Shown piece by piece: positions 1 to 64,000 of a stretch of 64,000 nucleotides of DNA. Each line of letters begins with the position of its first letter. The first letter of the stretch is position 1. Source of the DNA: a virus; IMG/VR virus record IMGVR_UViG_3300032241_000649, positions 24,723 through 88,722 of that record; one strand, given 5' to 3'. The position numbers were made by a program, and so were the translations under genes. The notes under the pieces were generated by a model. It made no database searches, was not told the origin of the DNA, and saw only the letters and a list, made by a program, of their open reading frames with translations.

Positions 1-23
1 AATCTACACCAGATGGAGACCCA

Positions 24-269
24 ATGCTTCAGGGATACAGCGAGTATGCAGCAGCCATTGCATTGTTACTAGATAGTACTGATGTTGCGTCTAAGATAAT
101 TGCACGCAATGAACGAAGTAGTGCTAGTAGTTTCTTAACTACTCTTGCTACAGTTATTGCTAGGAAGATTGAGACAGCCCAATTCAAGGGCATGGTTGAA
201 GCTTCTGGTGCAGCTGCTACACAGCAATGGGTAATGGTTGACCGCCCAACGCTATTCCCAAATGACTAA
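24..269 (+). CDS. hypothetical protein
   Basis: 81-aa ORF with GGAG RBS upstream; co-oriented with the early arm. Confidence 0.6.
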   Translation: MLQGYSEYAAAIALLLDSTDVASKIIARNERSSASSFLTTLATVIARKIETAQFKGMVEASGAAATQQWVMVDRPTLFPND

Positions 270-293
270 CCAACACAAACAAACGGGGGGCAT

Positions 294-590
294 ATGTCAG
301 AAGAAATAAAGAAAAGACCAAAGGATACCGCAAACGATATTATCTCTTGTGGTAACTGTGGTCGTCGTATCCAACCTCATCAAGCCAGTACCGAGGTGTT
401 TAACACTCGTCACAAAGGCTATGAACATTACCATGAGTCATATCTTGGTTGCTACGAATCAACACGTGAGTCTGGTAAAAAAGTGGTTCTTAACCGCTAC
501 AAGCCATGGCTTCACAACATCTACAACGATCCATCCGAACCTGTTGATGATGGTGCTAAATACACCAACATCATTGACAAAATCAAATAG
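294..590 (+). CDS. hypothetical protein with CxxC motif
   Basis: 98-aa ORF; CGNC plus later H/C residues; G-rich RBS. Confidence 0.6.
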   Translation: MSEEIKKRPKDTANDIISCGNCGRRIQPHQASTEVFNTRHKGYEHYHESYLGCYESTRESGKKVVLNRYKPWLHNIYNDPSEPVDDGAKYTNIIDKIK

Positions 591-593
591 ATA

Positions 594-759
594 ATGTTAG
601 GCTGGCTAAGCCAACCGCGAGCATACTTCATGTACACCTAGACCCTAGTACCCAATTAAACCAGCCACAGAGGAACAGTTCTGTGCGACGTAGGTTGAGG
701 CAACAGTGATGGTAAGCCCTGCAGTCCCTGTAAGCACTGGAGGTAAGCCAGCCTAATAT
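594..759 (+). ncRNA. candidate structured non-coding RNA (family unknown)
   Basis: Intergenic. 14-bp closing stem 594-607/746-759 with one G-U pair. Inner helices 612-616/693-697, 666-672/679-685, 704-708/735-739, 638-641/645-648. Confidence 0.55.
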
Positions 760-777
760 CTAATAAAGGAGAGCAAC

Positions 778-1014
778 ATGTGTCATGAATGTTATGACGA
801 AGAACAACCCGAGTTTTCATTAGAGATGATCCCTGAGGAAGACCGCGAGGATTTTTTAGACTTCACCTGTGAACAGTTTGGCGTAGTAATTAACGCTGCT
901 GTTACTAATGATATCTTGTTTGAACTAATCACTGAATGGCCTGCTGAGAAGCAAGCAATGTTCACGTTAGCTAGCGTTCTTCAAGGAAGAGTCTTTGGAG
1001 ATAACAACGAATAA
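778..1014 (+). CDS. acidic hypothetical protein
   Basis: AAAGGAG RBS; 78 aa; N-terminal CxxC. Confidence 0.7.
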   Translation: MCHECYDEEQPEFSLEMIPEEDREDFLDFTCEQFGVVINAAVTNDILFELITEWPAEKQAMFTLASVLQGRVFGDNNE

Positions 1015-1024
1015 AGGAGAGCAA

Positions 1025-2410
1025 ATGGAGATAGCAATCTTCACCGAATCATATGAGCCCTCTATGGGAGCACATCGCCGTCAGGTATTGATGGCTCCTC
1101 ATGATGGTGGAGTACGTGTCTATTCACGCAAAACTGATGGCACTAAAGGTCATGGTAGCGCGTGGGTTGAGACTGATCTTGAAGAGTTGGTCACTGAGAT
1201 CAACCCTAACGAACAGTTGACACGCACACCAAGTGGTGTGTACGTTACACCCTTAGATGAAAAAGCAATAACAACCAAAGGATATTCCCCAGTGTTGTGC
1301 ACTAAAGCGTGCTCAGCACATGCTAAGGCTGGTCCTAATACAGAAACAAAAACACTCGTGGAAACTATCTACGATGTGTACACACGCATACTAGGAGGAG
1401 ATGACACCTTGGATACATATGTCAAAGACAATCGCTCAGCAACTAGCAGTACTGTCCCGTTGATAGTACAGCCAGTGCATGAGCTTCCAACACAAACAAC
1501 CGCCCAGCCAGCATTCAACGTATCGTTGGCCACAGTGCCTCCAATGAAGTTGGCTGAACGTTATGTACATCGTAAGGTCTACGGAGTTGAAGACTTCAAA
1601 ACATTCGATACAGCACGTGCTAAAGGCATCAACGTTCTTATCTACGGTCCAACAGGTCCCGGTAAGACTACAGCAGTCGAAGCATGGGCTGCTGAACGCA
1701 ATCTACGCATGGCTACAGTATCTGGTAACGCGTCTATGGAATCCCGCCAGTTATTCGGTGGCTTCATTCCTGATGGCAATGGTGGCTATGGATGGATTGA
1801 CGGTCCTGTCACAGACGTAGTTCGTAATGGTGGTGTTTTACTCCTAGACGAGTTCAACTTCATCAGTCCTAAGATCTACACAACACTCTATCCATTGACT
1901 GACGGTCGTCGTACGATCACATTGCTAGATCACATGGGCGAGACAATCGTTGCTCACCCTGACCTAACAATCTTCGCTACTATGAATCCTGATTACATTG
2001 GTACTACACCGCTTAACTTTGCTATGCGTAACCGCTTTGACATTCAACTGTCATGGGATTACGATGACGCAGTGGAATCAAAGCTAATCTCATCCAAGTC
2101 TTTGCTACTAATCGCTAAGCAATTGCGTGCGGAAGCAGCCAAGGGTCAGTATGAGACTCCAATCTCAACTAACATGCTCATTGAAATTGCTGACTTCATC
2201 AATGATGATGATCTTGGCTATGAGTTTGCTATTGAGAACTTCATCGCTCACTTCAGTGCAGACGAGCAGCCATCTGTTCGTTTGGTATTCCAAACACACG
2301 AACACAATATCAAGCAGGACTTCGGTATGGAAGTTGAAATTGAGCTTGAGAAAGACGCTGACGTGTCACCTGAAGATCTAATGAACAAATGGTTAACCAA
2401 CACAAACTAA
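1025..2410 (+). CDS. MoxR/CbbQ/CobS-like AAA+ ATPase
   Basis: Walker A GPTGPGKT, Walker B LLLDE, ATMNP sensor, AMRNRF arginine finger; start moved to the ATG after AAAGGAG. Confidence 0.9.
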   Translation: MEIAIFTESYEPSMGAHRRQVLMAPHDGGVRVYSRKTDGTKGHGSAWVETDLEELVTEINPNEQLTRTPSGVYVTPLDEKAITTKGYSPVLCTKACSAHAKAGPNTETKTLVETIYDVYTRILGGDDTLDTYVKDNRSATSSTVPLIVQPVHELPTQTTAQPAFNVSLATVPPMKLAERYVHRKVYGVEDFKTFDTARAKGINVLIYGPTGPGKTTAVEAWAAERNLRMATVSGNASMESRQLFGGFIPDGNGGYGWIDGPVTDVVRNGGVLLLDEFNFISPKIYTTLYPLTDGRRTITLLDHMGETIVAHPDLTIFATMNPDYIGTTPLNFAMRNRFDIQLSWDYDDAVESKLISSKSLLLIAKQLRAEAAKGQYETPISTNMLIEIADFINDDDLGYEFAIENFIAHFSADEQPSVRLVFQTHEHNIKQDFGMEVEIELEKDADVSPEDLMNKWLTNTN

Positions 2411-2419
2411 GGGGGTAAC

Positions 2420-4279
2420 ATGTTTCAAGATGAGTTAGATGAATCGTACTACGCACAAGAACGAACTGAGGAGATACAGGTTAGATCTGTTCGACTCAAT
2501 GCGCTCTGTCGTGTATATGAACAAGCAGACCGTGTTCTCACTGGTGATCCAGTGGTAGTAAATGTAGCAAATGACGGCCCCGCACCAGCGTGGTCCGACG
2601 GTGCAAGCATTACTATCAATGCCAGTCAGATAGGTGACATGGACTTAGAGTCATTGACTCAGGTCAATGGCCTGAACTATCATGAGCTTGCCCATCACTT
2701 ATATACTCCAAGACGAGGCACAGACCTTGTCAAATGGGTTATAGAAAATAACTACATGCAGACGTTCAATATGCTGGAGGATCAGCGTATCGAGACTTTG
2801 CTTGTAGCACGCTATCCATCTATTGCTCCATATCTAACAGCTACGTGTGCTCGTTGGCTTGCTGCATCTCCTGATGAAATGCAAAGCAACTATGTACTCA
2901 TGCGTGGTCGTAGGTATCTGCCTGTGGAATTGCGTCAAGCATTCCGTGATATGTTCAACAATAAAGAACTTATCCCAGCAATCATTGACATCGTAGATCA
3001 GTATCGTCTCTTAGCATTCCCCAAAGATTATGCTAAGGCTCGTGAACTAATCAAACGGTTCAATGATGAAGTGCTACCAAACATGCCAAAAATTCCACAA
3101 GGTGGCAATGGATGTACTAATCGTGATCCAGTAACCAAAGGTCGTCCTGAGCCAGGCAAGGCACAGGAACGTGACGCACAGCGTGCTAATGGTATGGGCA
3201 AAGCAGAATCTGAATGGACTCCACGTAAATCTATTGAGGAGCAAACAGAAGATGCGCCCAACACAAACCCAACTGAAAACATAACTCAAGTTATGTCAAC
3301 AGAGGAGCAACTAGAGGCTCGTCAGCAATCACAACAATCTAACACAGCTGGATTAGCTGCTGGTGATGGTCACATTGCTAGTGCTGGTGGATTGCCAAAC
3401 AACATCAATGACATGCTTGATAACGTCATACAGTCTGTACTAGAACGTAAAGATGTACAGCAGGACGTTAAAATCAAGCAGAAAGTAATCATTGGTGGTG
3501 ATGGCAAGCATGAGGATACATTGCGTACGGGTAAGTTTGACAAAACCCCTGTACCATCTGAAGCCATGGCTAACTTTCGTAAGTTTGCTAAGGAACTAGA
3601 ACGCTTGCGTGATGAGTGTGAGCCAATGTGGCATCGTGAGGAAGCGTCTGGCCGTCTCAATGTACAACGTGCATTGCGTGGCTGTGAAATTGACGAAGCC
3701 TTTGACCGCTGGGATGAAGGTAACGATGGTGCTGATATCGAAGCGGTAATCATGGTTGATCGGTCAGGCTCTATGAATTCTGGTAAAAATGACATGCACG
3801 CTTCTATCGCTAGCTGGACTATCAAACGTGCACTAGAAAGCATCGGCGCCCCGGTGACTGTGTATGCGTTTGATGACCAAGCTGAACTAGCCTATGCTCG
3901 TACTGAACTGGCTAGCAAGACTCAATACAAATTCATCTATGGTAATGGTGGTACAAATCCGTACTCTACATTGCTAGCAGCTGAGCAGTTATTGATGTCC
4001 TCTCGTAAGAAAAATAAGATGCTGTTCATGATTACTGACGGCGCGTTTGATGCCCGCAGGAATGATGAAATTATCGCCCGCATTCAAAAGCGTGGCGTGC
4101 TAACTGCAATGACTCTTATCATGCAGGAAAGTGATCTAGAGTACTACACAGAACGTGGTACAAAACTAGAAGAGTTCCGTCATGGTATGGAAATCTTTGC
4201 TCGTATCAATTCAGCACGTGACTTGGTTCCATTTGCCAAGTCTGTAGTAGCCGGCGCTATCAAGAAGCGTGGGCGTTAA
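2420..4279 (+). CDS. vWA-domain protein (CobT-like) with N-terminal HExxH metallopeptidase-like domain
   Basis: HELAH and LEDQRIE motifs; MIDAS DRSGS, GGT, ITDG; adjacent to the MoxR ATPase. Confidence 0.85.
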   Translation: MFQDELDESYYAQERTEEIQVRSVRLNALCRVYEQADRVLTGDPVVVNVANDGPAPAWSDGASITINASQIGDMDLESLTQVNGLNYHELAHHLYTPRRGTDLVKWVIENNYMQTFNMLEDQRIETLLVARYPSIAPYLTATCARWLAASPDEMQSNYVLMRGRRYLPVELRQAFRDMFNNKELIPAIIDIVDQYRLLAFPKDYAKARELIKRFNDEVLPNMPKIPQGGNGCTNRDPVTKGRPEPGKAQERDAQRANGMGKAESEWTPRKSIEEQTEDAPNTNPTENITQVMSTEEQLEARQQSQQSNTAGLAAGDGHIASAGGLPNNINDMLDNVIQSVLERKDVQQDVKIKQKVIIGGDGKHEDTLRTGKFDKTPVPSEAMANFRKFAKELERLRDECEPMWHREEASGRLNVQRALRGCEIDEAFDRWDEGNDGADIEAVIMVDRSGSMNSGKNDMHASIASWTIKRALESIGAPVTVYAFDDQAELAYARTELASKTQYKFIYGNGGTNPYSTLLAAEQLLMSSRKKNKMLFMITDGAFDARRNDEIIARIQKRGVLTAMTLIMQESDLEYYTERGTKLEEFRHGMEIFARINSARDLVPFAKSVVAGAIKKRGR

Positions 4280-4304
4280 TCCAACACAAACAAAGGAGAG
4301 CAAA

Positions 4305-4496
4305 ATGTACAACATATTCGATAACCTTACAGAAACATTGATAGGCCCATTCAATGACTATGAATCAGCCCAAATGTTCATGCTATATGCCTCAGAAGAC
4401 ATGATAGATGGTGGCGCATGCCTATCCATTGAAGCTGTAACTGATCCACTTGAGTGGGTACAGGAGAATAATCTATCTATGGCAGCATACGTATGA
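4305..4496 (+). CDS. hypothetical protein
   Basis: AAAGGAG RBS before the ATG at 4305. Confidence 0.65.
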   Translation: MYNIFDNLTETLIGPFNDYESAQMFMLYASEDMIDGGACLSIEAVTDPLEWVQENNLSMAAYV

Positions 4497-4654
4497 GTAT
4501 CCAATATCTAGACCATCATCCAGTTATTACACCAATCATAGAAGGATTAAAACAACGAGAGGAGGAACGCCATCAAGCTAATAAAGATATAGTTAGAGAG
4601 CTGTTAATTAAACACGATGCAGAGGATTTAATTCCAATGCTATTGGAGGACTAA
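4493..4654 (+). CDS. hypothetical microprotein (53 aa)
   Basis: Read by hand: MSIQYLDHHPVITPIIEGLKQREEE...; ATGA and TAATG overlaps with its neighbours. Confidence 0.6.
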   Translation: MSIQYLDHHPVITPIIEGLKQREEERHQANKDIVRELLIKHDAEDLIPMLLED

Positions 4655-4836
4655 TGGCCAAAAAAAGTAAGAGTACAACCATTGGTTATGGGAAGCACAC
4701 GTTCAAAAAGAGAAAGACTAGAGCGGGTGGTTCTTGCATGAGGGTTGGTGGTAGAAATAGGATACGTAAACCCAGACTTACAGCGGGTACGTTTCCTGTA
4801 GTAACTACTTATATAAACAAACTAGAGGAAGAATAA
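4654..4836 (+). CDS. small basic hypothetical protein
   Basis: 60 aa, K/R-rich; GGAGG RBS; translationally coupled. Confidence 0.55.
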   Translation: MAKKSKSTTIGYGKHTFKKRKTRAGGSCMRVGGRNRIRKPRLTAGTFPVVTTYINKLEEE

Positions 4837-5291
4837 TGGTAAATACATTCCTGCCTTGGCCGGATATAACAAAGACAGCTAAATCCCTAGACGATAAGAG
4901 ACTTGGCAAGCAACGCGTAGAAGCATTGCAGATTCTAAGGGCTAACTTGGGTCTAACTGTGGGATGGCGCAACCACCCAGCTGCAGTAATGTGGCGGGGA
5001 CACGAAGGCTACCTATATATGTACACGAACGCTATGTGCATAGAGTGGAGGCAACGTGGGTTTGAAGATAACGTACAAGCAAGGCTGCAAGAAATATATG
5101 CAGAGCACGACTTACAGGGCTGGGATAAACCCTGGTGGTGGGGCATTGATGAGTTCCATAAATCGCATCGCTCTAACCTCAAGCGTAAAGATCCGGTTTG
5201 GTACCGGTTTCGTGTACGCAAAGACCTGTTATACAAATGGCCTATGCCTGATAGGTCATTCCGTGTAGTAACTAAAAAGGAGAAAAAATGA
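4836..5291 (+). CDS. pyrimidine dimer DNA glycosylase / endonuclease V-like protein
   Basis: TFLP..D, LDDKRLGKQRVEALQIL, NHPAAVMWRG and HRSNL motifs typical of the DenV-related family. Confidence 0.85.
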   Translation: MVNTFLPWPDITKTAKSLDDKRLGKQRVEALQILRANLGLTVGWRNHPAAVMWRGHEGYLYMYTNAMCIEWRQRGFEDNVQARLQEIYAEHDLQGWDKPWWWGIDEFHKSHRSNLKRKDPVWYRFRVRKDLLYKWPMPDRSFRVVTKKEKK

Positions 5292-5425
5292 ATGAAGTAG
5301 TATGGCAGTCTACAATCACAGCAGATATGGTTGCAGACTTCAGTCCAGATGAACTAGACCTCATGATTGCTGACCTAAACGATGCAGTCATGCAAACCTG
5401 TCAAGACTATGGAATGGCGGACTAA
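5288..5425 (+). CDS. acidic hypothetical microprotein (45 aa)
   Basis: Read by hand: MNEVVWQSTITADMVADFSPDELDL...; AAGGAG RBS. Confidence 0.6.
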   Translation: MNEVVWQSTITADMVADFSPDELDLMIADLNDAVMQTCQDYGMAD

Positions 5426-5426
5426 C

Positions 5427-5618
5427 ATGGCTAAGTATCAAGTAACCATCCACGAACATGTTATCTATGATCATTGGGTGGAAGCAAGCAGCAAAGAAGA
5501 AGCAAAAGAACTAGCTGAAGACGCCATAAGTGATGGCAACAATGCAGGTTGGAAGCTAGATGAAATGGCTGGGTGGACTGAAGTAGGAGACATCTACCTA
5601 GATGATCAGCTGATTTGA
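5427..5618 (+). CDS. small hypothetical protein (DpnD/PcfM-like pattern)
   Basis: MAKYQVTIHE...VEASSKEEAKELA strand-strand-helix pattern. Confidence 0.6.
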   Translation: MAKYQVTIHEHVIYDHWVEASSKEEAKELAEDAISDGNNAGWKLDEMAGWTEVGDIYLDDQLI

Positions 5619-5644
5619 CTCAAAACAAACAAATCGGCTATACT
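5615..5644 (+). promoter_or_regulatory. sigma70/SigA-like promoter
   Basis: TTGACT-18 nt-TATACT. Confidence 0.6.
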
Positions 5645-5648
5645 GTAA

Positions 5649-5870
5649 ATGGAAAGGAAAAAGATGCCTAATGAAGACCTATACAACCTAGAAATCAAGT
5701 TCGATGTCAACATAGCCAAATGGCGTATTGATGATCAAACTGTAGAAGACAACAGAGAGTGGGCACTATGGGTATATGACAGGTTACAAGGCAAATGGAT
5801 TGATACTTCAGAAATGAGTAGACCAGGTGAAGAAGTATCTATCGTAGAGCTTACCCAAAGGGGGGTATGA
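5649..5870 (+). CDS. hypothetical protein
   Basis: ORF track; true start may be the later ATG (MPNED) after AAGGA. Confidence 0.6.
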   Translation: MERKKMPNEDLYNLEIKFDVNIAKWRIDDQTVEDNREWALWVYDRLQGKWIDTSEMSRPGEEVSIVELTQRGV

Positions 5871-5874
5871 TGAA

Positions 5875-6102
5875 ATGCAACTCAATATAAAGACCAAGGA
5901 GATAAAGAAGCTGGTTAGCGCGTTAGAGCAAGCCGGCTTACAAGTTTCCATAACTAATGGGAAACACCATGTTAAAGTGGTTAACCCAAGAACTAGGAAT
6001 ACTGTGTTCTTCGGGGCTCAGTCTCTAGGAGATCGCAGAACTGGTAAGAATATCCTACGAGATCTAAAGCACGTAGGATTCAACAAGAATATAAAGCTCT
6101 AG
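5875..6102 (+). CDS. HicA-like (dsRBD-fold mRNA interferase) protein
   Basis: KKLVSALEQAGLQV...GKHHVKV...DRRTGKNILRDLKHVGF matches phage HicA-like proteins. Confidence 0.65.
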   Translation: MQLNIKTKEIKKLVSALEQAGLQVSITNGKHHVKVVNPRTRNTVFFGAQSLGDRRTGKNILRDLKHVGFNKNIKL

Positions 6103-6111
6103 GAGGGCAAT

Positions 6112-6405
6112 ATGGCTACAACAGTAAAACAAACACTGACCGCAAAATTAACCAAGAACACATCTGTAGAAAAGGGTGGGGCTTGGTTACTTCACATCTG
6201 TATCCAAACTGAGGGAGCAAGTGAATGTGTAATGGATACGCACTCAGCTTGGTCTAACCCATCTGCAGCTAAGCGCTTCTTGAAGCAAGTAGTGCTTGAG
6301 AACACTCCACGTAAGTCCATCAAGATGGAGACTAAAGCTACCAATGACTTGGGTAAGCCAACTCATCTAGCAGGTGAGCTCAACTATAAGTGGGGTATTG
6401 CATAA
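6112..6405 (+). CDS. hypothetical protein
   Basis: AGGAGG RBS; 97 aa. Confidence 0.7.
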   Translation: MATTVKQTLTAKLTKNTSVEKGGAWLLHICIQTEGASECVMDTHSAWSNPSAAKRFLKQVVLENTPRKSIKMETKATNDLGKPTHLAGELNYKWGIA

Positions 6406-6539
6406 TGGATATGGAAACCGTACTACCTCGTACCTGTACTATATGTATGGGTACGGGGGTTGCCACATGGTATATAGATGAAGAAACATTTGAAATCAAA
6501 GAATGTGACTGCCAATACAAGGAGGAAACAAATGGCTAG
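6405..6539 (+). CDS. small zinc-binding microprotein (44 aa)
   Basis: Read by hand: CTICMGTG...ECDC; TAATG coupling. Confidence 0.55.
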   Translation: MDMETVLPRTCTICMGTGVATWYIDEETFEIKECDCQYKEETNG

Positions 6540-6744
6540 ATACTCAGTAATGTACAGTGTAGAAAAGACAGGCACATTGACGTTTACAGCGGATGATGAT
6601 AGCCACGCACAAGAGCTATACGATGCTTTACTAAATGGAGACATTTATGAGGCAGATCTTGAAGACCTACAAGACAGCACAGAAGATAATAACCAAAGCT
6701 TCTATGAACTACGTAACTCACACGGCAAGCAAATAGCAGACTAA
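6532..6744 (+). CDS. acidic hypothetical protein
   Basis: AAGGAGG RBS before the ATG at 6532 (MARYSVMYS...). Confidence 0.7.
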   Translation: MARYSVMYSVEKTGTLTFTADDDSHAQELYDALLNGDIYEADLEDLQDSTEDNNQSFYELRNSHGKQIAD

Positions 6745-6755
6745 AGGAGAGCAAC

Positions 6756-6911
6756 ATGACACTAGCAACACTTATACTGGTAGCAACATATATAGTAGTA
6801 GACGCCATTAGAGACATACGATTAGAGCGTCGTTTGAGCGATATAGAAGACTGTGTATTCTATATCTATGAAAACCATCCTGAGCTACTTGACCACATAC
6901 GAGTAGATTAA
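6756..6911 (+). CDS. small membrane-anchored hypothetical protein (51 aa)
   Basis: Read by hand: MTLATLILVATYIVVDAIRDIRLERR...; AAAGGAG RBS. Confidence 0.6.
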   Translation: MTLATLILVATYIVVDAIRDIRLERRLSDIEDCVFYIYENHPELLDHIRVD

Positions 6912-6915
6912 ATAG

Positions 6916-6965
6916 GCAAAGCAAAGGCCCCCGGCTCTTAATTGAGTCGGGGGCCATTTGTTTGT
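6916..6965. terminator. bidirectional intrinsic terminator between convergent arms
   Basis: GGCCCCCGGCTC-ttaatt-GAGTCGGGGGCC stem (6926-6955), A-rich on the left and T-rich on the right. Confidence 0.85.
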
Positions 6966-6977
6966 GTTGGCCGTTTT

Positions 6978-7115
6978 TTAGGCCTTGTCTTCGTCCTCTT
7001 CTAGGATCAAATCATCAATGTCCTCAAGGTCTTCGTCATCGAAGTCATACTCCTCAAAGTCATCCTCAAAGTCCTCGTCGAATAGGTCTGGATCTAGGTC
7101 TGTAAAGTCGTCCAT
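6978..7115 (-). CDS. extremely acidic microprotein (45 aa)
   Basis: Read by hand: MDDFTDLDPDLFDEDFEDDFEEYDFDDEDLEDIDDLILEEDEDKA; AAGGAG RBS. Confidence 0.65.
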   Translation of the reverse strand: MDDFTDLDPDLFDEDFEDDFEEYDFDDEDLEDIDDLILEEDEDKA

Positions 7116-7124
7116 ATCTTCTCC

Positions 7125-9155
7125 TTAGATATTGTCCTTAATTAATTTAACCTCGCATGCATCGGTCGTGCAGTAGGCTTCACCAATGGCTTCCGAACCG
7201 AGTCCTTCATAGATACCACTGAAGTCAATTGGAAACAGTGTCATCCGTCCGTTCTCGTACTCATCTTCTGTACTTTGGGTGTATGGCATTTGTTGATAGC
7301 TATTCGGATCCATCGGTAGGAATGATACAGTCTTAAGTTGTCCATCGTACATGTGAAGTGCTGTGCCGATTGCTTTCGCTTCAGTTTCAGGATCAAAGCT
7401 GATCGTTACACTTACAGAGTTGTCAGACCAATAACGCTGTGCAGTTGCAGCAATTGCCATCTTCTCATAGATAGATACTTCTCTTTCAGAACGTAAAGCA
7501 TCACTCATAATTGGGAAATACACCACTGAAGTTGTATCAGGAGATTCAAGCGCAGGTTCAATACGATAGTTAGCCATCTTAAACAATGGAAGCATCGCAT
7601 CATTATTAGAGAAGCGGATTGTACGCAAGAAGAACTTACCGCCTGGAGTCCAGTGAACTCCTGGTGACTCTCCTGCAAGAATAGAAACTGTGCCGGATGG
7701 CTTTACAGTTGTGGTCTTGATAGACTCACGAATACCTAACCATTCAGAGTAAGACTTGTCGTAAGCCTGAATAGTCTTGTAGCCCTCATCCATCCACTCA
7801 CGCAGAGTTGGAAGCCCCTTACTGTCTGCAAAGTTTGCAACACCTGACATTGATGTACCGATACGGCGATTACGCTGCATGATTGCATTTGTCTCTTCCC
7901 AGTGAGTTGGGAGAAGGGTTACAGTCTTAGCATAGAGATAAGCGAATTTGAGCGTACGCTTGTAGTCATCTAGGTCTGTATGACGATTGAGATAAGTCTC
8001 TACGAGAGTACAGCACTCCATTGATTCTAGAGACTGCTCAGCACATGGGTTGTAGCCAGCTGCACGCCAGTCTTTGTTGTTGATTGGGTCAGCTAGACGA
8101 CCGTACTTACGGGTTACATCCATCCAGACCACGCCTGGCTCCCCATTACGAGAGATACCATCAATGATCTTAGAGAGATCTGTACCTACATAAGCCTCGA
8201 CTGAGTTGTTGGACATCCAACCCCAGCCAGGAGCAGCAGGGTCGTAGGAGTTACGCTCAGGAAATACCGCCGGATTCTTAAGGTTCAAAAACTCATCATC
8301 ATCTAGGCGACCAATAAGCAACTCGGCAGAACGACGAACATTGCCTGACACCACGCACACCCCAATTAGGTTGCCGATGTCTGCGATGTCCTTGCGAGTA
8401 ATCTTTTCTCCTGCGCGACCGTTAAAGATCTTAGAGATGTAGTCGTGTAGCTTGATTAGGGGTTCTGCTCCGGCAGCTGTTCCTCCAAAGGTTTTGATTG
8501 GGGTTCCTGCTGGGCGGATTTCATCGTAACGAAATGCTGGAGCCTTTGTATCTGCTCGTAGGTAAGCATTGATGAGAGCCGAGGTTGATTCGACCCACCC
8601 TTCTCTGGTGTCTGGGATGACATATTCATCGCCCTTCTGTGGTTCGTAGATTGTGAAGTCTTTGTCTGCGCCCTTATCGTCAAAGCCAACTCCTACTCCC
8701 AGCATAGAGGCTTCCATAAGGAAAGCAAACGGCTTAGCCGGATCTAGCTTGGTCATAGAGCTTGTAGATACGAAAGAACAATTTTGTAGGGCGGCTGAGT
8801 TACGCTGGGTATTAACGATGTCTGTTCCCATTACCCATAGGCCTCGACCCGGTGGTGTCCACTTCAATTCAAATAGACGTTGGAATGCTTCCTTAGCCGA
8901 GGATTGAGCCTTGGCGTCATTCCAGGGAAGACGGTTCTGCTTGGCGTGGTCTTTTTGTAGGGAGTACATGCCGTTGATAACACGCTCACATACCTCAACC
9001 CAAGTCTCCTTGGTTCCATCCTCTTTAAGACGAGAGTAGGTTCTTAAGAAGATAATCTCACCTACAGAGTTACCCGCTGCATCTTTATATCCCCATGGAA
9101 CGGTCTTCTCTTTGTACGAGCTTACAAAATCTTCGGTGAGTTTAAAGGAAAACAA
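7125..9155 (-). CDS. nrdJ: class II (adenosylcobalamin-dependent, monomeric RTPR-type) ribonucleotide reductase
   Basis: PPGRGLW, LQNC, NVRRSA, NPCAEQ..E..ECC.L, TVKPSGTVS, C-terminal CTTDAC. Confidence 0.95.
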   Translation of the reverse strand: MFSFKLTEDFVSSYKEKTVPWGYKDAAGNSVGEIIFLRTYSRLKEDGTKETWVEVCERVINGMYSLQKDHAKQNRLPWNDAKAQSSAKEAFQRLFELKWTPPGRGLWVMGTDIVNTQRNSAALQNCSFVSTSSMTKLDPAKPFAFLMEASMLGVGVGFDDKGADKDFTIYEPQKGDEYVIPDTREGWVESTSALINAYLRADTKAPAFRYDEIRPAGTPIKTFGGTAAGAEPLIKLHDYISKIFNGRAGEKITRKDIADIGNLIGVCVVSGNVRRSAELLIGRLDDDEFLNLKNPAVFPERNSYDPAAPGWGWMSNNSVEAYVGTDLSKIIDGISRNGEPGVVWMDVTRKYGRLADPINNKDWRAAGYNPCAEQSLESMECCTLVETYLNRHTDLDDYKRTLKFAYLYAKTVTLLPTHWEETNAIMQRNRRIGTSMSGVANFADSKGLPTLREWMDEGYKTIQAYDKSYSEWLGIRESIKTTTVKPSGTVSILAGESPGVHWTPGGKFFLRTIRFSNNDAMLPLFKMANYRIEPALESPDTTSVVYFPIMSDALRSEREVSIYEKMAIAATAQRYWSDNSVSVTISFDPETEAKAIGTALHMYDGQLKTVSFLPMDPNSYQQMPYTQSTEDEYENGRMTLFPIDFSGIYEGLGSEAIGEAYCTTDACEVKLIKDNI

Positions 9156-9219
9156 AATACACTCTCATTTCTAATATGAAGTCACTGTTATCAGGTAAAG
9201 CCAGGATAGCGGGGAAGAG

Positions 9220-10716
9220 CTATCCTTCTAAGTTGTCATTGATTATTCTAGCAGATTCACCCTCGCTGAGTCCAGTTGGGAGCTCACGTAAAGTGTTTGC
9301 TTTATCACCAAAGAGGGCTGACATTACACCGCCAGAGGTTTGACGCTCTACGGTCATGCGAACAAACTCCTTGTTCTCTTCCATCTTCTTGACTTCTCCT
9401 ATGATCTTAAAGAGACGGTCAATCTCTTGCCCGGTATTTGGATCCGGGTATCCACCGTTCAATTCTTCAGCAAAACGTGCAAAAGCGACCCTAGCGCCCT
9501 GCATTTCTATAATTGCGTTGAGCAAACTCTTCAGCTGGTCTTTAGTCTTAATCTCTACTGGTAGGTTAAATGAGCAGGCGCTGTTAGGAGTAAAGGCCGG
9601 GCAATTTGATGCTACGAAGCAGGTGTTGCATTGACGGAAGGAAGTCTGGGTGCTTGTAATGATTGGAACATCTGAAATAACATCCCGTCCAAGCTCATCT
9701 TTTTCCATTACAGTCTTAGAAGTTACTCCGAAAACTGGGAGTGTGTAGGTCTCTTTAGGAGGCTTTAGCTTAAAATCTTTCCGCACCTCAACGTCCCTCT
9801 TATCAGGATCTGGACCCATCGTTTCCGCAGAACCTGGGTCATCTATATCCGCACTGTTATCAGATAACAGTGGCTCAGGAACCACTCTAAGATGAGAAGC
9901 CTTTGAATTTAGAGAATTCTCAAGCTGCAGGTATGACCAAATAGCTAGCTTAGTAACTTCATTACTATCATCATTGAGAATCTTGTCAAAGTCCAGACCA
10001 GCTTTCTGGATCACAGCTTTATACCGTGGACGAGCTTGATCCTTCATCTTCTTCTGGTAGCGAACCAGACGGGTGCCATCCCAGACAATAGTCTCCCCTC
10101 TCATCATTGGGCTAAGCCATGAGAGAGTGCTGGCAGAAGTCAGAGGTACTGAGCGAAGGTTATCGGGCCGGGCACAGGCAATTCCATGAAATTGTACTTC
10201 AGGGAACTCCTGTAGGATAGCCCTAGAACGGGCTGCAAGGCTGGTGTCGTCCTCGATTGACTCTCCGAGGATAGCGATGTTGGTGTAGCGCTGAGCAAGG
10301 CTGTGAAGGGCAATGTGACCCGTTTCCTGGTGCCATACTGCGGCAAATTTATCAAGCCCAAACTCTTCCCAAAAGGTGCGACGCTCATGATTGATCCAGT
10401 TCTGACCTAGAGCTTTTATATCTAGCTCTGTAGCCATGTGGATTCTATCCTCATTGAGAAGGAGCCAGTCCTGATAGTCAGCTGCGTACTCTTCCAGCTC
10501 GCGCTGTGTCAGGTTGAGGTCATTGAGCTGATGGCCGCCACCATCAACGTAGACCTTTACATCTTCAGGGAACCTCTCTGATAATAGATAGGGTTTAGAT
10601 TTAGGTAGGCCACGCTTCACTAACCGGTAGTAATTTACCCCGACATGCTTTACCCCGGCGTTTACCAACAGGAGACGGTGTGATGGAACCTCTCCACCTA
10701 GGAATACTATGTTCAT
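9220..10716 (-). CDS. TGT/DpdA-like TIM-barrel protein fused to a C-terminal Cys4 and helical domain
   Basis: VYVDGGG, ELD, AVWH, FHGIA and SASTLSW follow the DSG/D/VxH/HxxG/SxDSxxW order of phage TGT-like proteins; C-terminal CNTC-x5-CP-x7-C. Confidence 0.55.
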   Translation of the reverse strand: MNIVFLGGEVPSHRLLLVNAGVKHVGVNYYRLVKRGLPKSKPYLLSERFPEDVKVYVDGGGHQLNDLNLTQRELEEYAADYQDWLLLNEDRIHMATELDIKALGQNWINHERRTFWEEFGLDKFAAVWHQETGHIALHSLAQRYTNIAILGESIEDDTSLAARSRAILQEFPEVQFHGIACARPDNLRSVPLTSASTLSWLSPMMRGETIVWDGTRLVRYQKKMKDQARPRYKAVIQKAGLDFDKILNDDSNEVTKLAIWSYLQLENSLNSKASHLRVVPEPLLSDNSADIDDPGSAETMGPDPDKRDVEVRKDFKLKPPKETYTLPVFGVTSKTVMEKDELGRDVISDVPIITSTQTSFRQCNTCFVASNCPAFTPNSACSFNLPVEIKTKDQLKSLLNAIIEMQGARVAFARFAEELNGGYPDPNTGQEIDRLFKIIGEVKKMEENKEFVRMTVERQTSGGVMSALFGDKANTLRELPTGLSEGESARIINDNLEG

Positions 10717-11177
10717 TCATATCTCTTAACTGAGCTACCAAGCTCTGCGTCTAGTAGGGCGAGCTTCTGGCGTTCTACCTCGTTTACCACGTCTTCCCAT
10801 GGCTTAACAACTCTCTTAGTTCTAACAAACTTAGGGGCTGCAAATAGTAGTGCTGTTACACCCATAGCTACAGCTTCAGCACAGCGATCAGCATCTGGGT
10901 CTACAAATAAATCTACCCGGCCGCCATTCATAGCTACAGAAAGCTGGCGGGAACGTAGATCTTGGCCCTCAAAGAAGTATCTATTATCATAGACATCTCC
11001 ATGTCCCATTATTAGGTGGGAGCGAAGCCAATGTTCTGTTTTAGCCTGTGATAGATCAGAGCAGATTACAACACGATAGCTGCCTGCGAGTATGCGAAAT
11101 AAACGAATGCCCTCAGGGATTGGATCCCCGACCTCCGTCATAAGTACGCCTTCTAATGCAACGAGTGCTGTAGCCAT
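10713..11177 (-). CDS. HAD-superfamily-like protein (degenerate motif I)
   Basis: ALVALEGVL in place of DxDGvL; PIPEG, VVICS, WLRSH, LFVDPD. Confidence 0.6.
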   Translation of the reverse strand: MATALVALEGVLMTEVGDPIPEGIRLFRILAGSYRVVICSDLSQAKTEHWLRSHLIMGHGDVYDNRYFFEGQDLRSRQLSVAMNGGRVDLFVDPDADRCAEAVAMGVTALLFAAPKFVRTKRVVKPWEDVVNEVERQKLALLDAELGSSVKRYE

Positions 11178-11190
11178 TTTATCCTCTTAG

Positions 11191-11301
11191 TTATTGGTAC
11201 TTCTTCTCTGCCTTCTCCTGCTTTGCTGCACGCTTCTCTTTAAGACTCATCTTGGGCTCTTTCTTAGTATTAGCATTGCCCTTTTGTTCTTTATTTGCCA
11301 C
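11191..11301 (-). CDS. lysine-rich microprotein (36 aa)
   Basis: Read by hand: GTG start, MANKEQKGNANTKKEPKMSLKEKRAAKQEKAEKKYQ; AGGAG RBS. Confidence 0.55.
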   Translation of the reverse strand: MANKEQKGNANTKKEPKMSLKEKRAAKQEKAEKKYQ

Positions 11302-12208
11302 GAAGTGTTCTCCTAATCAGTGTGTTCGTATCGGGTAATTCTACTCCATAAGTCTGAAGTTGCTGATTGCGGTCAGCCTGTGTCTTCATATCTTTTAATG
11401 CTCTTAGAGCCTGTACGGCCCCAGATTTCTTTCCAGCCTGCCAACGGTAGTTGTTATAATCAGAGTAGCCACTACCTTGTTTGCTGAATGCTAGATGACG
11501 TGACTCATGTATATCATCATAGAAAGCAACTGCCTGCTCTATAGCAAGTCTTAGTTTACGCTCAGCATTAGAACGATAAGCAGGATTGTTTGTATTCCTA
11601 ATCTCATTTATGGCAGAGTCATACTTGTTTAGCATATCTACTGCGGTGTCATGATCACGCTGTGTGTTTTGTTCCCAAGAACGGCTATAGGGTAGCTGCG
11701 GATTCATCTCTGGTTTTACTGTCCATGCATCGGCAGTAAGATCATAGGCAGCATACGGATTAATATCTCTTATATCTGATTGAGGGTTAACATAGTATGT
11801 AAGCTCGTAGCCTTCCCAGTTACGGGTATTTGGCATTAGATCATGATTAAAACCCTCATTGAGTTCTTTAGAAATCTCAACATCAGAAAACCCTACATAC
11901 TCTTGGTTGCTCTGACGAAAGAGAACATAATCAATACCTACTAGGCAATCAAGATCACCCGGTTCACGTGCAGCCTCCCATTGATAAGAGACGCCTGAAC
12001 CTGCAAGCCATACATGGGCCCATTGATGAGGATTAGAAAATCTAGTAGCTAGGTGATCAAATAGAAGCGTGAGTACGCCTGAGCGTACCCACGGTTTAAT
12101 ATGATCTCCCTGAAATAGATTGGGATCTAGTTCGGAAGAAGGCGCACTGAAATACGAAGTAGACCCAGGTGTTATCCTAGGTGTGTTCCCAAATCCTGTG
12201 TAATCCAT
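11291..12208 (-). CDS. Pol-beta superfamily nucleotidyltransferase
   Basis: LAGSGVSYQW...GDLDCLV (GS..DxD), YELTYY, AAYDL...W..KP; start could also be 12229. Confidence 0.8.
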   Translation of the reverse strand: MDYTGFGNTPRITPGSTSYFSAPSSELDPNLFQGDHIKPWVRSGVLTLLFDHLATRFSNPHQWAHVWLAGSGVSYQWEAAREPGDLDCLVGIDYVLFRQSNQEYVGFSDVEISKELNEGFNHDLMPNTRNWEGYELTYYVNPQSDIRDINPYAAYDLTADAWTVKPEMNPQLPYSRSWEQNTQRDHDTAVDMLNKYDSAINEIRNTNNPAYRSNAERKLRLAIEQAVAFYDDIHESRHLAFSKQGSGYSDYNNYRWQAGKKSGAVQALRALKDMKTQADRNQQLQTYGVELPDTNTLIRRTLRGK

Positions 12209-12263
12209 ACCCGTATTCTTCCATCCCAATCGTCATTACGTCTCGGCTTGGTGAGTATGAATA

Positions 12264-12530
12264 TTAAGCGCTAGGTTGAGCCTCTGAAGCCTGTAGGCGC
12301 AAAACTGTATATTCAGCAGCTGCTTGTGCCTGAAGATCCATAAGAATCTCTGACATATAGCGGCGTACCTCTACCAATGTAGATTCACGTTCTACTGGAA
12401 TAATAAAGATTGATGGGTCCTTTTCAATGAACACATTACCATCTTCTGCAACAAGAATAGCAAAACCGTACTTAAGAGTAGGTAGAGCCGGTGCTGTAGG
12501 CGTGTCTGTGGTTGTTGTCTCGTCTGTCAT
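12264..12530 (-). CDS. hypothetical protein
   Basis: ORF with AGGA RBS. Confidence 0.65.
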   Translation of the reverse strand: MTDETTTTDTPTAPALPTLKYGFAILVAEDGNVFIEKDPSIFIIPVERESTLVEVRRYMSEILMDLQAQAAAEYTVLRLQASEAQPSA

Positions 12531-12538
12531 TATATATC

Positions 12539-13123
12539 CTATTCGTATAGTCCCATTTTTTTACGGTTTTGTTCTACTACAAACGTCTTAGCAGGGCAGA
12601 AATCACATAGGTACACTTTAGTACTGTTAGCTTTTGCTGCACTTTCTAAGCCTAGTTCTTTACGCATAGCTGCAGTGCTCTTTGGCACTAAGCGTTTGCT
12701 TTCAATCTTCCAATCATAACAGCCCTCAACAGGACGTAGGTGGAGGTTAAAACACTTCATTGCATCGTCATAGAAAACTGCTTTAGTGGTGTAATAATCT
12801 GGGTCAATGTCAGCAAGACCTCCACCTACCTTATTACGTAGGTTCTCAATGATTTGCTTACGCACCTCAGGACGGGAGTAGAGTTTTACTCCCACTTTAG
12901 ATAGGAAGCCAGTATGTGGAATACCTGCAGATTCATGGCGATCAATCAATACCTGAAGTGTTACGTCATCATCTGGATGACCTTCATAGTCTGGAAGCTC
13001 GTCAATGCTTTTACAGTTGTAGCAATAGAGCAGACGAATCTTAGGACCATCGTCCTTGATCTCTGTGTATGTTCCTTCATCAGCGGGGCCAGCTTCGCCT
13101 TGTCCTAAAATTGGGACGCCCAT
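12539..13123 (-). CDS. hypothetical zinc-binding protein
   Basis: CYNC and CDFCP motifs; AGGAGGAG RBS. Confidence 0.75.
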   Translation of the reverse strand: MGVPILGQGEAGPADEGTYTEIKDDGPKIRLLYCYNCKSIDELPDYEGHPDDDVTLQVLIDRHESAGIPHTGFLSKVGVKLYSRPEVRKQIIENLRNKVGGGLADIDPDYYTTKAVFYDDAMKCFNLHLRPVEGCYDWKIESKRLVPKSTAAMRKELGLESAAKANSTKVYLCDFCPAKTFVVEQNRKKMGLYE

Positions 13124-13178
13124 AGTGCTCCTCCTAATATCCTTATACTCTTATTATACTATATTTCAACAGGTAATG

Positions 13179-14153
13179 CTACTCCTGAGCCCCAATGTTA
13201 CGAACTCTATGAGTGCTACTAGCGGATGGCGCTTCGGAACCCATTATGGATTCAGTTTCAGAGAATGTGTCAGTAATAGGCGCACCTTCTCCACGAATAT
13301 CACCAATGCGTTGTTTCTTAGGCTTAGTAATTGGAGACTTTAAATCTCTGCGGTGTTTTGCAAATGCTAACGGCAGATATTTACCTGCAGTATGGGTGTC
13401 AAGACCTTGGCGTCCGGCTTCTTCATGATAAGCCTCCATGTGGATCTCGCCATTCCCTATTTTAAGAGAGTGCTTGAGAGCTGCGGTAGCTTTTGTCATA
13501 TATTCTTCATGATTTGGCCCTGGATTGCGTCCCCCGATAATTTCAGCTCTACGAAGGGTAGTTCCAGCTGCTTCATGTGATTTTTGTGAGCGCTCTGCAG
13601 CTTCAAGCCATGCACTGGTTTCTTTATCAGCTTTTGTTAAACCAAGTCTTCCTTTGGTTTCTACAGCGGTATCAACTTTTTCATCTGAAGTTGGACGACG
13701 TCCTGGTCCTTGTACTACAATCTCTTGTCCAGTAGCTCTGTGGATAGCACCAGCATCACGAGCACGACCCTTAGTTTCAGCTTGGGCAATTTGTGTGCGG
13801 ATCTTTGCATGCTGTGCTGGATCTGACCCTAAGATCTCTGGCATACGTTCCATCTTAGAAGAATCGTTCTTTATCTTGTTCCAGCATGTTGAGCACATTG
13901 GAGTAGGACGATCTCCGCCAGCTAATGTAGGTGCAGCAACCGCTCCTCTTTTAGAGTGTGCGCTTGAATTACGGCATGTCAATAGATCAGACTTCCCACC
14001 CATATTTTTATTAGTGGAATAGCTGCTTAAATCTTCTGGTGCTTGGTACTCTCCTGCAACATCAACAGTACTAATGCGGAGTGTGTTAGCACCCTTTTTT
14101 GTTATTGATGTGCCTGTAGGGTCCATGCCCTCGATGCCAGTGTTTTTGGCCAT
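13179..14153 (-). CDS. hypothetical, largely low-complexity protein
   Basis: 324-aa ORF; GGGAG RBS; C/H cluster near the N-terminus. Confidence 0.7.
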   Translation of the reverse strand: MAKNTGIEGMDPTGTSITKKGANTLRISTVDVAGEYQAPEDLSSYSTNKNMGGKSDLLTCRNSSAHSKRGAVAAPTLAGGDRPTPMCSTCWNKIKNDSSKMERMPEILGSDPAQHAKIRTQIAQAETKGRARDAGAIHRATGQEIVVQGPGRRPTSDEKVDTAVETKGRLGLTKADKETSAWLEAAERSQKSHEAAGTTLRRAEIIGGRNPGPNHEEYMTKATAALKHSLKIGNGEIHMEAYHEEAGRQGLDTHTAGKYLPLAFAKHRRDLKSPITKPKKQRIGDIRGEGAPITDTFSETESIMGSEAPSASSTHRVRNIGAQE

Positions 14154-14177
14154 GATACTGGCTCCCTATCTATTATC

Positions 14178-14459
14178 TTAGTAGGTGCCCAACATCTTGT
14201 TGTTAGAGATATCAGCTACAGGCATTGGTGAGCGCTTACGTGAAGACGCATCAGCTTTACCTGGCTCTACTTTGCTAGGAGCTTCTTGATCAATAAAATC
14301 ATAGTTCCAGTATGGATGTAGTGCACGGCGGTTAGCAAGTGTAATATCCTCGCCCATACCTGGATCTACTGTACGGTTTGGAGCAACCTTACGGTACTTG
14401 CCATCTGTTGAACCTTCTGATAGGCTCTCGTTAAGAGAACGTGATTCGTTAACTGCCAT
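14178..14459 (-). CDS. hypothetical protein
   Basis: ORF; AAGGA RBS; TAATG coupling. Confidence 0.65.
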   Translation of the reverse strand: MAVNESRSLNESLSEGSTDGKYRKVAPNRTVDPGMGEDITLANRRALHPYWNYDFIDQEAPSKVEPGKADASSRKRSPMPVADISNNKMLGTY

Positions 14460-14611
14460 TAGTCCTTGTCCTTTTCTTGATCATATAGAGTACCAGCGTG
14501 TCCAGGCTTTACATGATCAACAACTTTAACATGGCCCTTACCTGCACTTGGTGACCATTCTTTAGCACGGAATGCTTCAACCTTCTTACGTGGACGTATT
14601 GAAAGTCTCAT
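14459..14611 (-). CDS. hypothetical microprotein (50 aa)
   Basis: Read by hand: MRLSIRPRKKVEAFRAKEWSPS...; TAATG coupling on both sides. Confidence 0.55.
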   Translation of the reverse strand: MRLSIRPRKKVEAFRAKEWSPSAGKGHVKVVDHVKPGHAGTLYDQEKDKD

Positions 14612-14769
14612 TACTTTGCCTTCTTTCCTGGAGTCTTCTTGGCTGCAGGTTTAACTGCGGCCTTTGCTTTTAATTCTTCTCTAATCTTCTGTTCTGAGGT
14701 CTTTGCCTTAAGTGGCTTTACCACATACTTAGCCGGAGCTCCGTCTGGGGTCTTAATCTTGTTAGCCAT
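14611..14769 (-). CDS. lysine-rich microprotein (52 aa), probably leaderless
   Basis: Read by hand: MANKIKTPDGAPAKYVVKPLK...; ATG lies 6 nt after a -10 box. Confidence 0.55.
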   Translation of the reverse strand: MANKIKTPDGAPAKYVVKPLKAKTSEQKIREELKAKAAVKPAAKKTPGKKAK

Positions 14770-14775
14770 GGTGTA

Positions 14776-14804
14776 AGTATCTCCCTAATTATCTGTACTG
14801 TCAA
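14776..14804 (-). promoter_or_regulatory. sigma70-like promoter for a leaderless transcript
   Basis: TTGACA-17 nt-GATACT-6 nt-ATG. Confidence 0.6.
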
Positions 14805-14806
14805 GC

Positions 14807-14974
14807 CTATCCGGCCATACGATTTTTTGTATGGTACTCATACTGCTTATTGCGGCAGTCTGGGCATAGTTTACCACCGGCATACATAACCTCCAAGGGG
14901 GTCATAATGCGGTCGCACTTAGTGCACTGGACACTACCATCATAGATAGTCTCAGTAGTGATCTGATCTTTCAT
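14807..14974 (-). CDS. zinc-ribbon microprotein (55 aa)
   Basis: Read by hand: CTKC...CPDC; ATGA overlap. Confidence 0.6.
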   Translation of the reverse strand: MKDQITTETIYDGSVQCTKCDRIMTPLEVMYAGGKLCPDCRNKQYEYHTKNRMAG

Positions 14975-15333
14975 GCGAAGCTAGATCCCTGAGCATTACG
15001 AGAGGTGCCTTCGTAGCTACCAGGAGTCTGAGTGAAGTCAACACGGGTTGGCTGGAACTCCTCATTGACATCCATGACGTCTAGGATACCTAGTTCACGG
15101 GTGCGATATCCAAAACGAGGTGGGAACAGGACAATGTTTGGCATAGGTGGGCGAACTAAATCTGGGAGTAGCTGTGCTGGCATTGTTACAGATTTAAGTG
15201 CGCGGGCCATATTTGCCTCTTGCATATTAGCAAATGGTCCCATAAAGTCATAGCGAAGTAGATTTGGCTCTGGCTCTTCACCAACGATGCCACGTCCCTT
15301 ACTATGATCATAGACGCCGTCTTGATTCATCAT
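14971..15333 (-). CDS. hypothetical protein
   Basis: ORF track; coupled to neighbours. Confidence 0.65.
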   Translation of the reverse strand: MMNQDGVYDHSKGRGIVGEEPEPNLLRYDFMGPFANMQEANMARALKSVTMPAQLLPDLVRPPMPNIVLFPPRFGYRTRELGILDVMDVNEEFQPTRVDFTQTPGSYEGTSRNAQGSSFA

Positions 15334-15998
15334 AGTGAGCGCCTCTTAGTTCTACTCTTTGTCTGCTCAACAGGAACACCTTGAACTACACGGCGATCAG
15401 AAGTAAACGATGTTGTACCAGTTTCCCCAACCTTTTCCTCACGTCCCTTAGGATAGTGAGTAAGACGCCCTGATGTAGCAAAGTTTTTATTACCAGGATG
15501 TGGTTGGTTTTCAAGATTAAATACAGGACCGCCAGCCTTACGACTTGCTGCTATGTCTTTCTTCTTAGCCTTATACTTTTCACTTTCAATAGCGTGTACA
15601 CGAGCCCAACCGCGCTCTTCATGTGTGCGCTCTTCATCAGGCTTAGTTGCTCCACCAGCTAATGTTGCTAGATGGTTAACAATCTCACCGTGACTATAAT
15701 AAACAGATGCATTTTCTGGTCTAAAGTTTCCACGATCAAATGTGTAATGAGGAGCTGCAGTTTCCCAAGCTACTCTCTTAGCATTTTGTGCACTACGACC
15801 ATAGATAGGCCCAATGTGTTCTTTAGTTAGGAATGTCATTCCCTCTTTATCAACTGGTGTTGGAGTAGAATCATGGGGTGCAGTAAACGTGCCAGCACCA
15901 AAACGAGGACTACTACCAGCATCTTCTGGAATAGGAAAGCTGTGCTCTTTTTTATTAGAGATACGGCGATTAGATACGTTATCTGACATTATTTCCAC
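15330..15998 (-). CDS. hypothetical, largely low-complexity protein
   Basis: ORF track; true start probably the ATG at 15989. Confidence 0.65.
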   Translation of the reverse strand: MEIMSDNVSNRRISNKKEHSFPIPEDAGSSPRFGAGTFTAPHDSTPTPVDKEGMTFLTKEHIGPIYGRSAQNAKRVAWETAAPHYTFDRGNFRPENASVYYSHGEIVNHLATLAGGATKPDEERTHEERGWARVHAIESEKYKAKKKDIAASRKAGGPVFNLENQPHPGNKNFATSGRLTHYPKGREEKVGETGTTSFTSDRRVVQGVPVEQTKSRTKRRSL

Positions 15999-16534
15999 CT
16001 AGGTTTCAAGTGAGTAAAATACTGAGCCGTACGAGGGTTAAACTCTGCTGGTACGTTAGCAGAGATGTTTGCTTTGCCATCATTGACAAGATGTGGGGCT
16101 GGAGCAAGGGCAGCTTGTGGCGCATACCTAGGAGTATCCATGGTAATCCCACCATCTGTATCAACAAACTTAAACTTCTTTGGATTAAGACGGCGATCTG
16201 GTTCTAATCCTTCAGGCCACATATAGGAACCCGGATCAATGCGCTCACCTTTGTGAACTCCGCGCTGATACGCACGTTGGTTCTGTCGGTTCTTAAGAGA
16301 ATCTAATACTGTATCTGAAACTGCATAAGGCTTGCCTTTATCATCACGACGTGATCGAATAGATCCTAGATAGCCATCTGGATATTCTGCCTGAGGAGCA
16401 CGACCGACGCCCATGCGTAGGAAGTCCATGCCAGAACGAGGAACAACGGGAGTACCGCCACCACCTGTAGTGGTGTACGCTCCGATGTAACCGCTAGCAC
16501 CGAGGTACTGCCAGTTTTGATGCGATTCAGCCAT
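15989..16534 (-). CDS. hypothetical protein
   Basis: AAGGAG RBS; G/P-rich, 181 aa. Confidence 0.7.
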   Translation of the reverse strand: MAESHQNWQYLGASGYIGAYTTTGGGGTPVVPRSGMDFLRMGVGRAPQAEYPDGYLGSIRSRRDDKGKPYAVSDTVLDSLKNRQNQRAYQRGVHKGERIDPGSYMWPEGLEPDRRLNPKKFKFVDTDGGITMDTPRYAPQAALAPAPHLVNDGKANISANVPAEFNPRTAQYFTHLKPRWK

Positions 16535-16567
16535 TTAGTACTCCTTAGACCCCCACAGTATACCCTT

Positions 16568-16601
16568 AAAAGCAAAGAGCCGGGGTGTAATTCCCCGGCT
16601 C
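16568..16601 (-). terminator. intrinsic terminator after the lysis cassette
   Basis: GAGCCGGGG-7 nt-CCCCGGCTC followed by TTTGCTTTT on the - strand. Confidence 0.75.
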
Positions 16602-16617
16602 GTTACTTTAACAGGAC

Positions 16618-16905
16618 TTACTTTGCTGCGTTAGCGAGCGCCTTTTGGGCGTCTGATACTGCAGCGGTTGCTACTGAACTCAAAGCAGCAGTTGTTGCTG
16701 CATCCAAGTGTTCCTTCTTAGCTAGGTCATTGACCGAAGCCTTAGGATTAAAGCGGGCAAGTACAGGACCAATTACACCGACTACAGCAGCCCATAGGAC
16801 GTGCTTTAGGTTGTGGTTACCTGTCTGGTAGATTGCAACAGCAGATGCTGCAGTTGCGTAAACATAGTGCTCTACGAGTAGCTTTTCTGATTGTGGTAGC
16901 TTCAT
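16618..16905 (-). CDS. putative holin
   Basis: Two hydrophobic segments, then ..PVLARFNPK; inside the lysis cassette. Confidence 0.55.
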   Translation of the reverse strand: MKLPQSEKLLVEHYVYATAASAVAIYQTGNHNLKHVLWAAVVGVIGPVLARFNPKASVNDLAKKEHLDAATTAALSSVATAAVSDAQKALANAAK

Positions 16906-16908
16906 GAT

Positions 16909-17145
16909 TTATTTTCCTTCTGTTGTGGTTACATTGTTTACGTAAGGTGTAACAATATGGGACTCAGCCTGAACATTAGGCTGAGAAGAAGAAAAAGACG
17001 GACTAGCAGATCCAGCTAATGCAGCTGAGATTGCAAGACCTATATGCTTCACATCCGGTGTAAAGCCAGAGTTAGCCCAGGCTGTAAAGCCGGCCGTACT
17101 AGCGATTCCCATAGACACAGGACTTTTGAAGTTAAACTTGAGCAT
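16909..17145 (-). CDS. small membrane protein (holin-like)
   Basis: Two short hydrophobic helices; AAGGAGG RBS. Confidence 0.45.
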   Translation of the reverse strand: MLKFNFKSPVSMGIASTAGFTAWANSGFTPDVKHIGLAISAALAGSASPSFSSSQPNVQAESHIVTPYVNNVTTTEGK

Positions 17146-17194
17146 ATCTTCCTCCTTACTAACTATTATATACTAAACAGATTGCCAATGCAAA

Positions 17195-17524
17195 TTATGG
17201 ACTGGTGTCCTTTACCCCCATATGATCCATGATTAAGGTCACATGGCGACGTAGCTCTTCAATATGACCATGAGTGGCCTGATCAAGCTTGAGGTCCTTA
17301 GTAATTATACGCCTATCTTCATCCCCAGAACGATTTGTAGCGTTAAGAATAAGGCCAGAGAGCAAAATTGATTCTAAGGAAACTATCAGGGTTAAAAGAC
17401 CATAGGGAAATGCCTCAATAGACAGTATTATCCAAGTACCCCACCATAGTAGATGGAATAAAAAGAACCAGGGTGAACCAAAAGATACTGCAGCCCAGTC
17501 TGAGAGTTTTTGGAATAACTTCAT
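17195..17524 (-). CDS. DUF1003-like membrane protein
   Basis: FGSPWFFLFHLLWWGTWI...FPYGLLTLIVSLESILLSGLIL. Confidence 0.75.
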   Translation of the reverse strand: MKLFQKLSDWAAVSFGSPWFFLFHLLWWGTWIILSIEAFPYGLLTLIVSLESILLSGLILNATNRSGDEDRRIITKDLKLDQATHGHIEELRRHVTLIMDHMGVKDTSP

Positions 17525-18390
17525 GAACCTGCCTTAGCTACCATAGAAGTGTAAGTAAATGGGCCTAGTATCTTTTGTTTCTTCTCTGAAGCTAATCCTG
17601 GATACTTAGATTGATATACGGGAATAAGGGCAATTTCAGCATCGTTAAGAACATTAGAGACAAGATTTGCTGGAAGTAATCCTGCATTAGCTAGCGCTCT
17701 AGCTACAATAAGTTCAGCTGTTCCTTTAGCCCCAATCTTAAATGCAGAAGATCCTGGAAATGGTGGGGCAGCAATAACTGTAGTTTTAGATGGTGGTGTT
17801 GTAGAGGTAGTGTTATGAATACCAGCAACGCCTGCACCACCCAAAGCTGTAACTCCAGCAACACCTGTAGCTAAGCCTCTATTATTTAAAGCTTTACTTG
17901 AAGCAGGCTTAACTGCACTAGGGTACTTGGGACGAACGATTGCCATAACTCCTAGGTATGGACGGTGACGCCTAAATACTCCAATGCCGTTTGCTTGACT
18001 ACCTGTAGCATGATCTGGGCTAGTATTAGCTTCAATCGTAGTGATGCCGTCAGAGCTTGCGCCCTCAATAATACCAACATGCTCTGCTTGCCCATTGCCA
18101 GAGAAGTTAAAGAATACTAGGTCTCCTGGTTGTCCAGAATACTTACCTACTACTTGACCATTCTTTTGAAAATGTGCAAGACCGGCAGGGCAATAACTGA
18201 ATCCTTTTTCAGTTTCAGCAGCAACTAAAGCTGATAAACCTTTTTGTGCAAACACCCAGCTAACAAACATGGCGCAGTAAGGTTGGTTTGGAACACCGTA
18301 CCAACTACCATAAGGATTCTCGTTATTAGGGCCTTCAATAAATCCTAACTGACCTTGTGCCTCTAATACAATATCTAAACCGCTACTCAT
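17521..18390 (-). CDS. endolysin, CHAP domain
   Basis: PYCAMFVSWV, PGDLVFF, EHVGI, TIEANT. Confidence 0.85.
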   Translation of the reverse strand: MSSGLDIVLEAQGQLGFIEGPNNENPYGSWYGVPNQPYCAMFVSWVFAQKGLSALVAAETEKGFSYCPAGLAHFQKNGQVVGKYSGQPGDLVFFNFSGNGQAEHVGIIEGASSDGITTIEANTSPDHATGSQANGIGVFRRHRPYLGVMAIVRPKYPSAVKPASSKALNNRGLATGVAGVTALGGAGVAGIHNTTSTTPPSKTTVIAAPPFPGSSAFKIGAKGTAELIVARALANAGLLPANLVSNVLNDAEIALIPVYQSKYPGLASEKKQKILGPFTYTSMVAKAGS

Positions 18391-18814
18391 ATGTCACCTC
18401 CGCTGCAGGATCTGTCCCTGTCTTGCGATATCTAAATGTTTCCCATAAAGGAGCTGGAATCTCATGTATACCGAAGCGTGTACGATGATGAGCTTCACAA
18501 AGAACCTCTAGGTTTCCTGGAGATTCAATCCACTTCTGGAAGTCCTCATCTTTTTCAAAATGTAATCCAAATGCTTTCTCAACTTTAACAGGATCTATAT
18601 TGTTGATTTGACTAAATTCTATGTGGCTGTGATGAAGTTCAGGGCCACCGGAGCATAAATCATCATCAATTATGCACTTCCATAGACCTTGCTTTTTAAT
18701 CCTAACCTTAGCTTGATTGAACAAATGATAGTGTGGGTCTGATTCACGAGGCTCATGGGCGGGAACGGATATAGCCAAGTGAAGGTTCATCTTCTGTGTG
18801 TGTGCGTCTGTCAC
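18383..18814 (-). CDS. HNH-like protein
   Basis: C-x6-C, ELHH, NLEVLCEAHH, GIH. Confidence 0.6.
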   Translation of the reverse strand: MTDAHTQKMNLHLAISVPAHEPRESDPHYHLFNQAKVRIKKQGLWKCIIDDDLCSGGPELHHSHIEFSQINNIDPVKVEKAFGLHFEKDEDFQKWIESPGNLEVLCEAHHRTRFGIHEIPAPLWETFRYRKTGTDPAAEVTYE

Positions 18815-19290
18815 TGGTAGATCAACCTTTCTGCTAAATCTCCTGGAGTTACAAGGTTAACTGGTTTATTAATTAAAGTGAAGCCTGCCTTATCATAGGC
18901 CTCAGCCACTAATTCAGAACAGATATAGCCTTGACGCTTTGATAGCTTATTCCATAGCTTTACTGGTGGAATGCGTAGTCCAACAATACGAAGAAAAATT
19001 GTAAAAATATCTAAGAAACCATAAGGCTTGCCTATTTGAGCTATGGCATAGTCTACAATTGCTGCACGACGGTCTTCTGTAATCTTTTCGTGTTTATTCC
19101 ATGCAATATGTGTATAGTTACTGGCTTTACCAAAGCTAACTCCTACAGGCCTAGCTTCTATAAGTACGTCACCTTCAATGCAAATTACAGCATGATTCCA
19201 TCGGCTTAGTGTTACTACCCGAATTAACTTACCTACTATGCCGTTGGTTTTAACCACGCCATAGTCACCAGGACGAGGCGTGTATGACAT
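18811..19290 (-). CDS. permuted papain-like (YiiX/YebB, NlpC/P60) enzyme
   Basis: PGD, SRWNHAVI, IEA, QIGKPY, YICSELVAEAY, VTPGDL. Confidence 0.85.
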   Translation of the reverse strand: MSYTPRPGDYGVVKTNGIVGKLIRVVTLSRWNHAVICIEGDVLIEARPVGVSFGKASNYTHIAWNKHEKITEDRRAAIVDYAIAQIGKPYGFLDIFTIFLRIVGLRIPPVKLWNKLSKRQGYICSELVAEAYDKAGFTLINKPVNLVTPGDLAERLIYQ

Positions 19291-19553
19291 TATTCTGCTC
19301 CGTCGTCTACGTGCTGTTCGAAACGACCTTCTAGCTTAGCTACCTTTAAAGCAATTTTTTCTTGGTTAGTTTTAAGGTCTCTAAGAATAGGAAGAACTTC
19401 TAAATTAATCTTATCATTGAGAGATGTGCCGTGGTTAGGCTTCAACTCTGATAGGTAGTGTTTAATGATCCAACGGAATGCAAAACCAAAAGCACCTAGA
19501 ATAGCAATGGCTGCAGAGATTCCTTGCAGAACGTTAATTGTATTAGTGCTCAC
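19290..19553 (-). CDS. single-TM coiled-coil protein (holin/lysis accessory)
   Basis: N-terminal TM segment, ELKPNHGTSLND, C-terminal coiled coil. Confidence 0.6.
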   Translation of the reverse strand: MSTNTINVLQGISAAIAILGAFGFAFRWIIKHYLSELKPNHGTSLNDKINLEVLPILRDLKTNQEKIALKVAKLEGRFEQHVDDGAE

Positions 19554-19568
19554 TATGTATCTCCAATA

Positions 19569-19614
19569 AAATAAGCCGGCGTATGCACATAGTATGCATT
19601 ACACCGACTTATTT
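19569..19614 (-). promoter_or_regulatory. long RNA hairpin (terminator or attenuator) upstream of the lysis cassette
   Basis: About 21-bp imperfect stem whose mismatches become G-U pairs only on the - strand. Confidence 0.5.
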
Positions 19615-19630
19615 GTACTGTTAAATGTGA

Positions 19631-20785
19631 TTACTTAAGTGTACTTACAATTTCCTGACCGCGGTACATAGTCTTACCTTTATGTATATGCACCTGATCA
19701 AAGTGAAAACTGTCATCATCACCATCTTTAAAGAAGATAACGCTTACGCCTTGCTGCCAGTTCTCAAAATACTGAAGCGCATTGCCCTTGACATCCACAC
19801 CACCCTTAACGGAGGGAACTGCTCCATCCACGCGGCATAAGCATCCAGGTGAGAAAGAGACACTCTTGATAGCGTTATCACGATCAAATACTGTCTTACT
19901 TTGCTGTTCCATACGATGCGTATGGCCGAATAGCGTAGAAATATTTGGATTTGAATTAGCGTACTGAGCTGCTGTAGACCCAGAGCTATTAGCACGATCG
20001 CCATGCATAGCACGGAGGCGCTTATTAATCCAGTGAGCTGCTGCTGGATAACCATCAATGAACTCAACTCCTAACTCGTCGCAACGTAGTAGGTTCTGTA
20101 AACTGTTTACAGGCCATGAATCTGGCATGTTTGCAACCTTAAGACCATAGGCAGCTGCCGCATTAGTGTTGATGAAACGGTTTAGTCGCTTATCGTGGTT
20201 ACCCTCAAGAAGGATAATACGGGCATCTACCCCAGCTTCAGCACGCTGTTGGGCAAGGAACATATGTCCTCGGTCAATTGCTTTCTGTGCAGTGTGTGCA
20301 AACACAGCCTCTTGCTCATAGGTACCATACATAGGGAGATCTAAGAAATCCCCGAGGTTAATTACCTGCGCAAGAGGGTGGCCATGGTCTAGTCCTACAA
20401 CTTGTAGGGCTACGTCCATAGCATCCTCATCATGAAACGGATCTAGTGTACCGTCTTCTTGCATACGGTAACCAATTTGTGGATCAGGAAGAGCAACTGC
20501 AACCTTCCAGTCGCTACTGACTAGAGCAGGTGTGCGAACTTTTGGTTGTACTACGGTAGGAGCAGCCTGTTGCACTGGCTGCCACTTAGGACCTTCGCTC
20601 CATTTAGGAGAAAGAATAATTTTAGTATCATCGGGGTTGTTAGATAGGCTAACTTTACTGATCTTACCCACATCTTCTGGGGTGAGACCATTAGCCTTAA
20701 GAAGTTTTTCAATAGAGTTAATACCTGTAGATGCTACCGCATCTGTCTTCGCATCTCCGTAAGCATCACTTAGCGACATCCGCAC
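19631..20785 (-). CDS. calcineurin-like metallophosphoesterase
   Basis: LPDPQ, NLGDFLD, EGNHD, MHGD, GHTHR motifs. Confidence 0.85.
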   Translation of the reverse strand: MRMSLSDAYGDAKTDAVASTGINSIEKLLKANGLTPEDVGKISKVSLSNNPDDTKIILSPKWSEGPKWQPVQQAAPTVVQPKVRTPALVSSDWKVAVALPDPQIGYRMQEDGTLDPFHDEDAMDVALQVVGLDHGHPLAQVINLGDFLDLPMYGTYEQEAVFAHTAQKAIDRGHMFLAQQRAEAGVDARIILLEGNHDKRLNRFINTNAAAAYGLKVANMPDSWPVNSLQNLLRCDELGVEFIDGYPAAAHWINKRLRAMHGDRANSSGSTAAQYANSNPNISTLFGHTHRMEQQSKTVFDRDNAIKSVSFSPGCLCRVDGAVPSVKGGVDVKGNALQYFENWQQGVSVIFFKDGDDDSFHFDQVHIHKGKTMYRGQEIVSTLK

Positions 20786-21000
20786 TCTCCTACTCTATGG
20801 GTACGGAGCGATGTAATACTAAAGGTGGCCCCGGCATCCTTGTATAAATTAAAAAGACTTTTGTTTGAGAAGTCATCATCTGAGATAGAGGATATAAATG
20901 CTTCTTTATCATCACCAGTAAACTGGTTGCCCCATTCAGCTACAACACAGCGGTTAGCTGCTACATCTTGTTTTGCTTTTTCATACAGTTTATCTAACAT
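20770..21000 (-). CDS. small hypothetical protein (HTH/Zn-like)
   Basis: C...HR..ECGC; AGGAGG RBS. Confidence 0.6.
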   Translation of the reverse strand: MLDKLYEKAKQDVAANRCVVAEWGNQFTGDDKEAFISSISDDDFSNKSLFNLYKDAGATFSITSLRTHRVGECGCR

Positions 21001-21016
21001 TGCGCCTCCTGTTAAG

Positions 21017-21056
21017 AATAGGACCTGAAGTTAATCAGGTCCTATTATCTATTATA
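21017..21056 (-). promoter_or_regulatory. extended -10 promoter with a 12-bp inverted repeat at the transcription start
   Basis: TGTTATAAT on the - strand; AATAGGACCTGA-6-TCAGGTCCTATT at 21017-21046. Confidence 0.5.
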
Positions 21057-21063
21057 ACATATT

Positions 21064-21423
21064 TTAGTATGAAGTGCCAATTCCTTGATCAAAGCTTTGT
21101 GTGCTTCGGACCACTGATGGGGAGACAATACGACCATTAGCTTGAGTTGCTGCTGCTGATGGTTCTGTCTGCTTCATATAACGACCCTTGATTGTGTGAG
21201 CTGCACCCATCTTCTCCATTGCTGGAGTCTGTTGTACATTCGCACGATTTGCTTTTGTGCCAGGAGCTGTTGGATCTCCAGCTGCTGTGTTCTTCTTACC
21301 CATAAGTGTTCCTGATGCTGGCTTTGAAGACGGTGAAGTAAACTTCAATGCTTCGCGGCCCATTGAGGAACGGCCTTGTGTATTTTCTGCAGCTACTGCT
21401 GCATCCAAGTCTGACTTTGCCAT
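21064..21423 (-). CDS. hypothetical low-complexity protein
   Basis: 119 aa, A/G/T-rich ORF. Confidence 0.6.
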   Translation of the reverse strand: MAKSDLDAAVAAENTQGRSSMGREALKFTSPSSKPASGTLMGKKNTAAGDPTAPGTKANRANVQQTPAMEKMGAAHTIKGRYMKQTEPSAAATQANGRIVSPSVVRSTQSFDQGIGTSY

Positions 21424-21465
21424 GTTGGTACCTAACTGTTAGAGAGCTCTTGTTCTAAGGGTATA

Positions 21466-21747
21466 TCAAATGGAGAAAATTGTAAATACTATTGCAGAGA
21501 TCTTTCCATCCCTTGAATCCACGGTGGTAAACCCTGGGATACAGGCGAGACGCATACCTCTAGGGGCTACATAGCCACTAGCGATAGCAATTGACTTTAC
21601 CGCCTGGTTTACTGCTGAAGCGCCTACGGCGCGTACTTTTACCTGGGGAGACTCATATAGAGCGTGTGCAATAGCTGAGCCTAACGATTGAGCGCTAGAA
21701 CCGGCACCTGCACGCAGGATGTTTTCTTCTTCTTTTACTTCGTTCAC
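21466..21747 (-). CDS. spoVS: SpoVS-family protein
   Basis: SLGSAIAHAL...VRAVGASAVNQAVKSIAIASGYVAPRG..LACIPGF...ISAIVF is the SpoVS signature. Confidence 0.9.
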   Translation of the reverse strand: MNEVKEEENILRAGAGSSAQSLGSAIAHALYESPQVKVRAVGASAVNQAVKSIAIASGYVAPRGMRLACIPGFTTVDSRDGKISAIVFTIFSI

Positions 21748-21796
21748 GAGTTGTAGTCCTTTAGGTTCGATTTGTATGCCCGCCTAATGGAATATA

Positions 21797-22144
21797 TTAC
21801 GGTGTATCGCCGTATCCCGCATCCCTAAGTAGTTTTACAAAATCTTCTAGTCTAAGGATGGTCACCCATTCCCCTATATTGACCTCTCCCTGCCCGTTTA
21901 AGCGGAGAACAGCAACGGGTAGGTCTTTACCATTAGACCGATCCTTAAGCTGCTTAATGACCGTGCTAGGGCTGAAATCTTTGCGAGCTTTAACCTCCCA
22001 GTCAATGCCCACAGTGCCGGTAATATCTGTACCAGGGCGACCAGCTCCAGTAGACTCAGCAAAAGGAAACCCATGCTCAGCTAAATAATTCGCTACAACC
22101 TTTTGGGAACGATAGCCCCTATGCTTTCGTGATTGACTGGGCAC
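21797..22144 (-). CDS. Holliday junction resolvase (PD-(D/E)XK)
   Basis: KHRG...V.NYL..HGF, GTDI, WEVK. Confidence 0.75.
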   Translation of the reverse strand: MPSQSRKHRGYRSQKVVANYLAEHGFPFAESTGAGRPGTDITGTVGIDWEVKARKDFSPSTVIKQLKDRSNGKDLPVAVLRLNGQGEVNIGEWVTILRLEDFVKLLRDAGYGDTP

Positions 22145-22370
22145 TCTTGGTCTCCTCTAAGTAATCATCTAGGATCTTTTGGTTCTCGTGCAGTTCTTTC
22201 TTTAGTACCTCTACATCTTCTGGACTCATCTGATCCATATTCTCTAAGAGAATAGTCTTTCCCATTTCTAATCCGGCAGCAAATCTAGCCATGTTCTGCT
22301 TTTTGCGCTCCGCAAGAAAGGAAGTCTGCTCGGCCTTGCGTTCCGCAATCTTATCTTGTCTCTTACTCAT
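22119..22370 (-). CDS. coiled-coil hypothetical protein
   Basis: ORF; AAGGA RBS. Confidence 0.6.
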   Translation of the reverse strand: MSKRQDKIAERKAEQTSFLAERKKQNMARFAAGLEMGKTILLENMDQMSPEDVEVLKKELHENQKILDDYLEETKSAQSITKA

Positions 22371-22483
22371 TATAGTTCCTTCTCATACCCACATTTTGTG
22401 CATCTAACCTGCCACATAGACCATTTAGGATCAATGACTTCCCATAAGTAGTTAAAACAAAATAGATGTTTTAAACGTTTCAT
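22370..22483 (-). CDS. zinc-ribbon microprotein (37 aa)
   Basis: Read by hand: MKRLKHLFC...VRCTKCGYEKEL; ATGA and TAATG coupling. Confidence 0.55.
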   Translation of the reverse strand: MKRLKHLFCFNYLWEVIDPKWSMWQVRCTKCGYEKEL

Positions 22484-22971
22484 GTTGTAAACCTTCGGGA
22501 CCTTGAACGCATGCCGCCACCGTCTGATGTGCGGCGGGTAAGCTCACGAGATACAAGCTGTCCGTCTCTATCAATGTTCTCTGTACGAGTCTCTATGAGC
22601 TTACGGAATGCATACTTAACATCTAAGTCATGCTGTAGCGACTGAATGTTAGGGCTAGAACCAATGATAGCTTTTACAACTGACACACGGTCTGCGCCCT
22701 TAGCACCAGTCCAGTTAGCCATCATAGCGGCATCGGTAGCCTGTTTAAGAGCAGTTTCAGCCTCCCGCTCGTTAATGTCAGCAATAGCTTTAGCACCAGC
22801 TAGATGGGCGCTCCACTGTGTGTATTGAACGAAAAGGTCCATAAGACCTTCATCATCTAGCTCTGTAATATCTCTAGGCAAGCTAGGGATATCAAACTTA
22901 GGTTTAGGTGTTAGTGGAAACCCTAATTTATTTAGAGTATCTACCGCCCTATCAGATATAGAAAGACTCAC
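22480..22971 (-). CDS. helical protein, possible UvsY-like recombination mediator
   Basis: All-helical, ends in SRELTRR; lies in the RecA/exonuclease cluster. Confidence 0.45.
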   Translation of the reverse strand: MSLSISDRAVDTLNKLGFPLTPKPKFDIPSLPRDITELDDEGLMDLFVQYTQWSAHLAGAKAIADINEREAETALKQATDAAMMANWTGAKGADRVSVVKAIIGSSPNIQSLQHDLDVKYAFRKLIETRTENIDRDGQLVSRELTRRTSDGGGMRSRSRRFTT

Positions 22972-23812
22972 AGCGCTTACATCCTTTCTCTGGATTATGA
23001 CTGCATACAGGTGGTCGCTTGTTCTCTACAGCCCAAGCTACATCTCTGGCCTTTTCAAAGATTTCTGCAGTGTACTCAGGAGAGTACTGAATTACAAATT
23101 CTTTATAGTCTTGATTTGCTTTAAGTTCATAGATAAAGACAATCTCTTTGGGTGCTGATTCAAGCAAACCCTCTTCAACCATCAAATGGCAAAGATGTAA
23201 GTAAACCTGTCCTTGAAGTTGGTGAGCACGAAACGGCATCTTGATGTTCTTCCAAGCCTTCTCAATATCACCTTCAGCTTGTGCGAGAATAGCTGGGGCC
23301 TCGTACCGAAGAGTTCCGGAACCAATAGACTTGATCTCAATTAGAAAGTCATCTCCAAGACCTTTAACCCAGCCATCTGTATGCCCAGCCATCATGTGCT
23401 TAGCACTTGTTAATGGGAACTCAGCATAGGCATGTGTTTTAGATACTTCAGAAGCTAGAAGTGGTCCTACCTTCTTGTTGCCCTTCTTCCAATAACCATA
23501 GAGCACACCCATTTCTTGCAACCAAGTCTGCCATTTAGCGTGGATGACATGACCCTCAGCAAAAATAGAAGACATGCGTAATGCCGGCTTATCTCTTACT
23601 TCTGCGTAGTCACCTAGTAGTGCGTGGTATTGTGCAAGTGCACACCACTCATCTTTAATAATATCTGAGGGGTGGATTACTGCCATATTACGCTCATCAA
23701 ACGGCTTAGATATAACATGGCGTTCAATAGCGCCCATTAATCTTGAAGGACGCTTGTTAGCCTCTAAGAATGCTTTTAAATCTTTACTGGCAATCGTCTT
23801 AGGTTTGCCCAT
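22952..23812 (-). CDS. Cas4/RecB-like PD-(D/E)XK exonuclease
   Basis: HPS...C, GHVIH, GHTDG, IEIKS, QGQVY, C-terminal C..CKRC. Confidence 0.85.
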   Translation of the reverse strand: MGKPKTIASKDLKAFLEANKRPSRLMGAIERHVISKPFDERNMAVIHPSDIIKDEWCALAQYHALLGDYAEVRDKPALRMSSIFAEGHVIHAKWQTWLQEMGVLYGYWKKGNKKVGPLLASEVSKTHAYAEFPLTSAKHMMAGHTDGWVKGLGDDFLIEIKSIGSGTLRYEAPAILAQAEGDIEKAWKNIKMPFRAHQLQGQVYLHLCHLMVEEGLLESAPKEIVFIYELKANQDYKEFVIQYSPEYTAEIFEKARDVAWAVENKRPPVCSHNPEKGCKRCESFYI

Positions 23813-24137
23813 ACTTTCTGCCCTCTTTCTCTAACCACTGGTCTAAGGTAATACCTTGCTTAGTGATCTTACGTTGTACAGCGTTACGTTCTCTGTGAGA
23901 CATACCGCCAAATATTCCATGTTGCTCATCATTTATTATAGCTTCTTTAAGACACTCTTGTCTAACCGGGCAAGGAGACTTGCCATCTTTACCCCAGCAA
24001 ATTGCTTTAGCCCTATCAGCTATAGGTTTGTAAAGCGCTTTATCTCTTGGAGGAAAGAAAAGCTCTGTGTCTTCTCCTTGACACTTAGCCTCATATCGCC
24101 AAGTCCAGGAGGGATCGTCACTGTAACGGAGTACCAA
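23799..24137 (-). CDS. whiB: WhiB-family transcription regulator
   Basis: AKC...LFFP...AKAIC...CPVRQECL...GIFGGMS..ER. Confidence 0.9.
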   Translation of the reverse strand: MVLRYSDDPSWTWRYEAKCQGEDTELFFPPRDKALYKPIADRAKAICWGKDGKSPCPVRQECLKEAIINDEQHGIFGGMSHRERNAVQRKITKQGITLDQWLEKEGRKYGQT

Positions 24138-24485
24138 TTAATCACCTTGTTCATTGTGGCCCCCCACTCCCTTATTGTACATCGCATCTGTTAATTCATG
24201 AAAATGGTGCTCCTGGATGATCACGTAGTCTTGCCCATCTAGGTGGAAAGCAAGCACTGGCTCACGACTATCTAGGATGGCCTCGGTAGTGATCTTATCT
24301 AGGATAGTAGACTGGATACTGAAAGACTTCTTGCTAGTCCACTTATGCTCAAAGAGGTAGTGGTCATTTCTGACGTCACCCTTGCGAGACCAAAACGCCC
24401 CAGAGCCAGCACTGCGTTGGCCACCCGTTAGGGCAGCCAATCGCTTTTCATGCTTTAGGGATTGTTTTTGTCCCTCACTCTTCAC
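24138..24485 (-). CDS. Holliday junction resolvase-like PD-(D/E)XK nuclease
   Basis: HEKRLA, GSGA...KGDV, FEHK. Confidence 0.75.
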   Translation of the reverse strand: MKSEGQKQSLKHEKRLAALTGGQRSAGSGAFWSRKGDVRNDHYLFEHKWTSKKSFSIQSTILDKITTEAILDSREPVLAFHLDGQDYVIIQEHHFHELTDAMYNKGVGGHNEQGD

Positions 24486-25536
24486 TATCTGCCTCGTTTA
24501 ACATCAGTATTGGATTAGCCCGTAAAGTATCCATAACTGCTTTACTAATCTCTGCAGCTAGATCAACCTCTTCACGAAGAGAGTCAATAAGAGCCTGAGC
24601 CCCTTGCCACTTGCGATCTTTATAGTACATCCAACCGCCACGGCGCTCCACAATATCATTGAGGATAGCCAAGGCTACGATTTCTTTACCTGTGTCATAA
24701 CTACCAGCATCAATGGGACCGCCATCGGCAAAGTAGAAATCCAAGTAAGCAGTTTGTTGTGGAGGGAAGGTCTTGTTCTTTATAGTACGGACACGGATCG
24801 TCTGCCCCACGCGACGCTTTTCCTGTCCGGTGCCTACCTCGAGCCAATCATCGCGCTTTACTTCGCAACGAATGCTGTAGGCATAGTCTTTGCCAAGACC
24901 TCCCGGGGTTGTACGAGGATCGCCGTGCATGACGCCAATCTTCATACGATACTGATTGATCATAATACCTAATACAGGACGCTCTGCCTCTACTAGATCC
25001 CGCTTAGTAGCAGAAGCTACTTTACGGAAAAACTTATTTGTTATAAGGGCTCCTCGTCCCACTGTAAATTCTTCCATGTGCTTTTCGTCTTCCGCACTAG
25101 GTACAAGAGCGGGAAGAGAATCAACAACGACCATATCAACAGCTTTACTTTCCATGAACTGAATAACCGCATCGAATGCGTCCTCCATACTATTTGTTTC
25201 TACTAAGATAACGCGGTCTGTATCAACCCCGCATAGAGCTGCATACTGTGCGTCAAAAGCCTCTGCAGCGATCCAGACAGCTGTGAAGTCTGGATTGATT
25301 TGTTGGTTTGCACCTATGGTGCGTAGAGCAATAGCAGTCTTACCGTGAGAAGCCTCACCAACTAACTCCACCCAATGATTCATTGGCCATCCTCCACCAA
25401 GGACTACATCCATGGTTAGAGAGCCTGTTGTGATACGCTCTGGTAGACGGACTTGGCTAGCTAGTACCACAGTACCAGCTCCTACTTTTTTATTGATATT
25501 TGCTACAACTTTTAGAGCCTCTGCGTTAATAGCCAT
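24475..25536 (-). CDS. recA: RecA/UvsX-like recombinase
   Basis: TGSLTMD..LGGG, GEASHGKT, VVDS, INQYR.KIGVMHGDPRTTPGG. Confidence 0.95.
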   Translation of the reverse strand: MAINAEALKVVANINKKVGAGTVVLASQVRLPERITTGSLTMDVVLGGGWPMNHWVELVGEASHGKTAIALRTIGANQQINPDFTAVWIAAEAFDAQYAALCGVDTDRVILVETNSMEDAFDAVIQFMESKAVDMVVVDSLPALVPSAEDEKHMEEFTVGRGALITNKFFRKVASATKRDLVEAERPVLGIMINQYRMKIGVMHGDPRTTPGGLGKDYAYSIRCEVKRDDWLEVGTGQEKRRVGQTIRVRTIKNKTFPPQQTAYLDFYFADGGPIDAGSYDTGKEIVALAILNDIVERRGGWMYYKDRKWQGAQALIDSLREEVDLAAEISKAVMDTLRANPILMLNEADSEE

Positions 25537-25931
25537 TATCCGATCCTATCTACGATTGTTCCAGGGTTAAATCCTCCGCCTTGTCCTACTTGCTTTGCTG
25601 CTTGAGTAGGGCCGGAAGAACTTCCACCAGGCATACCAGCACCGGAACCTTGCTGGATTACTGGGTATCCGCAATCATAACAACGCATGCGCTGTGTACC
25701 TTGCGGAGCAAAATAGTTACCACTATTACACTCAGGACAACGGTCGTTCATCCTGGCTGTTCTAGCTTTAGATACTAATTGATCATTGTCAGGATCATAA
25801 TTGACCTGAACGTTAGGTTGCTGTGCAGGAGGGGTATACGGCACACTTGGTGCAGGACCTACTGCAGGTGTAGGACTTGAAGAGCTAGGCTTTCCGCCTA
25901 ACTTATTAGCCCACCAGTCATTACTTGCCAT
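25536..25931 (-). CDS. zinc-ribbon hypothetical protein
   Basis: CPECNSGNY...RCYDCGYP. Confidence 0.7.
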   Translation of the reverse strand: MASNDWWANKLGGKPSSSSPTPAVGPAPSVPYTPPAQQPNVQVNYDPDNDQLVSKARTARMNDRCPECNSGNYFAPQGTQRMRCYDCGYPVIQQGSGAGMPGGSSSGPTQAAKQVGQGGGFNPGTIVDRIG

Positions 25932-26352
25932 GTTTTCCTCCAGTTACTTTTACTAACCCTAAGTTAGTTAGAGTTGATATACAAGATATTGTTGCTGATA
26001 AAGAGACTAATCTAAATAGCTTAGTCATCTCATCCATATCAATACCTTCTAACTTATCTAAATCTTCTTCATCTGTAAACATATACGCGGCTGCAGCAAT
26101 CTTAGAAGCGATGTCTGCATGAGAATCTATAAAGGGAAGTATATGAGAGAACACCTCAATACGATCTTGACTAGCACGCTCTTCCATCTCAGATACTTCT
26201 TCTGAAATGGGAGGGAGCCCTAGCGCCTCTGCAATAGACTCAGCGGGCTCTAATAGGGAGTCATAGATAACTTGCCTAATTAGAACTGGCAAAGGTACCT
26301 GTACCATTTTCATGGCACGTTCCCTATCTCTACGCTTCTTCTTGTTAAACAT
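25921..26352 (-). CDS. hypothetical protein
   Basis: TAATG-coupled to polA; start MFNKKK. Confidence 0.65.
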   Translation of the reverse strand: MFNKKKRRDRERAMKMVQVPLPVLIRQVIYDSLLEPAESIAEALGLPPISEEVSEMEERASQDRIEVFSHILPFIDSHADIASKIAAAAYMFTDEEDLDKLEGIDMDEMTKLFRLVSLSATISCISTLTNLGLVKVTGGKHGK

Positions 26353-28340
26353 TACTTTGCATCTCCCCATCTATCTGCAACGCTTACTTCGGCTAGTAGT
26401 GGGATGCTTAGGGCGTTGATACCTTCCATCGCTTGACGAATTGCTGCCTCTGTTTCCTCAACTAAGTTTTCTGGAGTAACAGTTACAAGCTCATCATGAA
26501 TTGTAAGAATTAGGCTTGCCTTATCAGGAATCATCTTATGTGCCCGAATCATAGCAAGCTTAATAAGATCTGCTGAGGAGCCCTGAATTACCGTGTTAAA
26601 CGCCTGACGTTCGGCTTGGGCGCGTTCCCACATAACACCTGACCTTAGGTTAGGTAAATAACGGCGACGTCCTAGATAGGTCTTAGCATAAGGAACAGGC
26701 CCTCTGCGACGAGCATCGGTAATGATCTGTTTCTTGTAGCGCATAACTGTAGGAAACTTAGCAGCAAATGCATCTAACAAATCACGAGCTTCGGAGACAC
26801 TACAGCCAATATCTGCAGCTACCTTGTCTGGACCAACACCATACATAACAGCAAGGAATAGTGTCTTACATTTAGGGCGGTCATCAATATTCATGAGCTT
26901 ACCCATAGTTACGTAGACATCTTCCCCATTTAAATAACCCTCGCACATAAGGCGATCCCCGCTGAAGGAGGCGGTAACACGTGGCTCGATTTGCGAGTAG
27001 TCAGCCACGATCATCTTATAGCCCTCCGGAGCAACGAAGAGGTTACGGATCGCCTTACCGTTTTGAGTCTTTGAGTTAGGGATATTCTGAAGGTTAGGGT
27101 TGCGTGAAGCAAAACGACCCGTTTCAGCACCATACTGAATGAAGTCAGTATGGATCTTTCCCTTTACTAGCAGACTCTTCTTAGCAACAATCTTAGACTT
27201 GCCCGATGTTGTACGGGTAATATCCCCGCCAAGATATGGAATTACATACGTAGTAAGAAGCTTGTTTAAATCTGCATAATTTAGTAGGGCGTCAACAAAT
27301 ACGTCTTTACCCTGAAATATTTTAAGAGCAGGCTCAGAAACAGAATAATCTGAGATGTCTAGCTCATCACCGCGCTCTTCTTTAGCCTTACCTTTAGGAG
27401 TAAGAGCATTGCGGCCTTTAGGTCGTAAGCCACGACCACCCTCTGCTTTTTTAAAAAACAGAAGTTTTTGCTTTTCTGGGATACTGTTAATATTAAATGC
27501 CTTACCAGCTAAACGGTAAATAGTAGCCTTAGTTGTCTCTAGCTGAACTTCAAGCTCTGCTTTTAACTTTGTTAGTTGGCTAACATCAATGTTTGCTCCA
27601 TGAAGCTCCATATTACAGATAACCTCAAGTACGTCCATCTCAAGAAGAAACAAGCCCTCAAGATTATCACGATCAAGGTCCTTTTCATATTTCTGCCAAA
27701 GTTTCCAAGTCCACTCAGCATCTAAAGCAGCATAGGTAGCAACTTCGTCAAAGCTGTATACCTCAACCTCTTTACCAACACCTTTGACCATCTTGTACCC
27801 AAATTCACGCTCTAGGCAGTCATCAAGACCAAGACCTAAACGGTTTTGGCTGTTAATAATAAACGCCGCATTTAAGGTACAAGCGTACGGCTGCGCTGGC
27901 AGGCCACCAATATACTTGGCAACACTCTGCAAGTCGAACTTTAGATTATGTCCGATCTTTACCTTGTCACTAAAAAATAAAGGCTTTAGAGCCTTGAACA
28001 CTTCACCAGGTGTAAGTTGTTCAGGCCCAGGAGTAAAGATCTTTGTAGCTTTGCGCTCATCTTTACTGTAATCAGAAGGACGAATAGGAAGACCTTTAAT
28101 AATGCGGTCTTGAGCAGATGGAAGCAATGGAAAATCAGTGCGGATGTACTCACCATTAGGGTGCCCCATAGGGATAACATCAACGCGGCCCTCAGTAGCA
28201 AAAGCAATCCACATAACAGAATTCTGTCGCGGATCTCCACGATGTGTACCAACTGTTTCTACATCGTAGACAAAAGCGCTTACCTTATTGTAGGCAGCGA
28301 CAAACTCGTCTAGTTGCTCACTAGTTGTAATAATATTCAT
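26352..28340 (-). CDS. polA: family A DNA polymerase (3'-5' exonuclease + polymerase)
   Basis: YDVET, HNLKFD, YAALD, TGRFASRNPNLQNIP, ADYSQIE, motif B KTLFLAVMYG, IHDEL. Confidence 0.95.
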   Translation of the reverse strand: MNIITTSEQLDEFVAAYNKVSAFVYDVETVGTHRGDPRQNSVMWIAFATEGRVDVIPMGHPNGEYIRTDFPLLPSAQDRIIKGLPIRPSDYSKDERKATKIFTPGPEQLTPGEVFKALKPLFFSDKVKIGHNLKFDLQSVAKYIGGLPAQPYACTLNAAFIINSQNRLGLGLDDCLEREFGYKMVKGVGKEVEVYSFDEVATYAALDAEWTWKLWQKYEKDLDRDNLEGLFLLEMDVLEVICNMELHGANIDVSQLTKLKAELEVQLETTKATIYRLAGKAFNINSIPEKQKLLFFKKAEGGRGLRPKGRNALTPKGKAKEERGDELDISDYSVSEPALKIFQGKDVFVDALLNYADLNKLLTTYVIPYLGGDITRTTSGKSKIVAKKSLLVKGKIHTDFIQYGAETGRFASRNPNLQNIPNSKTQNGKAIRNLFVAPEGYKMIVADYSQIEPRVTASFSGDRLMCEGYLNGEDVYVTMGKLMNIDDRPKCKTLFLAVMYGVGPDKVAADIGCSVSEARDLLDAFAAKFPTVMRYKKQIITDARRRGPVPYAKTYLGRRRYLPNLRSGVMWERAQAERQAFNTVIQGSSADLIKLAMIRAHKMIPDKASLILTIHDELVTVTPENLVEETEAAIRQAMEGINALSIPLLAEVSVADRWGDAK

Positions 28341-28358
28341 TGCGCTCCTCAGGATTGA

Positions 28359-28402
28359 TGCTGAGGGCCCGAAGAAAGGAGGTCAAAACCGGGCCCTCAA
28401 CA
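28359..28402 (-). promoter_or_regulatory. RNA hairpin with an anti-Shine-Dalgarno loop in the polA leader
   Basis: 13-bp stem around an 18-nt loop containing ACCTCCTTTCT. Confidence 0.6.
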
Positions 28403-28413
28403 ACGATGGTTAC

Positions 28414-29109
28414 TTAGTTGCTAGCTGCAAACTCACGAGCAATCTCAGCCAACTCAGCTTGCGTGGAAGTCTGGAGAGCTTCAGTTCCAAGCGGCTTAGC
28501 GGACTTGACTAACTCAGCAACAGCAACGGGATCAAGTTCCCATTCCTCAGCGAGATCGCGTTCCTTTACAGGAACAACGGAGTAAGAAGTCTTGGTGCCT
28601 TGACCAGACTTGCTTACTGCCCAATAAAGATCAGCACGATTAAGAGGACCTGTCTTCGGATTTGAAGCAAGCTTCTCAAGCTGACCGCATAGGCGTACCC
28701 CGACAGTCATTAGTTGTACCTCAGGATTTTCATCTGAGATGTTAAGTACGGTGAAAGCAAACTTAGGGGAAGGAACACTTCCTGCCTTAATTAGTGGATC
28801 GTTCTCACCGGTGCTGATAAACGACTTTTTACCTGGACGGTTAACCCAGTGTTGCATAAAAGCAAGTGGTTCATCTGTAATAAACTTAATTAGTTGGACA
28901 TCTTCATCAAACTTGAAGTCTGTTGCGAATGTCTTTGATTGAGAGCTTGCTACCTTCTTTGCTGCTGCCCAACCTTTTTGTACAGAGGACGAACGAACAG
29001 GTGTTTCATTCTCGTCTTCTGCTTCGAAGAGTTCTTCTTCTACTTCATCTGAGCCGTAAGAATCTACGTTAGGTACTTCTTTTTTGATCTTTAGTGATGA
29101 GGCGCTCAT
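28414..29109 (-). CDS. single-stranded DNA-binding protein (gp32-like)
   Basis: FKF...IKFI..EP...QHWV, DPL, YWAVSKSGQG.KTSY; position beside polA. Confidence 0.7.
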   Translation of the reverse strand: MSASSLKIKKEVPNVDSYGSDEVEEELFEAEDENETPVRSSSVQKGWAAAKKVASSQSKTFATDFKFDEDVQLIKFITDEPLAFMQHWVNRPGKKSFISTGENDPLIKAGSVPSPKFAFTVLNISDENPEVQLMTVGVRLCGQLEKLASNPKTGPLNRADLYWAVSKSGQGTKTSYSVVPVKERDLAEEWELDPVAVAELVKSAKPLGTEALQTSTQAELAEIAREFAASN

Positions 29110-29169
29110 GGCGCTCCTTTCGGTTGTTAGTTGATAGCTAAGCTCGGGTGAGCTTTTACGCTAGGTTGA

Positions 29170-29643
29170 TTACGCAGTTTCCTGATCGTGAATTGTCTTC
29201 CAGTTCTCCATTAGTTCAAATGATAGTTCCGGATAACGATTCCAATCAATCCTGGGAGCATCTATGAGCTTCCTAGACTCGAAACTTTTGATAGCTGACT
29301 CGATCATTGCTCTGGAGTACATACGCCAACCTGGCTTCTTTACTCCGTCTACAATCATTGACCTTAGGCGATAGGGTGCACGTGGTATATAACCTTTTCG
29401 TTCCCAAAGCCGTAGAGTTACTATCGGTCTGCCTAATGCTTGGCACAATGACCCTGCACTAAACAGTTCTACTGTCTTACCATTAGGTAAGGCTTTTACC
29501 TGTGGATTTGCATCCCAGGAACCTTCTTCCGCCTTTTTCTTCTTCTTATCCGCAACTATAGGATCTATAGGACGGCGCTTCCTTTTAGACCCAGGATAAT
29601 AATCATCTAAACTTCCAAAGAAGTCCTCGACCTTATCCTCCAT
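29170..29643 (-). CDS. MerR-like HTH DNA-binding protein
   Basis: FSAGSLCQALGRPIVTLRLWERKGYIP...RMYS. Confidence 0.75.
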   Translation of the reverse strand: MEDKVEDFFGSLDDYYPGSKRKRRPIDPIVADKKKKKAEEGSWDANPQVKALPNGKTVELFSAGSLCQALGRPIVTLRLWERKGYIPRAPYRLRSMIVDGVKKPGWRMYSRAMIESAIKSFESRKLIDAPRIDWNRYPELSFELMENWKTIHDQETA

Positions 29644-29644
29644 G

Positions 29645-30082
29645 TTACGCCTTTACAGGTATAAATGCAAAAGTAACCTTCTTAGGAAACATTATATCAA
29701 TTTCCTCTTCGCTTAGCAACCCGTCGTAAAGACATGCCATAACTTCGTCTTCTTTAAGTACAGGCTCCATTACATAGCAACGGTCAAATAGACCTTTATC
29801 TTTAAGGAGTTTCTCAGCGGTTTCTGAATCAAGGTATTGTGAAACCTTGCGCTGGCGTTTTAGGGCTGTATACCCATCAATTTCTTCTGGGAGCTGAATG
29901 TACAAGCTTCCTTTTTCATCAGGCTCACCGTCTGTATCTACTATGTCTGATAGCTCTGCTTTAAGCAGATCACGTTGTGCAGTTAGATCGTCTACACGAT
30001 TGCGTAGCCCAAGAAATTCCCGCACTTTGACAAGGAACGGATCTTCAGTCTTAGGTGCTTCTCTTGTAATTACTTTTGGCAT
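29645..30082 (-). CDS. hypothetical protein (N-terminal coiled coil)
   Basis: 145-aa ORF in the replication module. Confidence 0.7.
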   Translation of the reverse strand: MPKVITREAPKTEDPFLVKVREFLGLRNRVDDLTAQRDLLKAELSDIVDTDGEPDEKGSLYIQLPEEIDGYTALKRQRKVSQYLDSETAEKLLKDKGLFDRCYVMEPVLKEDEVMACLYDGLLSEEEIDIMFPKKVTFAFIPVKA

Positions 30083-30101
30083 CTCTTACCCCCTATAACC
30101 T

Positions 30102-30130
30102 ATTATAGACTATAACTCAGGAGAATGCAA
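30102..30130 (-). promoter_or_regulatory. sigma70-like promoter
   Basis: TTGCAT-17 nt-TATAAT. Confidence 0.65.
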
Positions 30131-30271
30131 ATCCTTAATATAGGCTTTTAAAGCCTCGATGATAACGTCAGTTACTGTACGTTCTTCGATAGCTGCTTTG
30201 TCCTTAACGGCTGCCCATAGCTCATTAGACACACGGATAGTACGTGTTGGGGTTTTAGGTGCGTTTGGCAT
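30110..30271 (-). CDS. ribbon-helix-helix DNA-binding protein (53 aa)
   Basis: Read by hand: MPNAPKTPTRTIRVSNELWAAVKDKAAIEERTVTDVIIEALKAY. Confidence 0.75.
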   Translation of the reverse strand: MPNAPKTPTRTIRVSNELWAAVKDKAAIEERTVTDVIIEALKAYIKDLHSPEL

Positions 30272-30283
30272 AGTGACATAAGT

Positions 30284-31837
30284 CTAGACCGAAACGTTCT
30301 CTAAAAAAGCCCTAAGTGTGCCCACAGTTAGATTAACTCCACCTGCGTCGTTGATACCTTCACCATCAATGATGGCATTGGCTACGGACATCTTTTGTAC
30401 CAACATAGCATGCTGGCGCTCTTCAATGGAACCCTCCATTATAAAGTCCTGAATGACTATAGAAGGCCACGTCGAAGATGCTCTACGAATTCTGCCATTA
30501 CGTTGGAGAGCCAGTCCAGCATTCCACGGAAGATCGTAATTAATAAGTAGGTTAGCCTGAGGCAGATCCACGCCATAGCCACCGGCATCACTAGAAACAA
30601 GTATGCGACAATCTGGATCGGTTTGGAACCAAACCTTCGATTCTTCTTTTTGTTTTGCATCCATTTCTCCTGTGTACTTTGCTGACATATAGCCTAGATG
30701 TTCCATGATCAACCAAACCATATGTACATAGCTGGTAAAGATAACAACTTTGTTCTCATCGTTTTGATCTAAAAACTCATCTACGTAAGTTTTAAGGGCA
30801 GATAATTTAGGGTGTTTAGAAAGCTTTTCCAATAGACCACGCTCTTCTAACTCACCAACATATCCGGAGCTAGTGGTGGAATGCATAAGCAATTCTGGAT
30901 GGTCTGACAGCATACGTAAAGCAGTTAGCTTTGACATAACTTTACCTTTAAGGGCGTCCATACCATCGCCACTACTTTCTCCGGTGTAATGAGAGAACAG
31001 GTCAAAAGAAGAACCATAGGAGTCTACAGCCTCATCTAAATCACCCAAAAGCTCTCTAGCTACTTGGTTATAAAGCTTAGCGCCAGCACTATCAAACTCT
31101 ATTAGAATAGGCTCAGCAAAGATAGTATCTGGTAGATAAGGGGCTACATCCGGATCTTGTTGGCGCTTACGTACTGATGCAGTAGCCATTGTCTTAGTTA
31201 ATGTAGATAGATTACGGTAACGCTCTACCCCGCCAAATTGATTACGAACGATAAAAGTTTTATCAAATAAGTCAAAGCGACCAAGGACCTTACCATCTAC
31301 AAACTGCATAATGCTGTATAGCTCTTCGGGTTTACCATTCTCAATAGGAGTGCCAGTTAGAGCAAACTTTACGTCACTCTTTAAATCTTTAACATGCTTA
31401 GAACGTTTAGAACGAAAAGATTTTATAGCTGTGGCTTCGTCACAGATGACGAATCCACGGGAGAGTTTTGATACCCATTCCCAGTCATTAACAGCTTGCT
31501 CATAGTTGATAATAACGTAGTCAACTTGGGAGTGTCCCCAATCGAGAGCCTCAATATATTGTTCTTCTCTTTGTTTCTTTGTTCCATCAATAACCATAGG
31601 GAATGCGGATCCATCAGTAAACCTCTTAATCTGTTCAGCCCACTGATATTTCAATGAGGATAGGCAGATTACGATACCAGGTTCTTTGATTTCTTCAAGG
31701 TCTTTTAACTGCTCAATAGCAGCAATAGTAAGAACAGTTTTACCCAGGCCAAGGTCGTAGGCCACAAGCATCTTCTTGCGGGCTACCATAGCCTCTACGG
31801 CCTCAACCTGATATGGTAAAAGTGTTCCTGTAAACAT
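30284..31837 (-). CDS. SNF2-family helicase
   Basis: DLGLGKT, CDEAT, ALTGTPIENG, AGGYGVDL, QRNGRIRR. Confidence 0.9.
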   Translation of the reverse strand: MFTGTLLPYQVEAVEAMVARKKMLVAYDLGLGKTVLTIAAIEQLKDLEEIKEPGIVICLSSLKYQWAEQIKRFTDGSAFPMVIDGTKKQREEQYIEALDWGHSQVDYVIINYEQAVNDWEWVSKLSRGFVICDEATAIKSFRSKRSKHVKDLKSDVKFALTGTPIENGKPEELYSIMQFVDGKVLGRFDLFDKTFIVRNQFGGVERYRNLSTLTKTMATASVRKRQQDPDVAPYLPDTIFAEPILIEFDSAGAKLYNQVARELLGDLDEAVDSYGSSFDLFSHYTGESSGDGMDALKGKVMSKLTALRMLSDHPELLMHSTTSSGYVGELEERGLLEKLSKHPKLSALKTYVDEFLDQNDENKVVIFTSYVHMVWLIMEHLGYMSAKYTGEMDAKQKEESKVWFQTDPDCRILVSSDAGGYGVDLPQANLLINYDLPWNAGLALQRNGRIRRASSTWPSIVIQDFIMEGSIEERQHAMLVQKMSVANAIIDGEGINDAGGVNLTVGTLRAFLENVSV

Positions 31838-32367
31838 TAAACACTAGCCATTAACGTAGTCTTTACTGCAAACTTTAAATCTTCTATAGTGGAGTTATTA
31901 TGGATATAGGAATCAAACTCCCAGTTATCTAGGTCATGTTCTGAGACATGCTCATTAACTGGGCCTATGCCTTGACGCTCAACACGCCAAATATGTCCCC
32001 CGGATTGTTTAATCATTACTGCTTCATTTTGGAAACGAACATCAGTGATAACATACTGCTTGCCTACCTCATTCATTTTACGAAGTGCAGCAATGACCCA
32101 AAGGTCTTCATCAATGTGCTTACGAGCAGCAACGCCTGTAGCCTGTAAAAGGCGACGAACTTCAGGTTTCTTTTTAGCTATTTCCCAGTTAAACTCATCT
32201 ACAACAGAAGTTAAATGAATCCCATTTTCTAGGATAGGGTTTAATTCTAATAAGAATTCTCTAATAGGGTCAGCAAAAGCAACCCGTTCAAATCCACGCT
32301 CATTTACTAAGTACTCAGCAACGGTATCTTTACCGGACTGTGCGTATCCTGATAGACCAATAATCAT
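31837..32367 (-). CDS. deoxynucleoside monophosphate kinase
   Basis: IIGLSGYAQSGKDT, FADP, RRLLQ, ITDVRFQNE, HVSE. Confidence 0.9.
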   Translation of the reverse strand: MIIGLSGYAQSGKDTVAEYLVNERGFERVAFADPIREFLLELNPILENGIHLTSVVDEFNWEIAKKKPEVRRLLQATGVAARKHIDEDLWVIAALRKMNEVGKQYVITDVRFQNEAVMIKQSGGHIWRVERQGIGPVNEHVSEHDLDNWEFDSYIHNNSTIEDLKFAVKTTLMASV

Positions 32368-33338
32368 TTAAATGCCCTCTCTCCAAACACTGAATGCTTA
32401 GCTTTTAAGACTCCTTCTCGAATCTCATGCTCTGGCATATCTCCGATATCTTTGTACTCGCTATCCCCATAGTTAAAGAAGTAACATTCTAAACCTTTGG
32501 CTCGACCGTACGCTAACATATCCTGTGAAGCTTTTAACCCCGCATTATCTATTCTAGCATTATCGAAAGCAATAATCAACTTTTCAGCTGTTCTCATAAG
32601 GTTACGTTGGACATCGCTTACTGAAGCACCGAACGTTGACACGCCGCCTTCTACTCCCAATGATGATAGACGTACGACGTCTAACGGAGACTCCACTATA
32701 ATCATAGAGCCGCCCTTCCATACATCTAAGCCAAACAAAGTCTTTGACTTCTCTACACCAGCGGGACGGTTTCTAAAGTAACGATTAGTCTGACCCTTTT
32801 CTTGCCAACCAAGTAAAGAGTTATTCTCTGGATTTCTGATGGGAGTAATCCACGCCTTCTGACGAATATCCCACTTAACTCCATGCATTACACAGCCCTC
32901 TACCGTAAGGTTACGAGCCTCCAGAGCCCACTGTGGGGGGATAGATTCAAATACTGCTAATCTAGCCTCACTCATTTCTAAAAGACGCTGTACGGGAACG
33001 TAGGACTCTTTTGCCTCATTAAGCTGCTTTGCTAATAACTCAAAGTTAATCTCAATATTGCTACGAAGCCATTCCTTTGCAGCGTCAAAATCAAGACGAT
33101 CCCATTGAGTGTTGAAGTCCTTAACTTCAGCAACCAATGTAAGAAGCGTGCCTTTATATCCACATGAAAAACAGTGGTGCACGCCTGTCTCGGTATTGAT
33201 AGACCAAGAAGGATTTGAGTCTGGTTTGCCGGTGCGCTCTAGGTGCATAGGACACAACCCAGTTAGCTCATCCCGTCTTTGGTCTACTTCAATACCAAGA
33301 CGAAGCAATGCGCTCTCTACATCGCCCTCACGATACAT
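32364..33338 (-). CDS. DNA primase (CHC2 zinc finger + TOPRIM)
   Basis: CPMH...HCFSCG; IVESPLD; AFDN; KDIGD. Confidence 0.9.
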   Translation of the reverse strand: MYREGDVESALLRLGIEVDQRRDELTGLCPMHLERTGKPDSNPSWSINTETGVHHCFSCGYKGTLLTLVAEVKDFNTQWDRLDFDAAKEWLRSNIEINFELLAKQLNEAKESYVPVQRLLEMSEARLAVFESIPPQWALEARNLTVEGCVMHGVKWDIRQKAWITPIRNPENNSLLGWQEKGQTNRYFRNRPAGVEKSKTLFGLDVWKGGSMIIVESPLDVVRLSSLGVEGGVSTFGASVSDVQRNLMRTAEKLIIAFDNARIDNAGLKASQDMLAYGRAKGLECYFFNYGDSEYKDIGDMPEHEIREGVLKAKHSVFGERAFK

Positions 33339-33520
33339 TAGTCCTCCAGTGCTATGTTAACTCCTGGCATTGGCGCTGAAGCTATAGTTCCGCACTCAAT
33401 GCATTCCATTGTTTCAAAATATGCAGCAATGCTGCCTTCTTCATCAAAACTTACCATAAGGCGCCAGACATAACATCCGCATGGACACACCAGTGTAGGA
33501 ATGTCCCCGCGAATATCCAT
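33338..33520 (-). CDS. small zinc-binding protein
   Basis: CPCG...ECIECG. Confidence 0.65.
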   Translation of the reverse strand: MDIRGDIPTLVCPCGCYVWRLMVSFDEEGSIAAYFETMECIECGTIASAPMPGVNIALED

Positions 33521-33540
33521 AGCCTGGGTGTAATCTGGCT

Positions 33541-33810
33541 TTACTTCGTGGATAGGCTTAATTTTCTTAACCGCTTTCTTTCTAGTGGTGTTGTGCCTCC
33601 CCAGATACCTTCTAGGTCAGGATCTTGCATAGAGTAATCTAAACAAGCCTTTTGCATCCAACAATCACCGCAGATACTTTTAGCCTCATCAATAACTTCT
33701 CTATTTTTGTATGTGTAGTCTTCAGGAAAGAAAATCTCTGGATCTGAATCTACACATAGCTGAGTACCATCAAAAGGCGAGAGTTGTACCAAAGGTTCCA
33801 TATTCTTCAA
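33541..33810 (-). CDS. whiB: WhiB-family transcription regulator
   Basis: C...DPEIFFP...AKSICGDC...CL...GIWGGTTPLER. Confidence 0.9.
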   Translation of the reverse strand: MKNMEPLVQLSPFDGTQLCVDSDPEIFFPEDYTYKNREVIDEAKSICGDCWMQKACLDYSMQDPDLEGIWGGTTPLERKRLRKLSLSTK

Positions 33811-35005
33811 AGCGGCCTTCCTCCCAATCCCATAGTAAATCTGTGCTTCCCTTGCCGGAGATACGGCTTTCTACGATAGATAATTGACGGGAACTATCAT
33901 CCTCTTCATCTTGTCTCTGCAAGGCAAGGATCATGTCTGAGTCTTGAGCAAAAGAGGATGTGTAACCAATAGAATCAGAAGTTACTTTTCCCCCACGCAT
34001 TTTAGAGCGTAGAGACTGAGTACTAACTACTACGGGTAAGTCATAACGCTGCGCGGTACGCTTTAAGCTACGAGTAAGGCTTCTTAATGCACGCTCTGTT
34101 TCTGTCTCACCGGTTGCCTCATCATGCATAAGATAGACACCATCTACAAATACAATATCCGGCTCAAACTTTTCAATCTTTGCTGACAACCCTGAAACTG
34201 TACGGGAAGAGATAGCGTCTGGCATAATAAAATCCGTGCGCTCAGTGTTAAGATGAGATAGTAAACGCTTCTCTTCATCTAGATGCAAAGCACCACGAAT
34301 ATGACGAGCATGTGAAATGTGTGCACGCATAGCATCATAACGAGTCTTCATTTCACGTGCTGTCATTTCAAATGATTGAAACAATACTTTTAGATTTTCA
34401 TCCTGTGCACGAATAGCCATCTGCATAGCAAGAACTGACTTACCAGTCTTAGGAGGGGCAATGATTGTCCAAAGCTGTTGCTTCATAACTCCAGCGGTGA
34501 TATCATCAATGGTTTTAAAACCAGTTGAGATACCAAGCAAACCGTTAGGACGAGTCTTGATCGCAAGGTACTCATCGTAACGAGCTAACGCATCTTTGCT
34601 AAGGTTTTCATCCTCGGACTCTGTACGCGCCTCATCATGGATTGCGGACAAGCCGCGCCCCATCTCAGCAATAGCCTCATCATGTTGACCCTCTGCAATA
34701 TACTCAGCAGCTACTTGAACAACCTCAATAGCTTTTTGTCTACGACGGTACTCAGCTAGCTGGTCAATCAAATACTCAATAGAATCTTCAACTGCAAGTA
34801 AACGATACATAGGAAAGTTATCCTTGACCGTAACCGCACTAGGTACTTCTTTATATTTAGTCCAATGTCCTAGTATAAACTTCCACATTGCACGGTTCTC
34901 ATCTACGTAGAACCAGTCCTCGTTAACGCCTGCTTCAAGGGCAGGAGTCAATTCTCGAGTTCTAATAGCACGAGATATTAACCGTTCTTCGTTATCTGCT
35001 GCCAT
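33770..35005 (-). CDS. DnaB-like replicative helicase
   Basis: APPKTGKS, SFEM, FVDGVYLM, STQ, SFAQDSD. Confidence 0.9.
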   Translation of the reverse strand: MAADNEERLISRAIRTRELTPALEAGVNEDWFYVDENRAMWKFILGHWTKYKEVPSAVTVKDNFPMYRLLAVEDSIEYLIDQLAEYRRRQKAIEVVQVAAEYIAEGQHDEAIAEMGRGLSAIHDEARTESEDENLSKDALARYDEYLAIKTRPNGLLGISTGFKTIDDITAGVMKQQLWTIIAPPKTGKSVLAMQMAIRAQDENLKVLFQSFEMTAREMKTRYDAMRAHISHARHIRGALHLDEEKRLLSHLNTERTDFIMPDAISSRTVSGLSAKIEKFEPDIVFVDGVYLMHDEATGETETERALRSLTRSLKRTAQRYDLPVVVSTQSLRSKMRGGKVTSDSIGYTSSFAQDSDMILALQRQDEEDDSSRQLSIVESRISGKGSTDLLWDWEEGRFEEYGTFGTTLAF

Positions 35006-35411
35006 TGTTTAGCGCCTCCACATCTAAATACCAATGCCCATACCGTAATGCACGATCGGGTACATCAATTACATTTCTTACTTCTGGCCTGTAAGGTAAT
35101 TCCGCTACAAGATCAGCCACCACATAATAAGAAGTGGCATAGCTAAAAGGGTTTGTACCAAGATTATGCAAGTCCTCAAGGATGTTATCCATTTCTGTCT
35201 GAGAAATACCAAAGCCGACTAGCTCTAACGTATACCCAAACTTTTCAGCAAATCTCCAAAACATAGCAAGGGATAACCGGCTATAGGTAGTTTGAGTTTT
35301 AGGGACCCCAATTCCCAAAACCTTAGTTACTACTGTCTCCCTCTTTAAAATGCAATCTAAAGCTACTAGAATGCGAGGAGGGACTTCATTTGAAATATCG
35401 CCCCCGCGCAT
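34992..35411 (-). CDS. hypothetical protein, degenerate HAD-like
   Basis: RILVALDCIL resembles a decayed HAD motif I. Confidence 0.5.
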   Translation of the reverse strand: MRGGDISNEVPPRILVALDCILKRETVVTKVLGIGVPKTQTTYSRLSLAMFWRFAEKFGYTLELVGFGISQTEMDNILEDLHNLGTNPFSYATSYYVVADLVAELPYRPEVRNVIDVPDRALRYGHWYLDVEALNNGSR

Positions 35412-35413
35412 AT

Positions 35414-35710
35414 TTACAAAGCTTCGATCTTGCCGTACTTGACCAAAAAGTTTCTAAAAGCTTTGGGATCTAGACTTAAGGCAGAAGCCATATCTAAGTC
35501 AGCAGATTTAGAAACCTCAACAGGATAAATTCCACCGTTAAGATCCATGCGCTTATTGACAAACGCAGTGTGCTTACATGCTCCGCGCATGCTTGCGCCA
35601 TCGCAGGTACAACGAAGCTTTTGAGTATCTAGATTGATCTCAACTTCGTGGACCCCATTTGCAGAAAGAAATAGCTGCGTTGTTTGCCAAGTCATTGTTT
35701 TCTCTTTCAT
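35414..35710 (-). CDS. SWIM zinc-finger protein
   Basis: CTC-x8-CKH. Confidence 0.75.
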   Translation of the reverse strand: MKEKTMTWQTTQLFLSANGVHEVEINLDTQKLRCTCDGASMRGACKHTAFVNKRMDLNGGIYPVEVSKSADLDMASALSLDPKAFRNFLVKYGKIEAL

Positions 35711-36387
35711 TATCCTCGACGGTCCCCTTCACTAGACGATACTACAACTGGAATAAAGGCTTCGTTCACGAAACTACCCATGGGTTCCCCGTAAACCTTG
35801 CCCCAATCTTGTTTTGGTACATTTGTTGTAACAATAGTTGGCAACCCCGCATTGAAACGAGATCGCAATAACGCATCAAACTGGTTCTCTGACCAGCCTG
35901 ACGATGTTCTATACTCTTTGCCCAGATCATCTAGGATAAATACCTGTGTGTTATCTATAGTACCAAGGTCACCCCGTATGCTGTCCAATCTAAAGCCGAT
36001 ATCGTGGACATCATCGTTTTCCTCATCCCATTTCTTCTGCTGAAGACGCAAATATTTGGGATAATCCATGAACCGTCCAAGATGCCGTGGCAGTACACCT
36101 GTGGCATCCGCTGGGATACCCCTAATCAGGCTCTGGAGGGCCGTAGAAGCCATTGTAGTCTTACCTTGACCTGGAGTACCCACCAGCAGTAATCCAACCC
36201 CGCAGGAAGGCTTTCCAACCGCTTGGATAACATCGCCATCTATGACTTTCTTTACCCAACCCTTGACAATCTCCAAAGCTGGTGATGGGTCAAGATCTGA
36301 GAACTCCATTCCGACAGTTTTCATTGGAAGACCAGCGTTCATGATCTGCGCTCTACGGCTAGGCTGTAAGCTTTTGATATCGTACAT
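35710..36387 (-). CDS. DnaC/IstB-like helicase loader ATPase
   Basis: GTPGQGKT, ILDDLGKE, R.NAGLPTIVTTN. Confidence 0.85.
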   Translation of the reverse strand: MYDIKSLQPSRRAQIMNAGLPMKTVGMEFSDLDPSPALEIVKGWVKKVIDGDVIQAVGKPSCGVGLLLVGTPGQGKTTMASTALQSLIRGIPADATGVLPRHLGRFMDYPKYLRLQQKKWDEENDDVHDIGFRLDSIRGDLGTIDNTQVFILDDLGKEYRTSSGWSENQFDALLRSRFNAGLPTIVTTNVPKQDWGKVYGEPMGSFVNEAFIPVVVSSSEGDRRG

Positions 36388-37331
36388 TACTCGCCTCTCA
36401 GTAGTTTTAACATCTTCTCTTGGTGTGCTAGGAAATCTTCATCTTCGTAAACAACTGGCTTCTTGGTAACAACCCCGTGAACTGTTAGGTAGTAACCGAA
36501 GAACCGCTGATAAAGCGGCTTACCGATTCCTAAATCGTTTAGCATGCGTGGATCTGCAAAGAACATGCGCATTGCTGCTAGGATAACTACGCGTTCTGTA
36601 CCAAGACTGACCTGCTTGTTAATCCAACCAGCCATACGAACCTGGTTAACTTGGCCGGGCACCCCTGAAGCTTTATCGTCAACCATAGCGTAGAACTCTG
36701 CAATGAGATCTGTGGTAGTCCAGTTTTCTTCTGGAATCTCTTTGCGATTGCGTCCAGCATGCTCTGACTTAGTCTGGCGCTTGTACTTAGCGTTAAGCTT
36801 TTTCTGACGATCTTCAAGTTTGCCGACGGCGCCAGCATCTGCGTCCTCAGTAAACCCACGCTTCTTAGGAGCCTCTTCTTCTCCATCAAGATTCCATGCC
36901 ATTGCTTCTCCTTCTTCCCGAGCTTGCTCGGGTATAGATACAGTTACGTTAGTAACTGTATCTATATGCTTGCTACTAACTGTTAAGTCACTAGTACTAG
37001 TACTAGTATTGATAGAGGTATCTCTATAGACATACATATGCCCTGATTTCCAGGGCGCGGTATTTACCCCGGCTTCTGATAGCATGTTGACTGCCTGCTC
37101 GGTAAATTTGAGCTGGTGGACCCAGCGACCATTGACATTTGTGCGGACAGCACGAACGTACTTGAAGGTTTTTAGCTCATTCAAGGCGTTAACAAGGGCA
37201 TCTCTGCCCTCGGGAAATTCTTTACTTGCCCACAGCTCATCTGCGGACATGAGTCTTCCCTTTTCAAGGAAATAATAGAACAGTGATCTTGCACGTAATG
37301 ATAGACCTGGATTAACAATTGGTTTTAACAT
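36387..37331 (-). CDS. replication initiator-like protein (N-terminal winged HTH)
   Basis: LSLRARSL...EGRDALVNALNELKTFKYV..R...NGRW; directly upstream of the DnaC-like and DnaB genes. Confidence 0.7.
   Translation of the reverse strand: MLKPIVNPGLSLRARSLFYYFLEKGRLMSADELWASKEFPEGRDALVNALNELKTFKYVRAVRTNVNGRWVHQLKFTEQAVNMLSEAGVNTAPWKSGHMYVYRDTSINTSTSTSDLTVSSKHIDTVTNVTVSIPEQAREEGEAMAWNLDGEEEAPKKRGFTEDADAGAVGKLEDRQKKLNAKYKRQTKSEHAGRNRKEIPEENWTTTDLIAEFYAMVDDKASGVPGQVNQVRMAGWINKQVSLGTERVVILAAMRMFFADPRMLNDLGIGKPLYQRFFGYYLTVHGVVTKKPVVYEDEDFLAHQEKMLKLLRGE
36917..37027. repeat. palindrome cluster, candidate replication origin
   Basis: Inverted repeats 36917-36932, 36933-36966 (perfect 15 bp), 36990-37007 (18-nt palindrome), 37012-37027. 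Confidence 0.6.
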
Positions 37332-37353
37332 AAAACCCCCCTCTAGTTCTATA

Positions 37354-37638
37354 TTAGCGTATGTCAACCCTTCTTGGCAAATCCTGAATATCTCTACGCG
37401 TAGCACCCGCAAAAATTTGGTCTACAAGAAGAGAAACAGTAAGTCCTATAAAAGTTGAAGCACAGGCATAGACCAGCAAGTACAACCATTTGACTTCTAG
37501 ATTTATAAGTGCTAAGGTTGCCAACACAAACGCAAGTAACCCCCGCCATTTTCCTAATGGAATGAGGAGGCTATCTACGGCTGTTAGTATAAATGCAGTT
37601 GCTAGTGACGCTATAAGTATTATGCCCATACTTGCCAT
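37354..37638 (-). CDS. small membrane protein
   Basis: Three hydrophobic segments. Confidence 0.65.
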   Translation of the reverse strand: MASMGIILIASLATAFILTAVDSLLIPLGKWRGLLAFVLATLALINLEVKWLYLLVYACASTFIGLTVSLLVDQIFAGATRRDIQDLPRRVDIR

Positions 37639-37639
37639 T

Positions 37640-40600
37640 CTACTCTCTAAAAACGGCTTTGTCAATTCCGAAGGATTGCGCAGAGTTATAGGTAGTACCT
37701 GGATCACAGGTAACAGTTAGAACCGCATATGCTGCACCGATTGTTGTAGATGCAGGGTTTACTACTCCAAGATATCCCCAACGATCTGTTCGAGTAATAA
37801 CTGCTGATGTAGAACGAATAGCGTCTGTGTAGTCAGATAATACAGTTCCAGATACTGGTTCACTAGCTCTATCAGGTGTTGTAGCAACTGCGTATGTTAT
37901 AACACCACCACTATTGCTAAGAATATTAAGACCAACACCATTGTAAGGAGAAGGTAGTCCCTCTACAGTAATAGCTGCACCAATAGCTAGTTGATTTAAT
38001 CCAATTTCTAATGAAGCAATATTAGAGGTTATAGATGCAGTGTTTGCCGCATATCTTTGTAAAGCAGGAATTGGAGTAGGAAGGCTTCCAGTTGCAGCAA
38101 GTACATCAGGTGCGTTTGAACCATAAAAATCTACACGTAAAGTATAGGTACCACTTGCAACTCCATTGATAGGTTTAACTGCAACAGAGCTGTAATAACC
38201 ATGGTTAGAAAGAACGGGAACTAGTCCAGTTTTAATTCCAAAGGTGTAAGAAGAATCTGAAATTATTCTGGATGTACTTACCTTACAATAAGCTGATCCA
38301 TGAACAACAGTATCATTAAAAAGTGTACCCTGTGCGTATTTTCTAATAAGAGTAGAGTTAACACCTTGCCAAAGACCTAAATCACGTTCGAATGATGCAG
38401 AAGGAATTAATGAAGAAGTAAGCTCGCCAGCAAATTCTTCAAGTAGAATACCACGTTGTAGAGACCACGTACTATCGTAAGGAAGAACCAGAGATAATGT
38501 CTCTTTAATACGTGTACTCTTAGTAGACCAGTGGTACATATAGTTACTCTTGCCGCCCTGTTGACTTTGCGCCCTAGTTAGGTAAATATTTCCACTTGTA
38601 TGCAAAGGATTTGGCATAGAGATAGCATCTACGTTAGGATCAATAAATGCAGAGGCTATACGACCATACTCTGCCTGCGCACCATCTACAATAAACCATC
38701 CAGACTGTGGAATCTTACCAGGAATCACATATGGATCAGAGCTTACATGTTGAAGTCTTACTTTGAAGGATGTTTCACCTGGCAATAACTGACGAATAGT
38801 TTGAATACGAATCCATTGATATTGATCATGCTGTACTACAGCAATAGACTTAGAAAATATATCGTTTGTAGTTGAGTAGGTTCCGTTATACCCAGAAAGT
38901 GTGTATACTCCTTCAGAACCACGAACAAACATAGAAACAGTTACATCTTCTCCACCTAGCGCTGCTGCAGGCAAATAAACTGTAGTTTCAATATAAGAAG
39001 TAATTCCTTCTGCACCAGGGTTTTCTAGCTCTGTTACCCCAAAATGAGTTATAGGGGTACCGGCAACAATAAAGTTAGGGGCATACTGAACTATAAGATT
39101 TTTAGTTCCATACTTTGGTGGAAAGTAAAATAAAGCAGGATTATGAGTTACTGGGTCACGAACAATATCTCCATATGTTCCATCATTATTAATAATGCGC
39201 TCACCAGCAAAGTTGTATGGAAAATTGCTTGGATCTGAAACTATAGACATAGTTGCAGAACTTGTCCACCCTGCTGTGTCAGTTTCAAATGAACAATTGT
39301 CAATAAAGTTAATACGGTTCTTAATTTCCCATGACGTATCATTTGACGAATAGAACGGGTCCACTATAGGATCATCAGGTAGTGGTGCTCCGCTTCCATC
39401 AAAATAAGGGTTAGCTTGCACTGAATCCTGTAATAGTAGGCCATCAAACCACATCGTTCTGTTCATGCCTGGCACTGGATTATCAGGAAGACTTGGTAGA
39501 TAAATAGATAGCTTAGCTAGTGGTTGTCCAGAATCTCTAGTGGCTTGTGGAACAATAGCAGTAACTGAAAAACGGCTTTTAATTGGCAAAATTGTAGGCT
39601 CACCAGAAAGAGGGTCAGTATAAAATGTTCCTGCAATATGTACAGGGTCTGAATCTACATAATAAACAGATGGATCAAAGTAGTTACCATCAGCATCAGT
39701 AAAAATATGGTCTTGCTGGTCTACTGAAATTTTATTAGAAAATTCAATACGAGCAACAATGTCTGTAATAGTATCATCACTAGAAGCATAGCCACTAAAT
39801 GTATAGTTCTGACCAGGATCAACAGGAATCCAATCTGATGTAATCCAAGAAGTGTTATAAGACGTACCATCATATGAAAATGTGGTTAATTCTCCTACGT
39901 GCCCTGGTAAAGCGCCTGGATCATATGGCGCACCATGTGTTGGCCATACTAAAGAACTTGGAGAAACAGTTGGATCTTGAGCAAATGATCCATTAGGAGA
40001 AGCGATCCAAAGAGTAACGCCTTCTTCAAATGATGGGTTAATTACGTAATTTTCAGCCTCACCACTAACAAAAATGTTAATACGTCGTGCATCTTGATAC
40101 TCATAGCTACTAGCAGGATCAGATAGCATAAACATATCAAAAATATAACGGCTTGCAGTAGCAGCTGCTGGAGTTAAAGTAATAGACAACCCTGCATATA
40201 CAGCTTTAGCTGGGGAAATAACCCCACTTCTACCTGAACCGCATTGAGAAAGAAATTCTTTCCAAGAAGCAGAAGCAGTAGTTAGAGAAGTATTGGCTGT
40301 TGTACCAATAGTGTTTCCTAAAGCGTCATACCAAATAATTTTTGCTGATACAGTTGCAGCGGTAGAATCTAGTTGTTGTACCCATCCGCTAAATAGGTAG
40401 TATGTATTTGGTTTAACAGGAATAGCAGTATCAGTAGTTGTACCAGAAGCTGGAAGAACCAACGTTACAGGTGTTGTAGCCGCAGTAGATAACGCAGCAA
40501 ACCCTAAAGCACGAGGAGGATACACACTATCAACTAGATGTGGAACAGGTGGAGTAATAGTAAACCCAACTGCACCAAGACCAGCGTAGTTAGCATATGT

Positions 40601-41446
40601 GTATTGCACTAAAGAATTAGTCCAGTTACCAATAGTCTCTTCAAATGAAGAGTCATTATAGCTAAGCATTATATTGTGACCAATATAGACTTCATTTTGC
40701 CAATGAGTTAGGGCAGTTATATAAGAAGATAAAGCCTTAGTTGTTCCCTTATCGGCATTAATTAGATTCCCAGAATTGTATAAAGATCTATGGTAGTTAT
40801 CGCCTAAAGTAGGTTCATAGTTAAACCCAAGCTCAGTTACTTTATAACGCAGCAGCTTAGTAGAGGCTAATGTAACACTGGAAATATCAGACAATACTGT
40901 TGTTTCTCCACGAAAACGGTCGTGTTCAAATACAATCGCAGACATAAAGTTTACAAAATCATGTTGCCCATCTTCATAAAAAGCTATTGGCTCACCAGTA
41001 GCATCTCCTAATCCATAAATAGAGTTAGCCCAGGCTCTAGGAATCCATTTAAGTACTCTTGTTAAAGATCCATCATTTGCAATTACTACGGTTGTAGCAG
41101 ATCCACAAAAAATCCAAGCTTCATTATTAAATACCCAAAGAGAGTAGTTAACTTCAGTGCTTTCATCGTATGTATTTATATCAGTAAACGAAGTAGCAAA
41201 GTTTGCATAAGTACCTGAGGTTACAACTACTCCATCACCTGGATCATCTGGGGCACCAGAAACACTTTTTACTACCTTCCAATAGGTAATATCCGGATCT
41301 GTAGGGTTTTTAACAGCGCGATTCCATGATATATAGGTAATGTTATAGTCATAAGACCATGCTTTAATATTGGAATCATAATATACAATATCAGGCTGCT
41401 CACCGTAAAGTGGTAGCCCGTATATCCCCGCCGAATATGTTGCCAT
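37640..41446 (-). CDS. baseplate wedge/tail protein with several carbohydrate-binding-like domains
   Basis: N-terminal gpI-like region (WIPRAW...KGT..AL); repeated NPSFE/SFE..W jelly-roll modules. Confidence 0.75.
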   Translation of the reverse strand: MATYSAGIYGLPLYGEQPDIVYYDSNIKAWSYDYNITYISWNRAVKNPTDPDITYWKVVKSVSGAPDDPGDGVVVTSGTYANFATSFTDINTYDESTEVNYSLWVFNNEAWIFCGSATTVVIANDGSLTRVLKWIPRAWANSIYGLGDATGEPIAFYEDGQHDFVNFMSAIVFEHDRFRGETTVLSDISSVTLASTKLLRYKVTELGFNYEPTLGDNYHRSLYNSGNLINADKGTTKALSSYITALTHWQNEVYIGHNIMLSYNDSSFEETIGNWTNSLVQYTYANYAGLGAVGFTITPPVPHLVDSVYPPRALGFAALSTAATTPVTLVLPASGTTTDTAIPVKPNTYYLFSGWVQQLDSTAATVSAKIIWYDALGNTIGTTANTSLTTASASWKEFLSQCGSGRSGVISPAKAVYAGLSITLTPAAATASRYIFDMFMLSDPASSYEYQDARRINIFVSGEAENYVINPSFEEGVTLWIASPNGSFAQDPTVSPSSLVWPTHGAPYDPGALPGHVGELTTFSYDGTSYNTSWITSDWIPVDPGQNYTFSGYASSDDTITDIVARIEFSNKISVDQQDHIFTDADGNYFDPSVYYVDSDPVHIAGTFYTDPLSGEPTILPIKSRFSVTAIVPQATRDSGQPLAKLSIYLPSLPDNPVPGMNRTMWFDGLLLQDSVQANPYFDGSGAPLPDDPIVDPFYSSNDTSWEIKNRINFIDNCSFETDTAGWTSSATMSIVSDPSNFPYNFAGERIINNDGTYGDIVRDPVTHNPALFYFPPKYGTKNLIVQYAPNFIVAGTPITHFGVTELENPGAEGITSYIETTVYLPAAALGGEDVTVSMFVRGSEGVYTLSGYNGTYSTTNDIFSKSIAVVQHDQYQWIRIQTIRQLLPGETSFKVRLQHVSSDPYVIPGKIPQSGWFIVDGAQAEYGRIASAFIDPNVDAISMPNPLHTSGNIYLTRAQSQQGGKSNYMYHWSTKSTRIKETLSLVLPYDSTWSLQRGILLEEFAGELTSSLIPSASFERDLGLWQGVNSTLIRKYAQGTLFNDTVVHGSAYCKVSTSRIISDSSYTFGIKTGLVPVLSNHGYYSSVAVKPINGVASGTYTLRVDFYGSNAPDVLAATGSLPTPIPALQRYAANTASITSNIASLEIGLNQLAIGAAITVEGLPSPYNGVGLNILSNSGGVITYAVATTPDRASEPVSGTVLSDYTDAIRSTSAVITRTDRWGYLGVVNPASTTIGAAYAVLTVTCDPGTTYNSAQSFGIDKAVFRE

Positions 41447-41455
41447 GGTTTATTT

Positions 41456-41986
41456 TTACAACCCTCCGAGTAAAAATGGATGTATTGTTGTTACTGCTGC
41501 CGCAATACCGCTTACTAGATTGTTATAGTCTGAGCTTCCTACATAAAGAACGTTTGCTGTTCCTACCTTAGGAATACCATTATAGTCTAGATTAAAGTTA
41601 AGTGGTGTTCCAGAATTAGGTCGTGCTTCAAGCAAATTAGTTGTATCACTTGAGGTACGTTGTAATGTAAGTCCTAATACTCCAGTTGCTGGTTGGATAG
41701 ATGATCCACCTGTTACTTGAACATACGGAGAGTTAGCAACTCCATTTATAAGCCCTGCTTCAAGATTAAGTAGGCGGGCAGTAAGAGTAGTCCAATTTGT
41801 AGTCCTAACAAATTGACGTGATGGGGAGTAATCAGAGGTTCTAACACCATCATTATCGCCCAGCGTAGACTCAATTGCTACTACTTCATTTTGAAGAGAG
41901 TTAATATGGTCAGCTAGAATATAGTCAACAAGGTCTACCTTGGGACTAAATGAGCGAACGTGTAGAGGGAATGTAGCTGCGGACAT
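41456..41986 (-). CDS. minor tail/baseplate protein
   Basis: ADHINSLQNEVVAIE motif; C-terminal HPFLLGG; downstream of baseplate J. Confidence 0.6.
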   Translation of the reverse strand: MSAATFPLHVRSFSPKVDLVDYILADHINSLQNEVVAIESTLGDNDGVRTSDYSPSRQFVRTTNWTTLTARLLNLEAGLINGVANSPYVQVTGGSSIQPATGVLGLTLQRTSSDTTNLLEARPNSGTPLNFNLDYNGIPKVGTANVLYVGSSDYNNLVSGIAAAVTTIHPFLLGGL

Positions 41987-42015
41987 TTACTTACCTGTCT
42001 TTCTATTTAGGTTGT

Positions 42016-43800
42016 TCATGAGATAATTCCCCCACTTACAGTAATGCCAAGGTTAGCTGCAGTCAAATATGGAATCTGATTTGCAGCAAACGCTAGATTT
42101 CCAGAACCTCCATTGTTATCCACGTTTAAGTGGCCAATAGTAACTCCGGTAACTCCTTCTATGCCCTGAATTGCGCTAATAATTTGAGAAACATACACAG
42201 TACGTCCAAAGCTATTTTTATCATAAGCAAAAATACCAGAGGTCCCAATTAAAGCAGCATAGGTTTTTTTAACAATATCTGATTGGCTATTGGCCGCATC
42301 AATATTGATAGTAATCCCTAAATAAATTGGTGTGTAGTCTGGTGGTTGAATAGTAATTGTAGTTCCAACAGGTACTTTATCTGCTAAATATGCTTGAACT
42401 GTTGAGGAAAGCGAGTTCCAAGAACTAAATGGTTTAGGATTTACTACTGTAGCTCCGGCTACGCTACTTACAGAAGCAGTTGTAGCATTTGCTATGGTAA
42501 AGCTACTTGTAGTTGGTACTCCTGTTATTAATACTTTTTGTGCATTGTACCCCGTAGGTGTAATTCCAGCAATAGTAACAATGTCATTAATAACATACCC
42601 ATGATCTACAGATGTAGTATAGGTAGCAGATCCTGAGGTAGGGGTAGATGCAGCCACCGAACTAATAATCTGTTGATTTAATGCAATACCAGGAGTCAAA
42701 GTACTTAAGTCATTTTGTGATTGTACATATAGATTAATAGATGAAGAATATGCTGCAGATGCTTTTGCTCTACCAACACGTGGAACCATAAGAGTTAAGT
42801 TTTCGTAATCAGCAAGGGTTACAGCACGACGACGAGTTGCAATCGCTGCTTTAATCTTTGCTTGTAGCTGAGAACTATTATCACCATCTGCTCCACCAAC
42901 TGCTGGTGCTGAGTTAGTTACAGTAAGATAGCTCTTTGCTTCAGGAACAATATTTCCTGGAATAAAGGTAACTTCCTTTACAGCGTTTGTAATGACGTTT
43001 CCAGAAGCACCAACGCTTGTTTTATAGATTGCACTAATTAGCTGGTTAGCTGGTGGAATAGCACCTGTAATTCCATCTCCAAATACAAGATTTAAAGTTC
43101 CATCTGTATTCTGTACAGTAGTAAATACAAGAGCGTCTGGTGTCTGTTCGAGTAGGTTATCTACATACTTCCACGGAGCAAACGCAGAGCCTTGCCCAAC
43201 ATACGCAATAATAGAATTATCTAAGATATTAGTATCAAAAGGAATAGGAATACTTTGACTAGCAAGTCCAGTAGATAAACCAATGTTAGCTGGAAGTGGT
43301 TTGTTGTATACGGCATCAATAAGGTCAGGACGATCAGTATTAACAGTTTTACCCTCTTCGGCAGGAAGAGTAATAGATTGACCAGGAATAACTCCCACTG
43401 CACCTGAAGTTACTTCAAAGTATGCTTCTGAAAATGGTCCATAGCTAAGAGGTGCTAGTACTTGCGTTCCTACAGGAATATCTACCGTTACATCACTAGT
43501 ATTAGTAAATACAAGATCTACAGTAGATGGGGTAGGGCCGGAAGGCTTATATCCATAAAGATTTGCAAAGCCAAGAAGTGTTTCGCGCTTGATAGCTGTA
43601 TCTACAGTAGTTTCATTAGCAGCTCTATCAATATAGTGAGACATAATGTCTCCCATGTAAGCAAAAGACTCTACCAATACGTTGCCTAGGTCGTTGTAAT
43701 CTGTAGGGTCCCAGTTAAGGTTTGTACGGTTGTTGATAAGCTGAATCAGGTCAGTACGCAGGGCTGTAAAGTCCCTTGATGTGTAGTCTATCTGGCTCAT
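42016..43800 (-). CDS. baseplate J/gp6-like wedge protein
   Basis: IDYTSRDF, D.GNVLVE.FAYMGD, FGDG, GGAD, RAVTLADYE. Confidence 0.9.
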   Translation of the reverse strand: MSQIDYTSRDFTALRTDLIQLINNRTNLNWDPTDYNDLGNVLVESFAYMGDIMSHYIDRAANETTVDTAIKRETLLGFANLYGYKPSGPTPSTVDLVFTNTSDVTVDIPVGTQVLAPLSYGPFSEAYFEVTSGAVGVIPGQSITLPAEEGKTVNTDRPDLIDAVYNKPLPANIGLSTGLASQSIPIPFDTNILDNSIIAYVGQGSAFAPWKYVDNLLEQTPDALVFTTVQNTDGTLNLVFGDGITGAIPPANQLISAIYKTSVGASGNVITNAVKEVTFIPGNIVPEAKSYLTVTNSAPAVGGADGDNSSQLQAKIKAAIATRRRAVTLADYENLTLMVPRVGRAKASAAYSSSINLYVQSQNDLSTLTPGIALNQQIISSVAASTPTSGSATYTTSVDHGYVINDIVTIAGITPTGYNAQKVLITGVPTTSSFTIANATTASVSSVAGATVVNPKPFSSWNSLSSTVQAYLADKVPVGTTITIQPPDYTPIYLGITINIDAANSQSDIVKKTYAALIGTSGIFAYDKNSFGRTVYVSQIISAIQGIEGVTGVTIGHLNVDNNGGSGNLAFAANQIPYLTAANLGITVSGGIIS

Positions 43801-44192
43801 GCTTTTGTCACAGTCCCGTCGTAGTTTATAATTGCAGTGGTAGTACTAATAGTGGTTAGAAGGCTATCAGGTAAGATCAGGTTGATCTCAACTGGTGCCT
43901 CCCCAGTATATGGGTCAATTGTACCAATAATTATAGAATCTATAGAGACTTCTGGTACCCAATTTGCTACAGCTGTCCTAATTGTCTGGTCTATAGCAAT
44001 GGTCAAGTCGTTCTCATTTTCAAACAAAGCAGCGCCTAGATTAGTACCGTAGTTAGGTAGCATAGGGCGCTGACCTATATTTGTAGATAAAAGGGTAAGA
44101 ACTCTATCCTCATAGATCTTTGCTGGGTCTGTAGATGTATCTATTACCCCAAAGAAATTTAGGGTGAATGGGTAGTTAATTGCAGCACTCAT
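43797..44192 (-). CDS. gp25/GpW-like baseplate wedge subunit
   Basis: LLSTNIGQRPMLPNYGT..LFE...WVPEV. Confidence 0.9.
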   Translation of the reverse strand: MSAAINYPFTLNFFGVIDTSTDPAKIYEDRVLTLLSTNIGQRPMLPNYGTNLGAALFENENDLTIAIDQTIRTAVANWVPEVSIDSIIIGTIDPYTGEAPVEINLILPDSLLTTISTTTAIINYDGTVTKA

Positions 44193-44671
44193 GGTTTTAC
44201 TCCTATCCATACTGGGTATTCAGTGAGCCCCGCTTCAAACATAACCCAAACATGCTGGTTTTTTCTTGCAATGATTCTGTGAGGTGTATGCTCATCCGTT
44301 GTATTTGTCTCTTGAGAGTCATTCCATTTTTCAGTAGTGTTAGCTACTGTTTTATGAGGATGATTCAAAGTTCCAGACCCCGCCGCTTGAACAGTATGGG
44401 TATGAGAATCAATACTTGCTGCACCTGTTGTTAATAAAGCAGCAACCTGAGCTGCAGTATGTTCTAAATGATCGGGATGGTTTGCATTACTAGTAATAGG
44501 TAGGCAAGCCTCAGCCCAGTAGTCTCCTATAGCACTGCCATTAGGTTGGTCTACTCGTACTTTAATTCTGCTTTTCTTCTTTGGATCATTAACATCTAAT
44601 ACTGTAGCAGCATAGATTCCATAGTATCTCTGCCGTCCTTGAGGATCAAGGCCATACTCGCTATCATGCAT
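44189..44671 (-). CDS. baseplate spike (gp5/VgrG OB-fold) protein
   Basis: YYGIY.A.V....DP....RIKV; VWVMFEAG..EYPVWIG. Confidence 0.85.
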   Translation of the reverse strand: MHDSEYGLDPQGRQRYYGIYAATVLDVNDPKKKSRIKVRVDQPNGSAIGDYWAEACLPITSNANHPDHLEHTAAQVAALLTTGAASIDSHTHTVQAAGSGTLNHPHKTVANTTEKWNDSQETNTTDEHTPHRIIARKNQHVWVMFEAGLTEYPVWIGVKP

Positions 44672-45270
44672 TATAGAATCACCGTCCCTTTACTATTTGC
44701 AACCCATTTAACTGGTTGTTTTACTTGTGAAAAATTAGGAGCACTTCCAGAGTATACACCAGCATATGGGTCAGGAGCTGTTGAGGCTGCTGGTACAACT
44801 TGTGGTGTTGACGGCACGGCTCCATATGAAGGTGTTAATGAAGAGGCGTTAATATTAGGAGACTGATCTAATAAAACAGAACCAGGTACAGTTAAAGACT
44901 GGTTTGCTATCTCAGCTTGTACATCCCTAATAACTGGATTATTACCAGCTGTTGGTGAAGTAGCCCCAATAACATCAGTGCCTACCTCAAGGTCCATCAT
45001 GTAGTTGCCTGGACGTCCACCAAATATATGCTTAATAGAAAGTACTGTCCAATAACCGGACATACCATTCGGCAAGCCATCTAAATAAATAGGATCGTAA
45101 ATTCTTAAGTCTGCAGTACCAATAATTGTAACCTGGGCTCTATGACGATAGCGATTAGCATTTGAATGATCCAACGCTAATTGCTTAGAGTCAGCAATTG
45201 TTCTAACTACCTCATGCGTGTGATGTGTTTTAAAGGTTGCTTTTTTAGGATTATTAGAAAAAGTAGTCAC
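44671..45270 (-). CDS. baseplate hub (GpD/gp27-like), C-terminal part
   Basis: AQVTIIG...LR...PIYLDG...MSGYWTVLSIKHIF; GTG start with AAGGAG RBS. Confidence 0.7.
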   Translation of the reverse strand: MTTFSNNPKKATFKTHHTHEVVRTIADSKQLALDHSNANRYRHRAQVTIIGTADLRIYDPIYLDGLPNGMSGYWTVLSIKHIFGGRPGNYMMDLEVGTDVIGATSPTAGNNPVIRDVQAEIANQSLTVPGSVLLDQSPNINASSLTPSYGAVPSTPQVVPAASTAPDPYAGVYSGSAPNFSQVKQPVKWVANSKGTVIL

Positions 45271-46115
45271 TCAAAGTACTCCTTACTTGGAATTACAGAT
45301 CCAGTATTGGTATTTACAGCTCCAGTTAAAGGATGAGTCACATTGATTGCTGAACCCGTACTAGCTGAGGTTCCATTAAATACTCGGTCAACAACTGCCC
45401 CAGATTCTGGAGACAGATCAGCAATAATAGGTTTAAAGTAAAATGCTGTTCCAGAGTATCTATCTTGGTGTGTAGCTATGCCTGTAATGTTGTTGTCTAC
45501 ATACACATAGTATGGGGCATTAGCTTTTTTAGCATTATAGATCTTATCTTTAGAAACAAAAGTAATATGGGTGTTCTCTACAATAAGAGCAAACCCTGTT
45601 TGCTTAGCCAAGCTTGTACAAACCTGCCAGTCAGTCTGACCAGATTGAACTACCGCATCACGCAGTCTTGGGTGTTTTTGGGTAGTGCAAGAGAACCCAT
45701 GTTTGGCAGCTATCTTATTAATTACTTGATCGGCAGTCATTTTTGTATAAATCTTTTGGTCAGTATTCTTAAGAACATAAGATGCGCCAACACAAACTAC
45801 TGTGGTATTTGAGCCGGACATCTTGTTTGCCTGGTCTATATAAGATACATATCCCTTAAAAGTAGACTTAATCTTTCCAGAAGAGTAGGTAAAAGTAACC
45901 GGATCACCACTAACAATTACATCTTCTTTATTAAATGGTCTTCCTTTAAACTGTAGCTCAAGACGCTCATGCATATAGATATCTTGTTCTAAGATAGATG
46001 ATATAAGAATTAGATCTAAATTAGGAGATTTTGGGAACACCACACTAAAGCTACTTTCAAAGATGGAAGCAGTAGACTCCCATAAAAAGTTACTTCGTTG
46101 GTTTATATTAGCCAT
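45267..46115 (-). CDS. baseplate hub (GpD/gp27-like), N-terminal part
   Basis: FKGYV, CVGASY.LK, IAAKHGF, QSGQTDWQ..LA...GF. Confidence 0.75.
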   Translation of the reverse strand: MANINQRSNFLWESTASIFESSFSVVFPKSPNLDLILISSILEQDIYMHERLELQFKGRPFNKEDVIVSGDPVTFTYSSGKIKSTFKGYVSYIDQANKMSGSNTTVVCVGASYVLKNTDQKIYTKMTADQVINKIAAKHGFSCTTQKHPRLRDAVVQSGQTDWQVCTSLAKQTGFALIVENTHITFVSKDKIYNAKKANAPYYVYVDNNITGIATHQDRYSGTAFYFKPIIADLSPESGAVVDRVFNGTSASTGSAINVTHPLTGAVNTNTGSVIPSKEYFE

Positions 46116-46386
46116 TAGGAATCCTAATAACTGTTCCAGGAGCAATATTAAATACATCACTAAGGTCTGGATTGATATCTGCAATCTCCCACCAATATTT
46201 AGGATCGTTTAAATACTGGTTTGCAATCTGTCCTAAGCTGTCCCCATCTTTCCAAATATAGGAAACAAAGTTATTCAATTGAGTAGTAGGAAACTCTCTA
46301 AATACAGAGATTTCATATATACCTGTATATTTATTTGGGGTCTGTGCTAATGGTCCTGTGTAGTATCTAGATACGCGCTCTATCAT
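46108..46386 (-). CDS. LysM/tail-X-like baseplate protein
   Basis: KDGDSLGQIANQYLNDPKYWWEIADINP...PGTVIRIP. Confidence 0.85.
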   Translation of the reverse strand: MIERVSRYYTGPLAQTPNKYTGIYEISVFREFPTTQLNNFVSYIWKDGDSLGQIANQYLNDPKYWWEIADINPDLSDVFNIAPGTVIRIPNG

Positions 46387-48005
46387 TACTGACCTCCAGC
46401 AGTTGTAGTTCCACCAGCTTGAGCGTTCAAAAGCTTCTTAGCTTGAGCATTTGTTACAGTTGTTGCTGTTGCTGGGTAACGAATAAATGTTACGTCTACA
46501 GTTGTAAACACTGGAATCATATCCTCAGTAAAGATTACATGGTTTACTGATAAGCTAGCAAGAGAACCAAAATACCTCATGTTATCATTAATATGTAACC
46601 AAAATGGCATTCCAGTAATAAAACCTAAATCAGAAGATTTACCCTTATCCGCAAGAAGAGCTTGATTAGGTTGTGGATCCCCATTTACAACTCTGTACAA
46701 ATATTCTAAATCATATTCAGTACCACGAGTTTTAATACCTTTAAGTGCTGTAGGAGAAAGGGGTTTTCCTGGATATCCACTACCACCTTTGCCTGCGTTT
46801 ATAGCTTTAACGTCAATAACTCTATTTAAGTATAGTTCAAAAGACACTGCAGTATTACCACCAAGAGCATTAGATGGATCTGCTTTACCAAGGGTCCAGT
46901 CATTACTTGTATCTGTATTTGTACTGTAGGAAATACTTGTAGGATTATACATAAACTTAAATCCCCAAAGTTTCTTTTCTGGATTCTTTGCAGACAAAAG
47001 ATATGTGTCTTGATACATACGTCCCATTTGACTATTGTTGTAAGCCTCAAGTGTTGCAACTGACATAGGCTTACCAGTCACCCAATCAATGTTTCCACCA
47101 GCTTGAGATTCTAATACATCAGTAAACCGTACACCTTTAGTGTTTAAATGCGGAGGAGGATTCCATTGATCTCCAGACATTCCTTTATCTGCATCAACTC
47201 CAGTATTACCTGTAGTGTTAGTTGATCCAGATCCTGGACTAGGCTTATACGTAGTTGACTTTCCAATAATAATAAGCTTATTAGCAGCAGCTGTTGCAGC
47301 AGAATATGTTTTATATGATGTTACAGTGTATTTTCCAACACTGCTGCTAGCCGGTGCGCTATAAGGTTTTGACCAATACGGTCCAGGAAATGTATACGTA
47401 AAGAATACTCCAGCTACATCTGCTACGACAATCCAAGTTTTAGTATTTGTATTAAATACTTTTTGCTTTATGCTGCTTCCAAGAAAATCTTGAATAGTAG
47501 ATGGAAACGGTGTATTTAATGCCCCAGTCCAAGTAATTGTTATTGGAAATACATTAGAGCTAGGATTAACATCGCCATATCCAGTGTAAGGCCCACCATT
47601 TAAAGTTACAGCAATACTAGAATTAGGATCAAATCTTACTGTAAATTGACTAGGGTCTATTTTTGTAGGTGTATTAGGAGTTCCAGGATTTATGATAAAT
47701 ACCCAGTGATCATTAAGTCCAGCACTTTTAGTAGTTCCATCATCTGAAACATTATACACACGCCCGTTAGTTGTAGTCACATTCATGCCGAGTCCATTAT
47801 CAATGGCTCTATTAGTGCTATCTTCATATACTCTTACATCAACTAATATAGCGCTGTTAACACTAACCGTTCTTGATTTAGTACCTGGAGAAAGTTTATT
47901 CCAAGCGTCATCTGTAAAGTTAAGTGATCCAGAATAATCATATGCGGAGATACCCCACTCATACAAATCTACTGTATAGTGAACCCCAGGAATAATTGTA
48001 GTCAT
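46386..48005 (-). CDS. baseplate tube-initiator-like protein
   Basis: C-terminal FKFMYNPTSISY...FELYLNR...YFG.L.SLSVNH..F...M.P. Confidence 0.65.
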   Translation of the reverse strand: MTTIIPGVHYTVDLYEWGISAYDYSGSLNFTDDAWNKLSPGTKSRTVSVNSAILVDVRVYEDSTNRAIDNGLGMNVTTTNGRVYNVSDDGTTKSAGLNDHWVFIINPGTPNTPTKIDPSQFTVRFDPNSSIAVTLNGGPYTGYGDVNPSSNVFPITITWTGALNTPFPSTIQDFLGSSIKQKVFNTNTKTWIVVADVAGVFFTYTFPGPYWSKPYSAPASSSVGKYTVTSYKTYSAATAAANKLIIIGKSTTYKPSPGSGSTNTTGNTGVDADKGMSGDQWNPPPHLNTKGVRFTDVLESQAGGNIDWVTGKPMSVATLEAYNNSQMGRMYQDTYLLSAKNPEKKLWGFKFMYNPTSISYSTNTDTSNDWTLGKADPSNALGGNTAVSFELYLNRVIDVKAINAGKGGSGYPGKPLSPTALKGIKTRGTEYDLEYLYRVVNGDPQPNQALLADKGKSSDLGFITGMPFWLHINDNMRYFGSLASLSVNHVIFTEDMIPVFTTVDVTFIRYPATATTVTNAQAKKLLNAQAGGTTTAGGQ

Positions 48006-50806
48006 TAGTACCTACCCACTTGTTCTTTACGTAGTTTATCTGCAACAGCTTTATTTACCGCATTAATAATTAATTCAGTTGCTACTGTTCCAGGATGATT
48101 CATTTTAAGGTTAATACCTACATTAACATCAATACTTGATCTAGCATTGATATTTGTACTATGTGTCCCACTGCTTGAGGAAGTAGAATGAGAAGGCATA
48201 GTAGCTACAGCAACACCAGCTGGGGATGTATTAGGTCCGCCTGCTCCAGGAATATAAGTACCCCAAGGAGAATGGTTAACTGCTTTTAATACAGACATAG
48301 TGTTATTGCCTTTTTTAAGAGCGCTCAGAATAGGACCATAGCGACCATTCTTTAAAGTTTCAATAGTTGCTTGATATCCTTGAGACCAAGAGGTGTATGA
48401 CTTAACACCTTCGTTATTCATATTAGTTGCACCAGTGGCAGGCTGTTCTGTATTTAGGGGATTGTAGTGGGCACTGTTATGCCACTGTCCACCTTCCCAT
48501 GCAGCCCAAGTAGTCAAAGCTTTAATGTTATCTGAGGTAGTAGGATACTTAAGCTTTTGTAATAAACTCTTAGCCCAACTACGAGAATCTCCTGTACCGA
48601 GAATAATTCCAGAATCATTAATAACTTGGCCATTTGAATAAGCCTTACCGCCATTAGATAAAATACCATTGCTAATAGTATTAGCAGCATCACCGCTAGC
48701 TAATAGGTCTTTTAAGCTAGTAGAACCTAAGGCATTATTTTTACCAGATATTACTCCAGCACCAGCAAACATAACAGTGGTGTCATTATCAGATGCTTTT
48801 GGATTAAGTTGCTGATTAAGCGCATTGGCTTTAATAATAGCTAGCGGACTTATAGACCTACCATTTTTATCTCTAATTTCAAAGTGAAGGTGTGGGCCTG
48901 TAGAGTTTCCTGCTCCAGGTGCGCCCTTAACACCACCGCTATGGCCAATTACATCTCCACGCTTTACCTGTTGTCCTTGACGCACAGATATAGTTTTTAA
49001 GTGGGCATATAAACTTTGCTTATTTCCATGATTAATAATTACGTGGTTACCATAACCACCACTGTTTCCTACATAAGAAACTACACCATCTGCGGCAGCT
49101 GTAACTGCTGTTCCTGGCTTTACTCCAAAGTCTACGCCTGGGTGGAACCCAGCTTTAATTCCTTTGCCGCCTTTTCTGTTACCAAAGCCTGCTGTAATAG
49201 TAGGGCTTCCAGAAACAGGCATGCCTGCATCACTAGCAGCATTTGATATTCCGGATCCTACTTGTGTATGGGATGTATTTGGGCCGCCACTACCAAATAG
49301 TTGACCAATTAGGTCTCCACCGCCACCAACTAATCCACCAACTAAAGCACCAGGAAGTCCACCAAAAATTCCTCCACCAGCTGCACCTATACCCGCATTT
49401 TTAAGTAGGCTGCTCCAGTTAAATCCTTTATGTCCTTTTCTATCTTTATATCCAGAGTATGCACTAAGCAGCGCTCCAAGAATAGGAATGCCCTTACCTA
49501 ATCCTTTACCTAATCCAGAAAGTAATCCCCCGCCTTCAGCAGCAACTGTTCCGTCACCTTTACCTATAACACCTTCGAGTCCGCTGAGCAATGCTTTGTT
49601 TCCAGCACGTTGCATAAGTAGAGACGCGCCTAATCCACCGAGACTAGATACTGTGCCGCCTACTCCACCTAATCCAGGAAAAGTTTGCAGTACTCCTTTA
49701 AGTTTACCTAAAAGGTCTGTTACTTGTGGAAGTTGATTAGCAAATGCAGTTAATCCATTGTTTGCTGCAGTAGCAGCATCAAGTGCTCCTGTATAACCAG
49801 AAACTAGTCCGCCCTGTGTAGCTGTAGTAAGATTAGATTGGCTAGTATTATAATTAAACGCAGTACGAATAGGGGCGCCTTTAGCCACACCAAGCATATT
49901 AAGAGCATTGGTAGATCCACTAAGAGAACTGGAAGATAAAGCCTTTCCGCCATTTTTTGCACGTGCAACAATACCCATGATAATTTCATTAGCTAATCCA
50001 GGATCTCCAGCTACTTGACGAATAGCGTTACCGCCTGGGCTTCCTGGGTTAAGAAGCATCATGGCTTGTTCTTTAGTTATATCATTTTTACCACGATAAA
50101 TAAAGTTCCAAACACTATTAATAATTTGGTTCATAGGTAGTAGCTGACCATTGCTATCACGAATACGAACACCCATACGTAAGAACGACATTCCGTTTGC
50201 ACTAGCTGCAGACGCAGCTGCCTGTTCGTTAGTCATTCCTGTTAGTGCACTTAAGCCACCAACCTGAGACATAATATTCTTTGAGCTTAATGTATTGGCT
50301 AAATAACCACCAGTATATGCAACAGTCATTGCTGCCATAGTTGGGCTAGTTGCACTTGTAGCGCCATTGCCCACTAGGCGATTAGATTGGCGCATAACAC
50401 CAGAAGCAGACATTCCGCTTAAGCCTGCAATAGTATCTGCAGAAGTTCTAAGTGCTACAGCAGAAGCTGTGCTTGGCATTAAACCCATGCCCAAAGAACC
50501 AGCAGCCATTACGCCCATGCCTACTTTGCCAAGTACACCCATACCTGAACCGGTAGGCATATCTGGCATATCAAGAGTAGATTTGCCCTTAGAACCGCCC
50601 GTTAAATTTTTAGAGATAGAGTCTGAATCTTTTTTGGCTTTAGCAAATGCGTCGCTAACAGATTTAGCGGCATCAATCATAGACTTCTTAAAATAGGTTA
50701 CGAAGCCAATAGCGCTTTTTTCTACGCCAGCCATTTCAGCATCAGGACCCTGTGGTTTAAAGCCAGAGGGTTCACTGTCTGAATTATCAAATAAGTTCAT
50801 TGACAT
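48005..50806 (-). CDS. tape measure protein with M23 peptidase and lysozyme-like domains
   Basis: A/G-rich helical N-terminus; HPGVD, GYGN, YAHL, STGPHLHFE; WEGG...YNPLNT...SWSQG. Confidence 0.85.
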   Translation of the reverse strand: MSMNLFDNSDSEPSGFKPQGPDAEMAGVEKSAIGFVTYFKKSMIDAAKSVSDAFAKAKKDSDSISKNLTGGSKGKSTLDMPDMPTGSGMGVLGKVGMGVMAAGSLGMGLMPSTASAVALRTSADTIAGLSGMSASGVMRQSNRLVGNGATSATSPTMAAMTVAYTGGYLANTLSSKNIMSQVGGLSALTGMTNEQAAASAASANGMSFLRMGVRIRDSNGQLLPMNQIINSVWNFIYRGKNDITKEQAMMLLNPGSPGGNAIRQVAGDPGLANEIIMGIVARAKNGGKALSSSSLSGSTNALNMLGVAKGAPIRTAFNYNTSQSNLTTATQGGLVSGYTGALDAATAANNGLTAFANQLPQVTDLLGKLKGVLQTFPGLGGVGGTVSSLGGLGASLLMQRAGNKALLSGLEGVIGKGDGTVAAEGGGLLSGLGKGLGKGIPILGALLSAYSGYKDRKGHKGFNWSSLLKNAGIGAAGGGIFGGLPGALVGGLVGGGGDLIGQLFGSGGPNTSHTQVGSGISNAASDAGMPVSGSPTITAGFGNRKGGKGIKAGFHPGVDFGVKPGTAVTAAADGVVSYVGNSGGYGNHVIINHGNKQSLYAHLKTISVRQGQQVKRGDVIGHSGGVKGAPGAGNSTGPHLHFEIRDKNGRSISPLAIIKANALNQQLNPKASDNDTTVMFAGAGVISGKNNALGSTSLKDLLASGDAANTISNGILSNGGKAYSNGQVINDSGIILGTGDSRSWAKSLLQKLKYPTTSDNIKALTTWAAWEGGQWHNSAHYNPLNTEQPATGATNMNNEGVKSYTSWSQGYQATIETLKNGRYGPILSALKKGNNTMSVLKAVNHSPWGTYIPGAGGPNTSPAGVAVATMPSHSTSSSSGTHSTNINARSSIDVNVGINLKMNHPGTVATELIINAVNKAVADKLRKEQVGRY

Positions 50807-50819
50807 CTATCTTCACCAC

Positions 50820-50966
50820 CTATCTTGGTCTATTTAGGGCCTTAGTAATCCACATAATCCGTTCTCTCAATGAGAGATTACGGATATCGTTCAAACTCCA
50901 TCCTGGATAGAACTTAGTCAATATGTCATACATATCAACTAGGAGCTCGTAGTCAACCTCAACGAA
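50820..50966 (-). CDS. tail assembly chaperone extension (gpGT-like), probably reached by frameshift
   Basis: FVEVDYELLVDMYDILTKFYPGWSLNDIRNLSLRERIMWI in the +1 frame relative to the upstream chaperone. Confidence 0.65.
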   Translation of the reverse strand, partial: FVEVDYELLVDMYDILTKFYPGWSLNDIRNLSLRERIMWITKALNRPR

Positions 50967-51783
50967 ACAAATCTGCCAGGGTTAGTGGCAGCGGTACCTC
51001 CTGGCCGCAGGATTGACATGGTTTAGTTAGTTCGCCTAATTGTGGACCGGGGTTACGATTTGATATCTCTTCTAACAACTTACGGCGTGTAGCAACGCTC
51101 AGCTTGCGAATCTGATCTATGCTAATTACTGCCGCATCATTAATGGATATGATACACCCCATAAGTATAATTGAATCAATTTCCGCAGATGTTTTATCTG
51201 TAGAATTTACAATAGCCTTTTGGGTATCTCCTGTAGGGAGCTTTACCTTTACATCTCCTGAAGCAGTAGAGACTGTAAATACACGATCTTCTTCATTAAT
51301 AAGCTTTGTCTTTACATCTTTAGCTAAATCAACTTCAAATGTCTGAACTTCAGCACAGAATGGGCAAGGTCCAGGACCTAACTTAATCTCTGATCCAAAA
51401 GTGGCGTTTCTAATAGCCAAAAGGATCTGTTCTCTGTCTCCTGCAAGAAGGGCATCTAAGGTAGCCTTAGTTGCCTTCTCTTCACCGATCTTTACTGTGG
51501 CTCTTTCCAAGACTGTCATCAAGGCTTTGCCTGGATCATTTACCTTAGAAATTGCCTCTTCGTCAGCTCCATTAAGCTCACGAATTTCTGCTGTATCAAT
51601 TAATCCCACGAAAGGATCTAAGAAACCACCAGGAAGCTTAACCTCTGTCTCAGGAGGCAACTGCACCGCAGTCTTTACGACTGGGGCAGCTGGCTCCTGA
51701 GCAGCGGACATTGCTTCTGCAGCTAGCTGGTTAGCTAGTGCTGGATTTTCTACTGCGCTAATTGTGTTCGAATCTGTAGTCAT
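50959..51783 (-). CDS. tail assembly chaperone
   Basis: IRELNGADEE, GDR..ILLAIR, CPFC, CQSC, ends in ADLFR; between the tube and tape measure genes. Confidence 0.75.
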   Translation of the reverse strand: MTTDSNTISAVENPALANQLAAEAMSAAQEPAAPVVKTAVQLPPETEVKLPGGFLDPFVGLIDTAEIRELNGADEEAISKVNDPGKALMTVLERATVKIGEEKATKATLDALLAGDREQILLAIRNATFGSEIKLGPGPCPFCAEVQTFEVDLAKDVKTKLINEEDRVFTVSTASGDVKVKLPTGDTQKAIVNSTDKTSAEIDSIILMGCIISINDAAVISIDQIRKLSVATRRKLLEEISNRNPGPQLGELTKPCQSCGQEVPLPLTLADLFR

Positions 51784-51808
51784 ATTGTTTACCCTTTAGT
51801 TAGTTTTA

Positions 51809-52453
51809 TTAACGATTTTGATTGGTTCCACCAGCACCAAATGGAGCTGCTGAACCGGTGGCTGTTAGATCCTTACCGTATCTAACGTCAAAACCTTCAT
51901 GTACAAGTTGCATATCTTCAACCATAAATGCATTAGCACCTGCATCAAGATTGCTGTATGTAAGGTTTGTAATCCATGCATTGTATACATAGAAACGCAT
52001 AGAAGTGTGAGCTTGAATCTCATCTGCTGCTTCATATCCAGAACCGTTGTTTACAACAGGATTTGGATGGCTAAGAACTTGGATTTCCAAGTCGCAGCGA
52101 AAATCTACACCTGCACCAGAATTAGTGTTAGGAGTAAGAACTGAGAACAGCTTCTTCATCCAGTCCATGTTTCCAGACCCACCCAACATAGCACCCTTAG
52201 AAAGAGTGATAGGTGTAAATGAAGTTTGGCCAGGAATCTGGTGAACGCTGGTATTGAATCCGCCTTCACGGTACGCAATTGACTCAGTTGTGATGCTGAG
52301 ACCTGACACCGAGACGAAACCCATATTTCCAGTCAAAGTTGACCAAGAAGCATCTGTTGATCCAGCTTTTGGCTTAAAGCTCACAATGAACTTAAAATTA
52401 CGAATTGGATCAGTTTGGATACCACTTAGAGGTAATGTATTTGGAACTGTCAT
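51809..52453 (-). CDS. tail tube protein (T4 gp19-like)
   Basis: DPIRNFKF, GFVSVSGL, YREGG, PITLSKG, NAW, LVHEG. Confidence 0.92.
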   Translation of the reverse strand: MTVPNTLPLSGIQTDPIRNFKFIVSFKPKAGSTDASWSTLTGNMGFVSVSGLSITTESIAYREGGFNTSVHQIPGQTSFTPITLSKGAMLGGSGNMDWMKKLFSVLTPNTNSGAGVDFRCDLEIQVLSHPNPVVNNGSGYEAADEIQAHTSMRFYVYNAWITNLTYSNLDAGANAFMVEDMQLVHEGFDVRYGKDLTATGSAAPFGAGGTNQNR

Positions 52454-52467
52454 TTTATGTTATCTCC

Positions 52468-54042
52468 TTATGCCGTAGCGTTTGCTGTGAGTTGTCCCAA
52501 GGTAATTTCAATGTACTCTGCTGGGTACTCTAGAGCAACACCAACAGTGATGTTTACAGTACCGTTAAAGATATCTGTAAATGTGTTGTTAGTGCTGTCG
52601 CAGGTTACATAGAACGCTTGGGTGGCGCTTGCGCCACGAAGTCCACCTTGTTGCCAGTACTGCATCAAGAATGTTCCTAGAGCTGTACGGAGTTGACCCC
52701 ATAGACGCTCATCGTTATTCTCAAAGATAGCAAATGAGCTAAGGCTCTTTAGTTCCTTCTCAATGTAATTGAGGGAACGACGAATGTTGATATAGCGGTT
52801 ACGTGGATCTGAATCCAATGTACGACCACCCATAACAATGATGCCTACACCAGGAATCTGACGGATCGCGTTGATGGCATTTGTATGTCCATTCAAAGAA
52901 TCAAGATCACTGTTTGTTAGCTGAGACTCTGTAGAAACTGCTAGAGCAACACGATTGCCATAACCAGCTGGAGTCTTCCAAACACCACGAGAAGCATCAG
53001 TAGCTAGGTACTGACCAACCATCGCAGCACCAGGAGCCTGGAGGCGAAGAGCACCAGGAGCGGCACTTAGTGAGTTAGGAATTTGAAGCCATGGATAATA
53101 AGCTGCTGCAACATTGCCTGTTGAAGAAGCTGCAAATGTTGAGACTAGGTCATCAACATATCCTTCTACATCTGATACAGAGTATGAACTTGGTGAATCA
53201 ACAACTACAAAGGCATCCCCACGACCTGCTGCATAAGCAACAGCATCAGCTTGGATTTCCTTAGATAGTAGAAGATCATCTCCAACGTCAGTTGTAATGT
53301 TATATAGATAAGCAGCATCTGGTAGATTGAAAACCAATGGATTATCAATTACATCAAATGCACTAAGAGAGGCCGCATAGTCTGAGCGACCAGGGGCTGA
53401 TACTGGATCAGTTCCACCGCTTAGAGAAGCATTTGGTGCTACAGCTGGAATGTTAGTTGGGGCTGCAGAAGTAGAACCAAGATCAGTAGCTGTAACTAGA
53501 TTAGAGTTTGTGTTGATAATGTTAACAGCATAGTGTGAGTCAGTAGAAGACATTTTAAGATCACGGTGTGTCTCAACAAGTGCTGTTGATGCACGACCAT
53601 TAACTACTGTAGTCTGAAAAATTTGGATGTTAAAACGTCCAATTCCAGATCCTGCTTTAACTGCTACTGAAAGGTTGTTACCCCATGATCCAGCGTTCTT
53701 TGCAGAAATCTGAAGAGTTGGGATAGATGATCCAGAGCTATCATTTAGATTGATAGATGCTGTGTCAGAAGAGCCACTGATACGCTTTACGTATAGTGAA
53801 CGTCCACCGTTTGCGAAGAAATTAAAGGCTGCCCATGTTGTTGGGTAAGCGTCATTAAGGGATCCAAAGGTACGGACGAAGTCTGTCCAGCTTTGAAGTA
53901 GTACCGGGACATTGGTTGGACCTTGGCTTAGAACACCAACAAACGCGCCAATTGCAGCGCCAGTGTCAGGCAAGGTTACGACCTGTGGAAGCGGTACTTC
54001 CTGAATAAAGACGCCGGGACGACCATTACTGTATGTAGTCAC
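52468..54042 (-). CDS. tail sheath protein
   Basis: PGVFIQE, FFANGG, YYPW, RGVWKTPA, GGRTL, YINIRR, FENND. Confidence 0.95.
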   Translation of the reverse strand: MTTYSNGRPGVFIQEVPLPQVVTLPDTGAAIGAFVGVLSQGPTNVPVLLQSWTDFVRTFGSLNDAYPTTWAAFNFFANGGRSLYVKRISGSSDTASINLNDSSGSSIPTLQISAKNAGSWGNNLSVAVKAGSGIGRFNIQIFQTTVVNGRASTALVETHRDLKMSSTDSHYAVNIINTNSNLVTATDLGSTSAAPTNIPAVAPNASLSGGTDPVSAPGRSDYAASLSAFDVIDNPLVFNLPDAAYLYNITTDVGDDLLLSKEIQADAVAYAAGRGDAFVVVDSPSSYSVSDVEGYVDDLVSTFAASSTGNVAAAYYPWLQIPNSLSAAPGALRLQAPGAAMVGQYLATDASRGVWKTPAGYGNRVALAVSTESQLTNSDLDSLNGHTNAINAIRQIPGVGIIVMGGRTLDSDPRNRYINIRRSLNYIEKELKSLSSFAIFENNDERLWGQLRTALGTFLMQYWQQGGLRGASATQAFYVTCDSTNNTFTDIFNGTVNITVGVALEYPAEYIEITLGQLTANATA

Positions 54043-54090
54043 TCGGTATTACTCCTTAGGTTTAGGTTTATATTCTTAGGTTGCCAGATT

Positions 54091-54687
54091 TTAGTTGTAT
54101 GTTGTGCCATTGGGAACGGTACTGTTAGTCGTAATATGTGGAGGGTCAAGCACTTCGTATAGCTGTGTAAGTGTGGTTGGAAGAAACTCCGCACTCACTT
54201 GCACATTGAAAGCCGTACTTAAAAGGCGCTTGCCTTCTTCAGTCGTATCTCTCTTAATGAAACCCAACATATCTAATCTGCGAACCGTACGGTCCTCAGG
54301 TATTGTTAGTGTTCCAAATCTAAATGGGATTCTAGCTGGTGATAGAATCAAATTAATCAGCTGCCTATCATGTCGTGGATTACGAGCATAGGTAGTGATT
54401 TGATAGGTTAATGATACAGGAATAGGGTAGGAAGTCGCATACGGTACTGTAGAGTCTGAACCTTCGGGTGCGTATTTAAGGGTTCCGTAGCCACGATGGG
54501 CACGGCTTTTTTCCTCTGCTACAGAGATTAGATCAATAGTAATATATGGATATGCCTGAAGTCTGATCTGAGGATCAGGTTGGCCATAGAATACTCCCAC
54601 AGGTCGGGTAGGGTTTCCCGAATCTTCCACGGTCAATCCTGATAGGAGAGTCTTTAGGGCAGCCTCCTCATTTAGAATATGTGGCAT
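54091..54687 (-). CDS. tail terminator/completion protein
   Basis: YPYITIDL, P.PVSLTYQITTYAR..RHDRQ; upstream of the sheath gene. Confidence 0.7.
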   Translation of the reverse strand: MPHILNEEAALKTLLSGLTVEDSGNPTRPVGVFYGQPDPQIRLQAYPYITIDLISVAEEKSRAHRGYGTLKYAPEGSDSTVPYATSYPIPVSLTYQITTYARNPRHDRQLINLILSPARIPFRFGTLTIPEDRTVRRLDMLGFIKRDTTEEGKRLLSTAFNVQVSAEFLPTTLTQLYEVLDPPHITTNSTVPNGTTYN

Positions 54688-54968
54688 TAGAGAGTACCAT
54701 CCTTTGAACGCTGAAGGAAGTTACGGATTACAGGTGATGGGGGGATAACATCTGTGCCATATTCAAGAGTCAACATGCTCTGATTATGTTCTTCAGGATA
54801 GCGGACAGAGAAAGCTCCGTTTTCACTTACAACTTTAAGATGCTTTACCATATCCTCAGGCCAGCCAGCAGCCAAGGCGTTATTCTTTAAAGTGGTTGTG
54901 TGATATGTGGCGCTACGTTCTGCGTAGGCGTTAGCGTATCTATTTAGGACGTGATCTAGTTTACGCAT
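54687..54968 (-). CDS. neck/head-tail protein (HK97 gp10-like)
   Basis: LEYGT...PP.PVIRNF motif. Confidence 0.6.
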   Translation of the reverse strand: MRKLDHVLNRYANAYAERSATYHTTTLKNNALAAGWPEDMVKHLKVVSENGAFSVRYPEEHNQSMLTLEYGTDVIPPSPVIRNFLQRSKDGTL

Positions 54969-55122
54969 TTTTCCGAAGCTTCGAGAGTAGTGAACCTGCG
55001 ATAAACCCGGCTGCAAATTTCATTTCTGCACCCTTTGTATCAAGGCTAACTAGACCCTTAACGAAGGCTTCTTTGTCGGCTTCGGTTTCTGCACGAAGCA
55101 AGCGTTGAGCGATGTAGATCAT
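54961..55122 (-). CDS. hypothetical microprotein (53 aa)
   Basis: GGAGG RBS before MIYIAQRLL... Confidence 0.55.
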   Translation of the reverse strand: MIYIAQRLLRAETEADKEAFVKGLVSLDTKGAEMKFAAGFIAGSLLSKLRKNA

Positions 55123-55190
55123 AGTTCCTCCAATAGAAGGCGCAGGGTATAGCAGCAGGTTCCAGATTTCTCTGGCGTCAAGGTAATCAT

Positions 55191-55218
55191 AAAGCAAAAG
55201 AGGCCCTTTCGGGCCTCT
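55191..55218 (-). terminator. intrinsic terminator
   Basis: AGAGGCCC-GAAA-GGGCCTCT followed by TTTGCTTT. Confidence 0.8.
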
Positions 55219-55223
55219 AATTG

Positions 55224-55475
55224 TTACTTCTTTTTAACCTTCTTAGCTAAGGCCTTGTCCATCTTTTCGTCTTCCTTCATAGAAGGGTTCTTGGCATCCA
55301 TTTTCTTGTCTGCCTTTTCAAACTTAGACTTTTCTTTAGGAGTCATGCCCTTTTCAATCTTGGCATCAGCCTTCTTGTCAGCCTTAGAACGAGCTGCCTT
55401 GCAAGTAGCACAAGTACACTTACATCCTTTAGCTGGCTTTCCTGACTTACAGCCACAACCACATTTAGCGCACAT
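55224..55475 (-). CDS. Cys/Lys-rich small protein (metallothionein-like N-terminus)
   Basis: MCAKCGCGC...GCKCTCATC followed by a KADKK-rich tail. Confidence 0.65.
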   Translation of the reverse strand: MCAKCGCGCKSGKPAKGCKCTCATCKAARSKADKKADAKIEKGMTPKEKSKFEKADKKMDAKNPSMKEDEKMDKALAKKVKKK

Positions 55476-55645
55476 TACTTAGCCTTCTTCTTCTTAAGGG
55501 CCTTAAAGTCAGCCCCAGTAATTTTGTCTTTTGGTTCAGCAGCTCCAGCAATCTTCTTCTGACCGCCTTTTAGCTTAGACTTGCTCTTACCCTTGCCGTA
55601 TCCGGCTTCGCCCTTTTTCTTACCACATCCACATGCCATGCACAT
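55475..55645 (-). CDS. Lys-rich small protein
   Basis: MCMACGCGKKK...KITGADFKAL. Confidence 0.6.
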   Translation of the reverse strand: MCMACGCGKKKGEAGYGKGKSKSKLKGGQKKIAGAAEPKDKITGADFKALKKKKAK

Positions 55646-55647
55646 AG

Positions 55648-55839
55648 TTATTTCCCTTTCTTGTGAGTTGAATGCCACTGACGGCCAGCAGCAATTCCGT
55701 CATTTACTGTCTTGATCTTAGCATCCTTTTTGGTTAGGTCCAATGTAGGGCCGCCTCCATTTGGATGGCTAACTATAACATCACCCTTTTTGTTCTTAGT
55801 GAACTTGTGGGTCTTACCAGCGATCTTAACCTTAGCCAT
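55648..55839 (-). CDS. basic small protein
   Basis: ORF track; GAGG RBS. Confidence 0.6.
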   Translation of the reverse strand: MAKVKIAGKTHKFTKNKKGDVIVSHPNGGGPTLDLTKKDAKIKTVNDGIAAGRQWHSTHKKGK

Positions 55840-55963
55840 TTTTCTTCCTCTTCACTTTCTCAGGTAACTTCTTACCCTTAGGGGTTTTAGACTCAAACTC
55901 TGCTGCTAACTTAGGGTCCTTTGCATAAAGGGCCCGGCGCTGTGCTTTTGATTTAAATGGCAT
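55832..55963 (-). CDS. basic microprotein (43 aa)
   Basis: Read by hand: MPFKSKAQRRALYAKDPKLAAEFESKTPKGKKLPEKVK... Confidence 0.6.
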   Translation of the reverse strand: MPFKSKAQRRALYAKDPKLAAEFESKTPKGKKLPEKVKRKKNG

Positions 55964-55972
55964 AGGTGTATC

Positions 55973-56557
55973 TTACAGTGTAGTTGGATCAAATGGGCTA
56001 TAACCAGCATAATTCTGGAACTGAGGATCATTGACCAGCTCATCAGGATTAACCTGGTTTAGCTCAATGGATAGGACGGTATAGTGGTCTTTGATTATTC
56101 CTTTAGGGAATACCCGAACAGGGGTAAAAACTTCGTCCCTAAATACAACCCGGTCACGTAGGAATTCATCTGGGTTAATCTCTACTGTACTAAGCTGAGG
56201 TATAGTAGCTAGGCTAGAACCTAATAGGCTTAGCTGGTCTTCAACGACATCCACGTTAATTGTGAGGTGCAAAGTATCGGTGTTATAAAAACCACGGTCA
56301 TTTTGAACTGTAGCGCCTTGGCTGATAAAAGCATTAATTGTTGGGACAATCAAAGGGCCCTTCCAACGACGTCCACCTGTAGCTGGATCAGAAGAACCTA
56401 CATCGTAAATAGGGTCAACATGCGTAGCTACTGGGTCAAAGATCCACCACTGTACTTCAGTGCCAATGGTATGAACCATCTCTGTAGATGTTCCCGAAAT
56501 AATTGAACCACGCTCATAGTTAATATCAAAGCGGCCTTCTCTAATTTCACCACGCAT
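55973..56557 (-). CDS. head closure/neck protein
   Basis: DPIYDVG...W..P, DRVVF..EVF; position in the morphogenesis region. Confidence 0.55.
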   Translation of the reverse strand: MRGEIREGRFDINYERGSIISGTSTEMVHTIGTEVQWWIFDPVATHVDPIYDVGSSDPATGGRRWKGPLIVPTINAFISQGATVQNDRGFYNTDTLHLTINVDVVEDQLSLLGSSLATIPQLSTVEINPDEFLRDRVVFRDEVFTPVRVFPKGIIKDHYTVLSIELNQVNPDELVNDPQFQNYAGYSPFDPTTL

Positions 56558-56567
56558 TACTTACTCC

Positions 56568-57467
56568 TTATGAGTTTCTAGCTACTGCGGCTACCCAAGA
56601 AAAAATACGGGATCTTGTAGTTAAACTGCCCTCATATGTTTGAATGTTAGCAACAAAGCCCGTAGTAGAAGTTGTATTAATATAAATTTCAGCCCCAGGT
56701 TCAGAACCAACAGGCTCTGGAAGTGAGCTCCAACCTGTACAAACAATAGGTGCAGAAGTATATGTAGTTCCAAAACCAGGAGAGTTAATAAATGATGGGG
56801 TAATAGTTGTGTTTGCGGTTGTAACACTTCCACTACTAATGCCATCAGCAGCGCTTGCTGGAGGATTGGCAATCCAAGAAAATTGACCAACGTATTTATT
56901 TCTCCAGTAATCTCCAACTTCACCTTGAGTAACAGTAACGTTAAACCCGTTTAAATCTACGCTATCTACAAAATGATTTAAGTTATCTGTATTAAGCATG
57001 CCAGATGTAATATCTCTGTGGGTAGTTACTACGGTAGGAATACTTGTGTATGCTGTTGGGAAGTTAACTCTAAATCTTCCATTGGTATCGGTTGTTGCTG
57101 CTGAGGTGTACCCTGCTGACAAACCAAATGATGAAGAGACCGGCTGTACCGCAATCCAGTTAACAGTCATGCTTAACCCTGTTGTGGCGTAACCATTTTC
57201 AAGATCATTTGCATAAATATCAAAACCAGTGGTAGTTACATTAGCCGCAGCTAATGTAACACTAAGGCTGCCTGTACCAACTATATTAAGTATTATAGAT
57301 GGAATAGAAGAAAGAGGCGTAGTAAAGGTTACATGGATAAGTCCCGAACCATTTGTAGTTCCCGTAATAGTTCCAGCTTTATACGCATACTGGGTATTTG
57401 GGTTAAACAGATGGAACCTATCACCAGTATTTATGCTACTAGAAGTAAGGCTTCTCTTTAGTGTCAT
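56568..57467 (-). CDS. virion protein with three H-type-lectin-like repeats
   Basis: Repeated V.F..P.S.IP.V....T.TGF......WIA units. Confidence 0.6.
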   Translation of the reverse strand: MTLKRSLTSSSINTGDRFHLFNPNTQYAYKAGTITGTTNGSGLIHVTFTTPLSSIPSIILNIVGTGSLSVTLAAANVTTTGFDIYANDLENGYATTGLSMTVNWIAVQPVSSSFGLSAGYTSAATTDTNGRFRVNFPTAYTSIPTVVTTHRDITSGMLNTDNLNHFVDSVDLNGFNVTVTQGEVGDYWRNKYVGQFSWIANPPASAADGISSGSVTTANTTITPSFINSPGFGTTYTSAPIVCTGWSSLPEPVGSEPGAEIYINTTSTTGFVANIQTYEGSLTTRSRIFSWVAAVARNS

Positions 57468-57469
57468 AG

Positions 57470-57808
57470 TTAGGCGATTTCAGATCCAAAAGCTGAGAAG
57501 GAAATAGTAGAGGTAGATGCGTAAGTAATGATCTTATCACCGGTTGCAAGGGTAATGCCTAGGGTTAAAGCCGTAGTATCGTTACCAGCAATAGGTGCAT
57601 TGTAAACAATATAGTTTAGTGGCACAGCTGAACCTGTAGCTGCAGGAACTACAGCAACGGAGTAAGATGCTCCAGAGCTAACTTGGTTACAAACTGTAAT
57701 AGTAGAAACTACCGCCTGAGCACCTGCTGTATATACAGTTACTGGTGTTGTTGCAGGGGTTGTTACGCTGGACATTTTCTGTCCCAAAATCTTGTATGTG
57801 ATTGCCAT
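57470..57808 (-). CDS. virion structural protein
   Basis: MAITYKILGQ...VSTITVCN...LGITL...SFSAFGSEI beta-sandwich. Confidence 0.6.
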   Translation of the reverse strand: MAITYKILGQKMSSVTTPATTPVTVYTAGAQAVVSTITVCNQVSSGASYSVAVVPAATGSAVPLNYIVYNAPIAGNDTTALTLGITLATGDKIITYASTSTISFSAFGSEIA

Positions 57809-57885
57809 GAGACTCCTCAAGAGGTACTAGTAGCCTAAAGTATAGGCCATGAATTGAGCAACTGGCGCCCAAACTGATATAGGTG

Positions 57886-57891
57886 TATAAT
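57886..57891 (+). promoter_or_regulatory. -10 box of a probable leaderless promoter for the inverted cassette
   Basis: TATAAT followed by 7 nt, then the ATG at 57899; no SD. Confidence 0.5.
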
Positions 57892-57898
57892 AACATAT

Positions 57899-58909
57899 AT
57901 GGATAACTTGGTGCAACGGGCGGTAGCCCAGGGCGGGAAACTTGCCCCATTAGTAATATCCCAGGGATTAACCGCTGGGACAGGCTTGATGAACCCCTCA
58001 ATCTTTATTGATGATGATGGTGAGATTCTCTGCGTACTTCGTCACGTAAACTACACTCTTTACCATTCTGAGAATACCCAACAGTTTCCTAGTCGTTGGG
58101 GCCCACTGTCCTATTTGCACCCTGAGAAAGACCAACGCCTAGTTACTACTAATTATCTAATGCGTCTAGATGCCGATCTTAATGTTAAAAACCATTGTCT
58201 TATTGATACCTCTAAGCTAGACATTACCCCAATTTGGGAGTTTGTCGGAGAAGAAGATTGCCGCCTTGTACAGTGGGATGGAGACTACTACGCTATTGGT
58301 GTACGTCGTGATACCACTTCGCATGGTCAAGGACGTATGGAGCTTTCAAAGATTGAGTTAGATAAAAAGTCTTGGACAGCAAAAGAAGTCTCCCGACTTC
58401 GTGTGCCAACTCCTGGGGATGATACTTCCTACTGTGAGAAGAACTGGGTTCCAGTATTAGATCTTCCCTATCATTTTGTAAAATGGTCTTCTCCGGTAGA
58501 AATTGTACGCACCTATCCGGACCTGCCCCCACGCTGCGAGCAGGTATCCCTACGCCAAGGTATAGTTCCTCCCAAAGATCTTAGAGGAGGCTCTCAGCTA
58601 GTTAAGTGGGGCAATGTATATCTTTCTATTGCCCATGAGGTAGACCTTTATAAGAACTACCTATCACAGAAAGATGGGGTTTATCGCCATCGCCTATGCG
58701 TCTGGGATGACCAGCTTAATCTAGTTGGACTATCCCCAGAACCATTTAGCTTCTTAGACGCTAAGATTGAATTCTGCGCTGGAGCTGCTGTACATAATGG
58801 TGATCTTCTTATCAGCTTTGGGTTTCAAGATAATGCGGCCTTTGTTCTACGCACCCCGAAACTAGTTGTAGAAGACATGCTAATGGAGGCTCTATCCTAT
58901 GGTAACTGA
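57899..58909 (+). CDS. GH130-like five-bladed beta-propeller glycosidase/phosphorylase
   Basis: MNPSI, GEEDCRL, CEKNWVP, LRGGSQ, YRHR, IEFCAG, ISFGFQD. Confidence 0.7.
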   Translation: MDNLVQRAVAQGGKLAPLVISQGLTAGTGLMNPSIFIDDDGEILCVLRHVNYTLYHSENTQQFPSRWGPLSYLHPEKDQRLVTTNYLMRLDADLNVKNHCLIDTSKLDITPIWEFVGEEDCRLVQWDGDYYAIGVRRDTTSHGQGRMELSKIELDKKSWTAKEVSRLRVPTPGDDTSYCEKNWVPVLDLPYHFVKWSSPVEIVRTYPDLPPRCEQVSLRQGIVPPKDLRGGSQLVKWGNVYLSIAHEVDLYKNYLSQKDGVYRHRLCVWDDQLNLVGLSPEPFSFLDAKIEFCAGAAVHNGDLLISFGFQDNAAFVLRTPKLVVEDMLMEALSYGN

Positions 58910-59465
58910 ATTGACCGTCCGACTCTCTACCGACCCTTTTAACCCAGAGTACAACTTTGATTTGGCAAAGGAGTACGAGCGCCTAGGACAGACAGCATCG
59001 GCTGTTTCTTTCTACCTACGTGCTGCTGAGTACGGAGTAGAAAGTTCTCCGCTTATTGTTTACACTTCATTGCTTAAGATGGCTAAATGCTTTGATGATC
59101 AAAATGATCGGGTTCATACAGTTACTAACTGCCTGCTTCAAGCTATTGCTTATTTGCCTAACCGACCAGAAGCTTACTTTGCCCTATCTCAATTCCATGA
59201 ACGCCTAGGACAATGGCAGGAATGCTACACATGGGCTGAGGTTGGTCTGGCTCGGGATTTGATTTCATCCCCACTTCCAGCGCAAGTAGGGTATATAGCA
59301 CCCTACTGTTTACAGTTTGAAAAGGCTGTGTCTGCTTGGTGGATTGGTCGTAAGGATGAATCTTTTAAAATATTTAAAGAACTAAGTGAGCTTGCGTACA
59401 TGCTTGATGAGTACAAGGTTGCCGTAAAGAATAACCTCAATCGGATCAGCCTTGCTACTGTTTGA
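58899..59465 (+). CDS. TPR-repeat protein
   Basis: FDLAKEYERLGQ..SA..FY.RA; AIAYLPNRPEAYFALS. Confidence 0.75.
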   Translation: MVTELTVRLSTDPFNPEYNFDLAKEYERLGQTASAVSFYLRAAEYGVESSPLIVYTSLLKMAKCFDDQNDRVHTVTNCLLQAIAYLPNRPEAYFALSQFHERLGQWQECYTWAEVGLARDLISSPLPAQVGYIAPYCLQFEKAVSAWWIGRKDESFKIFKELSELAYMLDEYKVAVKNNLNRISLATV

Positions 59466-60117
59466 TATAGGGGCTAATCGGGGAGATGCCACAGTTGTAG
59501 GGGTGGCTCTAGGATACCGCGTAATCGCCCTAGAAGCGGCTCCTAAGGTCTTTAGAGAGCTGGTTGGTAACTTTGTATACACACCACAAGTTTTGCCCCT
59601 TAAAATGGCTGTAGCCAACACAAACAATGAGGTCATTGAGTTTTATGAGGCTCAAGAAGATGGCCTATCCACCATGAACAAGGATTGGCTAACCGCCGAA
59701 ACCATGCCCTATAAAGGCAAGCCCTTTAGAACTATTACAGCTACAACCATAACTATAGATAAGTTGGTTGAGCTATATGGTGAGCCCGACTTAATTAAGG
59801 TGGATGTTGAGGGTGCCGAGTGGGCTGTATTCCAAGGAATGACTAAGAGCTATGGCATGCTGGCTTTTGAGTGGACTGATGTCACTATTGATGAGCATAT
59901 CAAGCAGTTAGAGTATCTAAGATCCTTGGGATACAAAGAGGTTGCCCCGCAGTTTATTGTAGATCATCTTGATACCCCAGATGATTGGTATGATTTGAGT
60001 ACTTTTGATTTTAAGAAATGGCTATCTGACTACGCGCCTTTGTGGGTAGCAGGTGGTTGGGAGAAGGCAAACCTTAGACCTACAGCTGATGTAGGCATGA
60101 TGTGGTTAAGGGTTTAA
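59452..60117 (+). CDS. FkbM-family SAM-dependent methyltransferase
   Basis: FDIGANRG, ALEA, IKVDVEGAE..V..G. Confidence 0.85.
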   Translation: MLLFDIGANRGDATVVGVALGYRVIALEAAPKVFRELVGNFVYTPQVLPLKMAVANTNNEVIEFYEAQEDGLSTMNKDWLTAETMPYKGKPFRTITATTITIDKLVELYGEPDLIKVDVEGAEWAVFQGMTKSYGMLAFEWTDVTIDEHIKQLEYLRSLGYKEVAPQFIVDHLDTPDDWYDLSTFDFKKWLSDYAPLWVAGGWEKANLRPTADVGMMWLRV

Positions 60118-60843
60118 AGTACCGTCAAACTCATAAGATCCAACATGGGTTGTCTTAGCGTATGGGGCGGCAAATACTTTGCCCCCTAAGTCTCTCCACA
60201 TATTGCAGAAGTTCACATCTTCACCCATTAGAAGTCCTGAACTTGATACCTCACATTTCCAGTATTGATTAAGAGTATCCCCTGGGTTAATACCAAAAAC
60301 ACCCGTAGATGAAAATAGATAAGATTTAGTTTGGGGCTTTAGCTTTTCAAATACAGAGCGCTTGATGATCATCATACCTGTGCCAATATGGGATACTTCA
60401 AAAGACTTAGTAAAGTCTTCTGGTTGCTCGGCACCAGATAGTAGGGCTAGATTAAACTCCCCACTAAACTTGCTGAGCTTATCTGCAGGCACCCCGTGTT
60501 TTGTAGCTTCTGAGACCGTGTCCCAGTTAATACGCTTTTTAGGGACAACCCCACCAATAATATCTTTATCTTCTTTAATCATGCGTAGTACATCTTCTGG
60601 CTTAAAAGACTGGTCCGCATCTATAAAGAATAGATAGTTACAGCCAGAATTTAAGAACATCTGGGTAAGGGAATCTCTTGCCTCTGTGATAATAGAGTTA
60701 TTATACATATCCCTAAACTGGACCTCGTAACCACTATCAAGTAAGAGCTTCATAGTGTTAAATAGGCTTTTAGCATAGGAGCCATGGCACATACCTCCGT
60801 ACATCGGGGTAGCAATAAATACTGACTGTGGTTTCTTAGCCAT
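60106..60843 (-). CDS. GT-A-fold glycosyltransferase-like protein
   Basis: IATPMYGG, AR, LFFIDAD, GTGMMIIKRSVFE, GEDVNFC, HVG. Confidence 0.75.
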   Translation of the reverse strand: MAKKPQSVFIATPMYGGMCHGSYAKSLFNTMKLLLDSGYEVQFRDMYNNSIITEARDSLTQMFLNSGCNYLFFIDADQSFKPEDVLRMIKEDKDIIGGVVPKKRINWDTVSEATKHGVPADKLSKFSGEFNLALLSGAEQPEDFTKSFEVSHIGTGMMIIKRSVFEKLKPQTKSYLFSSTGVFGINPGDTLNQYWKCEVSSSGLLMGEDVNFCNMWRDLGGKVFAAPYAKTTHVGSYEFDGTLNP

Positions 60844-61553
60844 TAGAGCCTCTGTTTAAATGTAGAGGGATCAAAGTTCTTAGGGATATGGTCCCAGGTA
60901 ATAGGTTGTTTCTTCATGTGGGTTACTAGAACTGTAGGATCAAAGTAAAGTTCAATACCTGCACGGTAGGCTTTAACGCACCAAGATATGTCCTCACCCA
61001 CGGCATCCATAATATCTTTGCCGTTTGAATCTTCCCCAACTTTTACATACTCGTGGGAGAACCAAGGTCGTTGAATCTTTTCAAATACTCCCGACTTCAT
61101 GGCTATAAAACCAAACCCGCAACTTTGGACACGTAAAGGTTCTGTAAGCTTTACAATCTCATGGGCAGGCATACCGCCAGGTGCTCCCCATGCATGAACA
61201 GTTGTAGTCATACCATCAGCTAATAAATAAGAGCCGCAGGCTACATCGTACTTTGAATCGTAAATCTTGAAGAATTGCTCAGGAGTCCAAGCAATATCTG
61301 AATCAATCCAAAAGATCTTGTTGTAGGTTATGTCCTTGCCACCAGGTGTAGTTTGGGTGGGATCAAGCTGCATTCCCTCTATACCACTAGCGGTTAACTC
61401 ACGGGCATGATGAACAAGGGATGTGTAGGCGTTTAACCACTTGTAAGTGATTCCCCGCCTATCACATTCGGCTAAAGTTAGCACTAGACTCTTAACATAC
61501 TGAGCCTCTAGCATTGCGCCGGGTGTTGCAATTAATACGTCATAGTGTTTCAT
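60843..61553 (-). CDS. GT-A-fold glycosyltransferase-like protein
   Basis: IATPG, FWIDSDI, GFGFIAMKSGVFE.I.RPWF, GEDISWC, V.HMK. Confidence 0.75.
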   Translation of the reverse strand: MKHYDVLIATPGAMLEAQYVKSLVLTLAECDRRGITYKWLNAYTSLVHHARELTASGIEGMQLDPTQTTPGGKDITYNKIFWIDSDIAWTPEQFFKIYDSKYDVACGSYLLADGMTTTVHAWGAPGGMPAHEIVKLTEPLRVQSCGFGFIAMKSGVFEKIQRPWFSHEYVKVGEDSNGKDIMDAVGEDISWCVKAYRAGIELYFDPTVLVTHMKKQPITWDHIPKNFDPSTFKQRL

Positions 61554-61573
61554 TTAGTCGCCCTCGTTAATAG

Positions 61574-61858
61574 TTATTCTGCTGGATTACGGCTAGCTTC
61601 TAGTTCAGCCTGTTGAGCTGCAATTTCTTCAGGTGTAGGCTTTTTGCGACCCTCTTCTCCACGATTCCCTGGAGCATATGGGGCATCTTCGTTTACAATA
61701 GATTCAATGTATAGTTCTGCCCAAGCTGCTGCTTCAGCAGCATCTGCCCAAGCATCTCCACCTGGATAGGTTGGTTGATAGAGGGATGGGACTGTATTAT
61801 CATCATAGAATACCTTTACGGCATTTGTACCATCTTCGATTTCATATCTTACTGACAT
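61574..61858 (-). CDS. acidic hypothetical protein (possible fibre chaperone)
   Basis: AGGAG RBS; follows the fibre genes. Confidence 0.6.
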   Translation of the reverse strand: MSVRYEIEDGTNAVKVFYDDNTVPSLYQPTYPGGDAWADAAEAAAWAELYIESIVNEDAPYAPGNRGEEGRKKPTPEEIAAQQAELEASRNPAE

Positions 61859-61900
61859 ATTTTCTCCTATAGGTTTGTCTATATACTATTATAGCAGGGT

Positions 61901-63400
61901 TTAGTTAGAACCTATAATCTGCCATGCCTGCCCATTACTAACTAGGCGGGCATACTTTCCAGCTCCGGATAGTATAGCAGTTCCTATAGTTGTTGATCCT
62001 ATTGGATAAACGTTAGAGCTAGCCGAGGTAACGGCAAAGGCGGCTATCTGCTTCATAACTATCTCCCGTCCAGGATATAATCCGGGGTTTGGCAAGGTTA
62101 CTGTACAAGCAGCCGTAGTGTTAAATACCACCCAGTTTTCATATTGACCTATAGTATAAGTAGTAACCCCTATTGGTTGATATGGGGCCGCGTTAATATA
62201 TTGCTGGCTAGTTTGATTTACAAAGTTTGTTGCAGTTACTGACCACCAGTATGCAGTTGATGGCATAGTTGTTAAAGTCCAGGTAATACCGTCGGTAGAG
62301 TTAGCCGCTGTAGTTGTGCTGTAATCTAATGCAACAAATACACCATTTCCGTAAGTTATTGAAGACCAATATCCAGATACTGGCAAAGTCCTAGTAGTCC
62401 AGGTAATTCCATCAGTTGAGGTAGACGCTGTAGAGAAGTTTTGTGTTACTGCAGCAAAAACACCATTACCATAAGCTACTGCTTGCCAGACTGCAGCTGC
62501 TGGCAAAGTTCTTAAAGTCCAGGTAATTCCATCAGTAGAAGAGGCTGCTGTTGTTGTATTTGTGTTGCCTGCTACTGCAGCAAAAACACCATTTCCATAA
62601 GTTACTGACCACCAGTATGCAGATGCTGGCAAAGTTCTTAGCGTCCAAGTGATTCCATCGGTAGAAGAGGCCGCTGTTGTTGTGTTTTGTGATACTGCAG
62701 CAAACACACCATTACCGTAAGTTACTGCTTGCCACTGTGCAGATGATGGCAAAGTTGTTAAAGACCATGTAATACCATCAGTTGAGTAAGTTGCTGAAGT
62801 TGATACTGAGGCGCCACCTGCGATTGCAGCAAATACTCGATTACCATAAGCTACCGATTGCCAGGTTGCAACTGCTGGTAATGTTGCTGTTATCCAAGTG
62901 ATTCCATCGGTTGAAGAAGCCGCTGTTGTTGAGTTGTATACTACTGCAGCAAATGTTCCGTTTCCATATGCTACTGAACGCCACTGTCCAGATGCTGGCA
63001 AAGTTCTCAAAGTCCAAGTAACCCCATCTGTTGATGAAGCAGCCGTTGTTGTTGCAAGTGATGCTATGGCAACAAATAAACTTTGGGGTGCTAAAATACC
63101 TGATGTACCCTGAATACCCTGAATACCAGTAGTACCTGTAAATCCCTGAGTGCCTGTTATGCCTTGTAATCCTGTTGGTCCCTGAGCCCCAGTTATTCCC
63201 TGGGTTCCTAAAATACCCTGAGAACCAACAACAGTGCCTTGAGAACCATTTGTACCTTGTAGGCCTTGAGTACCTTGAGTTCCTCCGCTAGATGTAGTAA
63301 CAAGATCCCAGGTAGAAGTACTAGAGTTATATGACCATGACTTTAAACCTGATGTATATACCTGACCATTAGTAGGTGATGCTGGAAATGAAAGTGCCAT
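61901..63400 (-). CDS. tail fibre/virion appendage: collagen-like stalk, beta-propeller repeats and C-terminal beta domain
   Basis: MALSFPASPTNGQ; GxQ triplets; repeated SSTDGITWT..TLP...W..V.YGNG.F. Confidence 0.8.
   Translation of the reverse strand: MALSFPASPTNGQVYTSGLKSWSYNSSTSTWDLVTTSSGGTQGTQGLQGTNGSQGTVVGSQGILGTQGITGAQGPTGLQGITGTQGFTGTTGIQGIQGTSGILAPQSLFVAIASLATTTAASSTDGVTWTLRTLPASGQWRSVAYGNGTFAAVVYNSTTAASSTDGITWITATLPAVATWQSVAYGNRVFAAIAGGASVSTSATYSTDGITWSLTTLPSSAQWQAVTYGNGVFAAVSQNTTTAASSTDGITWTLRTLPASAYWWSVTYGNGVFAAVAGNTNTTTAASSTDGITWTLRTLPAAAVWQAVAYGNGVFAAVTQNFSTASTSTDGITWTTRTLPVSGYWSSITYGNGVFVALDYSTTTAANSTDGITWTLTTMPSTAYWWSVTATNFVNQTSQQYINAAPYQPIGVTTYTIGQYENWVVFNTTAACTVTLPNPGLYPGREIVMKQIAAFAVTSASSNVYPIGSTTIGTAILSGAGKYARLVSNGQAWQIIGSN
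62230..63050 (-). repeat. degenerate ~120-bp tandem coding repeats (about 6-7 units)
   Basis: Recurrent gctggcaaagttct..gtccaggtaattccatc.gt blocks encoding propeller blades. Confidence 0.8.
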
Positions 63401-64000
63401 TAGTTAGCCTCCATAGTAATCCAAGTTTGTCCATTGCTGACTAGTCTTGCAAATTTACCAGCTGTTGCTGCAAGTATTGCTGTTCCAATTGTTGTTGATC
63501 CTAATGGATAAACGTTAGATATTGAAGAGTTAACTGCAAAAGCTGCTGTATTCATAATAGTAATCTCACGCCCAGGGTATGCTCCAGGGTTTGGCAGAGT
63601 AATTGTAGTAGTAGCAGTTGCTCTAAGTGTTACATACTTTTCATTAACACCTACAGTATAAGAGTTAACAGAAACAGGTTGATATGGGGCAGTCTTAGTA
63701 AGTATTGGAGTAGTAGGGTTATAAAATGGAACTACTCCACCACCAGTCCATCCACTACTTGCTGTTATAGATCTTACTGTCCAGGTAGTTCCATCTGTAG
63801 ATACCCCAACTGTTGTAGATCCAACAGTAGTAGCTATATAAATACCTTGCCCATAACTTATAGCATTCCAAACAAGAGATGCCGGCATTGTAACAACGGA
63901 CCAAGTTATACCATCAGATGAATAGGTTGCAGCGGTAGATCCAGCTGCAAGATTAGAAATAGCCACAACTCCATTATGGCCGGCAGCTATATCCCAATAA
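63400..64000 (-). CDS. paralogous fibre protein (5'-partial; frame open to the window edge)
   Basis: Same SSDGITW repeats and same C-terminal TLPNPG.YPGREI...SNVYP.GSTTIGTAIL...ARLVSNGQ.W domain. Confidence 0.75.
   Translation of the reverse strand, partial: YWDIAAGHNGVVAISNLAAGSTAATYSSDGITWSVVTMPASLVWNAISYGQGIYIATTVGSTTVGVSTDGTTWTVRSITASSGWTGGGVVPFYNPTTPILTKTAPYQPVSVNSYTVGVNEKYVTLRATATTTITLPNPGAYPGREITIMNTAAFAVNSSISNVYPLGSTTIGTAILAATAGKFARLVSNGQTWITMEAN

What the first reader, a model, noticed from the sequence alone, without database searches (positions are those of the whole stretch)
594..759. Candidate novel ~166-nt multi-branched ncRNA in the early arm
Seen: this is one of the longest intergenic gaps in a gene-dense window, and it is bracketed by a 14-bp stem (ATGTTAGGCTGGCT / AGCCAGCCTAATAT). 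One inner domain is closed by CAACC/GGTTG and holds hairpins at 632-651 and 666-685. The other is closed by CAGTG/CACTG and holds GG-TAAG-CC and TGCAG-TCC-CTGTA. G-U pairs favour the + strand. TAAGC recurs four times (607, 713, 731, 744). It does not resemble tRNA, tmRNA, SRP, RNase P or a hammerhead by eye. Inference: an early phage RNA acting as a protein sponge, anti-defence decoy, RNA antitoxin for the orphan HicA-like gene, or a cis-regulator of the AAA/vWA operon.
Basis: partly seen in the sequence, partly recalled or inferred. Interest (0 to 1): 0.7.

Follow-up and report, generated by a model that had tools for sequence, protein, structure and literature searches.

The report
New folded RNA in lake phages
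The flagged gap holds a real, previously uncatalogued folded RNA of about 166 bases that a whole group of freshwater actinobacterial phages keeps directly in front of one three-gene chaperone-like operon; what it does is untested, most likely it controls that operon.

Summary
At 594-759 (+) a 14-bp end-to-end stem closes a ~166-nt gene-free stretch. The window alone is weak evidence (folding z = -1.9; similar inverted repeats occur elsewhere in the window). Relatives settle it: 32 distinct copies from lake phage and metagenome contigs keep the stem, extended to 19 pairs, through many two-sided compensatory changes. About 49 G-U cells against about 4 A-C cells put the RNA on the + strand. No Rfam family matches it. 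Every copy, including those found by a context-blind DNA pattern, lies 17-20 nt before the start of a small acidic protein (MCHEC...), followed by a MoxR-type AAA+ ATPase and a peptidase-like vWA protein.

Its CAACC/GGTTG closure and its 632-651 hairpin are not conserved. More distant phages carry a larger, also covarying RNA at the same place. It shares two core motifs with this one and is followed by a terminator-like hairpin.

My best reading (about 0.5) is a cis-acting leader of the operon. The main rival is a stable RNA working with the ATPase-vWA machine. Function is unproven. Another reader in this scan flagged the same stretch.

The parts
594..607 (+). P1, 5' strand of the outer closing helix (14 nt)
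   Evidence: Pairs with 746-759. Ten of these 14 pairs show two-sided compensatory changes on 29 distinct sequences and twelve on 32. The 5' strand covaries with the distal copy of AGCCARCC, not with the adjacent one.
608..616 (+). P1 extension, 5' side: AA internal loop (608-609), GCC (610-612), AA (613-614), CC (615-616)
   Evidence: G610-U744, C611-G743, C612-G742; A741 bulged; C615-G740, C616-G739. C-G to U-A swaps are seen at three of the five pairs. G-U at the first pair in 24 of 29 sequences.
617..626 (+). 5' side of an internal loop, P1c 5' strand (G621 C622 A623) and the conserved UAC (CAUAC motif, 622-626)
   Evidence: Columns 33-35 pair with 148-150. The outer pair shows five standard pair types and 24 of 29 sequences are paired. 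The equivalent helix of the type II relatives covaries at 3 of 4 pairs.
637..645 (+). Conserved CCUAGACCC motif; the 3' strand of a possible small P2 hairpin ends here
   Evidence: Conserved in alignments A2 and A3. P2 (CUUGA/UCAAG) is clear in some relatives, only 2 bp in the window, and invariant in type II. Tentative.
651..657 (+). Possible P3a 5' strand (CCCAAUU)
   Evidence: Can pair with GGUUG-A-GG at 693-700. Other subgroups have CNCAAU/GUUGAG, CUCA/UGAG or GNAG/CUNC at this place. Read by eye, not tested statistically.
666..685 (+). P3b central hairpin: CACAGAG, loop GAACAG, UUCUGUG
   Evidence: MFE folding gives a central hairpin at this place in nearly all of the 29 distinct sequences, with unrelated stem sequences; L014 and L030 are unclear. 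All four modelled pairs show two-sided changes and 83% of cells are paired (alignment fitted to the model).
693..700 (+). Conserved GGUUGAGG (UGAG motif); possible P3a 3' strand
   Evidence: UGAG is conserved in most subgroups and in type II as GUGAGCG. The pairing is tentative.
724..731 (+). Invariant core motif GUCCCUG (724-730) with the P1c 3' strand (U729 G730 U731)
   Evidence: It is the most conserved internal stretch and is shared as CCAGUCCCU with the type II RNA. A P4 hairpin using GUCCC as its 3' strand was no better than shuffled sequence.
732..745 (+). 3' side of the internal loop (conserved GCA, 734-736) and P1 extension 3' strand (GG 739-740, A741 bulge, GGU 742-744, A745)
   Evidence: Pairs listed above. 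Position 738 changes together with 617: U/C in most sequences, G/U in four.
746..759 (+). P1, 3' strand of the outer closing helix
   Evidence: As for 594-607.
766..780 (+). Shine-Dalgarno (GGAG, 768-771) and start codon of p78 (778-780), outside the structure
   Evidence: The element's end lies 17-20 nt before the p78 start in all 25 extra loci. No part of the RNA is complementary to the SD (read).
778..1014 (+). p78: acidic 78-aa protein, N-terminus MCHEC, LITEWP motif; always the first gene after the RNA
   Evidence: It matches no Pfam, PHROG or NCBIfam family. 74 homologues were found, named 'hypothetical protein' where a source gives a name.
1025..2410 (+). MoxR-type AAA+ ATPase (AAA_5)
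   Evidence: Pfam AAA_5, E = 2.7e-20. Best solved relatives are midasin, CbbQ and NorQ. phrog_249. It is not a true CobS: 16 bits against a cut-off of 558.
2420..4279 (+). vWA protein with an HExxH peptidase-like N-terminal part
   Evidence: VWA_2 at residues 443-541. phrog_459 'peptidase' at residues 88-135. HELAH is visible in the translation. PMC7824862 describes the same architecture in jumbo phages.

Best explanation
Positions 594-759 encode a genuine, uncatalogued structured RNA, transcribed on the + strand as part of the long rightward transcript.

Shown:
- A rod-like closing helix of 14 + 3 + 2 pairs, interrupted by two small conserved loops.
- Then an A-rich internal loop and a 3-bp helix.
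- Then a multi-helix head. Its central hairpin varies freely in sequence, while the joining stretches (CAUAC, CUAGACC, UGAG, GUCCCUG, GCA) stay fixed.

Inferred:
- It acts in cis as the leader of the p78 / MoxR-ATPase / vWA-peptidase operon that always follows it.
- The folded head would be the sensor, bound by a protein of the operon or host, or by a small ligand.
- Its state would set how much of the operon is made. In the more distant 'type II' phages this would work through read-through of the terminator-like hairpin between the RNA and the ribosome-binding site. In this window's 'type I' form, which has no such hairpin and leaves the SD free, it would work through occlusion, stand-by or stability effects of the 19-bp helix that ends 8 nt before the SD.
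- Which signal is sensed is unknown.
For: RNA reality and strand:
- Covariation and controls.
- About 49 G-U cells against about 4 A-C cells.
- Family folding z averages -3.0.
- One copy per genome.

Cis role:
- Type I members found by a DNA pattern that ignores context (11 true among the 80 viral loci searched, plus L111 among the 27 searched; 20 of 32 metagenome matches), and the two type II members found by the core pattern, are all followed at once by p78, then AAA, then vWA wherever the contig reaches that far. Spacing to the p78 start is 17-20 nt in type I.
- The upstream neighbour varies: p98 is adjacent in some loci and about 3 kb away in others.
- In the window the helix starts 3 nt after the upstream stop codon, and no promoter-like or terminator-like site lies nearby. 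It must therefore be co-transcribed.
- Type II relatives place a covarying GC-rich hairpin with a short U run between the RNA and the RBS, with no room for a promoter after it.
- Conserved junction nucleotides with freely varying helices are the pattern of binding pockets.

Lead only: earlier notes of this scan report conserved terminator-bearing leaders before the unrelated MoxR-vWA operons of jumbo coliphages.
Against: - A closing helix of 19 pairs is far longer and more stable than the switching P1 of known riboswitches.
- No alternative pairing with the SD or with the type II hairpin could be found.
- The window's form has no terminator.
- The interior beyond the central hairpin is not solved, and the P4 test failed.
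- No expression data could be obtained.
- Tight spacing to the next gene is also expected from mere genome compaction.
- Kinship of type I and type II rests on two shared 9-10-nt motifs and the same topology. An nhmmer profile of type I does not find type II.
Confidence: 0.5

Rival explanations
1. It is a stable, stand-alone non-coding RNA. It would be cut out of the polycistronic transcript in type I, or ended by its own terminator in type II. It would work in trans, for instance as a scaffold, cofactor or substrate mimic of the MoxR ATPase / vWA-peptidase machine encoded next to it, or as a decoy against a host RNA-directed defence.
For: - A long helix joining the 5' and 3' ends, with conserved internal loops and sequence conserved beyond what pairing needs, is typical of stable protein-bound RNAs such as Y RNA, phi29 pRNA and 6S (own knowledge).
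- The type II form is followed directly by a terminator-like hairpin, the layout of an sRNA gene.
- The SD is not sequestered.
- The strict linkage with the ATPase-vWA genes fits a dedicated partner as well as it fits a leader.
- Lead only: earlier notes say a related phage ATPase is needed against a HEPN (RNase) defence.
Against: - No promoter of its own in the window: 3 nt after a stop codon.
- No RNA-binding domain was recognised in p78, in the ATPase N-domain (best Z 5.6) or in the vWA N-part.
- p78 is strongly acidic.
- No Ro/TROVE protein in the phage.
- No expression data.
Confidence: 0.28
2. It is mainly an RNA-processing or stability element. The 19-bp helix would be a double-strand RNase (RNase III type) site, or a protective structure, that uncouples the upstream and downstream messages, as the intergenic RNase III sites of phage T7 do.
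For: It is an intergenic, co-transcribed, long irregular helix with small internal loops. Its position between cistrons of a long operon fits.
Against: A processing site needs no conserved multi-helix head with invariant junction motifs. The element is unique in the genome, whereas such sites usually recur. Type II keeps the head while its outer helix sequence varies freely.
Confidence: 0.12
3. It is a DNA-level element: an operator palindrome (GGTTGGCT-A-AGCCAACC) with a distal half-site, a recombination site or a cruciform.
For: In many relatives the 5' end reads as a near-perfect 8+8 palindrome, and the 3' strand repeats its second half.
Against: The 5' arm covaries with the distal copy 140 nt away, not with the adjacent one. 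In the window, L010, L006 and L007 the adjacent copy is left uncompensated. About 49 G-U against about 4 A-C cells is a one-strand signature. The inner helices covary too.
Confidence: 0.03

Closest known systems
Structured 5' leaders with a ligand- or protein-binding domain (riboswitches, ribosomal-protein and T4 gene 32-type leaders, attenuators)
   Same: It is co-oriented with, and directly upstream of, a fixed operon. It has a multi-helix junction with invariant joining nucleotides and freely covarying helices. In type II relatives a terminator-like hairpin follows the domain.
   Different: No Rfam riboswitch or leader family matches. The closing helix has 19 pairs. No anti-terminator or anti-SD alternative is visible. 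No ligand or binding protein is known.
Cis-acting processive antitermination RNAs (HK022 put, Bacillus EAR)
   Same: It is a structured RNA inside a long operon, upstream of a terminator-like hairpin in type II, and would act on the polymerase that made it.
   Different: There is no sequence or model match (Rfam searches above). The comparison with put (two short hairpins) and EAR (a different fold) is from memory, not tested. No functional data exist.
Y RNA / YrlA with Ro60 (a TROVE + vWA protein)
   Same: It has a long helix formed by the 5' and 3' ends with conserved small loops. The 5' end, GGCUGG/GGUUGG, recalls metazoan Y RNA GGCUGGUC (from memory). A vWA protein is encoded nearby.
   Different: There is no Rfam Y_RNA or YrlA hit. 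The phage has no TROVE domain. The vWA protein has a peptidase-like N-terminal part, not a TROVE ring.
phi29 prohead RNA (pRNA)
   Same: It is a phage RNA of similar size whose end-to-end helix recruits an ATPase while a head domain makes other contacts (own knowledge).
   Different: There is no Rfam pRNA hit. The ATPase here is MoxR-type, not a packaging ATPase. No evidence of binding exists.
Conserved leaders of MoxR-vWA/HExxH operons in RaK2-like jumbo coliphages
   Same: The gene pair is the same kind: a MoxR ATPase plus a peptidase-vWA protein. A conserved non-coding structured leader stands in front, with a terminator-type hairpin as in our type II.
   Different: Those leaders are simple hairpins behind strong host-type promoters. 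This one is a 166-nt multi-helix RNA inside a polycistronic arm of actinophages, with an extra small gene (p78) between the RNA and the ATPase. No sequence relation was tested.

Membership tests
Any Rfam 15 family | Covariance-model score at or above the family's gathering threshold | tested here: not met
   There were 0 hits at gathering score in the window, in 15 related loci apart from tRNAs elsewhere, and in the 11 kb upstream at E <= 0.1. Only chance-level hits (E >= 1.2) appeared at E <= 10 on 500-850. Type II gave only a chance hit.
tRNA / tmRNA | Cloverleaf or tmRNA detected by ARAGORN | tested here: not met
   0 genes in the window.
Riboswitch (as a kind) | Conserved aptamer with covarying helices upstream of a consistent gene set | tested here: met
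Riboswitch (as a kind) | Expression platform with mutually exclusive pairings (terminator/anti-terminator or SD/anti-SD) | tested here: inconclusive
   Type II has a terminator-like hairpin but no anti-terminator was found. Type I leaves the SD free. This was inspection only.
Riboswitch (as a kind) | Direct, specific ligand binding | not testable with these tools
   Needs in-line probing, ITC or similar.
Y RNA / YrlA | Ro-binding helix matched by the family model, and a Ro (TROVE) gene in the genome | tested here: not met
   No Rfam hit. PF05731 is absent from the 91%-complete phage record, while the control genomes gave hits.
Retron msr-msd RNA | Flanking inverted repeats plus an adjacent reverse transcriptase | tested here: not met
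   Inverted repeats are present, but RVT_1 is absent from the phage record. The downstream genes are p78, AAA and vWA.
Intrinsic terminator / simple attenuator | GC-rich hairpin followed by a U tract | tested here: not met
   No terminator-like site at 594-777. The helix is followed by UAAUAUCUAAUAAAGG. In type II a separate hairpin with 2-4 U follows the RNA.
   The only HicA-like signal scores 18 bits, below the cut-off, and lies about 5 kb downstream. The RNA co-occurs with p78-AAA-vWA.

The most novel reading that the evidence does not exclude
The RNA is either (a) a dedicated RNA subunit, scaffold or substrate mimic of a phage MoxR-ATPase / vWA-metallopeptidase machine, or (b) the aptamer of a new riboswitch class confined to phages. 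Case (a) would be an RNA-protein remodelling complex with no described counterpart among MoxR systems. In both cases the invariant CAUAC / GUCCCUG / UGAG / GCA junction would form the binding pocket.
Probability: 0.25. Interest if true: 0.85.

Novelty: new variant of a known kind. Interest (0 to 1): 0.6.

Why it matters
If the reading holds, this adds a well-supported new RNA family to the few structured RNAs known from uncultured freshwater actinophages. It has two architectural types, more than 40 natural variants and strong covariation.

It also ties the RNA to one operon, the phage MoxR ATPase / vWA-peptidase pair. That pair is widespread in large phages and its role is still open: virion-assembly chaperone according to PMC7824862, counter-defence according to unverified earlier notes of this scan. 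An RNA that senses something in order to control this operon, or that works with its products, would give an experimental handle on the machine's function.

The alignments and the covariance model made here can be used directly to design compensatory mutants and probing constructs.

Tried and rejected
- Rfam at gathering and permissive thresholds on the window, 15 relatives, the 11 kb upstream, a type II locus and the Gordonia phage locus: nothing.
- ARAGORN: nothing.
- Cultured-phage collection by DNA, near and distant modes: no match.
- Prokaryote genome collection by DNA pattern: 6 matches, none recognised by the model, so chance.
- nhmmer profile of type I against type II loci: no hit.
- RNAalifold on whole alignments finds only the closing helix, because the interior is out of register.
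- MAFFT plus RNAalifold on the central arm alone failed to align it.
- A P4 hairpin using GUCCC as its 3' strand is no better than shuffled sequence: 4.12 against 3.95 pairs.
- The central arm alone is not thermodynamically unusual (mean z -0.8). Its support is positional and covariational.
- A local 5' hairpin or DNA palindrome (GGUUGGC-UAA-GCCAACC) shows no covariation with the adjacent arm.
- A UG/CA pairing (around 126-130 with 154-156 in alignment columns; CAGUG/CACUG in the window) would cross the inner 3-bp helix. It is left open as a possible pseudoknot.
- AlphaFold model of the ATPase N-domain (pLDDT 75), searched with Foldseek and VIA-align: no clear fold and no RNA-binding fold, best Z 5.6.
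- Pfam at E <= 10 on the vWA N-part and the ATPase N-domain: nothing.
- Sequencing runs: no RNA holder was listed.
- Five literature searches found no description of this RNA, and I could not locate the preprint behind the earlier notes on counter-defence.

Full report
WHAT IS THERE. The window is bases 24723-88722 of an 88.7-kb IMG/VR virus record. A WhiB gene in the same rightward arm marks it as an actinophage. The nearest cultured relatives of the ATPase gene are Gordonia phages (Chidiebere, GMA6 and others) and Brevibacterium phage Cantare, at about 47% identity. The flagged stretch fills the 187-nt gap between ORF 294-590 (98 aa, no family) and ORF 778-1014 (78 aa, 'p78'). Next come a MoxR-type AAA+ ATPase at 1025-2410 (Pfam AAA_5; best solved relatives midasin, CbbQ and NorQ; not a true CobS) and a vWA protein at 2420-4279 with an HExxH, peptidase-like N-terminal part. 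This 'MoxR plus metallopeptidase-vWA' pair was described in jumbo phages and proposed there to be a virion-assembly chaperone (PMC7824862).

CHECK OF THE OBSERVATION. The 14-bp stem 594-607/746-759 is present, with one G-U pair. On its own the window is unconvincing: folding z is -1.91 on the + strand and -0.95 on the - strand, and comparable long-range inverted repeats occur several times in the 64 kb. I therefore collected relatives.

- The ATPase protein found 20 viral contigs.
- A DNA pattern built only from the helix motifs found 12 true copies among 107 viral matches. Most of these lie on contigs already found through the ATPase protein; five add new contigs. With one more internal motif added, the pattern found 20 among 32 metagenome matches, all from lake samples.
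- A profile of the ATPase added four more copies on three new contigs.

In total there are 32 distinct sequences.

STRUCTURE THAT IS SHOWN.

1. Closing helix P1. It has 14 pairs, then an AA/A internal loop, then 3 pairs (GCC/GGU), a bulged purine, and 2 pairs (CC/GG). In window coordinates these are 594-607/746-759, 610-612/742-744 and 615-616/739-740.
   - RNAalifold finds exactly this, with 13 of 19 pairs compensated on both sides.
   - Counted on 29 distinct sequences together with the 3-bp helix below, 96.4% of cells pair. Shuffled controls give 82.2 +/- 0.9% and slid partners 20-43%. The covariation score is 0.448 against 0.179 +/- 0.013, reached by 0 of 500 shuffles.
   - New variants even swap the otherwise invariant G-C pairs for A-U.

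2. Strand. About 49 cells are G-U or U-G (24 of them at 610/744). Only about 4 are A-C, the kind that would become G-U on the other strand. The RNA is therefore read from the + strand, the strand of the genes.

3. Inner helix P1c (621-623/729-731). It joins the CA of the conserved CAUAC to the UG of the conserved GUCCCUG. Its variable pair shows five standard pair types, and 24 of 29 sequences are paired. Alone it is marginal; the type II relatives support it (see below).

4. Central hairpin P3b (666-672/679-685). Folding gives a hairpin at this place in nearly all sequences, with unrelated stems: CACAGAG/UUCUGUG, UUAGU/ACUAA, AUAACAA/UUGUUAU, GCAUUG/CAAUGU and others; L014 and L030 are unclear. 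After realignment with model R2, all four modelled pairs show two-sided changes. That alignment leans toward the model.

5. Folding energy. The mean z is -3.0 across the family, and 28 of 29 sequences fall below -1.64.

STRUCTURE THAT IS NOT SETTLED. A small hairpin after CAUAC (P2), a helix closing the central arm (P3a, 651-657/693-700 in the window) and a small hairpin before GUCCCUG (P4) can all be drawn in most sequences. P4 does no better than shuffled sequence, and P2 and P3a were read by eye only. The invariant stretches CAUAC, CUAGACC, UGAG, GUCCCUG and GCA lie between helices. The head therefore looks like a three- or four-way junction with a conserved core. Two of its four TAAGC copies (607, 744) are conserved and face each other across the AA/A loop of P1. 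The near-palindrome at the 5' end (GGUUGGCU-A-AGCCAACC) is not a selected hairpin or a DNA operator, because the 5' arm covaries with the distal copy and not with the adjacent one.

CONTEXT. Every true copy lies 17-20 nt before the ATG of p78, with AAA and vWA behind it wherever the contig reaches that far. The upstream neighbour changes between loci. p78 is a real, conserved, strongly acidic protein (MCHEC..., LITEWP) with no family name. The RNA occurs once per genome and was not found in about 186,000 prokaryote genomes with the pattern used. In the window the helix starts 3 nt after a stop codon and no promoter-like or terminator-like site lies nearby. The RNA is therefore made as part of the long rightward transcript. 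The SD (768-771) lies outside the fold, and nothing in the RNA is complementary to it.

A WIDER FAMILY. Phages whose ATPase is only 52-66% identical give no hit with the model, but they also have 250-400-nt gaps before p78. In about ten of them the gap holds a larger RNA, here called 'type II'. Its structure is strongly supported: 45 pairs, 93.7% paired, 25 pairs with two-sided changes, and a covariation score of 0.511 against 0.178.

Type II shares two motifs with the window's RNA, AUACUUGAU and CCAGUCCCU. These stand in the same order and are bracketed by the same kind of helix, the P1c equivalent, which here covaries at 3 of 4 pairs. I read the two types as homologous cores with different outer parts, but a sequence profile does not link them.

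In type II a covarying GC-rich hairpin with a short U run stands between the RNA and the RBS of p78, and there is no room for a promoter after it.

HOW IT MOST LIKELY WORKS. What is shown is a conserved, single-copy, + strand structured RNA locked to the front of one operon. The rest is inference.

- I favour a cis-acting leader (about 0.5). The reasons are the strict position and spacing, co-transcription, the junction-type conservation expected of a binding pocket, and the type II hairpin that RNA polymerase must read through to reach p78. Earlier notes of this scan report that unrelated MoxR-vWA operons of jumbo coliphages also sit behind conserved terminator-bearing leaders. I did not test those notes, and they only nudged my odds. 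Against this reading stand the very long closing helix, the lack of any visible alternative pairing, and the absence of a terminator in this window's form.
- The main rival (about 0.28) is a stable RNA acting with the ATPase-vWA machine or as a decoy. The end-to-end helix with conserved loops looks like a protein-binding platform, and type II has the layout of an sRNA gene. However, I found no promoter, no RNA-binding domain in the neighbours, no Ro protein and no expression data.
- A pure processing site (about 0.12) does not explain the conserved head.
- A DNA element (about 0.03) is contradicted by the covariation pattern and the G-U asymmetry.
- The HicA-antitoxin idea fails on distance and co-occurrence.

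COMPARISON WITH KNOWN SYSTEMS AND NOVELTY. No Rfam 15 family matches either type, and five literature searches found no description. The RNA works most like a structured operon leader. It resembles Y RNA or phi29 pRNA only in general shape, and the defining features of those families were tested and not met. I rate it a new RNA family of a known general kind.

The scan had already noted this stretch from an overlapping window (e1-6083997, 'module 4'). A companion note (e1-6083993) proposes three further structured modules upstream, which I did not examine.

LIMITS.
- All sequences come from uncultured lake phages.
- The interior fold is only partly solved.
- The pair counts were made on a model-fitted alignment.

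Noticed in passing
L186:2420-2640, L187:2425-2640, L188, L190-L192, L196, L211, L217 (viral contigs; ATPase gene at 3001): A larger 'type II' structured RNA lies before p78 in more distant phages. It has 45 pairs, 25 of them with two-sided changes. It shares the AUACUUGAU and CCAGUCCCU motifs with the window's RNA and is followed by a covarying GC-rich terminator-like hairpin. No Rfam match.
   Followed up: partly
L006:3501-3522, L007:3505-3524, L009:3505-3526, L190:2334-2354, L203:2308-2335, L207:2497-2531, L218:2351-2370 and others; absent from the window: A small recurrent motif: a covarying outer helix, then (G)CGGGAG, a short covarying hairpin, then CGAAAAC closing the helix. It is always on the gene strand, either just upstream of the big RNA or about 2.6 kb further up. 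It gave no Rfam hit at gathering score in L002-L009.
   Followed up: partly
window 270-280, 2397-2407, 4281-4291; starts of the gaps in L186-L192, L197, L211, L214, L217: The 11-mer CCAACACAAAC, flagged by other first readers in this genome, is conserved across distantly related phages. There it stands right after the upstream stop codon and some 20-100 nt before the type II RNA. In the window it stands 23-24 nt before start codons. It may be a promoter-like or translation signal.
   Followed up: no
L010:3509-3540, L011:3507-3540, L013:3544-3575, L017, L021: A covarying AU-rich hairpin (UUUGGUA...UACCAAA in some, UUUGGCA...UGCCAAA in others) lies immediately 5' of the closing helix in loci where the upstream gene is not p98.
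   Followed up: no
L204:2900-2960, L207:2930-2980, L208:2900-2960: In the most distant relatives (ATPase 52-55% identical) the gap before the ATPase gene carries tRNA-like T-arm sequences (GGTTCGAATCC and similar), preceded by a strong hairpin, in place of the RNA described here.
   Followed up: no
L221:1375-2541 (Gordonia phage Chidiebere, MN586022.1 55693-56859): An unannotated stretch of about 1.2 kb lies between divergent gene blocks, upstream of the homologous AAA-ATPase operon of a cultured actinophage. No Rfam hit at E <= 1.
   Followed up: partly
L161:6950-7351 (genome 21949-22350) and L161:7352-8051: A WhiB-family gene lies in the rightward arm, followed by a 700-nt stretch with no ORF of 50 aa or more on the + strand.
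   Followed up: no
window 5875-6102 (+): A 75-aa ORF gives a weak HicA_toxin match (18 bits, below the cut-off, E = 2.5e-4).
   Followed up: partly
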